A stretch of 62,763 bases of DNA, filler included, from Rhabdomonas costata (GCA_019059605.1; 40 parts of 40 records of this genome joined end to end with filler, not necessarily neighbours in it), one strand, 5' to 3'. Shown: positions 1-62,763, counted from the whole stretch's first letter. The notes: generated from the letters alone by a model not told the origin. Translations and numbers: made by a program.

Positions 1-2
1 GT

Positions 3-1472
3 GTGGGGGGGCCCGGGCCGGTGGCCGGTGGCTCGTCGTCCTCTTCCTCGTCTGCGGAGCTTCCGGCACAGTTGGGCGATGTCGTGCTGAAGGTGCTGCA
101 GCAGAAGGATGGCCTCGACTTGCTGGAGGAGCGCGGGCTGATGGAAGCCGTGAACAGCTACGTGGAGAAGGCGGAAACCGGTCTGCATGCGTGTGTGCGT
201 GTGTTTGCACTTTGCGAATTTCGCACCGTGTGCACCGCGTGAAATCCGTGCGGGGCCGCGCACGCCGCACACCGCCAGCTGCGAGGCGGACGCTGGACCA
301 TCAGGTAAAAACATCCCCATGGTCAACTCTACAGAAGGATGCCAATCGATCCGTGCAGATTTGTGTCTGTACAAATTCCTGTCCTTTTCGCAAAATGCAC
401 GAGAAATGGCGGTATTACACACGGAGAGTCGAACGGGTCAACCCGCTTACTAAGACAGGAAGACCAACTGCTGCTCTTTATTTTGTGGTTCGAGTTCTGT
501 TGTTCTGTTTTCAGGGGCAATCGCGGATCTGGTGAACGAGCAGCTTTCGAAGGTGCAGAAGGCCGTGTGGAAGCAGGCGAAGGCGGCAGACCCGGAGCAG
601 TTCGACCAGGGCGAGATCTGCGCCTTGGTCCTGCACATCAAGACAGAGTTCGAGCACCAAGCTGCGCTGACCAAGCTCCAGGCTCTCACCTTGGCACCCT
701 TCCGAATCACATTTGCATAGCAAACGACGTCCACATGACCGAATACACAAGTCACGGTCACACGTAGCCTTCATGGTGAAAAATGGGGTCAGGGCCAGGG
801 ATCCTTCGCAGTGCTGGGATGTTTGCTAACTAACGTCTTGCTGTTGGTTAAGATATTTCGGGGATACAGATTTTGGATGATATCGTGGGAATTTGGCACA
901 ATGGACCTCGTATTTCTGAGAACAAAAGTGGAACGGCCGAAACCTCTGCAATCGTTAATCGTTGCGTAATATGTAGAAGATTTTTGCAGTTCCAGCAAAG
1001 CGAGAAGACGGCCCTCTTGAAGGAGGAAACCAGCGCCCCTGTCCCTCAACCCACTGGTTCTGCATTTCCTTAGCAGTCGTGTGATTGTCTAAAGGAGACA
1101 ACTGAGCAGTCCTGGTGTGCATAGCCCAGTGAACGCGTGGCAACCTGCGTTTACCAGAAGAACTGTTTCGCATGGTTGGCTGCCTGTTTCCAGCTAAGAA
1201 ACCAGGTCAAATCAGAGGACATACAAAATCGTCAAGTGTAGTAAAAAAAAAAAACGAGAAGAAAAACTACTGAAGAGACCGAGCCGTCCTTTACACGCAC
1301 TGTTTGACCGCCCTGCGACTTGCGGGACAGGACGACCAGGAGATGCGGCAGGTCAGACGATCGCTGGGTGGGGCTGCGGGGGGCCCATCGCGGGCAAGCG
1401 AGCATGGGTTCGATGACGATGAGGACGTAGCCTTTCTGGAGCCGGATGCGCGGGCCACCCGGCTGGAGGTTA
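3..1472 (+). CDS. MRE11: MRE11 double-strand break repair nuclease, C-terminal DNA-binding region (partial; exons <3-180, 515-681, 1331->1472)
   Basis: Spliced translation LDLLEERGLMEAVNSYVEKAETGAIADLVNEQLSKVQKAVWK resembles the Mre11 LSLLxERGxxEAVxxFVxKxExxAIxxLVxxQL motif; GT-AG intron 181-514 and GC-AG intron 682-1330 keep the frame. Confidence 0.8.
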
Positions 1473-1572
1473 NNNNNNNNNNNNNNNNNNNNNNNNNNNN
1501 NNNNNNNNNNNNNNNNTTAATTAATTAANNNNNNNNNNNNNNNNNNNNNNNNNNNNNNNNNNNNNNNNNNNN
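1473..1572. other. Artificial contig-joining linker (first of 39; recurs every ~1571 nt up to ~61193-61292)
   Basis: N44 + TTAATTAATTAA (stop in all six frames) + N44, identical at every junction; intervening contigs are all ~1470-1480 nt, consistent with length-sorted concatenation. Confidence 0.98.
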
Positions 1573-1599
1573 GTGGTGGGTGTGTTTGGTTGTGTGTGG
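1573..1599 (+). other. G/T-only whole-genome-amplification primer remnant at contig start (similar scars at most contig ends)
   Basis: GTGGTGGGTGTGTTTGG here and at 37728, reverse complement at ~39183-39199; most contigs begin G/T-only and end A/C-only, as expected for GenomePlex/PicoPLEX-type degenerate primers. Confidence 0.8.
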
Positions 1600-1684
1600 A
1601 TACATAAACACACAATTTATAAATCTGGAGGAAGCGACGTACACCGCAGGGCACAACAAAAAGGCAAAATTGCAGCAAAACAAC

Positions 1685-1899
1685 CTATCAGCCTTGTCCA
1701 ACGAGGACAGCGGGATCGAGAACCGTAGACAAGACACGTCGACTGGGGCGGGTGTACAAGAGGAGCCCGCAGGGGCGTTGCTCGGTGGGCTGCTCCCAAC
1801 TGGCAAAGCACTGTTGGGCACTTGGTGGTCAGCTGGGGAGTCTGACTCGGTCTTTCCACTTCCTCCAGACCCTTCTGCATCGGAAAGCCTGCGTTTCAT
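1685..1899 (-). CDS. Possible first exon of an unknown low-complexity protein (MKRRLSDAEGSGG...)
   Basis: ATG-initiated S/P/G-rich frame ending at AG|GT; no recognisable domain. Confidence 0.3.
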
Positions 1900-4800
1900 C
1901 TCGCAGGATATCCAAAAAGGGTGAACCCAAACGAAAAGGATTTGAGTAGGACTCACATGAAAATCTGCAATCTGCGATCTGCAAGGAAAATCCATTCCGG
2001 AGGAACGCCACCTTAATCCAATCACGGTGCAAAAAAACTGGGCGGGTGGAAACGGATACGGCACTGCTCCGTGCATCCTAAGAATGACCAAGGAGTCTTT
2101 GGATCATACAACTGTGTACGCGTGGGGGCGGGGTCCCAAGTTCTTACCTCCTTTCACGGCCGCAAGTAGTACCATTGTGCTACTGTGCAGGTCTCCCCGA
2201 GCGATTGCATTGGGAGAAGGGGGAGGAAGGGGCAAGGGAAGACATGTGGAACCACGACGGATTATCAGCACTGCTATCACTATCAGCAGGAATTTGCCTG
2301 TGGGTTCAGGGGAATTTCGTTTAAACCACCTCAAACAATAGAGTCCCGGCAGTCCCCATTGGACACACTTTGCTCCCCTCTATTTATCCATTTCCTGCCA
2401 CCCACAACCCACCCAAGACACACAAGACCCTCACAGTGAAGCAACCTGCAAGCCGGCATGCATGCGTAGCTGTCACTTTCCCATTTGCTTGTGCCTCTTG
2501 TGCCTCACTTTTCCTCAATGGTGATCACTGGAGTAACCGTTTGCTGCCCCTCGCGTGTCCCTTTCGTGGTCTTAAAATTACACCCCACAACCTGTTAGAA
2601 AGCTCCTTTATTGTTCGGATGCCCATGGGTGAACCTTCGCTCTGACTGAAGAGTATGGAGCCAAAGCGCCTTCATTTTTCAGTGGGCATCAAACCAAGAC
2701 GCAGAGCCAACGTTATTTCTGATGCTCAACACCCCACCTCACCACCGCAAAAGAAGAATGTCAGGGATCTCCGGTTTACGAGGCTCCCGTAAAGTACTGC
2801 AGCTTCTGAAAGTGAAGCACATCATTGCCCCAGGACGACCACTCCCTGTGTAGGCATCGTGCAAACAGCTCCAAGAACCGAAGCCCCGAAGGCCCACCAG
2901 AAGGCTCTCCAGCCGGGCCTCCTGTGGTGCGGCTCCCGCGCTCACAATGTACCGAAAAGTCAGTCTTCTCCCCAGAGGCCCTTGCTAGCCAATCACAGGC
3001 ATTTTCTGAGGTTGTTGTGGAATTGCTGGCAGGTGTGCAGGGCTNNNNNNNNNNNNNNNNNNNNNNNNNNNNNNNNNNNNNNNNNNNNTTAATTAATTAA
3101 NNNNNNNNNNNNNNNNNNNNNNNNNNNNNNNNNNNNNNNNNNNNGTGGGGGGGGTGTAGCAACCAAAGAATACGAGCTTTTGTTGGGCCGATATTACCAA
3201 GACGACAGCAACATGAATCTATAAAATTTGTGTAAAGGTTTGAAAAGCACTCACTACTTGCCAAATCACTTGAGCATCTTTCCAATGACGTGAACTTCAC
3301 CGCTGTGCATAAAAAATACGATGAAAAAAAATACGAAAACCCAGGAGCTCTGCGAGGTGGCATCGATTCAACAGATCCCGACTCGCTGTCCATTTCCTGC
3401 AGATAAACTTTGTTGTCTAGGTCGAGTTTCCTTTTCCTTTTCCGTCAATTCTTTTGTGCCTCTTTCGTTTTGTTGCTTCACTCATGCCTTTTGCCTTTGT
3501 CACCTTGGGGACCCCTGTTACTCCAGTGAAGTGAGGTTTTGTTTGAAAAATAACGGATCGACTTCATTGTTTGTCTGATCACCAATGCTTTCACGTGTGA
3601 ACCTACACCCAACCTTTCCGCTGGGTGTACGGAGAAGCGCTGCAATCTGAGCATACCGAGATTCGGTATGTCTCTCCCGAAACGGCTTTAACATCAGCAG
3701 TAATGCAACCGCGAGAGCCGCTGAGTGATCTGCACCGTGGGGGAACCAGCCACAGGCCCAAGATAGCGCCCATGTTCCCAAAAACGCCATCACTTAGGAC
3801 CGGCGGGACCTCAGTGAAGCCCGAAAGGCAGCTCCCTTCAGGATAAAGGTGACACACCGACCATCTGAACTCACAGTCAGGGCAACCAGTGACCTGGTAG
3901 AGAAAAGGCACCAAGCACTTCGGAAGAGACGGAATAACGAGGGGCAGCACAAGCAAAATCACGAGGGGTACCACAAGCTGTTCTGAGAATAAAGTTTATC
4001 GCCACAGGGCAGGACTGCATTGAATTTTATTCTTTGACTTAGGGACAATTGTGTCTGTTTGTCCGTGAATTTTGAACTTGAACTTTTTTGTTGGATTGAA
4101 CTTAGAAATGCCTCACACTGAACTTTGAGCTTTTGGGTTTCTGAAATATTTTGGCATTGAATTGAACTTTTTTATTCCCCAGTTACATGGAATTTGAGAG
4201 GGCTAAGCCGAAGCAGGCCTGGAGTCTTTTGTATATACAGCAGGCCTCCCGAAACGCTGCGTGGCCGGTCCTTGGGGTCAGGAGAGTCCCGACCTTTCAA
4301 CCTCGGACGGTGGTGGTGCCCCTTGGCGGCATTTCGTACCCTTTTGCGCCGCTTCTTGCCCCACGCAGCGGAGGGTTTACGACAGCACCCACAAGGTAAC
4401 AAGGTACTGTACAACGAACCACCCACGCCGAAAGGGGCTCGGCAACTGGCACGTAGCCGCCTGCAGCCCACAAAAATAACCGAACTTTGAGGATTTTTGA
4501 CCTCTTCGCCCGAAGGGAACCACGTTGAACTTTGAACTGGAAGACATGGTTACTTCGACTCATGAGCATCATTAAGAAAACTTGTTCATCATTGCAAGAG
4601 TTATCCAACCACCACAANNNNNNNNNNNNNNNNNNNNNNNNNNNNNNNNNNNNNNNNNNNNTTAATTAATTAANNNNNNNNNNNNNNNNNNNNNNNNNNN
4701 NNNNNNNNNNNNNNNNNGTTTTTTTTGAAGACAGAATATGAAAGGGAGAAAGGAGGAGGACATGATGGAGACTTGAAACGCCTGAAAAAAAAAACCTGAA

Positions 4801-5037
4801 AAAGGAGTGATGTAGCCTCGAAACCAGTGCACTGCAGCACTTGGTTGTTCATTACTAGTTGTGAACTCCGGACACATCTGTCGGGCATCAGTCGGGCATT
4901 TCATCTCTTGTAGGTTTCCCTTTTTTTTCTGGGAGCGGTCCAACCGCTTGTCTTTCCCTGCACTGTGCTTTGCAAATGGAGCCGATGCATGGCATCTCTT
5001 TGTACCCTCCGGACTCGCCTGTGGGCAACCTGGTCTC

Positions 5038-6187
5038 GATGGCGCCCAGCAGTGCGTACAGCCAGGACGGCCGCCACCGGAACACCACAATCATCATCCC
5101 GAAGAGCATAAGCAGTAGCAGCAGGGAGCTGAGGCCGCCCCACAGGAAGGAGAAGTCCCACCGTGAGACCATGCAGAACACTGTGATCGACGCGACGATG
5201 GCCAGGGTCATTCCGGCCGCGGCAAGCACGGCGGGACCCGCCTGGCGCTCGGCAAACATCGCACAGAAGGCACCTTGAGGCGTTTTTTCGGAAACCACGT
5301 TTGTGGGGTTTGTGGGAATGCTGGGAGAGCGCTAAGCCGATGCAGGACCTTGGGGAATGCATAATCCAAGCAGTTGTGTGTCCCTCCACCTCAAAAGTGA
5401 GACTTTCAGAAATGTTGTCAAACGGAAGCGTTCCGCCTTATTGGCAACAGTTGAAAACGAAAGTGCCCCAATGACGGTGCAACCGCTGCCGATAGCATCG
5501 CTCCATCACTGGTGTGGTGTCTTCATATTTATTCCGCTGGTATTTTGACTTCTTCAACAGAAACACCTGCACACCAGCACTTTTTGGCTTATGGAGCTAA
5601 ATCTTCGCATGGCCATATCCGGCACATACCATCGCAAACTTATAAATGCCGTGATTTACCGCAAGTCAATTGGTATATAGGGCAATGACCATCAGAAAAC
5701 AAGTAGGTCACAAAGTAACCCCGAAAAGGACCACTCGCACCCAACCCGACCCTATCCAACATGCGTAAAACCTCAAAAGCATGGGGAGCTTTATGATGAG
5801 ACCAACCGTTTATTCACTTGTGAGCTTGACTCTCGTTAGGTGAGGAATGGACATCTCTCTCCGGCAACGAAGAGTCTCAACTCACTCTTGATAGTACGGT
5901 GAAATGATGGTCACTGTTTCTCCTGCAGACTTCCGTGAACTGACCGGAGGAAGACCGACTTTTGTTTTCCGGCGATCTCTCCTCATTTGCCATTTCTGTA
6001 ATGCGCATGCGAGTGTTAAATGTAAAACGGCTTCTTTTGCCACAAGCGTCCGGCAAGCCCGACGCAGTGTGACGTGTGCACCCATCGTGGGGCGAAAGGC
6101 ACACCCAGGCTCCAGGACTCCAGCAGGGTGAACAGCCCCAGGGTCAACAGGTTGGTTGGATAACTCTTGCGCACCGCGAACACAACC
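5038..6187 (-). CDS. Bax inhibitor-1 / lifeguard (TMBIM) family membrane protein (partial; exons 6187-6105, 5273-~5038)
   Basis: RKSYPTNLLTLGLFTLLESWSLG|AF...VLAAAGMTLAIVASITVFCMVSRWDFSFLWGGL...LYALLGAI, typical BI-1 family helices; GTGTGC...AAG intron 6104-5274. Confidence 0.88.
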
Positions 6188-6290
6188 CNNNNNNNNNNNN
6201 NNNNNNNNNNNNNNNNNNNNNNNNNNNNNNNNTTAATTAATTAANNNNNNNNNNNNNNNNNNNNNNNNNNNNNNNNNNNNNNNNNNNNGG

Positions 6291-6700
6291 TTGGGAAGTC
6301 TGCTGACGACTTTCTCTATCCCACTCGCTACTTGGTTGCTGATTGTGTATCTGTGGGCAACACAGACCTGTTTCTCTGCAGCTGAGGCCCTCTCTGGAGC
6401 TAGTAATTCAACGGTATCGAAGGTGTTCTACCTGCTCCGTCTGTGTACCAAGAAATGCTGCGATGGATATGGGAAAATCCTTGGGGGTCCAGGCTGTGTG
6501 GTGGAGGTCGATGAAACAGAGTGCGGCCGTAAACGAAAAGGGCTTCACGGGCACCCCAGTTCGGTGAAAATGGATGTTTGGGGCGCCACTGATCGCAAAA
6601 AGAAGCTAGTGGTCTTCAAGCCGTTTGGCACTCCGTGGAGGACAGGAGGCGTAATGGTCCTGCTTCTGCTGCAGAGGTTCTACCGTTGGTGTCTCCCTTC
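6291..6700 (+). mobile_element. Merlin (IS1595/IS1016-like DDE) transposase remnant, frameshifted near 6632 and truncated near 6700
   Basis: ILGGPGCVVEVDETECGRKRKGLHG...VWGATDR resembles the Merlin/ISXO2 motif IGGPGxxVEIDETxxGKRKxxRG...WVxGxxER; continues in another frame as EDRRRNGPASAAEVLPLV; later catalytic motifs absent. Confidence 0.8.
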
Positions 6701-7760
6701 AACCAGACACTGGCTCTTCAGGAGCAAATTACGGCTTTGAAGAAACAAAATACTTCTCTTCAAGAAGTAAATGCAAATTATGCCAAGGACGCAATGACAA
6801 TGGCTGAGATAGTTTATTGGTACGACTGTCACTGCAACGAAAAACAATATATTAAGGACAAGAGCATGGACGAACTTGTCAAGATTCGGAAAGAAATCAA
6901 GCACTGCCACATGAGGTGGTATGTGAAACATGAGGAAGTTCTGTTTCTGGGTCACCAAGAAAAAATCGAGCGCGAAAAGCTTGAAGCTCAAGCTTCCCGA
7001 GAGTTGGCAAGATTTGAACAGAAAATGGCAGAAGCCAAATCCGAAGTCCTGGAGAAGGATCTCAAGAGGGAACAAGAACGTTTAGAAGAAAAAGCGTTGG
7101 CAGTGCGCACTAAACCTGAACGGCCGGAAAGTGAACGGTTGGAACGTGAACGACAGGATCGTGCACGACTGGAACGTGAACGGCAAGTACCTTCTCGGTC
7201 AGGACTGTTGACAACGCAAAAGCCAACAGTAAGGCTTCAGCCTGCAATGTTGCAAATGCAGGAACAACCAGCACCAGCAGTGCCAACTGGGCAAAATAAA
7301 TCATTCGCGGGATGCGAGTACTGCAAAAGTGTAGGACTTCCTACATACAAGTACATGTCCCATTCTGAAGAGCGGTGTACTGCTAAGGGATGCGATTACT
7401 GCAAAAGCTTGGGACTTCCTGAGAACAGGTACATGTCTCATTGTGTCAGCGAATGTTCCGTTAAGGGCTATGTATGCGACTACTGTGTAAACAGATATAA
7501 GGCAAAGCCTTTTGATGAGTGGGTGAAGATCATTTGGCATTCACCATCAGTTTGTAGGCATCTACACCTACATCCGTCAGACTGCTCACAAAGTGTTTCG
7601 CCCTCAAAGTCGCATCAAGCAAGCCCGCGATCTTCGCCTGCCGATGAGCAATCGCGACCAGCTAGTCCTGCTGTAAAGCAGTTTCAGACTTTCACTTCGG
7701 CATCAACAACAGTATGGAAAACATGTTCGACTACACCAACACTGATGACCGAGACCCCAC
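6635..7760 (+). CDS. Intronless coiled-coil protein with three tandem CCHC zinc fingers (C-x2-C-x12/12/17-H-x4-C); open at the 3' end
   Basis: About 375 codons without a stop; E/R/K-rich helix (ERLERERQDRARLERERQ) followed by CEYCKSVGLPTYKYMSHSEERC, CDYCKSLGLPENRYMSHCVSEC, CDYCVNRYKAKPFDEWVKIIWHSPSVC. Confidence 0.7.
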
Positions 7761-8300
7761 NNNNNNNNNNNNNNNNNNNNNNNNNNNNNNNNNNNNNNNN
7801 NNNNTTAATTAATTAANNNNNNNNNNNNNNNNNNNNNNNNNNNNNNNNNNNNNNNNNNNNTTGTGGTTGCAGGGGAGGACATTCGCCCTTACACGTGCAC
7901 AAAACCGTGTAGACTGTGTGTGTGTGTGTGTGTGTGTGTTTGTTCTTTGTTCCTCGTGTATGTGAGTGTTGACCGCCTGAAAGGTCTTGTTTCCTTCGCA
8001 GACTTTCGCCTTTCTCCCAAACGTTCCAAGAGTTCATCAGCAGGACAGCGTTAAAAGTGATAAGGAGTTTCGCAAATCACAATTGGGGCTGGCGGGCGGG
8101 AATCAAGCAAACATGTGACAAACCATGTACTACAGGTCGAAAACAACATTTTTCCTGCTATTTTTCAGTTTCAGTGTTTCAGTTTTTCAGAGTTTCAGGA
8201 GGACCTGTGCTTGGGTTAAGGTGTTTGGTTTTGGGTTGCGCTTTTGGAGGAGCGCCAACGCCCCAAACTCACGCTGGCAACTGGCGCGTACCCCACGCAG

Positions 8301-8470
8301 GGATTGTCATTCGGCACGGCCGCAACACCGCCGCCCTAGTGGACACCACGAAGAACAAGAACGTCCCGCTGGGAAAGCAGATCAACGGCCCCATTGACAG
8401 TGAGGTCAAGAGGTGGGGTAAGCGGTGGGAGAAGGTTATGGAGATCCATGCCTCCGGAGGGGTGCACTGA
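8301..8470 (+). CDS. Ribosomal protein uL14 (divergent, probably mitochondrial), terminal exon
   Basis: CAG| then GIVIRHGRNTAALVD...VPLGKQINGPIDSEVKRWGKRWEKVMEIHASGGVH*, which aligns by eye to the uL14 C-terminus GxxIRFxxNAAVLIxxxxxPxGTRIxGPVxxELR. Confidence 0.7.
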
Positions 8471-9145
8471 ACTCGGCCCCCCGTGGCGCTCACTTTCTGC
8501 TTCCTCCTGCCTTTTCTGGACTGCAGTGACGGGTACGGATTGGTGGTCGCTGCTTCACCACTGTTTCAACAATCTGGAGACGTTGACGGGTTGTTTTTGA
8601 TGTTTGGGGATTAGGAAGAGATACAGGCCGCGGTGTGGGATGGGTATGGCTCAATTGTATGCCAGGTCGGCGGCCTCGTGTTTGAAAGACCTCTCCCCCT
8701 CCCAACATAAATAGTTACTGGGGATGTTTGCAGCCAGCAATTTGGCTGTCTGTTCGTCTACGTTGTGCCCAAGGGAATAAACGAGGAGAAAATGGCTGGG
8801 GTAAGGATGATGAATGCTGAATCTCCCGGCCATCGTGTTGACGCAGCACGAAGCTCACACCCAGACTAAAGGCTGTTGTCATCAGACCTGATACCGGCAG
8901 AATGGGCACGTTGTGTTGTGGGCAGTTTTTCCATTGTGTTTCGTTTTCTACAGCGCTAGCTTTCTCTCTTTTTATTTCTTTTAATCCATATTCCGAAAGT
9001 TTTTCTGAGCTGATCGAAGCGAGTCCATTCAGTTCTCCCAGGAACCCTCTGAGGGTGGCACAGGGTTGACCCCCCCCCTCCCTCCTTGGCAGAGGATCAA
9101 TCACGAGTCCCTCACATAAGCCATTCCTCTGTTCCGTTTGAACCA

Positions 9146-9227
9146 CTCCCTCTTCTTGGGACTATCCCTTTTCCTTATCCCGATACCTCTTTGCATCTTT
9201 CTCTCTTGTTTCGTGTCCTTTTTGGAG
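9146..9227 (+). promoter_or_regulatory. Long polypyrimidine tract plus AG upstream of the LUC7 start; candidate spliced-leader trans-splicing acceptor
   Basis: ~80 nt C/T-rich tract ending GGAG ~30 nt before ATG 9259. Confidence 0.4.
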
Positions 9228-9258
9228 CCTGAGGCGAGGTAAAAAAAAAGAAGGCCCA

Positions 9259-9333
9259 ATGGTAGACCAGGCGCGCAAGCTGCTGGACCAGCTCATGGGC
9301 CCCAACCGGGACCAGGGCCAGGTCAACCACACC
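9259..9333 (+). CDS. LUC7: LUC7-family U1 snRNP protein, N-terminus (partial)
   Basis: MVDQARKLLDQLMGPNRD resembles the LUC7 N-terminal signature (R/K)xLLDxLMGxxR. Confidence 0.8.
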
Positions 9334-11280
9334 NNNNNNNNNNNNNNNNNNNNNNNNNNNNNNNNNNNNNNNNNNNNTTAATTAATTAANNNNNNNNNNN
9401 NNNNNNNNNNNNNNNNNNNNNNNNNNNNNNNNNTGTGGGGTCAGATGTCTCTGTGGGCTTTGGTGGTGATTTGCTCTCTGGTTACGGCGCTTCCTGTGGT
9501 GGGTGTACAGATCTTGGAGTTGTTGTGGGGTGGTTCGGTGGTGTCAGGGGTTACGGTATGAAGAGGAGGATTACATGGAGTCCATGGAGGATTTCATGTG
9601 GATTCTTATGAATGATGACTTAGAATCTTCTGATTTCATGTGGATCCTTACCGATTGTGGATTCAGATAGTCCGCACTTTCATCCCACAATTTCCATCCG
9701 CATCCGGTGCTGCGGCACATTTTTCGGTAAAGTGTGCTGTTGTTGTGCTGTTTTGCAGCCAATCCCTCCTGTGGCGGCGATGCCGACACCGCGGCGTTCG
9801 TGTGCCCTTCGGGATACACGGTCAACGGGAGCGTAGTGTGCGCAGGCTTGACCTGCACCGAGCTGGACTGCTGTATTGGTTTGTTTTGATGTTTCACAAG
9901 CACAAATCGAACACAAAAAACAGAACAAAAAACACACGACCAAGAAGCGTCGGCGATGCAGTTAGTTTCGTTAGTGTCGTTTGATTATCACGCAAGAAGG
10001 ACGACCTTTAGTCGGCATGACTACTAATCCCTCCCCCGACCTGACCGGTTCTTCGCACCCCAAGGGATGGATCTCGTACATGTTGAGCTTCTTGTGGTGT
10101 TTTCTATGCGGAGCTCACTTTTTGCGGGCGTTTTTTTTGGCAGTGTCTTTGCTGAAATAGCGGGCTACTGCACCACGTAGTGCATGCTTCCTCCCTCTTT
10201 ACAAGTCGGACGAGTGGTTTACGAGCGAGCCCAGTTTGTGAAGCGCAGTCGAGAGACCGAGGGGTTCACGACGAAATCCGATTTTAGGGCAGAGTAGCGC
10301 GAAACTGCGGCACGCGACCGCGTCTTTTTGTTAGGTTTTCAATCGAAAGGCGCACACTTTCACGGACCTGGTTCTCAGAGTGAATTCGGATTATCTCGTG
10401 CAGCGAGTGATGTTGCCTGTGTCGCCTTTTTTTGTCTGTTTTGCATCTTGGCCGTGTGGATCTTCTTGGCACTATGCTTCGTGCTCTTCTCTTTTCCCTC
10501 CCTGCTCCCCTCATTTGAACAGCTAACCCAACGTGCGGCGACTACAGCTGTCCAGCAGCGTACGTCAGCCAGCCCGGGGTCATGGTGTGTGCCAGCCTGC
10601 ACTGCAACCTGACGGATTGCTGCGCTGGGATTCGTATGCCTGCCCCCTTCGTGGACTTTCTTTCCATCTACCCGTCCATTATCCGTTGTGATTCAGGTGT
10701 GTTTCTGAAAGCAAAAACTGCATAGTACGGCACCATTGTTACGGAAGAGGTTCACGTGCAAACTGCAAACAACAACAAAGAACAAGATATATGAGACACG
10801 TTATACACACGCGGGTGGCATTCAAAAGCACTCGCATGCACCCACCCATACGCAGACGGGTGCTTTCCGACGAATGTGAAAGCGCTCGTTAGAACCACAA
10901 ACCCNNNNNNNNNNNNNNNNNNNNNNNNNNNNNNNNNNNNNNNNNNNNTTAATTAATTAANNNNNNNNNNNNNNNNNNNNNNNNNNNNNNNNNNNNNNNN
11001 NNNNCCGCCGCCGGGAAACCAATGGAATCCTTATTCACTTCTGCGTCTGTGGACAACGAATTCTGCCCGACATGCTCTCCCCCGAAATCCCGATTCCACC
11101 TTTTTTTAACAGTTACGTGTGTTTAACATCTAACTGCCAGCCTCGAGGAGTCCTCAACCCTCCCTTTCGTTTTTGTGTGGTTTCCGTTTGTATTGAACAT
11201 TCGGCCTTGTTTCGTTCTCGCAGCAATTTCACGACCCTTACGGCACGATGACATTTCCAGGGGGTGGATTTTTCTCGCAG

Positions 11281-12460
11281 TCGTTTCTTTCCCGAGACGC
11301 GAGGAAAGACAGAATTGAGAAGCTCAAGGCATTGCTAGCGGCCCAGCCCTTCGTCTCGGTGTTCAACACCACCGACAAGAACGGGAACCCAGCGGAGCCC
11401 CTCACCCTTCCCTTGGACCCCGACATTCAGGTAATGCAGGGAACTGGGGGTGGGGGGTTCTGAGGAAAGCATAGGTTTTGACCTGAAGCATTCCTCTCGA
11501 TTGAGAAGCTCCTAAGTATGTTTCTGGCAAGCTCGTCCGGAACTGGGTGGGAACTGAAGCCTTGTCTTCTTTTGTGCGCTTCTCCACTTTGATCCTGTCT
11601 TCCCCCTTTCCCCTTTAGTGCACTCTTGAAGGTCATCTTTCTGTTTCCCACTTGCCTTTTTATTCGGCCATTTTGCATTTGTGCCGCTACTTGACTCCGG
11701 ACCTTGTTGCTGTGGTCCAACACCCTCCACATTCTCATGTCTCCCTTGTAATCCTCCTGTCTTCTCACAACCTCCTTGGCAGTGATGGGGGGGGGGGCAG
11801 CTTTCCTCCGTGGAGCCGGAGTCGGCACACATCTTCGGCAGCACTAAGCAGCCCATGGCGGTGACCTTCCGCACCACCACGGGAGGGCGGTTCCGCGTGA
11901 TTTTCAAGGTGGGAGACGACCTTCGGCAGGACCAGCTGGTGATCCAGCTGTTCAACCTTATGGTATGGAGCGTTTCACCTCAAATGAAAATATTTGGACG
12001 CAAACATCAAGCAGCCAAAATCCAAGGATGGATGCGCATCAAAATGGGATCAGTTTCCTTCGTTTGGTGCAAAGCCGCCACATTTGAATCTAATCTCGTC
12101 TCTCTCGTTTCTGCGAGGCCCATTCAGCAGGCTGGCATTTCACATATCGTCTCCCCTGCGTTTGTGACGTTTTGGGGATATAGATCAACCTGGACACGCC
12201 AATCATCACACCCTGTATTGGCTGTGGTCCTTATGGAAAACAATAGCTCCGAATATACAGCACAATACTCAGTATGGGGTTACATTCTCGTCGTACAGGG
12301 CCGGGGACTTGCCGTGGCGAGTATGCAGGAACAGGAATGCCAGACGAGCGGGAGCGGGGGTGTTTCTTCCCGTTGCTGTGCTTCTGCAGGCCATCCAGGG
12401 ATGGGGTTTGAGGGTAAGTTTTGGGGTTGGGACCAGGACTCCTTGCTGAAGAAGAACGGG
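11281..12460 (+). CDS. Phosphatidylinositol 3-kinase, Vps34-like (partial; exons 11281-11430, 11801-11962, 12437->12460)
   Basis: KDRIEKLKALL...LTLPLDPDIQ|LSSVEPESAHIFGSTKQPMAVTF...VIFKVGDDLRQDQLVIQLFNLM|DSLLKKNG; FKxGDDLRQD is the PI3K catalytic-domain motif; two GT-AG phase-0 introns. Confidence 0.88.
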
Positions 12461-13136
12461 AAGAAACACCCCCCCCNNNNNNNNNNNNNNNNNNNNNNNN
12501 NNNNNNNNNNNNNNNNNNNNTTAATTAATTAANNNNNNNNNNNNNNNNNNNNNNNNNNNNNNNNNNNNNNNNNNNNGGGGGTGGTGGTTGCTCTGGCGTT
12601 TCGGCTCACGCACGCGCGCAAGTGAAAACAAGGGAAAGGGTCGTCCGTCAAAACAAAACCTGCCCATGACAACAGCAGCAAAGTATGTCTTAAACAGTTG
12701 GTTTATGTCCCCTGTCCACGCACAAGAACTGCCAGTGAGGTGGTTAGGGTTGTCCGGGAATCATGTGTGCGTGATATGGAATTTCGTCCCTATCCTTCCC
12801 TTTCCTTTCGATTCCTCCAGACTGCCATTTTTTGTGACCTCCGCAGGGATGCCATGAGCTGTGCGCGCTGAAAGTAAAATCTGCAGCATCCAATCCGCAG
12901 TTGAATTTGCAACGGGGTTACTGTCACCACTTCTGGTAAGGCCTTCCGCTTCCGCATGGGCACAACACTTCCACAATCAGTCTGACACAACGCCCAATGG
13001 TGGAAGGCGGGGGGGGGGGGCGAAGAAGAGACTGAAAGGAGAGGTGAGCGTGCTCTTTGACTGGAAGAAACCCACGCATATCTTTGCGCACTGCGGCGAG
13101 CATCCGAATTCTCTGTGTGTGCTTGTATGTGTACAG

Positions 13137-13929
13137 GTATGGGACTTCTTTCCTTCGATGTGCCGGCACCTCCGGCAGCTCAACGGCATTGAGGATGCGG
13201 ACTACATTGACAGTTGGACCCTCCCCCCGGAGATGGTGCAGCCCACCACTGGGGCGGGCCGCAGCAAGTCCCTCTTTCAAAAGTCCAGGTCTCGCTCTCT
13301 TTCGAGGTTTTGAAAAGATTTTTTTGGTGTGTCGGCATATGCACTCGCCTTGATCACCTGTAAAAGCGACAAAAAGTACAAAGTTCAAAAATGTTTAAAG
13401 GGGGCAGGCTACGTGGCCTCCAGGTTGACTTTTTGCGGGTGAGGAGAACATGGTAACCCACTTTTTCGAGGCATTCCTTGGGGTAAAACAAAAAGGGATA
13501 CGTTAGAGCACGTGAAATCCGAAACAAAAAGGAGGTAATAGAAGTGCTGAGAAACCGCCAGCGCGGCCCTCGATTGCAAAACTCCGTGGTTTCTGTCCAC
13601 ACCCCGATTTCACTGTTTTCCTGGAGAAAGTGCTCGAATCTCCTTAGATTCTCAGCGTGAAAGGAGGGAGGGGAGGCATCTCTATCTCCGGTGCGCGGAT
13701 GTTTTTTTTTGGCCTTTTTAACTTTTTATGTGGGTTCTGCTTGGAACTCCGTTGTGATAGAGACGAACCGCCTTGGTACGTGTTTGTTGTGGTTCTGGGC
13801 GCCGCCCTTTCCAGTCTTCTTTTGTTTGCGTGTGCCTCCCTGAAGGGATGGCCGCTTCCTCCTGAAGACCATCCCGGAGAAAGAGTTCTCCACCCTGCAG
13901 TTCATGTTCTCAGGCTACTACGACCACCT

Positions 13930-13930
<1 letters not shown>
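13137..13930 (+). CDS. Phosphatidylinositol-phosphate kinase (PIP5K family), partial; exons 13137-13288, 13846-13930
   Basis: WDFFPSMCRHLRQLNGIEDADYIDSW...GAGRSKSLFQKSR|DGRFLLKTIPEKEF...GYYDHL resembles PIP5K DYxPxVFxxLRxxFGI...GKSGSxFxxSxDxRFxIKT. Confidence 0.88.

Positions 13931-13964
<34 letters not shown>
13931..13964 (+). repeat. (GT)n microsatellite that forms the 5' splice site of a PIP5K intron
   Basis: ~17 GT units start at the first intron base; other GT/CA tracts at ~7915-7938, ~55768-55797 and ~62560-62612. Confidence 0.9.
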
Positions 13965-13967
<3 letters not shown>

Positions 13968-16900
13968 AGAGGCACCTTTGAGTGGAGCCAATTTCTTGAT
14001 CGTTAAAATCGTTAAAATGTGAGAGGTCGTCGGTGCTTCCGATATTCACCCCCCCCCNNNNNNNNNNNNNNNNNNNNNNNNNNNNNNNNNNNNNNNNNNN
14101 NTTAATTAATTAANNNNNNNNNNNNNNNNNNNNNNNNNNNNNNNNNNNNNNNNNNNNGTGGGTGTGGGATGCAAGAGTGGGTGCGAGTGGCGAGCTTGTC
14201 ACATTGATTGGCACTGTAAGGTGGCTGCAAGATGGAGACGATGGATCACCGGCATGCAGCCTCGGAGGAACAAGACGTCTGCTACCATGTGAATCAGCAC
14301 CTAAAGAGCAGCAAAAGCCGATGAAGTGATGGCGATCGCCAAATTGATTGAGCTTCCGTGCCTTCCTTTCTCCTCTCCTTTGTCAAATTTCACACTGTGA
14401 GGTTGTCCACACAACTAAAACCAAACTTGCTTCTCTGTTTTCCAACAGGTTGTCGAAGTGTTGAGGATGTACTGTATTACCTCATGCACCCCTTCTTCCG
14501 TCTGAAAATAACGAGAATCGCAGCAGTTATGATGTTCAGGAGCAAGGGAGCGGAAGCCCTGCTAAGAGCGGCCGACAATCATCGCAAAGCAACTACTCAC
14601 TCCCATTTCAAATCAACGTCAACGCCCACATCCAAAAGATGCACCTGTCTTTTCCCACCACCCCAGCATACCACTTTCAGCGGACTCGGTTTCGGTACAA
14701 AACCACACATCATCCAAGCAAAGAAGGCAAGTGAATGACGGCTTGGGCAGGTCGCCTGCGCTGGCACGACAGTGAAGATAGAAACAAACATGCTCACACG
14801 CAAACAACCGTTCCCGCTCCTCTTCCAGACGCAGGGCATGGCGGTCAGCAATCTCCTGGCCGAGCAGGATGTACTCCCCTCGAAGCGTTTGCCTCGCCAG
14901 CTCCTGGAAAGCACAGGGGCACAACAGTTTCAACAAGCTTCCCCAAGTCACTCTTGTGAAAGTAAGGAAGGGTTGTTTCGTTCAGAAATGTAGAGATTCA
15001 CTTTAGCTCGTCTTGTCAGCCACTCGTCCCAAACCTCACCCTGCTTCCTGCATCCCATACCTCTCCATTTGTAAATAGCGGGAGTGCTCGGCTGGGGTAC
15101 TCTCGCCCCAACCTCAGCGCTGGCGACAACAAAAGAAAAAGCAACCCAGAGGGTGACGCCACCCCAATGACCGGTACGCCGTTTTGTTTTAAAAACCCTC
15201 GTTTTGCATCCCGAGACTTATAACAAAACGCGCCAAAGTCTTTCTTTCCCACCCGGTTTAAATAAGCAGGATCGTAAAGGCCGTCCAGTGCTAACCTACC
15301 CCACTTACCCCATCCAACCAAAAAAGCCAGAATAATTATATCGCCATGGACAAGTTTATTTCACCCACCCAGGACATGATCAATAATCGTTGCTTGTCAA
15401 GGTTTCCAACAGCGGCGGCTTCACCGGAAATTCAAGACATAAAACCCAGTCGAAATGTCCCATTTTACCTTTTGCTGCGCTTCAACCCTGGTATTTCCAG
15501 CATTCATACTGTCTGACCCTTGGGGTCAAGAAAGCATTTCCAAAAAGTAACTTGTGAACCCTACTTTGTATACGCAACTATCCAGATGGGTGATTGAATC
15601 CGGAAGGAGTACTTATTTCTCCCAACACCNNNNNNNNNNNNNNNNNNNNNNNNNNNNNNNNNNNNNNNNNNNNTTAATTAATTAANNNNNNNNNNNNNNN
15701 NNNNNNNNNNNNNNNNNNNNNNNNNNNNNGGGGTTGTGTGAGGATGCAGCCGCCTGGAGCTCCAGGTAACTCTACTTGGATTGCCTGAAATCTCAACCTG
15801 TGGGTGTACACAAGGAGAAGTATTTTCAAATTACGGATTGTACGAAATGGAAGGTGCAGCATGCATAGGTCCAACTGCCGTGTGACTTTGGCTTCGTGAT
15901 CACTTATGCGGTTGGATGATCTGAAACAGCAGTAGCGGCCTGGGTTCCGAAACCGAACCAACTCCAGAGGATCCAAACCCGAATTCTAGAGGGGTTGAAT
16001 CAGGCTCCACACCCAGTTCCTGAACAGCGTAGTCACAAGTGAATTCAGCTGCTGGTTGTGTACATCTTCAGAATGATGAATGGAGGGATGCAGGTATGAT
16101 ACTAAACTACCGATTGCTTTAGCAACAGGAACACGAGTAAGCTTCTTTCAAATCATCCTTCTTTCAGCTCCACCCAGTTAATCAAATGGTTGATTAATGA
16201 TGAACGTATAAATAAAATGATAGAAAAAAACGATGGGATTATGAGTTTCAGTCACACGCGAGAAAAGAATCATCTGCAACTTCACTATCTTCCCTTGCAA
16301 GCAAACATAGTGCTTCACTGTCAGGGTATTTTAATTCGCGACATTCACATGAATCTGTGACTTCAAAGGCAATAATTTGTATCCTGATTTACGCACAACG
16401 TCCGCGCTTACGGTATTAACTAGTCAGAAGCTCAAGAGTCCAGCGAAGTAAAGTGTTTTTGGCTCCAACTGCCACTGGAAGAAATAGCAGATGCATTGGC
16501 GCTGGTGGCTGTGAACAGTCCTCTTCAAATGTCAAAGGCACAGTGGCGTGACGAAGGTCAACGATGCTGCAGTATGTTTCGACGGTTCAGCCAAATTTGC
16601 GCACAAAATGGGCTGCAAGACTTGAATTGACATCGGAGCGTCCAAAGTGGAGCATTGTATTGCTAACACTGGAGAGGCAAGTGTTGAGGACCTCGAAGAC
16701 ACAGTAGCGTCCTGTATGGAAGAAGGAAATGCTGTAGGTGTGTCCAAAGACAACTCGGTAGATGCGTGGATCTGATTTTACATGGTATCGTAATGGTTGC
16801 CATACTGCATCAGCTTCTTGGGCTGATTTACGGACTTTTGGTGGCCTGGAAATCCATGTTTTTATTTTTTCTGAAGAAAAATGATATCTGTTTGTACCCG

Positions 16901-17681
16901 ACAACCTACTGTCTACAGCATCTGATTATTTCCGCAAGATGTCGCAGAGCTGGCTGAGGCAATCGTCCAACAAAGAAATAAAAGGTCCTACACAGGCCAT
17001 GTCTCTCTGAATCGGTCGACTTCTGCGTGGAATCACGTGGAACACTCCGCATGTCTCCTGTACTGGTACTCCCCTTGCCTCGGGACCTCTTCAGATCTCC
17101 TCATCAGACAGCACTCCGCATGCGTCTGCTGAAGCATTCCGCAATAAGGAATTGACTTTCACACTATCTCTGGATCACAGTGGAGGGCTCTACAAAAACA
17201 CNNNNNNNNNNNNNNNNNNNNNNNNNNNNNNNNNNNNNNNNNNNNTTAATTAATTAANNNNNNNNNNNNNNNNNNNNNNNNNNNNNNNNNNNNNNNNNNN
17301 NTGTTTTTGTGTGCATCGCTGCACAGCGGAATCTTATGTATGTCACTTTTTCCGATGCTGAAAACCTTTTCCAGAAATGCGCATATCTGTCTCCCAGGCG
17401 ATAGTGCGATGCGACTGGCTTGTTTTCGAACTCTCGAAGTTATTTCCTGTGTATTATGGCATTGGGTTGGAAGATCTGGTTCGCTTCATGCTCATCCCAA
17501 GAGGTGATGGAAGAAAAGTTACCTGCAACATGCCCGCACAAATGGTGTGTAATTGTTCAGTTCTCAGTTATCGAGGTGGGCAAAGAAAGGGAAGGGAGGA
17601 GAGAGGTGGAAAGCATCAAAGGGGTGATTTTGGATCCGAAGGGGTTTTTCTGTGGTTTCCAATATTCTTGTTGCTTTGCAG

Positions 17682-18600
17682 CGATCAGCTCCAGTGCTGC
17701 TGCGGCCGCGCCGTCAGCGCTCTTTAGTTTCGGGGCGTCTTCCTCTGCCCCAGCAGCAGGCGCGCTGCCACCCCCCTGTGACCCTGCGTTCTCCTCTGTG
17801 GCGAATCTATGACTCACACGCGCATCGATCACATTCATGATCAACATCTGCGATTGTCAATGGTCGGTTTGAGGGACGCTTGGAGGTAGCACCGCAAGTG
17901 GGGGAGAGAACCTGTGTTCCAGAATCTTTTTGGAGCGATGCTGCCTTTGCACTCCGACTAGCCAGTGCATATGCTTCTTCATTTACAGCGGCAGCAGCTT
18001 CCCCTGCCAGCAGCAGTGGAGGCTTCTCCTTCGGGGCCCCTGCCTCAGGCGTGCGAGGCCTTCTTTTTTTTCCGTGCGTGTCTTCTTCCTTTCAGAGTTC
18101 AGCGTCTTCAAGGGGGGGAAAGGGAGAAAGATATTCTCTTCTATCTTCCCTTTGCCTGCATATGCGCCCGCTGTTGCCGTGAGGGATGATGATTGCATGT
18201 TTTAAAATGCTAATGAGATTCCGTTTTCGCGGTGTTGAACATTTCAAAAGCCTCCGTGTTCCTCAGCTTGCTAAGTAACACAAAAGTGAAGTCACCCCGA
18301 GGCGCCTTGTGTTCCAAGCAGCCCAGAATTCCACCTGTCTTCCATTGCCCCCCTTGCGCTGCGCTGCCTGTGACTTTGTTCCACTGGTTCATGTTTGTCA
18401 TAGAACAACAGGTAGTGATTTCTCCTAAACTCGGGTGTCGCCAGTTTCCTCCCACTACTTCCACCCTTCCCCTCTCCTTTTTTAATTCTCATTCATTGTT
18501 GTTCTCTGCTTCTCAACTGTTTCAGGAGCTGCCGCCACCCCCACTGACACCACCAGCTCCAGCAGTGGCGCCGCGTTCTCCTTCGGAGCTCCTGCAGCCT
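17682..18600 (+). CDS. FG-repeat (FxFG) nucleoporin fragment; exons 17682-17759, 17989-18048, 18526-18600
   Basis: Three A/S/P-rich exons (78, 60, 75 nt), each with one FSFG motif, all phase 1-1; donors GCGCGC, GCGTGC, GTGCGT. Confidence 0.8.
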
Positions 18601-21600
18601 GTGCGTTGCTAGTGGCCTTTTTTACGCTTTGCCTTTTTTTTGCCCATTTCAGAATCGCCATATTTTTCCTGAGAAAAGGATATGAGGCCTTCTTCGGCTT
18701 AGTCTTCATGCTTTCGTCTTGTTCACTTTCATGGCAACAACAACGGCAAAGTGTAAAAAGGGCCACCACACANNNNNNNNNNNNNNNNNNNNNNNNNNNN
18801 NNNNNNNNNNNNNNNNTTAATTAATTAANNNNNNNNNNNNNNNNNNNNNNNNNNNNNNNNNNNNNNNNNNNNTTGTTTGTTGATGTTTCGATGTGATAGT
18901 TGTGATCAATCTCACCTGATCGGCGCGCTGAACTGTGTTTCTGAGCACTGGGGTGAGAGGATGATGTGCATGAACAGGCAGTCAGGTCTTGAACATAGAA
19001 CTCCACACCAGCCATCGGCAGATCACATCATTGTTTCTCCACTCTGCTGAAGAATGTTGGTTTTGACCCATCAATAGCCTGGATTCAGGGACGCAGTCGA
19101 GAGTTACGGAACTAAAGACCCCAGGCCTGCTTCGGCACACCCCTCTTCAGAAATTTCGAAGTTTGGGTAAAGAATTGTTATTTATGATTTCAGATGATTT
19201 GGGTTATTTACCGTGATTTACCGATTTAACCTGAGTTACCGTGATCACACTAGTCCCAGCAGGACCCCATTCTCTCTCACTTCGAGAGTTTTCATCTCGC
19301 AGCAGATGAGCACCTACCCCAGAATTTCTCGATGGCTACGCCCGGCGAGTGTGCTGAACCGAGACAAACAGAGACAGCCAACACACACCAGAAGGCAGAA
19401 AGCAATACCACAACAACGACATGAACCCAACAACCACCGAGAAAAATAGGATGCACTTCCTATGCGGAAGGACCAAACCAGACACCCACGCATCCAAAAG
19501 CAAAGTCCTAAGCCATTACCAAAGGAACAACCAACCCAAAAAGTATCTGACGTAGTGTATATGTTCCTATCGTCCTGGAAATTCTGAGGACCGAACTGCT
19601 GCGGAAATCCCTAGAAGTTCATTGAAATTCATGAAAACATGGACCCTAGTCCTCGAAATAGTTTGTTTTATTTTTCTTTGGGTTATCATCCCACACCCTG
19701 AGTTGGACATTTTTCCTGTGGTGCAGAAGGACCCAGGCACCCATAACAAGCACCGTCACAGAGCACGCCAACCACACTCCACGCCAATATCGCCCACACC
19801 AAAGCCCAACGCCACTACAGCCACCCGACCAACCAGCCAACACCAACACCCCAACGGCCCAACATCCATCATCCAACAACACAAACCCTACCACCATAGT
19901 CTACAATAGCCCCAATATGTTGACACACACCAACCCTAACACTAACACACCTTAGAAACACTAATACATTGCGTCACTAAGAATATTTAGTTGAAGTAAT
20001 TCACGCGCGAGAGAACAAAGGACTACATGCCGGACATACTTGGGGCTTTGCTCGTTGGTCCATTCCCGGCTTTGCTTTCCCGTAAACCAGAGAGCGGACG
20101 CAACAACACTACAAGGCATGAAACCGTGACCAGATCACAAAGCTCAGTGCACTGACCAAATTACCCAGGACACAAAGCACCAACACAGACCCGCGAAACC
20201 CTGCCAGGAACGGCATCATTTAAACCCCAAGAGCAGGCACCGAATAGCAATGAATGACATCCACAGCGAGACAAACCCAAGAACCAAACGCAACTTCGGG
20301 GTTGCAGCGAGAAGGCAAGAAGAAAGATGAAAACGCTCGATATGNNNNNNNNNNNNNNNNNNNNNNNNNNNNNNNNNNNNNNNNNNNNTTAATTAATTAA
20401 NNNNNNNNNNNNNNNNNNNNNNNNNNNNNNNNNNNNNNNNNNNNTTGTTGACCACCGAACTGCGCGAATGAGCGTCGCTCGAGGTCTTTTTTCTTGTCTC
20501 AAGGGAAAGAAACATGCGCCGCCACCTAGCCCCGTGCGAGATCATTCATCTTGTCGCAGGGCACACGAGCATCGCTCCCAAACAAGCGAGGTCATCTATC
20601 ATTAGACGTGTGTCCTGAGGCAGTGAAAGCATCAAGAAAGGTGGATGCGGAGCTGGGAGAGAATTTGCCGTTCAGTTGGGGAACACGGGTTGTAGGAAAG
20701 CATGTGAAGCGAGAAACCCAGGCCACCTTTCCGCGCAAAGAACAGAAGTCGAAGGCGTCGAAACACTGCAAGAACCCAATCCCTCACGACTCTGAACTTT
20801 GACAAAAGTTTGGGTTCGCGTGCGCACCCACCCACAAACAACGCAGAATTGTGTGCCCCATGACTCCCCTCCCTACGGGAGCGAGGGACGGGTCGGCATG
20901 AGCAGAGAAAAGATGGAGAAAAGGAGAGAGAAAGAAAAGAAAAAGAAAAAGAAAAAGGAAAGCAGGAGCTTTGTTCGTGTTCGGGTATGAACATCAGAGA
21001 ATGTACAAACCAGAGTAAGACGCACCAGCCCTCGTGTAGAACCACCGACTACTAAGACTGAAAACCGATTAGTAAGAAAAAGGACGGCAGTAGACTAAAA
21101 AAAACCGTGTGTCATCCCAGGCGGAGAAAGGGTGTGTACAAGGACGAAGTAAGTGCCGGGCAATGAAAAGACGACCGTAACTTACGCTAAGGCGATCATT
21201 TTTGCCTCGAGAACACTCGCCGGGTTCTGGCGAGATCCAAGGAAACTCCAGACGAACGTGAAGCTGCAAGTGCAGGAGAGGGAGGTGTGGGTGGGAAAGG
21301 GCAGCGGCCTGGTCACACGCCAGGAAGTGTAGGGTCACTCTCTGGCGGTCGCGGTACCGCTGCCCGCTCCTGCACATTTCCAGCGCACCGCAGGAAAAAG
21401 AAAAGAAAAGGACACCACTATGGGAAGGCACAGGGAAAGACGGTGGCGCTAAAAAGAGAACAGGGGAAAGACGGAGGCGGCGAAGGCACAAAGAGAAACC
21501 ACGCACACTAAGGAAAAAACCCACATGCTCTCTCTCTCCCACTCTTACGGTGCGGCCGTAGTTTCAGGAGGGTCGAAACAGACCACCGCCCCAGAAAACA

Positions 21601-21819
21601 AAAAAGTGGTAAGCAGAGAACGTACGACGCCGTGAGAAAGAGACCCAGAGGAACAAGAACCAATAAAAAGGACTGAGAAGCCCCCGGGGTGGTCCGCAGG
21701 TGGTCACTCACCTTACCCCCCGTTGTACGTGTGTGTGTGTATGGGGGAAGATACTCCGTGGAGGCTTTGAACACTGTGGCAGTGGTGGTCCACCACGCCC
21801 CCGCAAAAGGCAGGCGCGC

Positions 21820-21916
21820 TTACATCACGAAGAGCTGAGGGAAGAGGATGGGGCTGGGGAAGCAGACCGGGCTGGCGTTGAGGTTAATGAAGGGAACGGC
21901 CTGCTTCCCCAACCCC
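21820..21916 (-). CDS. Possible terminal exon of an unknown protein (...GKQAVPFINLNASPVCFPSPILFPQLFVM*)
   Basis: GC3-rich codons ending in TAA; no family recognised. Confidence 0.3.
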
Positions 21917-23075
21917 NNNNNNNNNNNNNNNNNNNNNNNNNNNNNNNNNNNNNNNNNNNNTTAATTAATTAANNNNNNNNNNNNNNNNNNNNNNNNNNNN
22001 NNNNNNNNNNNNNNNNGTGGGGTGGGAACGGGGTGGATGGGCGCGGTAACCTCAGCGCTGTGGAAGTCCCATCAGGTGCTCCCCTCCTTTCCGTCGTTTA
22101 GGCTGAGCAGTGGCGAATAACGCTTGTCCCCATTTTTGCATGCGAAAGAGAGAGGGAGAGGGAGAGAAGTGGTTGGTGGACCGTTTTGGGTGCGGCATAT
22201 TTACGAATGAGAATCACCTGTGAGGCTAGTTCTCTCCCCAAATCTGAGAGTTTGTTGCCCGCTTGTACTGAAATTGTGCGCCAGGTGCACCTCCTTTTTT
22301 TTCGATGGCCCAGCAAATCAGTTTTCGAAGTACCCTGCGGGATGGAGAAGACCCCCACCCCCTTCTGCGCTTCGTCACATCCACTTACAGTGATGACCAT
22401 CTCCCTTACTGTGGCATTTTCCAACCTGTGCTGCACAGGTCGCTGTTGCTTTCCTTCCCTCATTTATCATTCCGAGGGAATACAGAGGCAATGGGATGGA
22501 TGGGCAATGGCAGCCCCCAAATAACCTCTGCTGCAGCCACAGAGAAGTCTGTGCCCCCGTGGGGAGCAGGGTTTTTCACGGGACCCTTCCCCTTCCCAAG
22601 CTCGTGATAGAGTGTGGGGGATTGGTGTGGTAGGGAGCCGAAACAAAAAAGCTGCCTTTTGGTGGAAAAGGAGCCTGGGTGATTGGCGGGGGCAAGGGTG
22701 CGGTGGCAGTGCTGACTGACACCTCCCCCTCTCTCTCCCCGCCGTTCGAGTTTTGTGAGGGCGATCTCCCTCTGCTTAAAAAACAAATAGCACAATCTGT
22801 TTGGGGTGGGGGGAGGGAGGAAGATTGGATGGTCGATCGCATTTATTTTTATTCAGGGAAGTGTGAGAGGGAAGTTTTTGGTGTGGAACTGGGGGGAGAT
22901 GGATTCTCACGTGGGGGGTATCGGGAAAGGAAAGTTTCATTCTAGAAAATGGTCTCAGCTGTGAGAGGAGGGGGAGAGATAGGCCTTGGGGACAAAGAGT
23001 TCGGTGAAATGGAGGAGAGGGAGGGCGTGCTTTCGCCCCCTTCTGCTTTTCTTTTCTTTTCTTTTGGGGCCGCAG

Positions 23076-23174
23076 GACAGCAAAGGGCGAAGGGCCATCA
23101 GCTACGCCGCGGAGTGTGGCAGTGAGGAGGCCGCGGCGGCCCTAATTGAGTTCAAGGCCGACGTCAATGAAATG
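23076..23174 (+). CDS. Single ankyrin-repeat exon (33 aa, phase 0-0)
   Basis: CAG|DSKGRRAISYAAECGSEEAAAALIEFKADVNEM|GTGCGT; fits the DxxGxTxLxxAAxxGxxxxxxxLLxxxADVN consensus. Confidence 0.88.
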
Positions 23175-25247
23175 GTGCGTGCACCTGTTTTGTAACGTGG
23201 TGAGGCACTGTCTTATTGTCTTGAGGTCAACGTGGGCGTGACATATGAGGAAGTTCTTCTTCCCCACCCTCTTCGTGGGGCACTCTTACGTTAGTGTGAG
23301 GGAAGGGCGCCCTGGGTGTCCTTCTGCCGCAAAAGAGTCCCAAGGCCAGTGCGCAGAAGGTCTTTCGAGTCCACCCCTTGGAGGGAATTTCTCTCGCAAC
23401 GCTCACCACAACTTCAGGACACATCTAAAGAAGTCTGCTGTCTCCTTGGCAATTAGAAAGCATCACGTTGCAGTTTCCAATCAAAAAANNNNNNNNNNNN
23501 NNNNNNNNNNNNNNNNNNNNNNNNNNNNNNNNTTAATTAATTAANNNNNNNNNNNNNNNNNNNNNNNNNNNNNNNNNNNNNNNNNNNNTTGTGTGGGTGT
23601 GTGTTTGGGGGGGTTTGGATATGGGCTTTCTTCATAAAGTCCCGACAAATGGATCGCACGCGGCTTGGTGTCCATGGATCGAGGTGTTATGAAGTGAGGT
23701 CCCGGGTCCTAAAGGGCAAGGAACTCAGGAGTAAGGAAACCGCATTGCTCAAAGAGCCCATATGGTTTTGTTCCCTCACTACGACTACATATGTTGGGAT
23801 ACACTCCACTGAGGGCAGCTAAAAGTATTCTTCAGAGGGTCGATGCCCTTCACTCGTTCACCTCAACTGGTTCGTCCCACCGCACGTACCAACCTCTGAC
23901 CGCATCCACCCCGCACGCGCCCACCCCCCAACCACACGACTACCACAACAGGCGCGGGAGCAGCGGCCGTGGTTGGCGATGCGGCCGCATCGTTGGAGAG
24001 CTCCGGGAGAGCTGGGCCAAAGTCCAGCGGCTGTGCGATGAGAGAGACCACTCCTGCTGGCATCCCTGCGAAGAAGACAACAGGCGGGGACACGCATTTG
24101 CTGGTTGAAGGCATGAAGACAACACAGAAGCAGGCCATGCTGCTCATTGGCTGGATGCGAAAAAAAAACGGAACCTTAACCCAAAAGTCAGTCCGGTGTG
24201 CACAAAGACGATTGCGCTCACTGAATGCTGCGCGAGAAAGGAGCCAGCCAGCATTTTTCGCCGAGTGGGGATGGGAATTCTTAAGAGAATCGGCTCTGCT
24301 TAAGAAGCAGCGTGGATTTTTCAGAATCCTTTAAATTACATAACAGTATTCATTCATATTGTCAGCATGCAGCAGCTGCATCTCCGCGTTCCAAGAAGGT
24401 GATCGTGTTGCCGCAGTCGAACAGTCCATCTCTGACGCCGACGATCCCTTCACTTCACTCAATCCTCTCTGAGCCTATGACCAAGAACTTTCGTTTTCAG
24501 TTGGGGCAGTTGACACGTCACTGCGATGTCAGAGAACCTCGACCTCAAAGGTTCTCAGCGGGACATATACTCTCATCTGAAGGAGGTTTCCTACAGCAAC
24601 TCGACACTGTAATCACTGGAGAGCTTTTCGAGAATTTTCTTTGGATCGATTGATTCAGAAAACGAAGGAAAGGCGGGAGCTGCAGCGCCGTTCTCTCCGA
24701 AACCTGGCTTGGATTTAAAAAAAAACTTGGGAAACTTGCAGCATTGGGCTCCTTTCACTAAGACATTCCAAAATGATTATCAAGTAATTCATGAGTGACT
24801 TGATGGCGGACAGGACACGGGGGGACAGACGTGGAGAAGGACGAGGTTTTGCTCCTTTTTGTGCCACCGAGCACATCACCGAGGGCCAAGAACATTTGAA
24901 TGCACGAGCACGGACGTGAAAGTATTGGGACTCCTGGATGCACCGACCTCAAAGATCAATGTAGGGTAAAGTATCAACAGTTCAAAGTTCAATTCAAAGG
25001 TCAATGCAACCCTGTTCCTACTAATAAAAGTATCATTTCCTTTTCAAGCAACATGGCTCCNNNNNNNNNNNNNNNNNNNNNNNNNNNNNNNNNNNNNNNN
25101 NNNNTTAATTAATTAANNNNNNNNNNNNNNNNNNNNNNNNNNNNNNNNNNNNNNNNNNNNTTTTTTTTGGAGAGCTACCAGAATGGTTGCTCTCCTTAAA
25201 AAAGAATACGCACAGACAGTGGTTCCAGGGAAAAAAAGGTGGCACGC

Positions 25248-26628
25248 CTTGGATTCATCAGAACTGAACCTCGCCGACATCACAAACACGCCATGGCCCC
25301 TCAGCACCGCCTTCTGCTCGACCCTTTGGCAGTCCCACACGCCAATAGCGCCGTCATCGGAGGCTGTGAGGGCTTCTGAGCCATCACTGCTAAGGGCTAC
25401 CCCATTCAGCGATCTGGTGTGCCCCGAGAGAGTCGCGGAGGGAGGGCCACCCCCACGGGGCCAGACCATGGCGGTGCAGTCGCCGGATGCAGTGGCCACG
25501 AGAGGCGGGCTGCTGGGGGAGGAAGTCAAGGCAACATCGCTGACCTGCGTGGGCGCATGTGCCAAGGACTGCTGGGGCAAACATCCCGCCAACCTTGAGA
25601 CTCCATTGAATGGTAAAGAGAGGGACATCACTCCGGATCTAAAACTGGGGCAGTTTAGAACGTCCTCGTGCGGCTGTGCCCACACTGTCATTCAGACGAG
25701 TGGGCGGGTGGGCCTTTGCTCCGTGTTTGGTTTTCTCATTTTCCGCGAAGGACGCTGAGGACAGAAACCCTTCCAGTAAGCCTTTAGTTATGGTTAACGT
25801 CCTTTCCATTCCCTTGGTTTGCTGTAAAAACGGGTAACCTTCCCGAAGTAAGAATTAAGAAGTTCAAACCTTCAAAAAGCATTCGAAAATACTATGAAAA
25901 GAAATGGAAATGAACAGCCTTCGCAGGGAACTGAGGTCCAATGTTCATCATGAATTTCCCGCTCTTCAAACTTCACGGCTCACTGAACGACAGCAGCATG
26001 GGAGCATCCTAACATTTCATAACACAACTTTTCCTCTCAACACACTGCCTGTCTCCCGCCTATGAAAGCGGTGCGATGCTGATGAAGAAAAGGGGAAGAC
26101 ATGAGCTGCAGGAAACGGGAAACTTCTAAAAATTAAACGCAAACCACGAGTACCGTTGAGGTGATTCAAGCCCAATTTCAAAAGGACTGAGGCAGTCAGT
26201 ATGGAGGGAGTGAGAAAACCGAGATATCCCTGGAACAACCCGAATCAACAGGGGTCACTCCGTTCTCAGGGAAGGGACTTTAAATGAAGTGGGAAAGTGG
26301 GAGCACCATCTATCATCTGGGCCCACTTAACCACTGTTATAGACAATGCAATAGAATGTTGGCGGCTTCTTGCAACACACAAGCGCTTGGCAACCACCAC
26401 AATGACAGGCGAAGCGTACCGCCTTACTATGACCATGATACGTCACCACAGCGGCCCCGCTAAGGGCGTCCCACAGCACCGCTGTGCCATCGCTGCTGCC
26501 GCTGAGGAGGTGGCGGCCGTCTGGGCTGAAGCAGCAGCTGGACACCCCCGCCGTGTGGCAGTGGAGCACCATGGCGTTCTCCCCTGTGGCGGGCACCCAC
26601 ACCCCCACCGTGCGGTCCTCCGAGCTTG
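25248..26628 (-). CDS. WD40-repeat protein (partial; exons 26628-26420, 25544-25248)
   Basis: HTAGVSSCCFSPDGRHLLSGSSDGTAVLWD; GHSKA|VSDVAL...VATASGDCTAMVW; GHTRSLNGVALSSDGSEALTASDDGAIGVWD; GT-AG intron, then GC donor at 25247. Confidence 0.92.
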
Positions 26629-27395
26629 NNNNNNNNNNNNNNNNNNNNNNNNNNNNNNNNNNNNNNNNNNNNTTAATTAATTAANNNNNNNNNNNNNNNN
26701 NNNNNNNNNNNNNNNNNNNNNNNNNNNNTTGGTTTTTTCTGTCGCGCAGCACACATGAAGAATTGTTTGCTGCTCCTACCGTGACCGCTTCGTTCCAAAA
26801 AAAAATGATCGGCATAGACCATCGCCAACGGCAATGCCCATCGGTGTTCATTGTGTTTGACGCAGCAAATTGTATTTTACACAGGAAGGACCACTTATCC
26901 CTTTCAAGGTGAGTGGATATTTTCAGGAAGGCAGTTGTTACTGGCGAACAGAGGAACCAGACTCAGGGTATTAGGTTATTCTGGGTTTAACGCGCCACAC
27001 GACGGCATGTGATCCTTTTTCTCACCGTACTGCCGCGAAAAACCCAACGAACTACTAGAAATCGGACAAAGATCTTAATCAAAGCTTAAGCATCGAAGGT
27101 GTTTTGGACCAAGGACCGTCTTCGCTTGGGGGGGGGCAAGATATAGCTCAAAATTTTCGCTGCCTTTGACCCAACGCGAATTTCACAAAAAAATTTTTTG
27201 ATGATGCAGCAGCAAACAGCCATCACTGCAGGAAGGAGTAACAATACTTTCATCTGAACTGGTTGGTTCGAGGAAATTAATTCTCAGTTTTCAGCGATGC
27301 TCACAATTCCACGACAAAAAAAGAGCGATAAGACTCATATATCTTCAGATAAGGAACAGACAAAGTCTGGCACCACATGTTGTACAGACACACAC

Positions 27396-28196
27396 CTCTG
27401 CCCAGGAGCGGCCCGGAAAGGGTCGCACCCCGCACAGCATCTCAAACAGAACAATGCCGAGGCTCCAGAAGTCAACAGCATAGCTGTAGGGCTGCTTCGA
27501 GAACACCTCCGGGGCTTTGGTGCGCAAGAAAACAGAAATAGAAGTAACTCCTCCCTACTTGAAAGTATCTTCAACAATTCCTGGTCAAATAACATTACAC
27601 CACCACTGCCCCACTAAAGCAGTGCACTAAAGCAGGCTTTCGAGGGGAGCGATTGCAAAAAACCTCATTGGGCTGCGACGTACACAAAGGGTGGCCACAC
27701 CTTGCACCCTTCGAACGGCACTGCGAATGCGCCGGCAGGTTGAGGGTCGTTAAAACTGTTTTAACTGCCAGCAGGGGGGTGAGTTGCTGTCCAGTTTAGT
27801 CCGTCAGCGGTTGCGTTCTAGCCCCACAAGGTTCCAAAGGGAAAACCTTCCAGCTGATTCCATCACTCCTGAATTCAGGCCCATATTAACCGGAGTGCGT
27901 CGGCTTATTTCATCGGTAGGAGTGTCCACGGGCACTTAAAACCTAGCAGTCCAGAGTTTTCCAGGCAACAGTACAAAATAAAGTGAAGAGAAGAGTGCAG
28001 AAGAGAAATCACACGTCCCCCCGTCCGTCGCGCAACAAGACTTTTCATGTGCCGTTTATATCGGCGTCCACACATCGCATCTACCAGTGTAGCCAAGAGA
28101 GCCCACGAGGTCCTCGCAGAGGTGCGGGCTCTGGTACAGGTCAGCGTTGACGAAGTCCTTGGCGTTGCCCAGGCCAGTGACCCGGATGTGCCCCAC
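27396..28196 (-). CDS. AGC-group protein kinase, subdomains VII-X, with DFG replaced by GLG (exons ~28196-28085, 27514-27396)
   Basis: GHIRVTGLGNAK...LVGSLGYT|APEVFSKQPYSYAVDFWSLGIVLFEMLCGVRPF. Confidence 0.88.
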
Positions 28197-28574
28197 AACA
28201 NNNNNNNNNNNNNNNNNNNNNNNNNNNNNNNNNNNNNNNNNNNNTTAATTAATTAANNNNNNNNNNNNNNNNNNNNNNNNNNNNNNNNNNNNNNNNNNNN
28301 GGGGGTGGGGGGTGAAGCCGCAAGTGTCGCACCAAGGCGCGGGCAGCGAGAGAGCCCACCAAAGCCCACCAGGGCAACGCACGGGTAGAACACTACACAC
28401 AGAAGCAAGAAAGACGATACACAAAAACATAGGCACGCCAAGAGAGAGCACCAGCTTTTACAAGGCGGGCGCCCGGCCGAAAACAAAGCGCAATTCGGCC
28501 GAGGGAAAGCGATCTTCTGGGGAGGGGAGACCAGTGACCGGCGCCGCGACTTCGGGCAGAAGAAGGCGTGGGCG

Positions 28575-28640
28575 TGCCGAACCCGGGAATCGAACCCGTG
28601 ACCAAGCGGCCGACGCGGACAACTCGGACATAAGACCGGC
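28575..28640 (-). ncRNA. tRNA-like / Pol III element: intact T-arm (B box) and 3' acceptor strand, degenerate 5' half
   Basis: Minus strand CGGGTTCGATTCCCGGGTTCGGCA (B box GGTTCGATTCC) preceded by A-box-like TGTCCGAGTTG; only ~66 nt from a GCCGG 5' end and no clean anticodon arm. Confidence 0.5.
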
Positions 28641-29872
28641 CATGCCCAGACGGCGGGGAAACCCAAACCCGAACGATACTACGGCCATAAGGGTCGTAAT
28701 TTTCCTTGGTCTGAGGCTTTCGAAGTGCATCGGTTAAAACATCTCTAGGATACTCGTATGAGGCGAAGAAAGTGTGGTCTGGGTATGTTGGTGGATGATA
28801 TTGCTTGTTGGTTGATGGATCGGGCAGCTACGGTTTGAATGCCTGAGATCCACAGTTTTTGAGGTGGGGCAGCCACCGAGTGTGGTGTGAGCCCCCCTAC
28901 CCGGCCCCGGCACATCCCGAGCGAAATATTTCCCACACAGACACAAACATTCGGGCCCGAAACGCCCAGTAAAGTCTCAGCTAATGACGAAAAAAGTCAA
29001 ACAATGGTCCAACAATTGCAGGACTCGTCAAACAAGAACCCTTCGTTGCACAAGTGGACTTCCGACCAGAAATGTATCTGAGGAGGTCTTGCAACCTGCT
29101 CCAGACGAGTATTGGCCTGCCGGGCCACGGGCAATACAAGAACGGGGGGCATTGCCCATCGCAGCGGTCCGATATTCCTCTGGAAAAGCAGCCTTCCAGT
29201 TCAACCGAAGCATAACTTCTTTCTCCCGCGAGAGCGAACTGCAAAGTGAAATCCAAAGAATCGGTTTAAGTTTAGAGCCTACCACAACCAACAAATAAGG
29301 TCGTCTGCCTTCGTTTGGACGAAAGCTGACAAGCCATGAAAGAAACAACGCTTTCTTCACTGACTAAGGCTAAGACATTTCTCTTTGGAACATGAAGGAT
29401 TCAGCAGCAATTAGTATGTCACGAACAGTTTTCGCTAGTTCCCGTTTTTCTGCCGCTGATACCTTTTGATCCTTTGATGCTTTCAATGACAGCGTTTCCA
29501 ATGATTCACTGCGGCATGATGGCTCCTTCGTTTTATGTCGTGGCTTCCTTTCATTCCTTTGCGGCAATCTCATGTGTGGTTTTCTTCGCAGATTAAAGCA
29601 CAGCGCACGCAATTGCCGCATGCGCAGGGCAGACACCCCGTGGGAAGGGGAAGGAGGAAGAGACATGGCAAACCTACGTTCAGCCTGTCTGCGGTCGCCT
29701 TTCCCTTCTTGGAGCTCGCCTCGTAGGCCCGCAAGATCTTCTCAAACTGCATACCAAGGAACCCAAAAAACCNNNNNNNNNNNNNNNNNNNNNNNNNNNN
29801 NNNNNNNNNNNNNNNNTTAATTAATTAANNNNNNNNNNNNNNNNNNNNNNNNNNNNNNNNNNNNNNNNNNNN

Positions 29873-30635
29873 GTTGTTTGTGTGAACCATTTACTGTTAA
29901 CATTTTATAATTTCTTAAATATTTACAAATTTGTAATGATTCATCATAGGATGTAATTTCATCATCAACACTGTGTATAACAAGAAATTTTGTTGTTGTA
30001 TATAATTGTTGTGAAAGATAGTTACATGTATTATATTTATGACCGTAAAATATACGTAAAACATACCAGATTGGTTTTGTAACTATATTACTTGAATGTT
30101 TGTCAATATTTGCAAATCCTGAATTTAAAATAACTTTTGAAACACAAATATTCTGTTTACATAATGTATTATATAAATGTGAAACAACAGTACAACCTAA
30201 TGAATAACCATATAAAATTATATTTTCAGGTTTGTAATATTTTGTTAAATAACACCATACATAATATGCATCTTGATAAATTCCATATTCTGATGGTTTC
30301 CCTGTACTTTTACCAAAACCACGATAATCAAACATAATTATAGACACGTAATTTTTAATTAAATTAGCTTTATAAATTGAATTATAAATATTACCAGAAT
30401 TACCAGTAGCAAATAAAACAATCAATGATGTTTTTTTATCAAAAAACAAACAATTAATTGTTTCAAGTGTTTTATTATTTATTATATTAATTTCTTTGAC
30501 ATTTCTTTCTTTAATGTAAGTATCTTTTTTTATTGTAATTGGTTCAAACATAAATTTGTGTTCAAGTTGAACAACACATAAATGAACAACTGTAAACATT
30601 GCAAATAGAGAACTTAATATCAAAAACATGATCAT
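29873..30635 (-). CDS. Alpha/beta-fold serine hydrolase (ABHD13/ABHD17-like) with N-terminal TM segment; 3' truncated
   Basis: LFATGNSGNI, MFDYRGFGKSTGKPSEYGIYQDA, nucleophile elbow GYSLG, IHSVDDEI (Asp) and GSH (His). Confidence 0.92.
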
Positions 30636-30696
30636 TTATTTTTTATACTATTTTAGATATTTTTGTTAACTCATACCTGAACATATTTATTTTTTT

Positions 30697-31344
30697 TTAA
30701 ATATTTTTATAATATTTATCATATAATAATTCAGAATTATTTACTTGTTTTACATTTGTTTTATTAAGTTTTTGCCAGACATACATTGGTCTACATATAT
30801 GTTTTTCTTTAGATGTATGACCAATAATACCTAAATATTTAGAATTTTCAAGATTTGAATTTATGTATAATATCATTGGTTCAACATATATATATTTTGT
30901 TTTGGGAACATTTTCAATACTTATAACCATAAATCCGTGTAATTCTAATTGATTCCATGCTTTAGACAATGAAAAACAAAGAAAATCATAAAACCATGAA
31001 TGTAAATCAGAATGATTATGTATTGATTGTGATGAATCAGACGAATAAATTTCCAAATTAAAATATGGTGGACTAGTAAAAATCAAATCATATGTATTAT
31101 TTAAATTACTTTTTTCAAATGGACTATTTGTTAGTATATATTTATCTTGATTCACTTTAAAAAATGTAAGAATATCATTATATCCAGAAACATGTATTAG
31201 GATCAAATCCATGATAATAATCTATATATTTATCTTGTGATATTGCACCAATTAAACGATCGCCCCAACCAGAAGAAAAGTCTAAGATACGTTTACTTTT
31301 AAATAATTTTAGAACAGAAATAACAATTGTTATTTTAAATGTGG
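30697..31344 (-). pseudogene. Amino (N4-C/N6-A) DNA methyltransferase of giant-virus/phage type; 5' truncated, frameshift at ~31190
   Basis: Upstream frame reads RILDFSSGWGDRLIGAI...YHGFDPNTCFWI* (SAM-binding motif I); downstream frame continues SGYNDI...YDLIFTSPPYFNLEIYS (motif IV, SPPY). Confidence 0.85.
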
Positions 31345-31444
31345 NNNNNNNNNNNNNNNNNNNNNNNNNNNNNNNNNNNNNNNNNNNNTTAATTAATTAA
31401 NNNNNNNNNNNNNNNNNNNNNNNNNNNNNNNNNNNNNNNNNNNN

Positions 31445-32863
31445 GGGGTTTGGGGTGCCGGAAGTGCCCGTATATTCCGCCGGTGGCTGACGTGAACGTC
31501 ACCGTGCTGGTGAACTTGCTGTCCAGCAGCGCGTGGAAGGTCGGGTGGTAAGACTGGGGATCCAGGAAGAGGTCCCGCGTCGCCACAGCTGCTTGCTGAC
31601 CTGCACCAGGGCCTCCGCTCTGCAAAGAGGACCACTACACTACACGTCAAAGACCTCGTGTGAAGGAATTCTGTGTCAAGAATGATCATCCGCAACATTA
31701 CCTAAAGACCAAATTTCATTTCTCTTTCGTACTTTGTACACTGGCGACCAGCCTATGTCCAATGGAGAGAGCAATCGCGGCAATGACCTGTAATAACCAC
31801 AATGGAAAGCACTCGGCCATGGCGATGGCAAGGTTGGGAGAATCACACGTTGTTCCATACCTGATAAGGCGGCTGACAATGGACTCCGCGATCTGTGGTA
31901 GCAGCTGCATCTGTGCACAGATGCGAAAAGACCGAGGAACTCCAGACTCGAGGTGGGGGGGATAATTATCAGTGATCAACGAGGATGTGGCACTATGTAT
32001 GTATATGTAACTCTTTCTGTGGGAAAGGACAGGACAGGACAAACTCAAATGATGGTGGAGATTCCGACGCTCAGCAACAGGAACGCAATAACACAATAAC
32101 AATAACACAATAACAATAACAATAACAATAACACAATAGCCCCCTTGCCTGCAGGCCAGAGCTCACATACCCAAACCACAGAGGGAAGCGGCTTGGGGGA
32201 AGGGCAGCCGAAGGAAGACCAGCTGCACGCCATGGCCACGCAGAAGCTGTTCGTGCACACATGCGCTTGAGGTGGTAGTGCAGTTTGGACGTGGTTCACT
32301 CCCCACTTCCAAAGTGATACAGTTGCAAAACATGGTCGGGGCAGAACAGGGGGAGAACACGGAGCAGAACATCAAATCGAACCCCGTTGCCCTCCGTGGG
32401 TCAACTCGCTGGTTCCACTCGACCCAAAACATCTTTCTAATATAAAGAAACGTGCACCCTAAATTCCACCGCGAAAACAGCAAAAAGGCCCACAACACGG
32501 CGGGAAATGGCAGGAACCGTCGATCCAGAACATTCCAGAACAATATACGATCCGAAAACAAAAAAGAGCCGAAAAGCACACCTCGAACTCCTTCGACAGG
32601 CTCTGCACAGTGTCCAGACCCGTGGTGTACGTCAGGTACCACGCCAGAAAGGCCGCCACAAAAATCGCCACCACACAGAACGCCGCCAGCAGGAACCGCA
32701 GCGACAGAAAAAAGCTCGCCACAGGGCCACGGGACTTGTCCTCCTCCTCGGGAGGAGAGGCTGCCACAGCAGGAGCGGTGGAGGTGAAGACCTTGGCTTT
32801 GCTGGGAACAGAGGAAACTGGCATCACCACCCCGTCGACACAGCTGTCCTGGGGAGGGGCCAT
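31445..32863 (-). CDS. Membrane-anchored receptor-like protein N-terminus (exons 32863-32582, 31910-31861, 31619-31445), with an apparent 1-nt frameshift at ~31575
   Basis: TM helix LSLRFLLAAFCVVAIFVAAFLAWYLTY, then spliced KEFE|MQLLPQIAESIVSRLIR|AEALVQVSKQLWRRG..DLFLDPQSYHPTFHALLDSKFTSTVTFTS; intron phases consistent; layout recalls N-termini of membrane nucleotide cyclases but no catalytic domain is visible. Confidence 0.6.
32086..32138 (+). repeat. (CAATAA)n-like intronic microsatellite
   Basis: caataacacaataacaataacacaataacaataacaataacaataacacaata. Confidence 0.9.
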
Positions 32864-33635
32864 GTCATCGCGGGGCGGGGCCAGTGCGTGGCGAGAACTC
32901 GGGGACTGCACAAAANNNNNNNNNNNNNNNNNNNNNNNNNNNNNNNNNNNNNNNNNNNNTTAATTAATTAANNNNNNNNNNNNNNNNNNNNNNNNNNNNN
33001 NNNNNNNNNNNNNNNGGGTTTTTGGGTGGGGGTGGGGAATGGAGTCAAGCGCCGTCGAAGAGAGCCTCAAGCTACGTGGCCTCGGTTGTGGAAATGGGTC
33101 TGCAGCGGTGGGAGGGTGGCAAACAAGCGTCACAAATTGGCCTAGGCTAACGGGTGCTACCTTACAGCTGCTGAATCACCTTGTTTCCATGGTTGACTAT
33201 CTGAAGCACAGTGCTGTTACTGCTTCACTTGAAGTTTACTGTGGGACGGAGAACACAGCATCAAACCACGCCGACCAAACCGGCCAGTCAGCCCAAAATA
33301 TGCTCACGGGGATGCTACAAGAAACCGACACCGACACCGAAATGAAAACGAACCCGCAAGAATGCTCAAGCACACCCGACGCCCAATTCAACTCAAAACC
33401 TTTGACTCTGTTATAGGCGTTTGTGTTTTCTCAAAACCTCGTCTCTGCGTGAGCTCAAAATCTCCACATTTCCTGGCAAAAGGTTTTCAACTGTCACCAA
33501 AAATAAGACCATCGCAACTGAAACCAAATCCAGGAACGCTTACATCTACACCCAAAACGGCCCCGTTTCTCTTCCAAAAGGGCATAGGCAGGCTAAAAAA
33601 AGCGCCACCGACCTTCCAGTTCAAAATCTCGGCTC

Positions 33636-34053
33636 TTAACCGGATCCCTCAATGCCAGAGCTACTGGCAAGAATCTGGCTCAGCAGCTCCGTCAGCGCCG
33701 CCTGCTCTCTCTGCAGCTGGGCCAGGCGGTGCTGCACCACCGCCGCCAGCACAGGCAGATTGGTGGCCAAGGCGCCCCTATTGCCCTCAGCAAGACCCGG
33801 CTTGCCCGCCTCCGCTGCGCCCCCGGCCGTGTGCAGCATGCCCGTGCCCGGTGGCAGCAAGGGGCCCGCCAGAAGCTCTACGATGCTGCTGTTGCTGCTG
33901 GGCCACTGCGCGGTGGTAGCCGGAGTGGCAGTGGTGGTGTTGCCAGACTCCGAAGTGGAGGTGGAACGCTCGAAAGGGCTGGTGAAGCCGGAAGAGGAAG
34001 CGGGAATCATGCCATTGGGTAAGTCTGGGCTGGCCTGGCGGTAGGCGTTCAAT
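33636..34053 (-). CDS. Terminal exon of an unknown protein (S/T-rich, then a short coiled coil)
   Basis: CAG acceptor after a pyrimidine tract; ...LAAVVQHRLAQLQREQAALTELLSQIL...SG*. Confidence 0.5.
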
Positions 34054-34719
34054 CTGTGAAAGGTGAAAGGTGAAAGGTTCCTCTCCAACTGAAAGCAAGG
34101 TACAAAATAGAGCTGAAAGGTGCTCCGTCGAAAGGTTCGCTCAGAATCACTTGCGTCCGCCTTTCCCCAGCTATCCCTGCGTCCAAAACGCCACCAACTT
34201 TCACAAATCAAAGAACTTCAAATCAAAGAAAGAGCGAATTTGATTCGTCCTGCCACTCAACGTAAGGGCCCCAATCCCTTGGTAACAGTGCATATACGCG
34301 TTCTTGACACGATTCCGATAGCTTCGGTTGTTTTTTGCAACCCCAAAGAAATCGGAATTATTTCAATGTTTTCTTCTTGAAAATTCCAAAAGTTCGGGTT
34401 GTTGAGGCTTCGCATTGCTCATTACACATAAACGTGATCGCCGGTAAAGGTTTATGTGTAATGAGCAATGCGAAGCCCCAACACCNNNNNNNNNNNNNNN
34501 NNNNNNNNNNNNNNNNNNNNNNNNNNNNNTTAATTAATTAANNNNNNNNNNNNNNNNNNNNNNNNNNNNNNNNNNNNNNNNNNNNTTGTGGTTGGAATTC
34601 CAAAGGAAAATGGTCGGCTGCAATCTTCCATCTTCTGCTTCGTTGCAGCCGACCATTTTCCTTTGGAATTCCAACTGCTTCTCTGCACGCTTTCTTGAAC
34701 TTTGGGGATTTTCTCTGGC

Positions 34720-36050
34720 TTTGCCTGTGATATGACGTTTGAAGATTTTGTTAGAGAGGCACAGCAGGCGGGTGTTGACTTGCTGTCCGATGACTTTGTT
34801 ACGAAGATGTTCCTGCAGCGGGTGCAAGATGAGATGAACCAAAATGAGGGGCGCAGCCGACGTTTGTCGTATGCCACATCTTTGCTGCTGGGTTCCTTTC
34901 CTTGACACCTCTCAGTACTTCCAGCCGTCACCTGTAATAACGGCCGTTGAAAATGCAAAACCTGTGAACACCGAAAGGAAAGCAAAACTAAGTGGTTTAT
35001 GCTAGTCCATCGGCAGATGTGAGGGTTAACCTTTCCATCTTCTGTTGTGTTTCTTGAATTTGAGTCTTCTCAAACGCACTTACCTCAGCTCCTGGGTCGT
35101 TTCAGAAATGCTGTCTAAGTTTTTCTCGTATATGTCAACAATTCCACCTGCTCTGTCTTTCAGAACGTCCTTCATTTATTCCTGCTTCCACTGCTGTTTT
35201 GAACCAACTTTGGCGTGCACGCTTTGGGAAATCTTTCTTTCTTTTGTCACTTGTTTTCTGCCGGCTCTTTTGTTCCTTATATTTGGACGCTGGGCAATTG
35301 ATTGAAAATGGGAAATGTCTCACAGAACGCAGCGGCCCCTGCTTGATTCGACCTTCCGCGGCCAGTTGAAGAGGCTGATTCCCTCACGCTCCCGTGGATC
35401 CTCGCTGCACGCTGCACGGGAACCCGGGGAGTCAACATCGGCCACGTCTTCCCATGTGAGACTACCATCCGCGTCTGCGGCAATCCCTGGCCCCTCTGCA
35501 GCGGTCCTGGCCACCAAGGCCAAGCTCAGGGAGCTGCGGGAACAGAGGTGTCCATCTCTTTGCGCTGTTCTGTATCACCACCATTCATTGGAGTGAAGAT
35601 TGAGTTCTTGCTCTGGTACATTACAAAAACCGTCTTCAGGGAAGAAAAAAAGGTTCTCTTCGGTTCTGTGGTGAATGATTTGAAACCATTTTACATTGCT
35701 CCGGATTTCTATTTCATTATGAAATGTTTCTTTTTGCCAAGCCCGGCGCTGATAGGTTCGAAGTCAGTTTTAGCGGAACTGAATGGAAGCGGAGTATTGA
35801 TGGGGAAGCAACAACCTTAAATGTGCTCTTGATTTTTCCTTGGACCTTCATGATTTCTGGGAGCGTTTCTTGATTGTCTGGTCTTGTCTTGCAGCGGTGT
35901 GTGGCGGATCTCCGATATCTCCCTGTTACTCAGGCGTCTTCAGGAACACGTTGAGGCTGAGGCGAACCCTAGCCCTTGTCCCAGCACATCTCCTGCTGAG
36001 GAGGAATCCCGTGGGGAATCGCGTGGGGAATCCTGCTCCAGGCGTGACAC
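34720..36050 (+). CDS. Unknown protein, three frame-compatible exons (~34720-34868, 35326-35547, 35895->36050)
   Basis: MTFEDFVREAQQAGVDLL...RRLS|TQRPLLDSTFRGQLKRL...LRELREQ|SGVWRISDISLLLRRLQEHVE; GT-AG introns with matching phase 2. Confidence 0.55.
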
Positions 36051-36402
36051 AACACANNNNNNNNNNNNNNNNNNNNNNNNNNNNNNNNNNNNNNNNNNNN
36101 TTAATTAATTAANNNNNNNNNNNNNNNNNNNNNNNNNNNNNNNNNNNNNNNNNNNNACCAGAAAACATATTCTGCATCACTACACGGCTACGGTACTAAC
36201 AGAGAAAGCCAAGCCTCTTGCGACGAATCACATTTGCCAATCAGAGAATATCATGAAAAGAAAAAGAAAAGAAAAATCATGAAGAAAAAAAAGGAAATTG
36301 CTGCGAAGGAAAGTGTGGGTTTGCTATCGAGCCAAATGCGAAGAGAACCCCAGGAGAACCCCAGAACAAGAACAGAAAGAAGAACGAAGGTGTACATCGG
36401 AC

Positions 36403-37299
36403 CTCAACTTTGGAGGTTTCTTCATCCCATTCACTGGTCAACAGTTTACCCTGCCATAAACTGTTACGTTGGTCCCCAAAGGCAGGCAAAGCGCAACTAG
36501 TAGGAAAACCTCCAGCAAGGTACTGAAGTCCTGCAGCTGCTTCGCGTATCGCTGCAGGTCCTCTGTAAGGACAATCTCTCCAAACTGAAACTGGTGCAGC
36601 CCAGAGTTCACCACAATGAAGTCGGGAAGTCTCGACGGCCACTTCAGAGCCGCGCTGAGGAGAGGAAGTTCGCCGTGGAAAACGCGGGCGTCCGCCACGG
36701 CGGCGAAGGCGCGGCTCTTCCAGCTATACGAGATCAGCTGAGCAAAGGCCCGTGGGGGCGGGGAGGAAAGATACTATCGTCCCACCGAAAAAAGATCCAC
36801 CAGCATCTTAGCATCTTGGCATCTTTGGAAGATTTCACAGCCTTGACCAGCGACACAACACCGGAAGCGCAAAAAAAAAAACGTTTGCCACAATGTGCGT
36901 ACAGCGTTGCCTTTCTTGCAAAAGGGCACAGCGATTATGCTGTAAGCAAGGAATCGACTACAGTGTAGGAAACGAGATACAAAAAGGAACAGGTGGTACT
37001 ATGCACATCAGCTAAGGCAGCCCATAAAACGGAATCATGGATGAGACGGATAGAGATAGTTCATTGCCAGAGAATACAGCGAAGAGTATCTGATCCACGC
37101 AACGCAGCCAAGCGACCAGCAGCTTGCAGAGAATCCCTGAGAAAAACGATCGCGGGGAAGGAGTCAAGCATACCGATCTGCCTCCCGCAATCGGGAGGAG
37201 CTTATAATACCGCACCCCAAACTCCCGGCAGAAGTCCAGCATTTCGGCAGTCACCAGCAGAAGCGCGCACAGCGTGCCCGGGCTATGCGCCCGGTAGAC
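36403..37299 (-). CDS. SGNH/PC-esterase-like protein (exons 37299-37174, 36737-36510, possibly 36450-36403)
   Basis: PDFIVVNSGLHQ resembles the SGNH block III PDxxxxNSGLH motif; phase-0 GT-AG introns. Confidence 0.6.
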
Positions 37300-38431
37300 C
37301 TGCATCACCCCAGGCGGAAAGGAAGAAAGGGGAAGGGCAAGGCAATGAGCTTTCCCTGAGCGAAAGAAAGCCTATGGCTCAGGCACAATAGCACATAGAT
37401 CTGTCGGCTCGTGTATTCGACGGGCATACCACCCCAAGTATAGCAGGTGTCCATCCAAAGTGAGCACCAAAGCGGGGTGTTAACGTTAACGCCGTTTAAC
37501 ACGTTTAACAATGTTAAACAGTCGACATTTTTTTAAACTAAAATCTGCATCTAGGGAGCACTAGAACCGTAAACCTAACCCCTTTTCACTAAAGTAACAT
37601 CATTTAGTGAGAAGCTGCCACAAAACANNNNNNNNNNNNNNNNNNNNNNNNNNNNNNNNNNNNNNNNNNNNTTAATTAATTAANNNNNNNNNNNNNNNNN
37701 NNNNNNNNNNNNNNNNNNNNNNNNNNNGTGGTGGGTGTGTTTGGGGGGTGGGGCACGCGTGGCGTGTGTGTGTGTGGGGGTTTTTCTGAGAGAGATTGAC
37801 CTTTCTCAGTCATCATCTTAAATCCTAAGTCTCGCGACTGCTCGAGACTGCGTCATCTCCAAGCAACTTATGAACTTATGTCCCCAACCAGGCACCTGCT
37901 GGCCCCCTTGTTCCACAGGGGAAGCCCTGGTCGGGGTGGGGCCAGAGTTGCCTTCATCCTTACGCCTAATCGAGACCAGCGAGAAACCATGATATGGATT
38001 CGAGCCGACCTCGGTGCCTGACAGTATCCGTCCCAGTGTTCTCCCTTCACACCCAGCTCAGTGTGGGGGGTAACGGCCGTGGGTTAGTATGCGTTAGAGG
38101 TCTGTCAGTCCAATTGCTTGACGTCTGACGCACCCCCTCCCCTTCCATGCTCCATCCTGCCGAAATCAGACTCGGATTAAAATGTGCCTCATCGCTCACA
38201 AGCAAAAACCCCCTGCAGCCATGACACAAGCGCAGCGGCTCGCCCTGATCGCAATGCACCCGATGTCTGAGCTGCAACTTGTAGAGGAAGAGTCGAAGCT
38301 CGAAGGGAACACGGCATCTATCGTCCAGCATAATTAGTCTCTCACAAGTCTCTGTTGCGGCTTTGGTTTTTCGCGTAGATTCCGAGGTTGGGCTTGCTGC
38401 GTCTTCCCTGATCTTGCCGTTCTTCCCGTAG

Positions 38432-38545
38432 GATAACCCCTCCGTGGCTTTGGCCGAGATGTTCCGGGTGCTCAAGCCCGGTGGGCAGCTGCTGCTTCTT
38501 GAGCACGGCGAGGGCGACGGGACGTTCATCAGATTCTACCAAAAG
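38432..38545 (+). CDS. Class I SAM-dependent methyltransferase (Methyltransf_11-like) internal exon
   Basis: TAG|DNPSVALAEMFRVLKPGGQLLLLEHG...YQK|GT; ExxRVLKPGG motif. Confidence 0.88.
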
Positions 38546-40129
38546 GTTGGACCTTGCCTCCCTTTTCGATGCCGTTTACAGAAGGCGGTCGCGAACTGAT
38601 GTTGTGGAAAGGATGAAAAACGCCTGTTTGGATAGTTTTGGGGACGATTACAGATAACTGGTCAGCTTAAGTTCGAAATAGGATTCCAATGTACAAGAAT
38701 GCCCTGTTATTCCCGCCCTGTCGCCTCACAGTACTACATGATATGAGACACTTTGACACAATTTCCGCCGCTTCCATGCGTTTCGAGCAACGCCAGATAA
38801 TGTTTGCCCTCTCAACAGAATTTTCGATGACCTTGTCAAATTGGGGGGGTTTTCTGTGGACTGCCACCTCTCGGGTGGAGGATCGAATCCGTAGCAGCGG
38901 AGTGGGCAGCTGGGAGTGCAACGGGGATTGCAGCGGGGGAAGAGGGGAACAGCGGGGTTGTGGTGAAGGAATATCGCCCCTCGCAGAAAACCGCGCGCAA
39001 ACGCACAAGGAGTTCGGCGCGTTTTTGGCCCGGGTTTGGGGTCTGAACAAACGATGAAAAGAATTTTGCTAGAAAGCGCCAACCGTTAACGACGTGAAAC
39101 CGGTTAAGACCCCGCTGAACTAATTCTGGTGACCCGGGGCTTCCCACCCATCTGACCACCCAACCACTCAGCTCCGAGCACCCCAAACACACCCACCACN
39201 NNNNNNNNNNNNNNNNNNNNNNNNNNNNNNNNNNNNNNNNNNNTTAATTAATTAANNNNNNNNNNNNNNNNNNNNNNNNNNNNNNNNNNNNNNNNNNNNG
39301 GTTGTGGGTCTAGCTGTTTCTGCTTCATGGTTTTTTTCTCAACCGCATGGTGACCACTTCACAGTGGTCAACTTGTTTACAATCTTTTTGTTGGCGACAG
39401 TTTCCGGGTTTTGTGTAAATTATTGCCTTTTCCTTTCCTACAAACTATGAACAATGTTGACATGGAACAATATCGCTACACCATTCGACCTGCTTTGTAC
39501 ACATGGCCGCTTTAGTGGTTCATGACGGTTATGTAAAGGCCTTTCATCAGGAAAGAGGAGAAGGCCTGTTTGGAACCTTCATTGCTTGAACGCGAAGCAA
39601 AGGAGGCATGATAATCACGGAAACGAAGAGAATCGTATTATCCCCCGGGGTGACGATTGCAACCAACGGAAACCATCACGGGAGTTTTTGGAGCTAACAC
39701 TGGGACGGACCACGAGGAATGCCAGGAACGGCTTTCTTCTCACCCTTGTGTAAGCGCTTTTCGATACCCTCTTAGGTCCATCCCAACCGGTACCTCAAAA
39801 CCCAACCCGCATCAGCGCGGAGGCGGGTTTTCTTAAACAGTAGAGTGCTGAGAGAACCCAGCGGCCTCGTCCAGCAAGTACGGCAAGAGAGGGAGCTACA
39901 GGTCCCAGCGGTATGCTGGTGGGGCCTCCTCCTCCAGCGACGCTTTGGGCACAATCTTCAGTACCGATGCTGAAGGGAGCGATCTTAGTGCTTGTGGCTT
40001 TGTGCAGCAGTCCACGCGCTCCATCCGCTGGGCCGGGGAGACTTCTGCGGGGTACACACACTATCCTGCGCCACCGCCTGCCGTTGTTGCCACAAACAGA
40101 TGATGAGCTCATGGCAATCGGGCTCAGCC

Positions 40130-40760
40130 TCATTGCGTTTGGGGTGGCAGGATGCACCGCCACACGGCCTGGCCCGCCAGGGCAGCCATCTCGGTACGCC
40201 CGCGGGGGTTGAGGTGCACCCCATCGTAGCTCAGGGCCCGGGGAAGCCCGCGCAGGGAGAACACCGGCAGGCCCTCCTGGCAGGCCACCTATTCCGTGAG
40301 AGGTGGTTTGTAGGCAGACGGCAATTCTGTTTCCTCTCCACACCTCTTCGTCAGAAGATCGTGCTGCATATATTTGAGCTAGTCCCAGCAGGACCAGAAA
40401 GCACGTCTTTGGGGAGCGATAAACTGACGTTTTGACACTAATCCGTCTTCATGCCTGAAGTGAATTGTTTGATTTTGAGCTGGTCACCTGATACAAACTG
40501 GAGTGAATGCACAGGTGTTGTCAAGGAAACTCATAAAAGAAGTGGAATTGGTTGGCTTTTCACTTTTCCACTGGAAAAGATGGAATGGCGAGGGGATGGG
40601 AGGTGGCCTGCCCAGAAAAGGGGACAGAAGACCTCTTTCAGCACAGGGAGGATCTCGTCCCTCAGAGTGGGCTCGTGGATGGTGTCCATGGCGCGCCAAG
40701 CCACCGGGGGCAGCCCCAGCACCACGTCCGGCGCGCTGTGCAGCCACAACCACCCCAAAC
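40130..40760 (-). CDS. GDSL/SGNH hydrolase C-terminus (exons ~40760-40633, 40288-40130)
   Basis: VVLGLPPV...ILPVLKE|VACQEGLPVFSL...SYDGVHLNPRGRTEMA...*; block V DxxH motif DGVHLN. Confidence 0.8.
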
Positions 40761-41423
40761 ACAACCAACCNNNNNNNNNNNNNNNNNNNNNNNNNNNNNN
40801 NNNNNNNNNNNNNNTTAATTAATTAANNNNNNNNNNNNNNNNNNNNNNNNNNNNNNNNNNNNNNNNNNNNCATGGCCAGCATGCATGCCCTTGTCGAAAC
40901 CTGGGAGGGGGGCATCGAATGTCACATCGACTATTTCATTTGGGCTGCATGTTGTATGAAAAATGACACCTTTTGAGCAAAGAAACCTCAAGAAAGGTCT
41001 AAAAGAGAATAAATAAAGAGCGGTAAATATGGCCTTATCAACATTGGTCACAGATTCACACGTTGTGGTTTTTTGTCCCCTTCAGAACCAATCCTCCAAA
41101 CGCCCCTCCCCCGCCAACTGCCCACACACTGTCCTCTACTCATTTCCCTCTCCCTTTCCGTGATTGACTGTACAGGACATTTTTCAATCAAAGCTATGGC
41201 AGTTGGAATCTAGAATCGGGTGCAGCACATGGGATACCCTCCTGCTAGTACAGCCACCACTTTACTCCAGACTCTCCTGTTTTGAAACTGACATGAGCCC
41301 CCGCCCGCACGGGCAAAGCCCATGAAAGCCGCCAGCCTTGTTCGCCAGGTTTGATCCCCACTTGCTCACTGTATGTGCGGGGAAGGGATGTAGAGACTGG
41401 GTCCGACGGGTGTTCTCTCGCAG

Positions 41424-41768
41424 GACCTTGGGGTTGCGGCGGAGGAGCCCGTGGAGGATACTCAGCCCAACCCCATTGACGTGCTACACAAGAGGGTGCA
41501 GGCCAGCATCCTGGCCGAGCAGGATGCCGCTGCGGTGATGGAGGAGAACCTCAGGTTGTGCTCTCTTCGGCTTCTCACCCGATCCGGTCCCTGATGGTTG
41601 GGGTGTTTGGAGAGAAAGGGAGTGCCTCCATTTTCCCATTTTTTTCTCTTTCTCTCTGTCGCTTTTACGTTTGGAAAATGTCGATCTTGCTGTGTTCGTG
41701 CTTGCACTGGTGTGGGGTATTTTAGGTGGGGATACAGCACCGTTGATCGCCTCGAAGAGCTGATGGAG
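41424..41768 (+). CDS. Unknown protein, two exons (41424-41554, 41726-41768)
   Basis: DLGVAAEEPVED...MEENLR|WGYSTVDRLEELME with phase-compatible GT-AG boundaries and GC3-rich codons. Confidence 0.55.
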
Positions 41769-42131
41769 GTTTGCCGTCTCTGTAGTGCCACTGCCCGCAT
41801 GTTCTTTTTTGTGGGTTATTTGCAGTTGTCGACCTGTTGAAGTTGTGTTTAACTTCTGTTTTCTTTCTTCTTTTGTTTTTTCTCTTTTCGCAATTCTTCT
41901 TGCCTTCTCAACCCGAAAAGTGGTGGAAGTGGGGAACTAGCGCCATTCTCTGACTCAACCGGGCAACCTGTTCCTCAGGGTGCCCGACCTTAAACTTGTG
42001 TGACTTCTCAGACATCCGTCTCTTCCTCCCTTCCTTCCTTCCTTCCTTCCTTCCTTCGCTCCTCTTCCCGTCCTCAACAGTATCATTTTAGTATAAAAAA
42101 GCGCTCAGAAACAGCTGCACAACACGCACAC

Positions 42132-42278
42132 CTCAAGAATCTGCAGTAGCAGAATAGTCTCATTGGCGGTTAGGGATGGAGAGACCGCGATGTACTGCCC
42201 CACGGCGGCCAAAGCCGTGGAGGGGTCCGAGGCATTCCACGCAGCGCTGATCAAGGCCTCCTTCTGCCTTTGTATCTC
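42132..42278 (-). CDS. Unknown helical protein, internal exon
   Basis: CAG|EIQRQKEALISAAWNASDPSTALAAVGQYIAVSPSLTANETILLLQILE|GTGTGC (147 nt). Confidence 0.55.
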
Positions 42279-42511
42279 CTGCAACGGGAACACACACGGA
42301 GAACTACAACTCAAAGAAGATACCTGTCACACATCGCTTTNNNNNNNNNNNNNNNNNNNNNNNNNNNNNNNNNNNNNNNNNNNNTTAATTAATTAANNNN
42401 NNNNNNNNNNNNNNNNNNNNNNNNNNNNNNNNNNNNNNNNGGGTTTTTTGATGTCGGTCAGTCGATGCTGCGCATCTCCTTCCCTCCTAAATGTGAAGAG
42501 GAAGATGCCTT

Positions 42512-42935
42512 GATCCCCATGCCCATTCCCTGCGGTCATGGTCATGGGGGCTTGAAGGGGTAAAAGATGTTCTTGCTGGTCGTGACTCCCTCCGGTCGTC
42601 ACTCCCTACATGCAGTGGTTCGCTGCGCTCCCCGCTGTCACGGGTCGCTAGCTCACAAGACGAGGAGATGCTGGTCGTCATGATGCTCGGTACCTCGCAT
42701 CATTCCTCCTACATGTGATGCTTCGGTCTCTCCACCGGCGTGAGCCGCTTACGAGACCTCAGGAGACCAGAGAAAAGCGTTGATGTCGGGATGCCTCCAC
42801 TGCGTTCCGTCATCCCTCCTAGATGCTGAACTCAAAGGCTGATACCCCATGCCCATTCCCTACGGTCATGGTCATGGGGGCCCTTTGGTTGATGGCTGGT
42901 CGTGACTCGCTGCGCTCGTCATGCTCCCTACATGC
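42512..42935. repeat. Diverged direct repeat (~80-90 nt copies starting ~42512 and ~42841)
   Basis: CCCCATGCCCATTCCCTRCGGTCATGGTCATGGGGGC...GCTGGTCGTGACTC...CTCCCTACATGC occurs twice. Confidence 0.8.
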
Positions 42936-44014
42936 TGAACTCAGAAGAAGGGAGGGGCTCGAAGGACAGAGACCCGACGACCAGGATATCTTGCTGTCGT
43001 CATGGCATCTCGTGATACTCGATGCAATGAAATTCTAATTGGTGCCGCCACTTATAGACTGAGCGAAAAACTTCTACTGACTGAGTTCAGGGACACAACA
43101 CAAATTGGCTATAAATAAAACAACTTGCACCTTGAGCAAGGTCAGCGTTGACCTTGGCCACGCCCTGAGGAGAAAGGAACTGCAACATCTCTACCTCCTC
43201 CGTGCTCAGTGCTCGCCCGATGCCCAGAGAAAAGACTTCCTCAAGAACCATACTCCGTGACAAAAAAAAGAAGCGGTTGAAAAATGAATCTGTGGCGAAT
43301 CAAACAAAACCCTTGTAACGGTGTGAAGAGTACTCATCCGGGCCATGGGGACAATAGGCCGAGAGAAAGAGAGAGCAGCTGGTGGGGCTTTGACAATTCA
43401 TACAAAACGCCAATTCTGGTCCAGCGCTCAAAGGCGACGAGACGAGAAATAGGGGGATATGCCGCTAAGAAGCAGGGCCAACTCAGGGCGGTCCGGAACA
43501 ATGTTAAGCGGCAGCTAACCTCAGAGCTAGTCCAAAGCCGAAATATTAAATCTTTGTGGCAGTGCATGACATTGGATGTCTGGTCCGGCAGTGAGACGAC
43601 CAGGATGCGCCCGCGTGTGAGGTTGCCAGTGTGTCCCCACTTCGTTGGCGTCTGCTGAATCCTCCACATAAGACAAAACCTGTCACATCACAGGTACCAC
43701 ACGCACGCAGTGGCAAAACCCATTAAACGCGGCGCACACTTGTAGGATCCATTACAACCAACGAGGACACATTTGTCCGGGGAGGGGGGAGCAGGTGCAA
43801 CTGCCTGGCCATGCCGACTTTGCGATCGGCCTATGCTTGCGACAGAGTCCAGCACTGAAGCTGAGGCGGGCTAAAAGAAAAGTTTAACATGAAGTATGAC
43901 CACAACAACANNNNNNNNNNNNNNNNNNNNNNNNNNNNNNNNNNNNNNNNNNNNTTAATTAATTAANNNNNNNNNNNNNNNNNNNNNNNNNNNNNNNNNN
44001 NNNNNNNNNNGGGG

Positions 44015-45187
44015 TTGGTGGAGAGGGTCGGGCTTGTGGTGCGGGGACAGGCCCCGGAGTTTTTGGCGTACCCCTCGGAGCTTGTGGTGAGGGTTACGAT
44101 GCGAGGACAGAGGGGCCGGTCAGAGAAGTCCACAGCTCCAGTTCGGTGCGAGGCTTCTCCCCCTTCTTCTCACCCCCCCGTCGTCCGCCTGCACCCATCC
44201 ACGTCACCTAGTGCTTCGCCAGAGTCAGACAAATTAAGGACGCGAAATAAGGAGCACGTTTTTCTCTCTTTGGTCTTGACCTCAGCTTTTTCTGCTCTGG
44301 CTGTGAACCACCACTTTTTCAGCAACTTTGAGGCGCATACGCTAAGATAATGTGTGGTCGGAGGGGGGCGGGAGCGGGGATGCGCTCAGCCAGACACAGG
44401 TACAGGGGCACGAGCCATCCAGTCCAAGCTGCCGTTCTCTCCGCCCCCCTCCCACATACAGACACACCCGATGGTTGCAATGTTCTTATTTTGTTCAGTC
44501 AGCTGACCCATCCCGTGCACCAACTGCGTGCGCCTCACTTCAAGGAGAGCAACGACGGAGCGTTGCAAGTAACGCGTCCCGGATACAGAAGCAGCATTAA
44601 AACCTGCTGCAAACAGAAGAAGTCGACCCTGGACACGAAACCCCATATCCTCCTTAATTCAGTGGAAGCACGAGCGTTGCAACTTACTCCCAAGTTTTCA
44701 TGTTGCCAGCCATCCAGTTGCCAGCCATGGTTTGTCATGAGATCTATTGCAGCAACAGCACAAAGAACAGAAGAAGCTCACCGTCAAAAGACCTCGCACT
44801 GAATCGCACTCAGCAAAAAGGTGCATGATACCCATCTCGTCTCCTTCTAAAAAAGTCGAAAATTACTTCAGCCCAATTTTGCCGATGGGTGAAAAACAAG
44901 CTCCCTGATACCCACCCGCGCACAACAATCTGCCACTTCTCCACCCATCCTTGCACACTGTATGTGTGGACCGTGGGTGCAGGAAAGGCCTGAGCACGCA
45001 GTGGGGCACGAGCCTCCCCTTCGATGTTGTGGAGCCCCAATTCACACTCCGAGTGGAGGCTCTGGAGCTTCGGCCCTCCGCCCACCCGTCACTTCAGCCC
45101 GACTCTGCAGAGGGCCTGCAGCTCGTGGGCACCGCGGAGCTGCCCTTGTGCTGGGCTCAGCAGCTACCCCACTGCGGCTCCCAAATG
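44015..45187 (+). CDS. C2-domain protein (exons <44015-44145, 44983-45187)
   Basis: VVRVTMRGQRGRSEKSTAPVR|KGLSTQWGTSLPFDVVEPQFTLRVEALE...LVGTAELPL; C2 beta-strand pattern; phase-2 GT-AG intron. Confidence 0.65.
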
Positions 45188-47447
45188 GTATGGCGAGCAC
45201 TGTCTAGCTCTCAATTTCTTTCTCGTGAAGAGCTGGGGTTTCTGCAGATTAGCAGCGTTGCTTTCTTGCGGAGGTGGCCCCGCCTCGTCCCGCGGGGGAG
45301 CAATTCACCGGCGCTGAGAAGGTGCCGGCGGTTAGAGAATTTGGGGCAGTTGCAAAGCGCATTGCTATTGGCGAGATCTGATGAGGAGGGAGGCGCGATG
45401 GCGGGAGAGTTGCCGGTGAGGTGTCTCCCCAACCAATGTCAATTATGGCTGATGGGGAGACACCTCACCGGCAACCCCCCANNNNNNNNNNNNNNNNNNN
45501 NNNNNNNNNNNNNNNNNNNNNNNNNTTAATTAATTAANNNNNNNNNNNNNNNNNNNNNNNNNNNNNNNNNNNNNNNNNNNNGTGTGGGGTTCACTTCGAG
45601 TAGCGACCTGGTTTCTCGAGCCTTTTCCTGTAGACGGTGGCGGGGGTGGTTTTCCAGATAGGACCCGCATTTCTGTTCCTGTTCCTGTCGCTTCTCCTTT
45701 TCGAGCCCACTGAAAGCCGATAGAGCGGTCTGTAGTGATCACTTCACTGCCCTGGATTCAATGTCTCGGTTTCCTATACTTCAGTAGAATTGAGAGTCAT
45801 GTCTTCCTGCTTCTTAAATAGTTAAATAGTTAAATAGTAGTAGAGCTTTTTACCATTGAACTCATGATCATATCCCCGTCGCGGTCGAATTGATTTGATA
45901 ATCGAGATGTGGGTTTTCCTTATACCCTTCTACAGTGCAGCAAGCTATACAACTTTACCAGTATTTTTCTCACAGTGGCATCAATTGTAGGGCAGTGTAT
46001 CATGCCTTGAAGATCACTGGGTTGACTCATGCCTGCGAGATGGTGTCCGTGTGAGGAGAGAGATTGCTTTTTTGCCTTCTTATGTGCTTTGCTTTCAACG
46101 GGTACGCCCCTCTCGTTGCTGTGTCGTATTTTGGGTTTTGTGTGTCTGGCTTGCTTCCGTGGTCGCATGATTTTTGTCGTTGTGAAGTGCACCTCCACGC
46201 TCAACGAGGGAGGTCCTTTGGTGTTCAACTACACAGACAGTGGTTTTTTTGTTGTTTTGCAGTTCTTCTGGAGCCGGTGTTGTGCCCGGCCATAGGGGGA
46301 CAGCTATCAATGCAATGGATGGCTTTTGGGTCACAATGAAGCTCACGGCGGGTCAGGTGTTTTGCGGGGCATCTAACCTGCAATCTGAGTAAGTCCATAC
46401 GCCGACAAAGTCCACCGAGAAAGTCATCGAGTATATAGTAGCGCGCCAGTGCATCTCGCAAGCGCACCACGGGGGAGGGCATCCGGTGAATTTCCGGATT
46501 CGCAGATTCGCAGAGATTTTTCATGTTCAAGGTGACTGCCTTCTGGGAGAGAGTTTTTCTCCCCCACTCTATACCTGTTTCTGCAGCTAGCTTTTTCTCT
46601 GCGGGTGACCTCTCAGTTTCGGTGCCCGGTGAGTTGTGAGAAAGCCGTGGGACGGGCGAGCGCCGCTTGAGTCACGAAGCTCACTTGTCTGAAAAATGTA
46701 CAGACACGCCCTTATCATCCCCTGCTGTGGTTAGACGCCTTCGCCTGCAAAGGCCGTTGACGTTGCTCAGCAGGTAGACAAGGTTTAGGCCTGCGAAAGT
46801 TGGGGCCGCTCAGGCTGTGAACTACGCAAATTTTTCTCGTTTCCTATTCTGGAGGAAACCCTGACTTTATTTTAATTCAGGACTTTGGGAAAGGGAATAC
46901 AGAGGACGCTGTGTTCTTGTAGGGCACTTTAGATTCCTAGACCTGTGAAGCCTTGCTGCGTGTGTGTGACTTTGTGCAAATTGAAATGCACTTCGACTTA
47001 TAATGAGGCAGCATGGCTTCACAGGTCTAGGAATCTAAAGTGCCCCACAAAANNNNNNNNNNNNNNNNNNNNNNNNNNNNNNNNNNNNNNNNNNNNTTAA
47101 TTAATTAANNNNNNNNNNNNNNNNNNNNNNNNNNNNNNNNNNNNNNNNNNNNGGGTTTTGGTCATTATTGTATGTGTTTTAAAACCTGACTCTGACATGA
47201 AACGCGCGATGTTGCAACAGCTTTCGCTCTCCACCACTTTAGACAATTAATAGGCTCTTTTTGGAGCATTTTCTGCAGGAGAAAAAATCGCACAATTCCA
47301 TTCCTTACAACGAAAGGAGCAGTTGGTGCAGAGTGCCGTGGTAACTTGGCTTCTGTGGGTGCGTTTTGCACACCACCCCAGTTCACTAAGCATTTTGGCA
47401 AACAAAGGACGGGCAGCGGGGCATGGAAGGGAGAGCTCGCACAGGGC

Positions 47448-48510
47448 CTGTGGGTGGACTGGAAGGTTCCGAATAGCCGCACGATGAAGGGGTGCCGCAG
47501 ACGTAGCAGGGTGTCCCGCTCCGCAAACACGTCCTGCACCCGGGCGCTCTGATGCACACGGGCCTTCTCCACGACCTTTAGCGCCAGCAGCTCCTCCGTG
47601 CCCGCCTTGCACACCACATACACCTGAAATGCACACCACACAGCAAGAAAAACAATGTGGTGCCTTGACAGGACGACTCGAGCTTCACTTGCCCCTCTGG
47701 GTTCCCAAACCCCGACGGGGCGTGGGCCCATCGGGCCTTCTGGGTACCCAACCTTCTGCGCTCCACTTCTGGAGTTGTAGGTGGCATGAATTTCACCAAA
47801 AGACAGCACTCCACCCCAACGGAGACGAGAAAGACAGGCCTGCGGGTCGCAAGCCATTCACCCTGACAATAGAGCCGGAGGGCATCCCTGCGGTACTCAA
47901 CTACAGAGAGGACGGCACACATGGTACCCGAAGGAGGCGCAAAACACCGAGGAAGAATATTGAAACTCCAGGCCTACAGTGCTCCAAAGGTGGGACAACG
48001 CACACAATCGCACCGGCGACGTCTCCGCCCCCAAAAGGTCAAGACCGATACTGAAGGGGAAATGCCCGCATGCTCCCCTTACATATATGAAGAGAGCATA
48101 CCACGGCATCAAGCACTTTTTCCTTGCTGCTCACATGGAAGCTATGCCGAAGCAACGTCCGTTTCGTCTTCGTCCCCTCAAGTTTGGAGCCCATATTCCT
48201 AAAAAAAAAAATGCAAAATACATAAAAACTCAAGAATACATGCAACACAGCCACGCTCACACACACAGGTGCGAGCGCGCTGAGAAAGAGAGATAGAGAG
48301 GGAGGGAGGGAGAGACCGTTGAGAACCCCCCGTGCCCCACCGGCTTAAGGATGCGGTAGTCCCGCAGGTGGAGGGCCTCCTGGGAGTCCCCAGAGGTCGC
48401 CTTCCCCGCCGTGGGGCCCATCGAAGAGGCTTCCATGGAGTCGTCATCGGCCTCCTCGGCCAGGCTGCTGAGCTTGCTCCACACATACCTCAGCATGGAC
48501 GCGGGCGTCC
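47448..48510 (-). CDS. AGC-group Ser/Thr kinase N-lobe (exons ~48510-48317, 47623-~47448)
   Basis: LRDYRILKPVGHGGFST|VYVVCK...LLALKVVEK...FAERDTLLRLRHPFIVRLFGTFQ. Confidence 0.9.
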
Positions 48511-50334
48511 TCAGGTATGCATTCACCCTCCCTCCAGTACGGAGGAACAGAGGGGTGTATACTCGAGAGGGGAACCAAAAAAGTTGGGGTGCAGAGGAAA
48601 AAGAAGCAAGGGCCACACCAACANNNNNNNNNNNNNNNNNNNNNNNNNNNNNNNNNNNNNNNNNNNNTTAATTAATTAANNNNNNNNNNNNNNNNNNNNN
48701 NNNNNNNNNNNNNNNNNNNNNNNGTTTTTGGGGTAAGAACGGAAGCGCCCACCTGCTTAGAAACTTTGATCGTGCGCCCCTCTGCGCAACTGTCACCCGT
48801 GGACTTACGTGTTTCTTGGCCGTTGTGGGTGCTTCCGTTCTTACCCTGAAAAACAAAAGTTTCCGCTAGGAAACCTAAAGTTACACAAATACAGAAGTTT
48901 TGCACGCACAAAAAGCAAACGCAACGACACTGTTGATGTGGCTTCTCATCTCGCTCTCAAGTAAAATAAGGCAGACTCTGCCGATGCCGAAGCTAAAGAA
49001 ACACAAGCAATGCAGCCGTATCCAACCTTCACAAACACCTCTACCCTTAATTCCTACTTTCTGCGCATTTTTCTGCTTTGTCCGAACACTTCAACTTCTT
49101 TGATGACTTGCTGGCACAATGCCTCCGTGCGGTTTTTAAACAACGCTTCCCAGTGAATTTGAATATCATCCCCTTTAGCTGTGCCGGAGATAGAGGGAGA
49201 GGGAGAGGTGTTGCGTACTCGGGTGGACGCCCGCGCCACAAAAGCAATATTCTTGCCCGCATTGGCGACTGACGCAAGCAAAAAAAAAGCTCCCTGGGAA
49301 GACCTTCGTGAGCAGCTCAACGCAGCAACTGAAATCCAAAAGCACGATCCGTAGAAGCTCACGCGTTTAGGGGCACTATCAAAACCTCGCGCTTTGGCAG
49401 CAAATATCACCCCGCCAAGCTGACCGATCGGTCCGGCAGAGTTCAGCTGAGCGTCGCAGCTGAAAAGAAACAGGTGGAATTCGACCAACCTTCTTACCTT
49501 TCATACTTTACCACACAGAACGCGAAGTGCTTTCTGATTGAGATTGAAGCTGCTGGACCAGACACAACGTCCACCATTCTCCCGACATGCCGAAACTCCA
49601 ATGTCACAGGTACAAGATTTTTCAGTTTTTTGGTGTAACATTTTCGAACAGAACCCAACTAGCAATCGGTTGAGAAAGTTCGAAAAAGTTTCCAGTGAGC
49701 CCATTGAACATCTTCATTCATTGACTTGCTAAACGCCCACCAGATTCACGTCAACACTAAACTCAGCAACGCGTTTGAACAGAAACGCATGAAGCCATAC
49801 ATGACGCAGAAGCTAAACCACGGGAGACTAGAATTCGGCTCACTGTGGGTGATGGCAAAGAATCACAGCCCAAACCCAAAAGCGTGCAAACCCCCACAGC
49901 TTCCAGAAGAGCTTGGGTGGATAGAACCGAAGACATGGAGCCGCACAAGTTCCCCACAGCATTCTGGCATAGCGCAAATACAAGCCTCGAACTGAGCCAG
50001 GAAACCCTTGTGGCAGCAGTTGCAAGGCAACACTATTCCAAGTCCATCGCTTGAAACGGTGGAGAAGCGAGCCCTGACCCCAGCGAAACGAAAATTGATT
50101 TCGTTCTACGGTCTTCAGTTCGCCATTGTTCAAAAGAACCAAAGATCTCGACTTTATGAACAGTGTCAGCGAGGGCTTCTTTGATGACTCCCCANNNNNN
50201 NNNNNNNNNNNNNNNNNNNNNNNNNNNNNNNNNNNNNNTTAATTAATTAANNNNNNNNNNNNNNNNNNNNNNNNNNNNNNNNNNNNNNNNNNNNGGTGTT
50301 GTTGCCCGTTCTGCTCCACGTAGGTTGGTGGTCT

Positions 50335-50372
50335 AAGTCTCGACTTGAAGTCCTCGACTTGAAGTCCTCGAT
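50335..50372 (+). repeat. Short 14-bp tandem repeat (AAGTCCTCGACTTG, ~2.7 copies)
   Basis: aagtctcgacttg aagtcctcgacttg aagtcctcgat. Confidence 0.75.
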
Positions 50373-50512
50373 GATGAAGACCTATCCTCGAACTCGCGCT
50401 GGGGGGAGTTGAAGAAAATTCTTGTGCCCCTACCGCAGCTGGACCGCTGGATCGGAATCCAGCCTTCGCTCATCTGTTCTCACGATTTACCCTTATTCCC
50501 GTCTTGGCTCAG

Positions 50513-51765
50513 TGGACTGTGGGGCGCCGGGCAGCCCTGTGGACTCCGCGGGGCTGAGCTGTGGGCTGGGCACGACCCTTGGGCAGCAGTGCAGCTTCGG
50601 ATGCCGCGAAGGGTACACCGGCGGGGGCACCCTGACCTGCATCGCCTCCCGGATGTGGGCACTCAACGGCAGCTGCACTGGTTTCTATGTGTGTATGCAT
50701 GTATGTCTTGGTGCCAGGATGTTGCCCCCAAGAATTGATATGGCGTTATTGCATTGTGATTGTCCCGCCCCAAGCAGTGAAGGAAAAGCTTTTGGTGTAG
50801 AAATCGTGGCGGTCAAGTGATCATGGAGTGAAAACGCGAATAAAAACGGGGAACAATATGCAACTTTTTTCAGCGCATTCATTTTGATCTGTTCGTTGGG
50901 AAGAAGCCAGAGCCCCGTTCTCAACGGACGTTCCGCTGCGGGTTCGAACATGAAGGTGCATTTCTGCTAAGCGTCACTTCTTAGGACCGGTGAAATGGGT
51001 TGTTGGAGTGCTGGGGCATTCGGTTTGTGTATGTATCGGATATCGTTGTCAATGGCATACTTCCCTCCGATTCTGGCAGCCCTTGTTTTTTTTTTGTTTT
51101 GCCAAAACTGTCATGCTTTGATTTGCCTCCCTGTGAATCCTTGTTGTGTTTTTCGTGCAGTGGTCGACTGTGGGGCTCCAGCTGTTCCCCCCAACGCCAC
51201 CTCCCCGTCATGCCTTTGGGGAACGACCTTCGGGCAGAGCTGCACGTTTGGCTGCCTGGAGGGCTTCGATGGTGGTGGCGAGCTGAACTGCCCCTCTACA
51301 GGGAAATGGAGCGCCAGTGGCGGCTGTGTGGGTGCGCCCACCCGCGCGACATGCTGCACTCCTCCCCCTTCTTTGCCGTTTGCTTCACTGATGTTTCCTG
51401 TTTTTCTGAAGGGCTTACCTGATCAGTCGGAGCCCATGGGAAGATTTGAAATTGTGATGTTGCTTCAGTTCGAACTCGCAAACCCAGTGCATTAACACCA
51501 CACATGAACCAGAGCTTCGATCTCGAAGTGAAGCAACCTCTGAAAACTCACGAAAACTCACGTTTTTGTGGTACCACAGCTTCCGGTTTCATCATTTCTT
51601 CTCATCCCACTTATTCTTGATCTCGTTTTATCGTGAACCAGTGCGAAGCACACGACCTTGGACATATGCTCCTTGCTCGGAGGCCCAGCTTCAAGCAGCA
51701 TGAGAACTCTTTGCCTGTGCTCCTCGCTCAGTGGACTGTGGCTCCCCAAGCTCTCCCCCAAACAA
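50513..51765 (+). CDS. Tandem Sushi/CCP (SCR) domain surface protein; exons 50513-50680, 51161-51331, 51732->51765
   Basis: VDCGAP...TTLGQQCSFGCREGYTGGGTLTCIASRMW...C and VDCGAP...TTFGQSCTFGCLEGFDGGGELNCPSTGKW...C: six-Cys selectin-like CCP pattern with conserved W. Confidence 0.88.
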
Positions 51766-52261
51766 NNNNNNNNNNNNNNNNNNNNNNNNNNNNNNNNNNN
51801 NNNNNNNNNTTAATTAATTAANNNNNNNNNNNNNNNNNNNNNNNNNNNNNNNNNNNNNNNNNNNNGTGTTGGTTGTTTGGTGTTGGGGGGGGCAGGCTGT
51901 TTTCCATCACAACAGCGACAACCGAAAACAAGGCCAAAGCAATATCTAGTATCCAGTGAATCAGAGGGGATGGAGAAGTGCAGAAGCGTGCGGAGTGGAA
52001 GAGCTGGAAGATTGGAAGAGATGGGAGAGCAATGAAAGAACATGGGTGGGAGGTTCGAGATAGTATGTCACGAAACTCTGGGAATAGGGCAAAGGAGGAC
52101 GTTTCCGAAAATGGCAACCAGCCAAACCTAACAAGACCGTTTTGGTTCATTTGTGAGGAGGCGAAAGATCGTTAAAAAAGTCTCTGAGAAGCCGTTGCGC
52201 CTAAAATCAGGACATGAGAAATGGAGCATTTTTTCGTGTATGTTTGTGGGATGGGGTTCAG

Positions 52262-53336
52262 CCTTCTGTTTGACATCGCCACGATGCTGATGGGGGAGAA
52301 AAAGGAACTCGAGGCCTTTCGGCTATTGAAGAGGGCGGCGGAGTTGCTCAAGGAGTGCGAGGCTAGGGCCAGGGCCTGCGCAGGGGAGATGGCGAGCGAT
52401 GAGCATTCCCTGGCCCTTCTTCCATGGAAACTCACCTCGCTAGATTGCCAGGTGCGGGGAAAAGGAGATTTGGATGCAAGACCACCTTTTTTGCAATGAT
52501 ATAATGCTGAGCGGGCCCCCCAAGCGCTCGCGGAAGTTCGGGCGGTCTTGCAGTTCGTTCATCGATAACATCCGTATGGGGTCAGTGAGTGTACGCTTCC
52601 TCTTGGTAGTTGGGTTTCAGTGTCGGATTTAGCTCGTCGTTGTCTTTTTTCATGGTGGATGTTTTTTAGGTACGCTTTACCGTGAACTTAACTATGGTTT
52701 TAATTTTATCGGAAACTTTATGCCTAGTAGTTGCAAAGAAAAAACTTCCTCGTCTGCGTCCCACCATCCTTCAAAATGACTGAAATTGGAAGCATAAATT
52801 CTTACTGATGAAGACTGTAACATCGCAGCACAACGTGACTTGCAATCTCTACCCTGAAAACGACCTTATTTATGCTGGGGAACTTATCTCCTCCTGTCTA
52901 CTCTCCAGTACTCCTCTCCTCTTTGTATCTGTGCGGCTATTGTGTGCGCCGGACTTTGAACAATGGAATGTTTGTGTTCACAGACTGTATGGTTTACGGT
53001 GGGGTTTTCTGGGGAATTTTGTTATTAATCAATGGTACCACTCACCCACCCCCACTCCCCCACCCAGCAGCGTTATCAGCACCGCCCATATCTGTGGACT
53101 GTCGTGGAGATTTGGTGAGGGATGGAGGCTGACACTCATCCGCTGGCCCACTCTCGCAGGTCAAAGAACTGATGTCCCAAGTCCCGCAGTTGGAGGACGA
53201 GAGCAAGCCTGTCAATGAGATTGTGCTGAGCTGCGCCTCGCAGCTGTGGGAAAAGGGCGACGCGGAGGAGAAGCTGAAAAACTACGCCCGGGCACACCCC
53301 TTCTACAGCAAGGCGCCTACCACCACACGCTCGCCC
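52262..53336 (+). CDS. Helical protein resembling the ATG1/ULK C-terminal tandem MIT region (exons 52262-52451, 53160->53336)
   Basis: LEAFRLLKRAAELL... and NEIVLSCASQLWEKGDAEEKLKNYARAHPFYSKA resemble ATG1 C-terminal EIIxxxALxxxxxGxxxExxxxxxxAxxxYSKA. Confidence 0.5.
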
Positions 53337-53436
53337 NNNNNNNNNNNNNNNNNNNNNNNNNNNNNNNNNNNNNNNNNNNNTTAATTAATTAANNNNNNNN
53401 NNNNNNNNNNNNNNNNNNNNNNNNNNNNNNNNNNNN

Positions 53437-53521
53437 GTTAGCGTTAGCGTTAGCGTTAGCGTTAGCGTTAGCGTTAGCGTTAGCGTTAGCGTTAGCGTTA
53501 GGGATACGGTTAGGGTTAGGG
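53437..53521 (+). repeat. Telomere-like array: (TTAGCG)10 grading into TTAGGG units
   Basis: Ten perfect TTAGCG (53438-53497), then TTAGGG ATACGG TTAGGG TTAGGG. Confidence 0.92.
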
Positions 53522-54099
53522 TTCCTGGCCGTGGGTACAATTCTAAAGTAATGCCGAATGTTACTATGCATGTTACGAAGGATTCCACTCACGTGGAGGG
53601 TGAATTAACAGCAGAGAACTGGCGCTTGCTCTCTGGCAGGTGGCTCGCAGGTCCCAGGCCTCATCCATGTCGTAAGCAGAGACTCAATTGCCCCCGACAC
53701 CTTAATAACGAGAGTTCTCGAGCCCGAAGGAGGCCTTTTTTTACCATACAGGGGATTTCCGTGTGAAAATCGTGCTGTGGAATTTCAGTAGAAATGCTGG
53801 TCTGAACAGCCTGGTTGTTGTTTACGGTTATTCGAACAGGCGGCGTACTGACATGTTTTTCTCGCGCGGTGCGCGACTTCGTCCGGGGGGGGGGGGTCTA
53901 AGGAATTTGCCAGCCTTTTTAGAACGTTAGAACGACTTTTTGCCGTGGTTAAATCTCGCCTTGAGGTTCCGTTGCCAGTTTTCAGTATAAGTTGTTAAGC
54001 ACCCCCCCTCCCAAAAAAAACAAATGCTCTGGACCCCACTCTTTTATTTTTATCTTGTGGGGGGGGGGGGTCGGGTTCGTGTGCCTTGGCTTCTCACAG

Positions 54100-54884
54100 G
54101 AACGGAGAGCTTTGAGATTTGCCGGTCTGCGCTGAGGTTCCTCGCCGCTGTGGGTGTGCGATCAGTCCTCTTTCATTGCATGAGGTCGAATGGTGAATCC
54201 GCGGTTGAGCTGGAACGGGGCAGCTCTCAAAAAGCACTCTGTGAAGGGACATGTAGAAATGAAGGGGTATTTACGCTGCAATGCTCTGGGGCTCTGCTCT
54301 TGTCTTTGCATTTTGTATGGACGTGCATTCCAACAACAATAACTCCCCAGGGCGAGTTGCACGGACCCAGGTCGCCACGGCCTGCGTGAACATGATCTGC
54401 TCCCTGCCCACGTTCGGCGCTGGCACCGCAGAAATGACGAAGCTGGTGCGTTTTGCGGGTATTCGCGGGAAAGTGGACAGGTCCTTCATATCATCTCCAG
54501 AAAAAAATCTGCAAAGCACAAAATGCTTCTCGCAAATACCCCCACCCTCACGGTTCGGCGACAGAAAGGGTCCAACCACTGCCATATGTATGGCTGGGTT
54601 TCTGTATTACTGTTTTCTCAGCATAATACCTGCTTACTCTGGAATGAACCTTTGCGGCTCCAGACCCATTGCTTTCCTTTGCACGGAGACATTATTGGGG
54701 TGGGGCTTTCGCGGTTTTTTTATGCGGGGGCTTGCCCCAGATTCTGGTCGAGCTGCTTCCTCTGGTGATGACCGCCCACGAGGACTTCCCCGAGGCTGAA
54801 GGCGGGACTGCCGAGTCCACGGACGCACCTCCCATGTCTCGCCTCTTCGTAGCGATTCTGCTGCTGCTGCGGCACGACTTCAAG
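54100..54884 (+). CDS. Unknown alpha-helical (HEAT/ARM-like) protein; exons 54100-54153, 54351-54445, 54741-54884
   Basis: ESFEICRSALRFLAAV|GRVARTQVATACVNMIC...KL|ILVELLPLVM...SRLFVAILLLLRHDFK; phases consistent. Confidence 0.6.
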
Positions 54885-55765
54885 GTTTTCCCCACCCCAC
54901 CCCACCCCNNNNNNNNNNNNNNNNNNNNNNNNNNNNNNNNNNNNNNNNNNNNTTAATTAATTAANNNNNNNNNNNNNNNNNNNNNNNNNNNNNNNNNNNN
55001 NNNNNNNNGGTTTTGTTGAATGGGCCCGGTTGTGTGGGTGTGTTGGTATCACATCGCATTCATACGAAGGCGGTGAAAGAAACTGGGTTTGGATAAAATA
55101 GGGCTCATGTATTCATGTATTCATTCTTTGGTCGCCAACTTCCCCAAGTTCTCTAAGGCGGTGTGCTGTTCACCCACTATGATCCGACATCGTCACAGGG
55201 CGGAGGCAAAGAAAAACGGACCTGAGGCTTTTTCAAAGCAAGCACTCGTTCTTTTGGGGGGCAATTTTGAAACTTGGCAACTCGCATCTCAAAAGTTCGC
55301 CCATCAGCTGTGATATAACTTCAAGCTCCTAACTCCAGGTTGCTCGTCCCGCTACCCAGGGATCAAAGGAAGCAAATTCCGATCACTTGCTTCTCTGCAC
55401 CAACTAGCGTGAGAGTCGAAAGCAACAACATGGAAGGTGCAAAATCAGAGAGAGAAGAGAGACAAAGAGAGTGAAAGAGAGAGAGAAAGGGGAGAACCTG
55501 GGAATACCGTGGAACACACGAGCCACTGCACAAAGAGAACGAGGGCACAGGAATGCCAAAGAGGTGTCCTGTGCTGCCGAGTAAAGATTGCCATGGTCAG
55601 TCTCTGCGACACTCGTCGCACGAAAGCCGTCTGCGTCAGACGCAGCACGTACAACAAAACTGTGGTGTTGAAAGAGGAAAACACACCGGGTACGGGATGC
55701 AAGCAGGCCATCGACAAGCATTGTGTCCCGACCACCACGGAGGCTCCTTCAGTCAACACAGAGAA

Positions 55766-55800
<35 letters not shown>

Positions 55801-56722
55801 GCACACTAACACTTAGCAACTAAAGCAACAGTGACAAAAGTCAAAGGGAAACAGGTCTGCCCCCGTTCACTCTGTCGCGCCTGCTGCCAACCCACCTGTG
55901 TCCAAGCCCAAAGCGAAGCATTTGGAGCTCTGAAAGGGAAGGTACTCGAAATTTGTCGGCGTCCTGGGAGGATTCTCAAGGACCCGGCCAGAAACCGACG
56001 TACACACAGACCCACGAAACACACAGAAGAACGCACGACACAGGGCACAGGGTCTGGAGGATGCGCAGAGCATGAACAAAGGATGGGCAAGAAAGAGCTA
56101 AACACCATCCGATGCCAGCAAAGCAACGGACCCTGGAGAGAAAGGAACACAACTCCACAACTGCTGACTGAGGTAAGGGAGAGAGGTCGTCAACGGGTGA
56201 GACTTTTTGAATGGGGTTGGACTTCCGCAGAACGGTGATGGATGGGACAAAAGACCGGAAATGTCTTTTCTTTCTTTGGGCAGTAAACTGCACCCCTCAT
56301 CCCAAACCCACAGAGTGAGAGCAGCAGCGCCAAGCCTTTTCAGCTCACTTCAGACACACGGGCCATACCCGCGGCGTCTGTTTTGGCCCATTCTATGAAA
56401 GGGATACTGGTCAGCAAACGCAACATAACCAACGCACCTACGCAACGTCAAAGAGAGAGGCGCCTGGGTATCCCAAGATCCTNNNNNNNNNNNNNNNNNN
56501 NNNNNNNNNNNNNNNNNNNNNNNNNNTTAATTAATTAANNNNNNNNNNNNNNNNNNNNNNNNNNNNNNNNNNNNNNNNNNNNGTGTGGGGTGTGTTGGGG
56601 TTGGGGTTGATGAGCATCTCTGTATGACAAGACAGTTTTGGCCTCCGTTTTCATTTGTTCCTTGCGGTAATGTGGTAGCTCAGCCCTGCTTTCGTTTGCA
56701 CCAAAACTGAAAAAAAAAACAG

Positions 56723-57952
56723 GACGCTCAGTCGGCGGAGAAGGTGGAGGTCCTGAGGAACGAGATTGAGGTATTGAAGGCCCTCTCCCACGAAAACATT
56801 GTGCAGTATCTGGGCACGGAGAAGTCCCGCAAGCACCTCATCATCCTCCTTGGTGTGCCACCAACCTCCCCCTTTCCCCAAACCTCGGTGCACTTTTCGG
56901 ACCTTTTCAGGCAAACTGAGCCTAGGCTTTCGGCCGGGCCTGCTTAGCATACCTATGGATAGTACTTCCTGCTGGTATCGTGGTGGGCCGGAATGCTTGT
57001 GTTTAGAGACACGCTAGAGGCCATTTAAGGGCCAGTTTTGGGTGTACTTGGTGACCTTTTTTTGTGGCCTTTACACAGGCTTGGAGGGACCTTTTTTTTC
57101 GCGCTTGTTGTTGTACATCGGTCTTGGGGTTTTGTGATAAGAGAGAGAACTGTAGGCTGGCACACCGTCCGCCCACCTGCACACCAATTTGCTTGCCCTA
57201 ATTTTTCAGTTTGTTTCTAGTTTCGATCCCCTCACTTCTTCCCGTTTTCCTCGTCTTGTTGCATTTTTTTCCTCTCCAGAGTACGTACCAGGAGGATGCA
57301 TCGCCACCCTGCTGAGGAAGTTCGGAGCCTTTGGAGAGAGCGTCGTGCGGGTGTACTCCATCCAGGTCGCCCCACAAGAAGCAATCAGAAAAGAAAGAAA
57401 GGATGGCAGAGTTTTATGGTTCCGTGTTTGTAGACGCATCCCCAACGACCGGTTCCCTCTTCCTTACTTTAATGAATTACACATGCGACCGATGATACCT
57501 TCTGTGACTGCACCTAGCACCTCGAAACTTAAACGTGACCACAAGTCGGATACAGGTCGACGTGGACCACTGTTTTCAGTTTTTTGGTCAGGCTTTCCAA
57601 TGAATTGTGGCCTGGCATTATTATTTGCCCTTCTTCTCTTTTCATATAAAGGTTTATTTTCTCTCCGCTCTTGCAGGTGCTGATGGGATTGAGCTACCTT
57701 CACTCCAAGAACGTGCTGCACCGCGACGTACGCGGTATACCGCCCCCCCCCCTTCTAGAGCAATTTTTGCGCTCGTGCCATCGTCACCGCTGGATACGTT
57801 CTGTTCTTGGACGCAGCATAACTCCCTTGATTGCACCCCTCTGCTTGGGTAAGGCTTCTGTTAGCCTTTCTTTTGTGTGGCTAAAGGGGCCAACATTCTG
57901 ATCTCCGACCGTGGAGAGGCCAAGCTGGCAGACTTCGGGACATCCATCCGAG
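56723..57952 (+). CDS. STE11-family MAP kinase kinase kinase catalytic domain (exons 56723-56852, 57280-57365, 57677-57734, 57887-57952)
   Basis: LRNEIEVLKALSHENIVQYLG...IILL|EYVPGGCIATLLRKFGAFGESVVRVYSIQ|VLMGLSYLHSKNVLHRDVR|GANILISDRGEAKLADFG. Confidence 0.92.
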
Positions 57953-58438
57953 GTTTTCGCGGCACTCGGCAGCCGTCAGATCCAAAGTGTGTCCTTGCTC
58001 GTGTTATCAGTGGGGATCTACGCTGATCAGTGTCCCCCCCCCACCCCAACCACNNNNNNNNNNNNNNNNNNNNNNNNNNNNNNNNNNNNNNNNNNNNTTA
58101 ATTAATTAANNNNNNNNNNNNNNNNNNNNNNNNNNNNNNNNNNNNNNNNNNNNGTGGGGGGGGTGCGGCAGAAGCTGTTTTCGGTTATTGCGGCGCTGCT
58201 TCAGGTTCTTGTTTTGGAGGGGCGGAGAGAATCTGATATATCTTGCTTATAAGAGCGATGAGGGGCTCGCTGAAATGCTTCTGAGAAGCGGAAGGCAGGC
58301 CCCTGCAGTGTTTGATTTTTAAAACTGAAAGCGGTGTGCCCTGCGCCGGTTGTTGGTTTGTCTATTTATCTGTCGAAGATCGGGGGATAATTCTCCGAAC
58401 ACAAGAGGGGAGTCATTTTCATTGTACGTGTGTTGCAG

Positions 58439-58528
58439 TTTTCGCCGACGGAAACCCAGGCTGTGTATCGGGCGAACTCTGACCTGGACCCGCAGAGGCC
58501 GGACGCCCTGGCAACGATTGCGAATGTG
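58439..58528 (+). CDS. Isolated 90-nt exon of an unknown protein
   Basis: CAG|FSPTETQAVYRANSDLDPQRPDALATIANV|GTGAAC. Confidence 0.4.
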
Positions 58529-59848
58529 GTGAACATGCTTCTGGGCTCACCCTAACCCCAGCCTACTTTGTGGCCCCGCTTCGGTTGCGGGTGGGGAGGA
58601 GGGCAGATGGAAGGGTCGCACGAAAGGTTGTCCGGCTCCCCATTTGGCACCACCCAGCTTGGCGGGGGGCGATCACACCAGCTCTGATTCGTTGGAATAC
58701 AACAGTTGCCGCTGAACTTCTTGGAAATGCTGTGCTGTGGTTGGTAGCCGGAGTTTTGGATGTGGACCAATCTATGGGTTGCGGTTCATCGCAGCCGGAG
58801 GCGTGTATTGTGTTGTGATGCACGCTCTGGGTTTCGGGCGCCTCCCACACCGAACGATGACCCTGAGCTGGGTTCTTGTATTGTTATCCTTAATGTCGTG
58901 TTGCTTTCTGTCACAGCTGTTTACCGGAGAGGTTGGACAAAGGGGGAAAACAGAATGAGACAATGGTGGTAAATTGTCGATTGTGTATTGCCTTTTCGTC
59001 TCTGGAAAAACCACCGTTCTTTCTATAAAAAAGCCAAAGAGCGCACCGAAGCGAAATAACTTTTTGGGCTTCATACGGCTGCTCTTCTTTTTTTTCTCTT
59101 CAAAGGGAAAAAGAAGAGCAGCGTTACATGGGTGGGAAATTTTCCCTCAGCTTGGCGCTTTGTCGGGTTATTTGCTTCTGCGAAAATGTCGAGCGACAAC
59201 AACGCTGTAATCGTATTGAGCAGGCAACGAAGTTCGAGCACATCTCCATCGAGGACGGGGTTATGGGTCAGTACAGCGCGAACCCTGACCCAACTTAGGA
59301 AGTCTCATGCCAATTACGGGCTTGATGCGTTGATTTTTTTATGTTCACAATACGCCCGTCGAGATGGACACGACCTACAGCCGCCTGGGGCCCCAGTCGT
59401 ACAAGGCGGCAAAGAATCAGTGGCACATCAAATAAAAGTGTGCCAAAAATGGTCTTGGTGATGGACACGAAGGGTTCCATCGGCGGCATCACCCTGGACA
59501 TGCCTACGGCCTCGGCGCTTCTCACTTTGACACCTGAAATGTTTCAGGCGGGACAAGGAATTCCACGCGCGCACACATGCATCCCGCACACATCCTCCCA
59601 AACACATCAAACACTCCTAACACANNNNNNNNNNNNNNNNNNNNNNNNNNNNNNNNNNNNNNNNNNNNTTAATTAATTAANNNNNNNNNNNNNNNNNNNN
59701 NNNNNNNNNNNNNNNNNNNNNNNNGTTGTTGGGGTCGGCGTCCACTACCGACGCACAATTCGGGTTTGTTGCTCAGTTCTTTGACTTTTGGGTGGGGCAG
59801 CCATTGTCTTTTTTATTGTTTTTACCCCCCCCCCCCATCGGTGACAAG

Positions 59849-60986
59849 ATGATGATGAGGATTCTTGCTCTCATCTTCGTCATCGGCGTGACCTGCTCTC
59901 ATTCAGATAGCAGGGTCGGCCTTCACGATGCGAATTTGCCGGTGGTGGACGTGTTCATTCGCCACTACCGCGGGGACGCTGACTTCTTGGGCTTCTCCCT
60001 GCGTAGTCTGGACCAGTTTGGTGGGCGGCTCTTCCGCGCCATCCACATTCTTGTACCCAAGCGGTTGCAGACCCACATGAAGTTTCTGGAGCGATGGCGC
60101 ACGGTGTGCCCGAGCGTCGACTTGCGTATACGCGGATGGACTTGTGAAAATTATGAAACAAGCAGTGTGGGCAGCATTTCTGTTCGTCTTTCGTGGGGCA
60201 GGATCTTAGCTGGGTTAAACGTCTCTTCCATTTTTCTTGAAGGAGGGTGAGGATAAATCCATGCCGTATCTCTCGCCCCTAAGTTCCGTTTCATTCGGTG
60301 GGAATTGGCTGGGTGAGCTGAATGTCTGGTTTTGGCAGTCTCGCTTCCCCATGTTTTTCCCTTCGTTCCCTTCCTTGACACCACCTTCCTCCTCCGACCG
60401 CTGCTTCCATGTGCTCTCCTCCCTAGCAGTGTTCAATGCAGTATCCATTCTTCCTGTGTATTTGTGTGTACTTGTTTGTGATGTGTTTCGAGTCTCGGCT
60501 ACCTTGAGAAACAGGTGTGTGTGTTTGTGTGTGTGGGAGAGGGGGGGGGGGTGAAAACAGACCCTGGAGGAGGCTTGGGATTTTCCGTTCTTTGCTCAAA
60601 ACCAGCAGTTAGGCCAGTGTAGGAAGCAGGGAAGGAGGGGCAATCACGGTCATTGCCGTGATGATGAAGTCACTTCCAGTTCGTCACGGCCTTTTTGTGT
60701 ACTGATCTACGCACTCCATTTGTTTAACCGATCCATTTGTTTAACCGGATGGGTCTTGTTTTTTCAGCGCCACTATATTCCACGACATGTCCACGGCGTG
60801 GAAGAATTTACCAGGGACTTCAACCAAGAAATGCACGACAAGCTTTGCGCGGACCAGTACTCGAACGCGGACTTCATTTACCACCATGACCCGGACGTTG
60901 TGGTTACCCGTGCTGTGCACTTGTCCGACCTCTTTTCAGAGGAGAAGAAGCCTTGGCTGCCGTTCCGCCGCTGGGAGACCACCGCG
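59849..60986 (+). CDS. Secreted/Golgi GT-A-fold glycosyltransferase-like protein (exons 59849-60103, 60768-60986)
   Basis: Signal peptide MMMRILALIFVIGVTC; VDVFIRHYRGDADFLGFSLRSL; QEMHDKLCADQYSNADFIYHHDPDVVVTR with a DxD motif. Confidence 0.72.
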
Positions 60987-62104
60987 GTACGGCTCATCTC
61001 TCTTTTGTGCCCAGAGTCCGACTTCCTTTTCACTTTCCTTACCTCTTTATCTGGACCACCCGGTGTGATGTTGGGCAGTTTAGCCATTCCGTTTTCTTGT
61101 TTTTGTTGCCCACTCGGTTTTAATGTCCTTTTTATTCATGCGATCAGTTCATTTCTATCTTTGGCGGTAAAACCGAGTGGGCAACAAGCACTNNNNNNNN
61201 NNNNNNNNNNNNNNNNNNNNNNNNNNNNNNNNNNNNTTAATTAATTAANNNNNNNNNNNNNNNNNNNNNNNNNNNNNNNNNNNNNNNNNNNNGTGTGTGT
61301 GTACAGATGTATCTTGCTTTCGCGCGCCTGTGTACAGTAGCAACCAGCCCCTCTCTTGGAGAGCTTTTCCCGTTTGGTGGATGCAGACCGTCGTGTCCTG
61401 CTTTTCTTTTTTTTCTTTCGTTTTGCATAACCGCCTTCTTTTTCGGCTTTGTAGGGTTTGTTGAGGTTGGTGCTTTTTTCTTGTAATACCAGCGAATTTG
61501 TTGTGCTGCTGTGGAATTTTATCTCATGAAGCCTTGTGGTTGACTGCGCATGCGAAAAAGTACTGCGACAACGTTAAAGGGGGGGGGATAAAAATGAGAA
61601 TGACACAAAGGTTGTGGACCAACTTCTGGTCAAGTGCATTCAGGGCTGGGTCTTCGGTTGTTGCTGAACTCTGTCTTTGTGTCAACGTGAATGCTGTCCC
61701 GCTGCAGAGGTCTGAATACATTCCATCCGCTCCCTGCTGCAATGCTGCGACTGTCTCTAGCTCATGGGAGAAGAGGAACGATGGTCTAACGCTGCTTTCA
61801 CCTCGGAGAGATCATTAATACTGGGAATCAACATCACCGCCACCCTGGAATCAGAATTGGGCTGTTTTGCGAGTGTCAGCGAGGGGTGGTTGCCCTAAGC
61901 AAACAGATGGAGCACCGAATGGATACCCTTATCTAATGAAACAACAGAGTGGATTGAAGCACGTTTCAGTGGAGTTCCGTTCAGTGGGGGGGGGGGCGAG
62001 TTTTTTATCAATGGTAAGGTGTTGTTGATGACGTGTTCGATTTATGGGAGCATCTCGTGCAGGTTTTTGTGTTTTGGACTTTCATCGCTTGTTGTTCGGC
62101 GACC

Positions 62105-62240
62105 ATGGAAGAGGAGGAGGAGGCCGCTCTGGAGCGGCAGCGCATACCCAAAGAGATGATGTTCAAGTTGCAGATTGATCTTGTGCGCGGCAGCGTGATG
62201 AAAATGGGGCAGATCCTAGAACACACGAGCAAGGCGGCAG
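62105..62240 (+). CDS. Possible first exon of an unknown protein (MEEEEEAALERQRIPKEMMFKLQIDL...)
   Basis: ACCATGG start after a T-rich tract; ends at CAG|GTTCTT. Confidence 0.45.
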
Positions 62241-62763
62241 GTTCTTTTTGTTCTTTCCCATTCCGCAAACACCTCTCTCTTGCACTCTCTCAGGCAAATT
62301 GGTCAGAGACCACCGGGCACCGACCAAGTTCCAGGGGAGTGTACTTCGCCATCTAACTGCAGTGTGAATCAATCCCTCCTGCACAACACAAACTTCCACC
62401 CTCTGCCCGTGGACTGGAGGGGGGGGGATGGAGGGGCACAAAACCTTTTCGCAGGAATTCGACGTGCTTTTAGGATAACTTTCCTGGAGGTGGTTTCGTT
62501 GAGTGCTGTCCTTTGCTCCACCCCTCCATCGGATTTGCTCACCAGAAACAGTTTTGCAGCACACACGCACACACACACACACAACACACACACAACACAC
62601 ACACACACACACCGCACCGAGTGGTTGGTGGACTGCAATTGTGCCTCACTCAGCGGGCGAGACTCCGCGTTTGGAGGAGAAAGATTCTGAGTCGATAATC
62701 CAGGTGCAGTGCTTTTTCCCGCTCTGCGCTGAATGAACGTTGGCACCTTTGGGGGGGACTAAA

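What the first reader, a model, noticed from the sequence alone, without database searches (positions are those of the whole stretch)
29873..31344. Giant-virus-like contig among euglenozoan-like nuclear fragments
Seen: the only strongly AT-rich, intronless, gene-dense contig, with an ABHD-like hydrolase and a DNA MTase (DFSSGWGDRL...DPN...IFTSPPYFxLExYS). It carries the same amplification scar as host contigs. Known: this MTase style and such hydrolases are common in Imitervirales, and the AT-rich Bodo saltans virus infects a kinetoplastid. Inference: an infecting, ingested or endogenised giant virus associated with this cell, possibly an undescribed virus-host pair.
Basis: partly seen in the sequence, partly recalled or inferred. 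Interest (0 to 1): 0.75.

Follow-up and report, generated by a model that had tools for sequence, protein, structure and literature searches.

The report
Giant-virus DNA fragment in protist assembly
One small AT-rich piece in this patchwork of amplified protist DNA comes from an undescribed giant virus, but the piece is too short to say whether the virus infected the cell.

Summary
The window is 40 contigs of about 1.47 kb joined by spacers. The contig at 29873-31344 has 22.5% G+C against 45.9-56.9% in the other 39, and 96% of it is coding. It carries two co-directional genes.

- **Hydrolase.** A membrane-anchored alpha/beta hydrolase, cut at its 3' end by the contig edge.

Both genes point to giant viruses (Nucleocytoviricota).

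- The methyltransferase family has about 2,000 representatives. It is common on giant-virus bins and on 0.4-1 Mb viral contigs.
- In 185,579 prokaryote genomes, full-length relatives turned up only in MAGs. Three of the four MAGs tested also hold the giant-virus capsid gene.
- The hydrolase sits inside a clade of giant-virus hydrolases. Its best named match is Indivirus, at 33% identity.
- No relative exceeds 54% identity, so the virus is undescribed.

Three points stay open:

- whether the DNA was infecting, eaten, adhering, integrated or a contaminant
- whether the host is a euglenozoan
- whether the enzyme methylates DNA at all

This is a correct but modest finding: a new member of a known kind.

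The parts
29873..29884 (+). Terminal 12-base G/T-only run (6 G), probably derived from the whole-genome-amplification primer. It overlaps the last codons of the hydrolase, including the putative catalytic His.
   Evidence: 34 of 40 contigs start with 8 or more G/T-only bases. No internal 12-mer of this contig is G/T-only with 5 or more G.
29874..30635 (-). Alpha/beta hydrolase gene, 254 codons, 3' end cut by the contig end. It has an N-terminal hydrophobic helix (residues 2-29 in the model). Ser145 sits in GYSLG (30201-30203), Asp225 at 29961-29963 and His252 at 29880-29882.
   Evidence: Pfam Abhydrolase_1 2e-11. Invariant columns S145, D225 and H252. Model pLDDT 88.7. Tree placement. BFVD matches.
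30636..30696 (-). 61-base intergenic spacer between the two co-directional genes. The hydrolase ATG lies inside TAAATG. There is no AAAATTGA motif.
   Evidence: TAAATG occurs 5 times on the two strands of this contig, so it is not evidence of a promoter.
30697..31182 (-). Methyltransferase, C-terminal reading frame, from Tyr (31180-31182) to the TAA stop (30697-30699). It holds motif IV, FTSPPYFNLEIY, and the conserved C-terminal half of the family.
   Evidence: E 3.8e-52, 53% identity to P0025. (54% over 162 residues). (invariant columns).
31183..31192 (-). Frameshift zone. Seven bases (31183-31189) lie between the last in-frame Cys codon of the upstream frame (31190-31192) and the Tyr codon of the downstream frame. 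Relatives have four codons here.
31190..31342 (-). Methyltransferase, upstream reading frame (51 codons), 5' end cut by the contig end. It holds the FK.T motif, the SAM-binding motif I (DFSSGWGDRL) and DPN.
   Evidence: 63% identity over 51 residues to P0025 342-392. (the same piece lies directly upstream of the C-terminal piece in the viral loci).

Best explanation
The contig is a 1.47-kb fragment of the genome of an undescribed giant virus (Nucleocytoviricota, perhaps Imitervirales-like). Its DNA was present when this sample was amplified and was co-assembled with about 50% G+C eukaryotic DNA.

It carries two typical accessory genes of giant viruses.

1. **Hydrolase.** A serine hydrolase of the alpha/beta fold, about 280 aa in relatives, with one N-terminal membrane helix. 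It most likely acts as a membrane-tethered esterase or (phospho)lipase using a Ser-Asp-His triad. This function is inferred.
2. **Methyltransferase.** The catalytic C-terminal half of a methyltransferase family that is nearly confined to giant viruses. SAM-binding motif I (SxGWGDRL) precedes an SPPY motif IV, so it is expected to methylate an exocyclic amino group of a nucleic-acid base. Whether the substrate is DNA or RNA is unknown. This copy is frameshifted as assembled.

**Physical state.** This is unresolved. My split is about 60% non-integrated viral DNA (infection, prey, adhering particle or cross-contamination) and about 25% integrated or decaying copy. The rest is non-viral.
For: **Composition and layout**
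- 22.5% G+C against 45.9-56.9% in the other contigs, z = -12.3. 96% coding, two co-directional genes, a 61-base spacer.

**Methyltransferase**
- 1,996 representatives at E <= 1e-3. The best is 53% identical.
- An IMG/VR scan confirmed 435 of 599+ candidate stretches. The best 80 loci include 10 on GVMAG-named contigs and several on contigs of 0.45-0.96 Mb.
- The record holding the best viral match (L001, 42% identity, 24% G+C locus) is a giant-virus bin with 5 matches to the NCLDV capsid family PF04451. The 957-kb record of L011 has 1 match. The 714-kb record of L009 has none (0 of 14 control genomes).
- In a model-based search of viral structures, the top 10 matches of a full-length family member are all Nucleocytoviricota: Loki's Castle pithovirus-like MAGs, Satyrvirus and Salmon gill poxvirus. 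E-values run from 1e-28 to 3e-11.
- In 185,579 prokaryote species genomes only 27 loci matched, and two had E <= 1e-17. Three of the 4 MAGs tested hold an NCLDV capsid gene. The 'Oscillochloris' match lies on the same 229,619-bp contig as that capsid gene.

**Hydrolase**
- 33 of 91 IMG/VR candidates were confirmed, 18 of them on GVMAG-named contigs.
- A 33%-identical copy sits in a giant-virus bin, next to an S1-domain protein and a kinase-like ORF whose labels I give from reading the sequences, not from a test.
- In a 52-row tree the window's protein lies in a clade of 24 viral rows plus P0001 (SH-aLRT 83). This clade is separated at 100 from the 16-row clade that holds the three Chryseobacterium-named proteins (names).
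- The best named structural and sequence matches are Indivirus ILV1 (33% identity, TMq 0.84), Tupanvirus and Yasminevirus.

**Other**
- One giant-virus MAG contig (L128), 1 of 251 loci, carries both genes within about 1.5 kb.
- The only contig available from the window's own methyltransferase subclade (L213) is AT-rich and compact. It encodes a class I aminoacyl-tRNA synthetase, an ankyrin-repeat protein and a weak, sub-threshold RING-finger match.
Against: - No hallmark gene lies on the contig, and the rest of the assembly could not be searched.
- The viral collections are viral by construction, so counts there do not by themselves show restriction to viruses.
- No eukaryote genome collection was available. 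Two family members come from eukaryote transcriptomes (EukProt rows).
- The window's methyltransferase subclade (11 rows, SH-aLRT 83) contains no IMG/VR-labelled row.
- The hydrolase sits on a long branch (1.33) with only moderate support (83-90). Its identity to viral and bacterial relatives is similar, about 30%.
- The closest viral bin (G001) has no copy of this hydrolase.
- The frameshift could mean a decaying, integrated copy.
- The putative catalytic His codon lies inside the terminal run that may be primer-derived.
Confidence: 0.85

Rival explanations
1. This is an endogenised giant-virus fragment: a sub-case of viral origin, not exclusive of it. The DNA would be integrated in the genome of the amplified cell or of another eukaryote, and would be decaying.
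For: - The methyltransferase is frameshifted, and not at a homopolymer: 7 bases where relatives have 12.
- Giant-virus endogenisation in protists is documented. I saw only the listing and abstract of PMC11244446.
Against: - There is no G+C-rich flank or junction anywhere in the 1472 bp.
- The hydrolase frame is fully open with conserved core residues.
- Composition shows no drift towards the roughly 52% G+C of the other contigs.
- A frameshift in a single-template amplified assembly can be an artefact.
Confidence: 0.25
2. The contig comes from an AT-rich bacterium (endosymbiont, prey or contaminant) or its phage.
For: - Compact, intronless, co-directional genes.
- Bacterial alpha/beta hydrolases (Chryseobacterium type) match at about 30% identity.
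- The protein-atlas feature search put phage methylase clusters first. This is a lead only.
Against: - The hydrolase tree separates the clade that holds the Chryseobacterium-named proteins at SH-aLRT 100.
- The methyltransferase family is almost absent from 185,579 prokaryote genomes. Its best 'prokaryote' carriers hold giant-virus capsid genes.
- No NCBIfam model reached its cut-off.
Confidence: 0.05
3. The contig is nuclear DNA of a different, AT-rich eukaryote (prey or contaminant) whose genes merely resemble giant-virus genes.
For: - Two family members are in eukaryote transcriptome sets.
- The hydrolase resembles the widespread eukaryotic and bacterial membrane-anchored hydrolase type. 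That resemblance is recalled, not tested.
Against: - A 61-base spacer, 96% coding and no introns.
- Both neighbouring genes independently have giant-virus relatives.
- No tRNA or Rfam match to suggest otherwise, which is weak evidence.
Confidence: 0.07

Closest known systems
Unnamed giant-virus methyltransferase family. Examples are UniProt A0A481Z6B6 (Pithovirus LCPAC102), A0A3G5AD75 (Satyrvirus) and A0A0H4Y1D9 (Salmon gill poxvirus). Metagenomic members include P0025-P0028.
   Same: - Motif I SxGWGDRL, DPN, motif IV (T/S)SPPYFxLExY, the QS and W columns and the RPxWVW end are all conserved.
- 53-54% identity to P0025 across both pieces.
- The full-length family fold is found only in Nucleocytoviricota among BFVD top hits.
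   Different: - The window's copy lacks the N-terminal two thirds, which are cut by the contig end, and is frameshifted.
- Its nearest relatives (P0025, P0026, P0031) carry an N-terminal GNAT acetyltransferase domain. Whether this copy did is unknown.
- The family has no Pfam model of its own and, as far as I saw, no tested function. Database names ('type I R-M methyltransferase', 'N4-cytosine DNA methyltransferase', 'RsmD') are automatic.
Pfam PF01555 N6_N4_Mtase (beta-class DNA amino-methyltransferases, for example TTHA0409, PDB 2zie)
   Same: The SPPY motif, followed by the xLxxY...Q...W...L..GG..I pattern, aligns to 2zie residues 37-101.
   Different: - The score is below the Pfam cut-off (20.1 against 26.7 bits).
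- Motif I lies before motif IV here, while in the 2zie alignment it lies after. The class naming is recalled.
- E is only 0.016 against PDB sequences.
THUMP-type tRNA guanine-N2 methyltransferases (TrmN 3tma, aTrm11 5e72 and 6zxv, Trm14 3tlj) and RsmD-like enzymes (2esr)
   Same: - They are the top structural matches of the family model (Z 15.9-14.9, 175-178 residues aligned).
- They share the same order, motif I then (D/N/S)PPY.
- The RsmD-like chain 2esr aligns over motifs I-IV (E 0.022).
   Different: - The Z scores tie with O-methyltransferases and many other class I enzymes, so this does not identify the substrate.
- Identity is 12-16%.
Giant-virus alpha/beta hydrolases (Indivirus ILV1 A0A1V0SD13, Tupanvirus A0A6N1NT39, Yasminevirus A0A5K0U7S3) and the ABH effector domain of Vibrio MARTX toxins (PDB 6imp, 6ii2)
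   Same: - Same length class, N-terminal helix, HGN(x)GN, DYRGFGxSxG and GxSxG motifs, and the Asp and His columns.
- Indivirus: 33% identity, TMq 0.84.
- The profile of the viral clade matches the MARTX ABH domain at E 5.7e-27.
   Different: - Identity to any relative is 33% or less, on a long branch.
- The C-terminal 20-35 residues are missing.
- Substrate is untested. The phospholipase A1 activity of the MARTX domain is recalled from the literature and not shown for the viral proteins.
Bodo saltans virus (Klosneuvirinae), the kinetoplastid-infecting giant virus
   Same: It shows the same contrast of an AT-rich virus against a roughly 50% G+C host: 25.3% G+C for BsV (passage of PMC5871332).
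   Different: - No direct comparison with the BsV genome was possible.
- BsV proteins were not among the top 50 BFVD matches of the hydrolase.
- For the methyltransferase model, the only BsV row was an unrelated FtsJ-type protein at rank 33.

Membership tests
Nucleocytoviricota genome fragment | Hallmark genes (major capsid protein, PolB, A32 ATPase, VLTF3, D5) in the same genome or composition bin | not testable with these tools
   The contig holds only two accessory genes.
Nucleocytoviricota genome fragment | Closest relatives of its genes lie on records that carry NCLDV hallmark genes | tested here: met
   PF04451 capsid matches in the records of L001 (5) and L011 (1), none in that of L009; two further records were not held. 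A hydrolase relative lies in giant-virus bin G004. Capsid genes are present in 3 of 4 'prokaryote' MAGs carrying the methyltransferase, once on the same contig.
Nucleocytoviricota genome fragment | Compact, intronless gene layout with composition unlike the host's | tested here: met
   96% coding, a 61-base spacer, 22.5% against 45.9-56.9% G+C.
Alpha/beta hydrolase fold (Pfam PF00561 / PF12146) | Score above the curated cut-off | tested here: met
   Abhydrolase_1 at 44.5 bits (cut-off 25.8). Hydrolase_4 at 30.1 bits (cut-off 27).
Alpha/beta hydrolase fold (Pfam PF00561 / PF12146) | Nucleophile elbow GxSxG plus the Asp and His of the triad | tested here: met
   S145 (GYSLG), D225 and H252 are invariant columns in 27 sequences. 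Caveat: the His codon lies in the terminal 12 bases that may be primer-derived.
Giant-virus SxGWGDRL-SPPY methyltransferase family (unnamed) | Significant similarity over the catalytic domain, with the family's invariant columns | tested here: met
   E 3.8e-52 and 53% identity. Invariant F, SPP, E, Y, QS, W and L columns include the window's sequence.
Giant-virus SxGWGDRL-SPPY methyltransferase family (unnamed) | Intact, full-length reading frame including the conserved N-terminal region | tested here: not met
   The 5' part is cut by the contig end. There is a frameshift at 31183-31192.
Pfam PF01555 N6_N4_Mtase (DNA amino-methyltransferase) | Score above the curated cut-off | tested here: not met
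   20.1 bits against a cut-off of 26.7. Of 10 top relatives, 1 (P0036) passes and 3 score below the cut-off.
Pfam PF01555 N6_N4_Mtase (DNA amino-methyltransferase) | DNA as substrate | not testable with these tools
   Fold searches tie DNA, RNA and small-molecule methyltransferases.
Imitervirales / Klosneuvirinae | Phylogenetic placement by hallmark genes | not testable with these tools
   Only hints are available. The best named hydrolase matches are Indivirus, Tupanvirus, Yasminevirus and Terrestrivirus. The L213 contig of the methyltransferase subclade carries an aminoacyl-tRNA synthetase and an ankyrin-repeat gene.

The most novel reading that the evidence does not exclude
The amplified cell was infected by, or carries a recent insertion of, an undescribed AT-rich, Imitervirales-like giant virus. 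A 2021 review (passage of PMC8061765) calls BsV the only documented DNA virus of kinetoplastids and says virus infection of diplonemids, euglenids and symbiontids has not been verified experimentally.
Probability: 0.2. Interest if true: 0.6.

Novelty: new member of a known kind. Interest (0 to 1): 0.35.

Why it matters
**Curation.** The contig should be flagged as non-host, so that its two genes are not read as host genes or as horizontal transfers.

**Biology.**
- If same-composition contigs in the full assembly carry hallmark genes and comparable coverage, the cell gives a host handle for an uncultured giant-virus lineage. Such handles are rare for heterotrophic protists.
- The methyltransferase family is large: about 2,000 representatives, tandem arrays, and fusions to GNAT and other domains. 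It is nearly confined to giant viruses, has no Pfam model and has no known substrate. That makes it a reasonable target for biochemical study.

Tried and rejected
**Searches that found nothing**
- Word-based protein search with the methyltransferase piece: 0 hits among 16 candidates.
- Single-protein IMG/VR scans with both proteins: none confirmed. Alignments were needed.
- NCBIfam: no model reached its cut-off.
- phmmer of the methyltransferase piece against PDB sequences: nothing meaningful (E 0.16).
- Cluster look-ups for organism names of 20 family members: none gave an organism.
- Metagenome scan for closer relatives: the best was 44% (L213). The 53% relatives are in assemblies I could not fetch.
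- Rfam and tRNA scans of the whole window: nothing.
- Earlier-findings look-ups: nothing.

- Whole assembly: not held.
Coverage, bridging reads and the reality of the frameshift could therefore not be checked.

**Signals looked for and dismissed**
- Promoter motifs (both recalled): no AAAATTGA on either strand. TAAATG at the hydrolase start is one of 5 occurrences in this AT-rich contig, so it is not evidence.
- An imperfect inverted repeat spans the methyltransferase stop (30687-30729, 79% complementary). Such repeats are common here, with 13 pairs in 1.47 kb.
- Conserved gene order: the two genes co-occur in only 1 of 251 fetched loci (L128), in a different orientation.
- Other viral contigs in the window: by tblastx against the 3.0 Mb of fetched loci, only this one of 40 contigs matched. 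This is a crude, biased screen.

**Attempts that stayed inconclusive**
- Host identity: Pfam on 5 long frames of other contigs gave only a borderline PI3/PI4-kinase fragment. The euglenozoan label stays untested.
- Substrate of the methyltransferase: Foldseek and VIA-align against PDB gave only generic class I methyltransferases.
- The capsid gene of MAG G005 is on a different contig from the methyltransferase locus L081.
- Literature searches for this family were by general words only. I cannot say it is undescribed in print. Supplementary files were not consulted.

Full report
**What the window is.** The 62,763 bases are not one locus. The motif TTAATTAATTAA, flanked by N runs, occurs 39 times and separates 40 contigs of 1468-1481 bp. 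Of these, 34 start with a run of 8 or more G/T-only bases and 24 end with 8 or more C/A-only bases. From recall, that is the signature of whole-genome amplification with G/T-only quasi-random primers. The finding's coordinates, 29873-31344, are exactly one such contig.

**The observation.** The contig has 22.5% G+C. The other 39 contigs range from 45.9 to 56.9% (mean 51.7, sd 2.4), giving z = -12.3. Every 150-bp window within it lies between 17 and 27%, so there is no junction to G+C-rich DNA.
- 95.7% of the contig is coding. Only two stop-to-stop frames of 250 aa or more exist in the whole window, and one is this contig's hydrolase.
- The contig begins with GTTGTTTGTGTG: 12 G/T-only bases, 6 of them G, in a contig with 10.7% G. 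No internal 12-mer on either strand is G/T-only with 5 or more G. The 'amplification scar' is therefore credible, at this end only.
- One consequence is that the last four codons of the hydrolase, including the putative catalytic His, lie in this run and may be partly primer-derived.

**Gene 1, the hydrolase (30635->29874, minus strand).** It is 254 codons long and runs off the contig end.
- Pfam Abhydrolase_1 scores 44.5 bits against a cut-off of 25.8.
- The 5.8-billion-protein search gave 24 hits among 529 candidates. The best is an unnamed metagenome protein (P0001, 32%), followed by proteins at about 30%, three of them named Chryseobacterium.
- A giant-virus bin (G004) holds a 33%-identical, 285-aa copite with the same N-terminal hydrophobic helix.
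- With an alignment, IMG/VR gave 33 confirmed relatives of 91 candidates, 18 on GVMAG-named contigs. The others lie on contigs of up to 1.02 Mb. Nearly all are 253-338 aa, most with a hydrophobic N-terminus.
- In a 52-row tree the window's protein lies in a 26-row clade of 24 viral rows plus P0001 (SH-aLRT 83; inner clade 90). The 16-row clade that holds the Chryseobacterium-named proteins is split off at 100. The window's branch is long (1.33), so its exact place is unsure.
- The AlphaFold model (pLDDT 88.7) matches Indivirus ILV1 best among viral structures (33% identity, TMq 0.84). Tupanvirus, Yasminevirus, Terrestrivirus and Cedratvirus follow.
- Ser145 (GYSLG), Asp225 and His252 are invariant in 27 aligned sequences.
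- The clade's profile matches the alpha/beta-hydrolase domain of Vibrio MARTX toxins at E 5.7e-27.
- I infer a membrane-tethered esterase or lipase. The substrate is untested.

**Gene 2, the methyltransferase (31342->30697, minus strand).**
- Against the best relative (P0025, 562 aa), the upstream piece aligns to residues 342-392 (63% identity). The downstream piece aligns to 397-558 (54%). The gene is therefore one, cut at its 5' end by the contig edge. It is broken between the Cys codon (31190-31192) and the Tyr codon (31180-31182).
- Seven bases lie there, where all 25 aligned relatives have four codons. This is not a homopolymer slip. Without reads I cannot say whether it is real.
- The exhaustive HMMER search found 1,996 representatives at E <= 1e-3 and 740 at E <= 1e-10. 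Most are 300-800 aa with the match at the C-terminus.
- The three nearest fused forms carry an N-terminal GNAT domain. Most members have no Pfam family above cut-off.

**Where the methyltransferase family lives.**
Top loci lie on GVMAG bins and on contigs of 0.45-0.96 Mb. There are often several tandem copies, six in L026.
- The record of the best viral hit (L001) is a giant-virus bin with five capsid-family matches. The 957-kb record of L011 has one and the 714-kb record of L009 has none. Two further records were not held. The same search matched 0 of 14 control genomes.
- Among predicted viral structures, the ten best matches of a full-length member (model pLDDT 88.5) are all Nucleocytoviricota.
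- In one genome for each of 185,579 prokaryote species, only 27 loci matched, all but one (Leucobacter komagatae) in MAGs, and two had strong, near-full-length matches. Of four such MAGs, three contain an NCLDV capsid gene. The 'Oscillochloris' locus lies on the very contig that carries the capsid gene. These are most simply misbinned giant-virus contigs.
- In the domain tree the window's protein is sister to P0025, inside an 11-row subclade (SH-aLRT 83) that has no IMG/VR row. The one contig available from that subclade (L213, 8.5 kb) is AT-rich and encodes a class I aminoacyl-tRNA synthetase, an ankyrin-repeat protein and a weak, sub-threshold RING-finger match. That is a typical Mimiviridae-like mix, a judgement I make from recall.

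**What the methyltransferase does.** Motif I (SxGWGDRL) precedes DPN and motif IV (SPPY). That is the order of RsmD/Trm11-type and gamma-class enzymes, a classification I recall. The segment after SPPY resembles beta-class DNA amino-methyltransferases (2zie, E 0.016). The RsmD-like chain 2esr aligns over motifs I-IV at E 0.022.
- Pfam N6_N4_Mtase is below its cut-off.
- Foldseek against PDB gives only generic class I enzymes.
- VIA-align puts TrmN, aTrm11 and Trm14 first (Z 15.9-14.9), but they tie with O-methyltransferases.
- I therefore commit only to this: a SAM-dependent methylation of an exocyclic amino group of a nucleic-acid base. DNA and RNA are roughly equally likely. The 'DNA MTase' label is not established.

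**Interpretation.** Two adjacent genes independently have their nearest labelled relatives in giant viruses, in a compact, AT-rich, intronless layout. This makes a giant-virus origin the best explanation (0.85).
- No relative exceeds 54% identity, so the virus is undescribed.
- The Imitervirales hint rests on the hydrolase matches and the L213 context only.
- The contig's 5' primer-type run indicates that it was a template in an amplification of the same chemistry as the other contigs. That does not separate infection from ingestion, adhesion, integration or batch contamination.
- The frameshift mildly favours a decaying copy. The intact hydrolase and the unameliorated composition do not.
- The host label 'euglenozoan' was not tested. 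I saw only a borderline PI3/PI4-kinase fragment and a TTAGGG-type telomere-like repeat.

**Known context.** Bodo saltans virus has 25.3% G+C against about 50% for Bodo (passage of PMC5871332). A 2021 review calls it the only documented DNA virus of kinetoplastids and says infection of the other euglenozoan groups has not been verified experimentally (passage of PMC8061765). From recall, giant-virus sequences in single-cell assemblies of protists are a known occurrence.

**Verdict.** The finding is correct and ordinary in kind: a new member of a known kind. Interest is 0.35. It would rise if the full assembly shows a coherent viral bin tied to an identified host.

Noticed in passing
window 53437-53523: One contig starts with ten copies of GTTAGC, followed by GTTAGGG, five other bases and two TTAGGG-type units. 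This is a telomere-like end with a variant (TTAGCG) repeat outside canonical TTAGGG repeats.
   Followed up: no
L082 (= G006:C1:24947-35357), G005, G007: Species-representative 'prokaryote' MAGs labelled Oscillochloris, Saccharimonadales and Bacteroidetes contain NCLDV major-capsid genes. In the Oscillochloris MAG, a 229,619-bp contig holds both the capsid gene and the giant-virus methyltransferase. These are probably misbinned giant-virus contigs.
   Followed up: partly
L026, L017, L020 (IMG/VR loci): The giant-virus methyltransferase family occurs in tandem arrays: 6, 4 and 3 copies of the motif-I segment within 20 kb. It also occurs fused to varied N- or C-terminal domains: GNAT, PALP, RCC1, a second methyltransferase, and a protein named glutathione synthase in Satyrvirus. 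Most members have no Pfam family above cut-off.
   Followed up: partly
BFVD hit A0A0H4Y1D9: A full-length structural and sequence relative of this methyltransferase family (TMq 0.79, 24% identity) is an uncharacterised protein of Salmon gill poxvirus. The family therefore reaches beyond protist-infecting giant viruses.
   Followed up: no
window 11786-12475: A PI3/PI4-kinase-like frame on a roughly 50% G+C contig matches only 24 profile positions and then breaks off. With the scarcity of long open frames on the other 39 contigs, this suggests introns or much non-coding DNA in the main organism.
   Followed up: no
L128 (GVMAG-S-1096104-89, 6,610 bp): This is the only fetched locus (1 of 251) with relatives of both the hydrolase (4792-5805, +) and the methyltransferase (2994-3419, -). 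They lie about 1.5 kb apart and are divergently oriented.
   Followed up: no
PDB 6imp / 6ii2: The profile of the giant-virus membrane-anchored hydrolases matches the alpha/beta-hydrolase effector domain of Vibrio MARTX toxins more strongly (E 5.7e-27) than any other solved structure.
   Followed up: no
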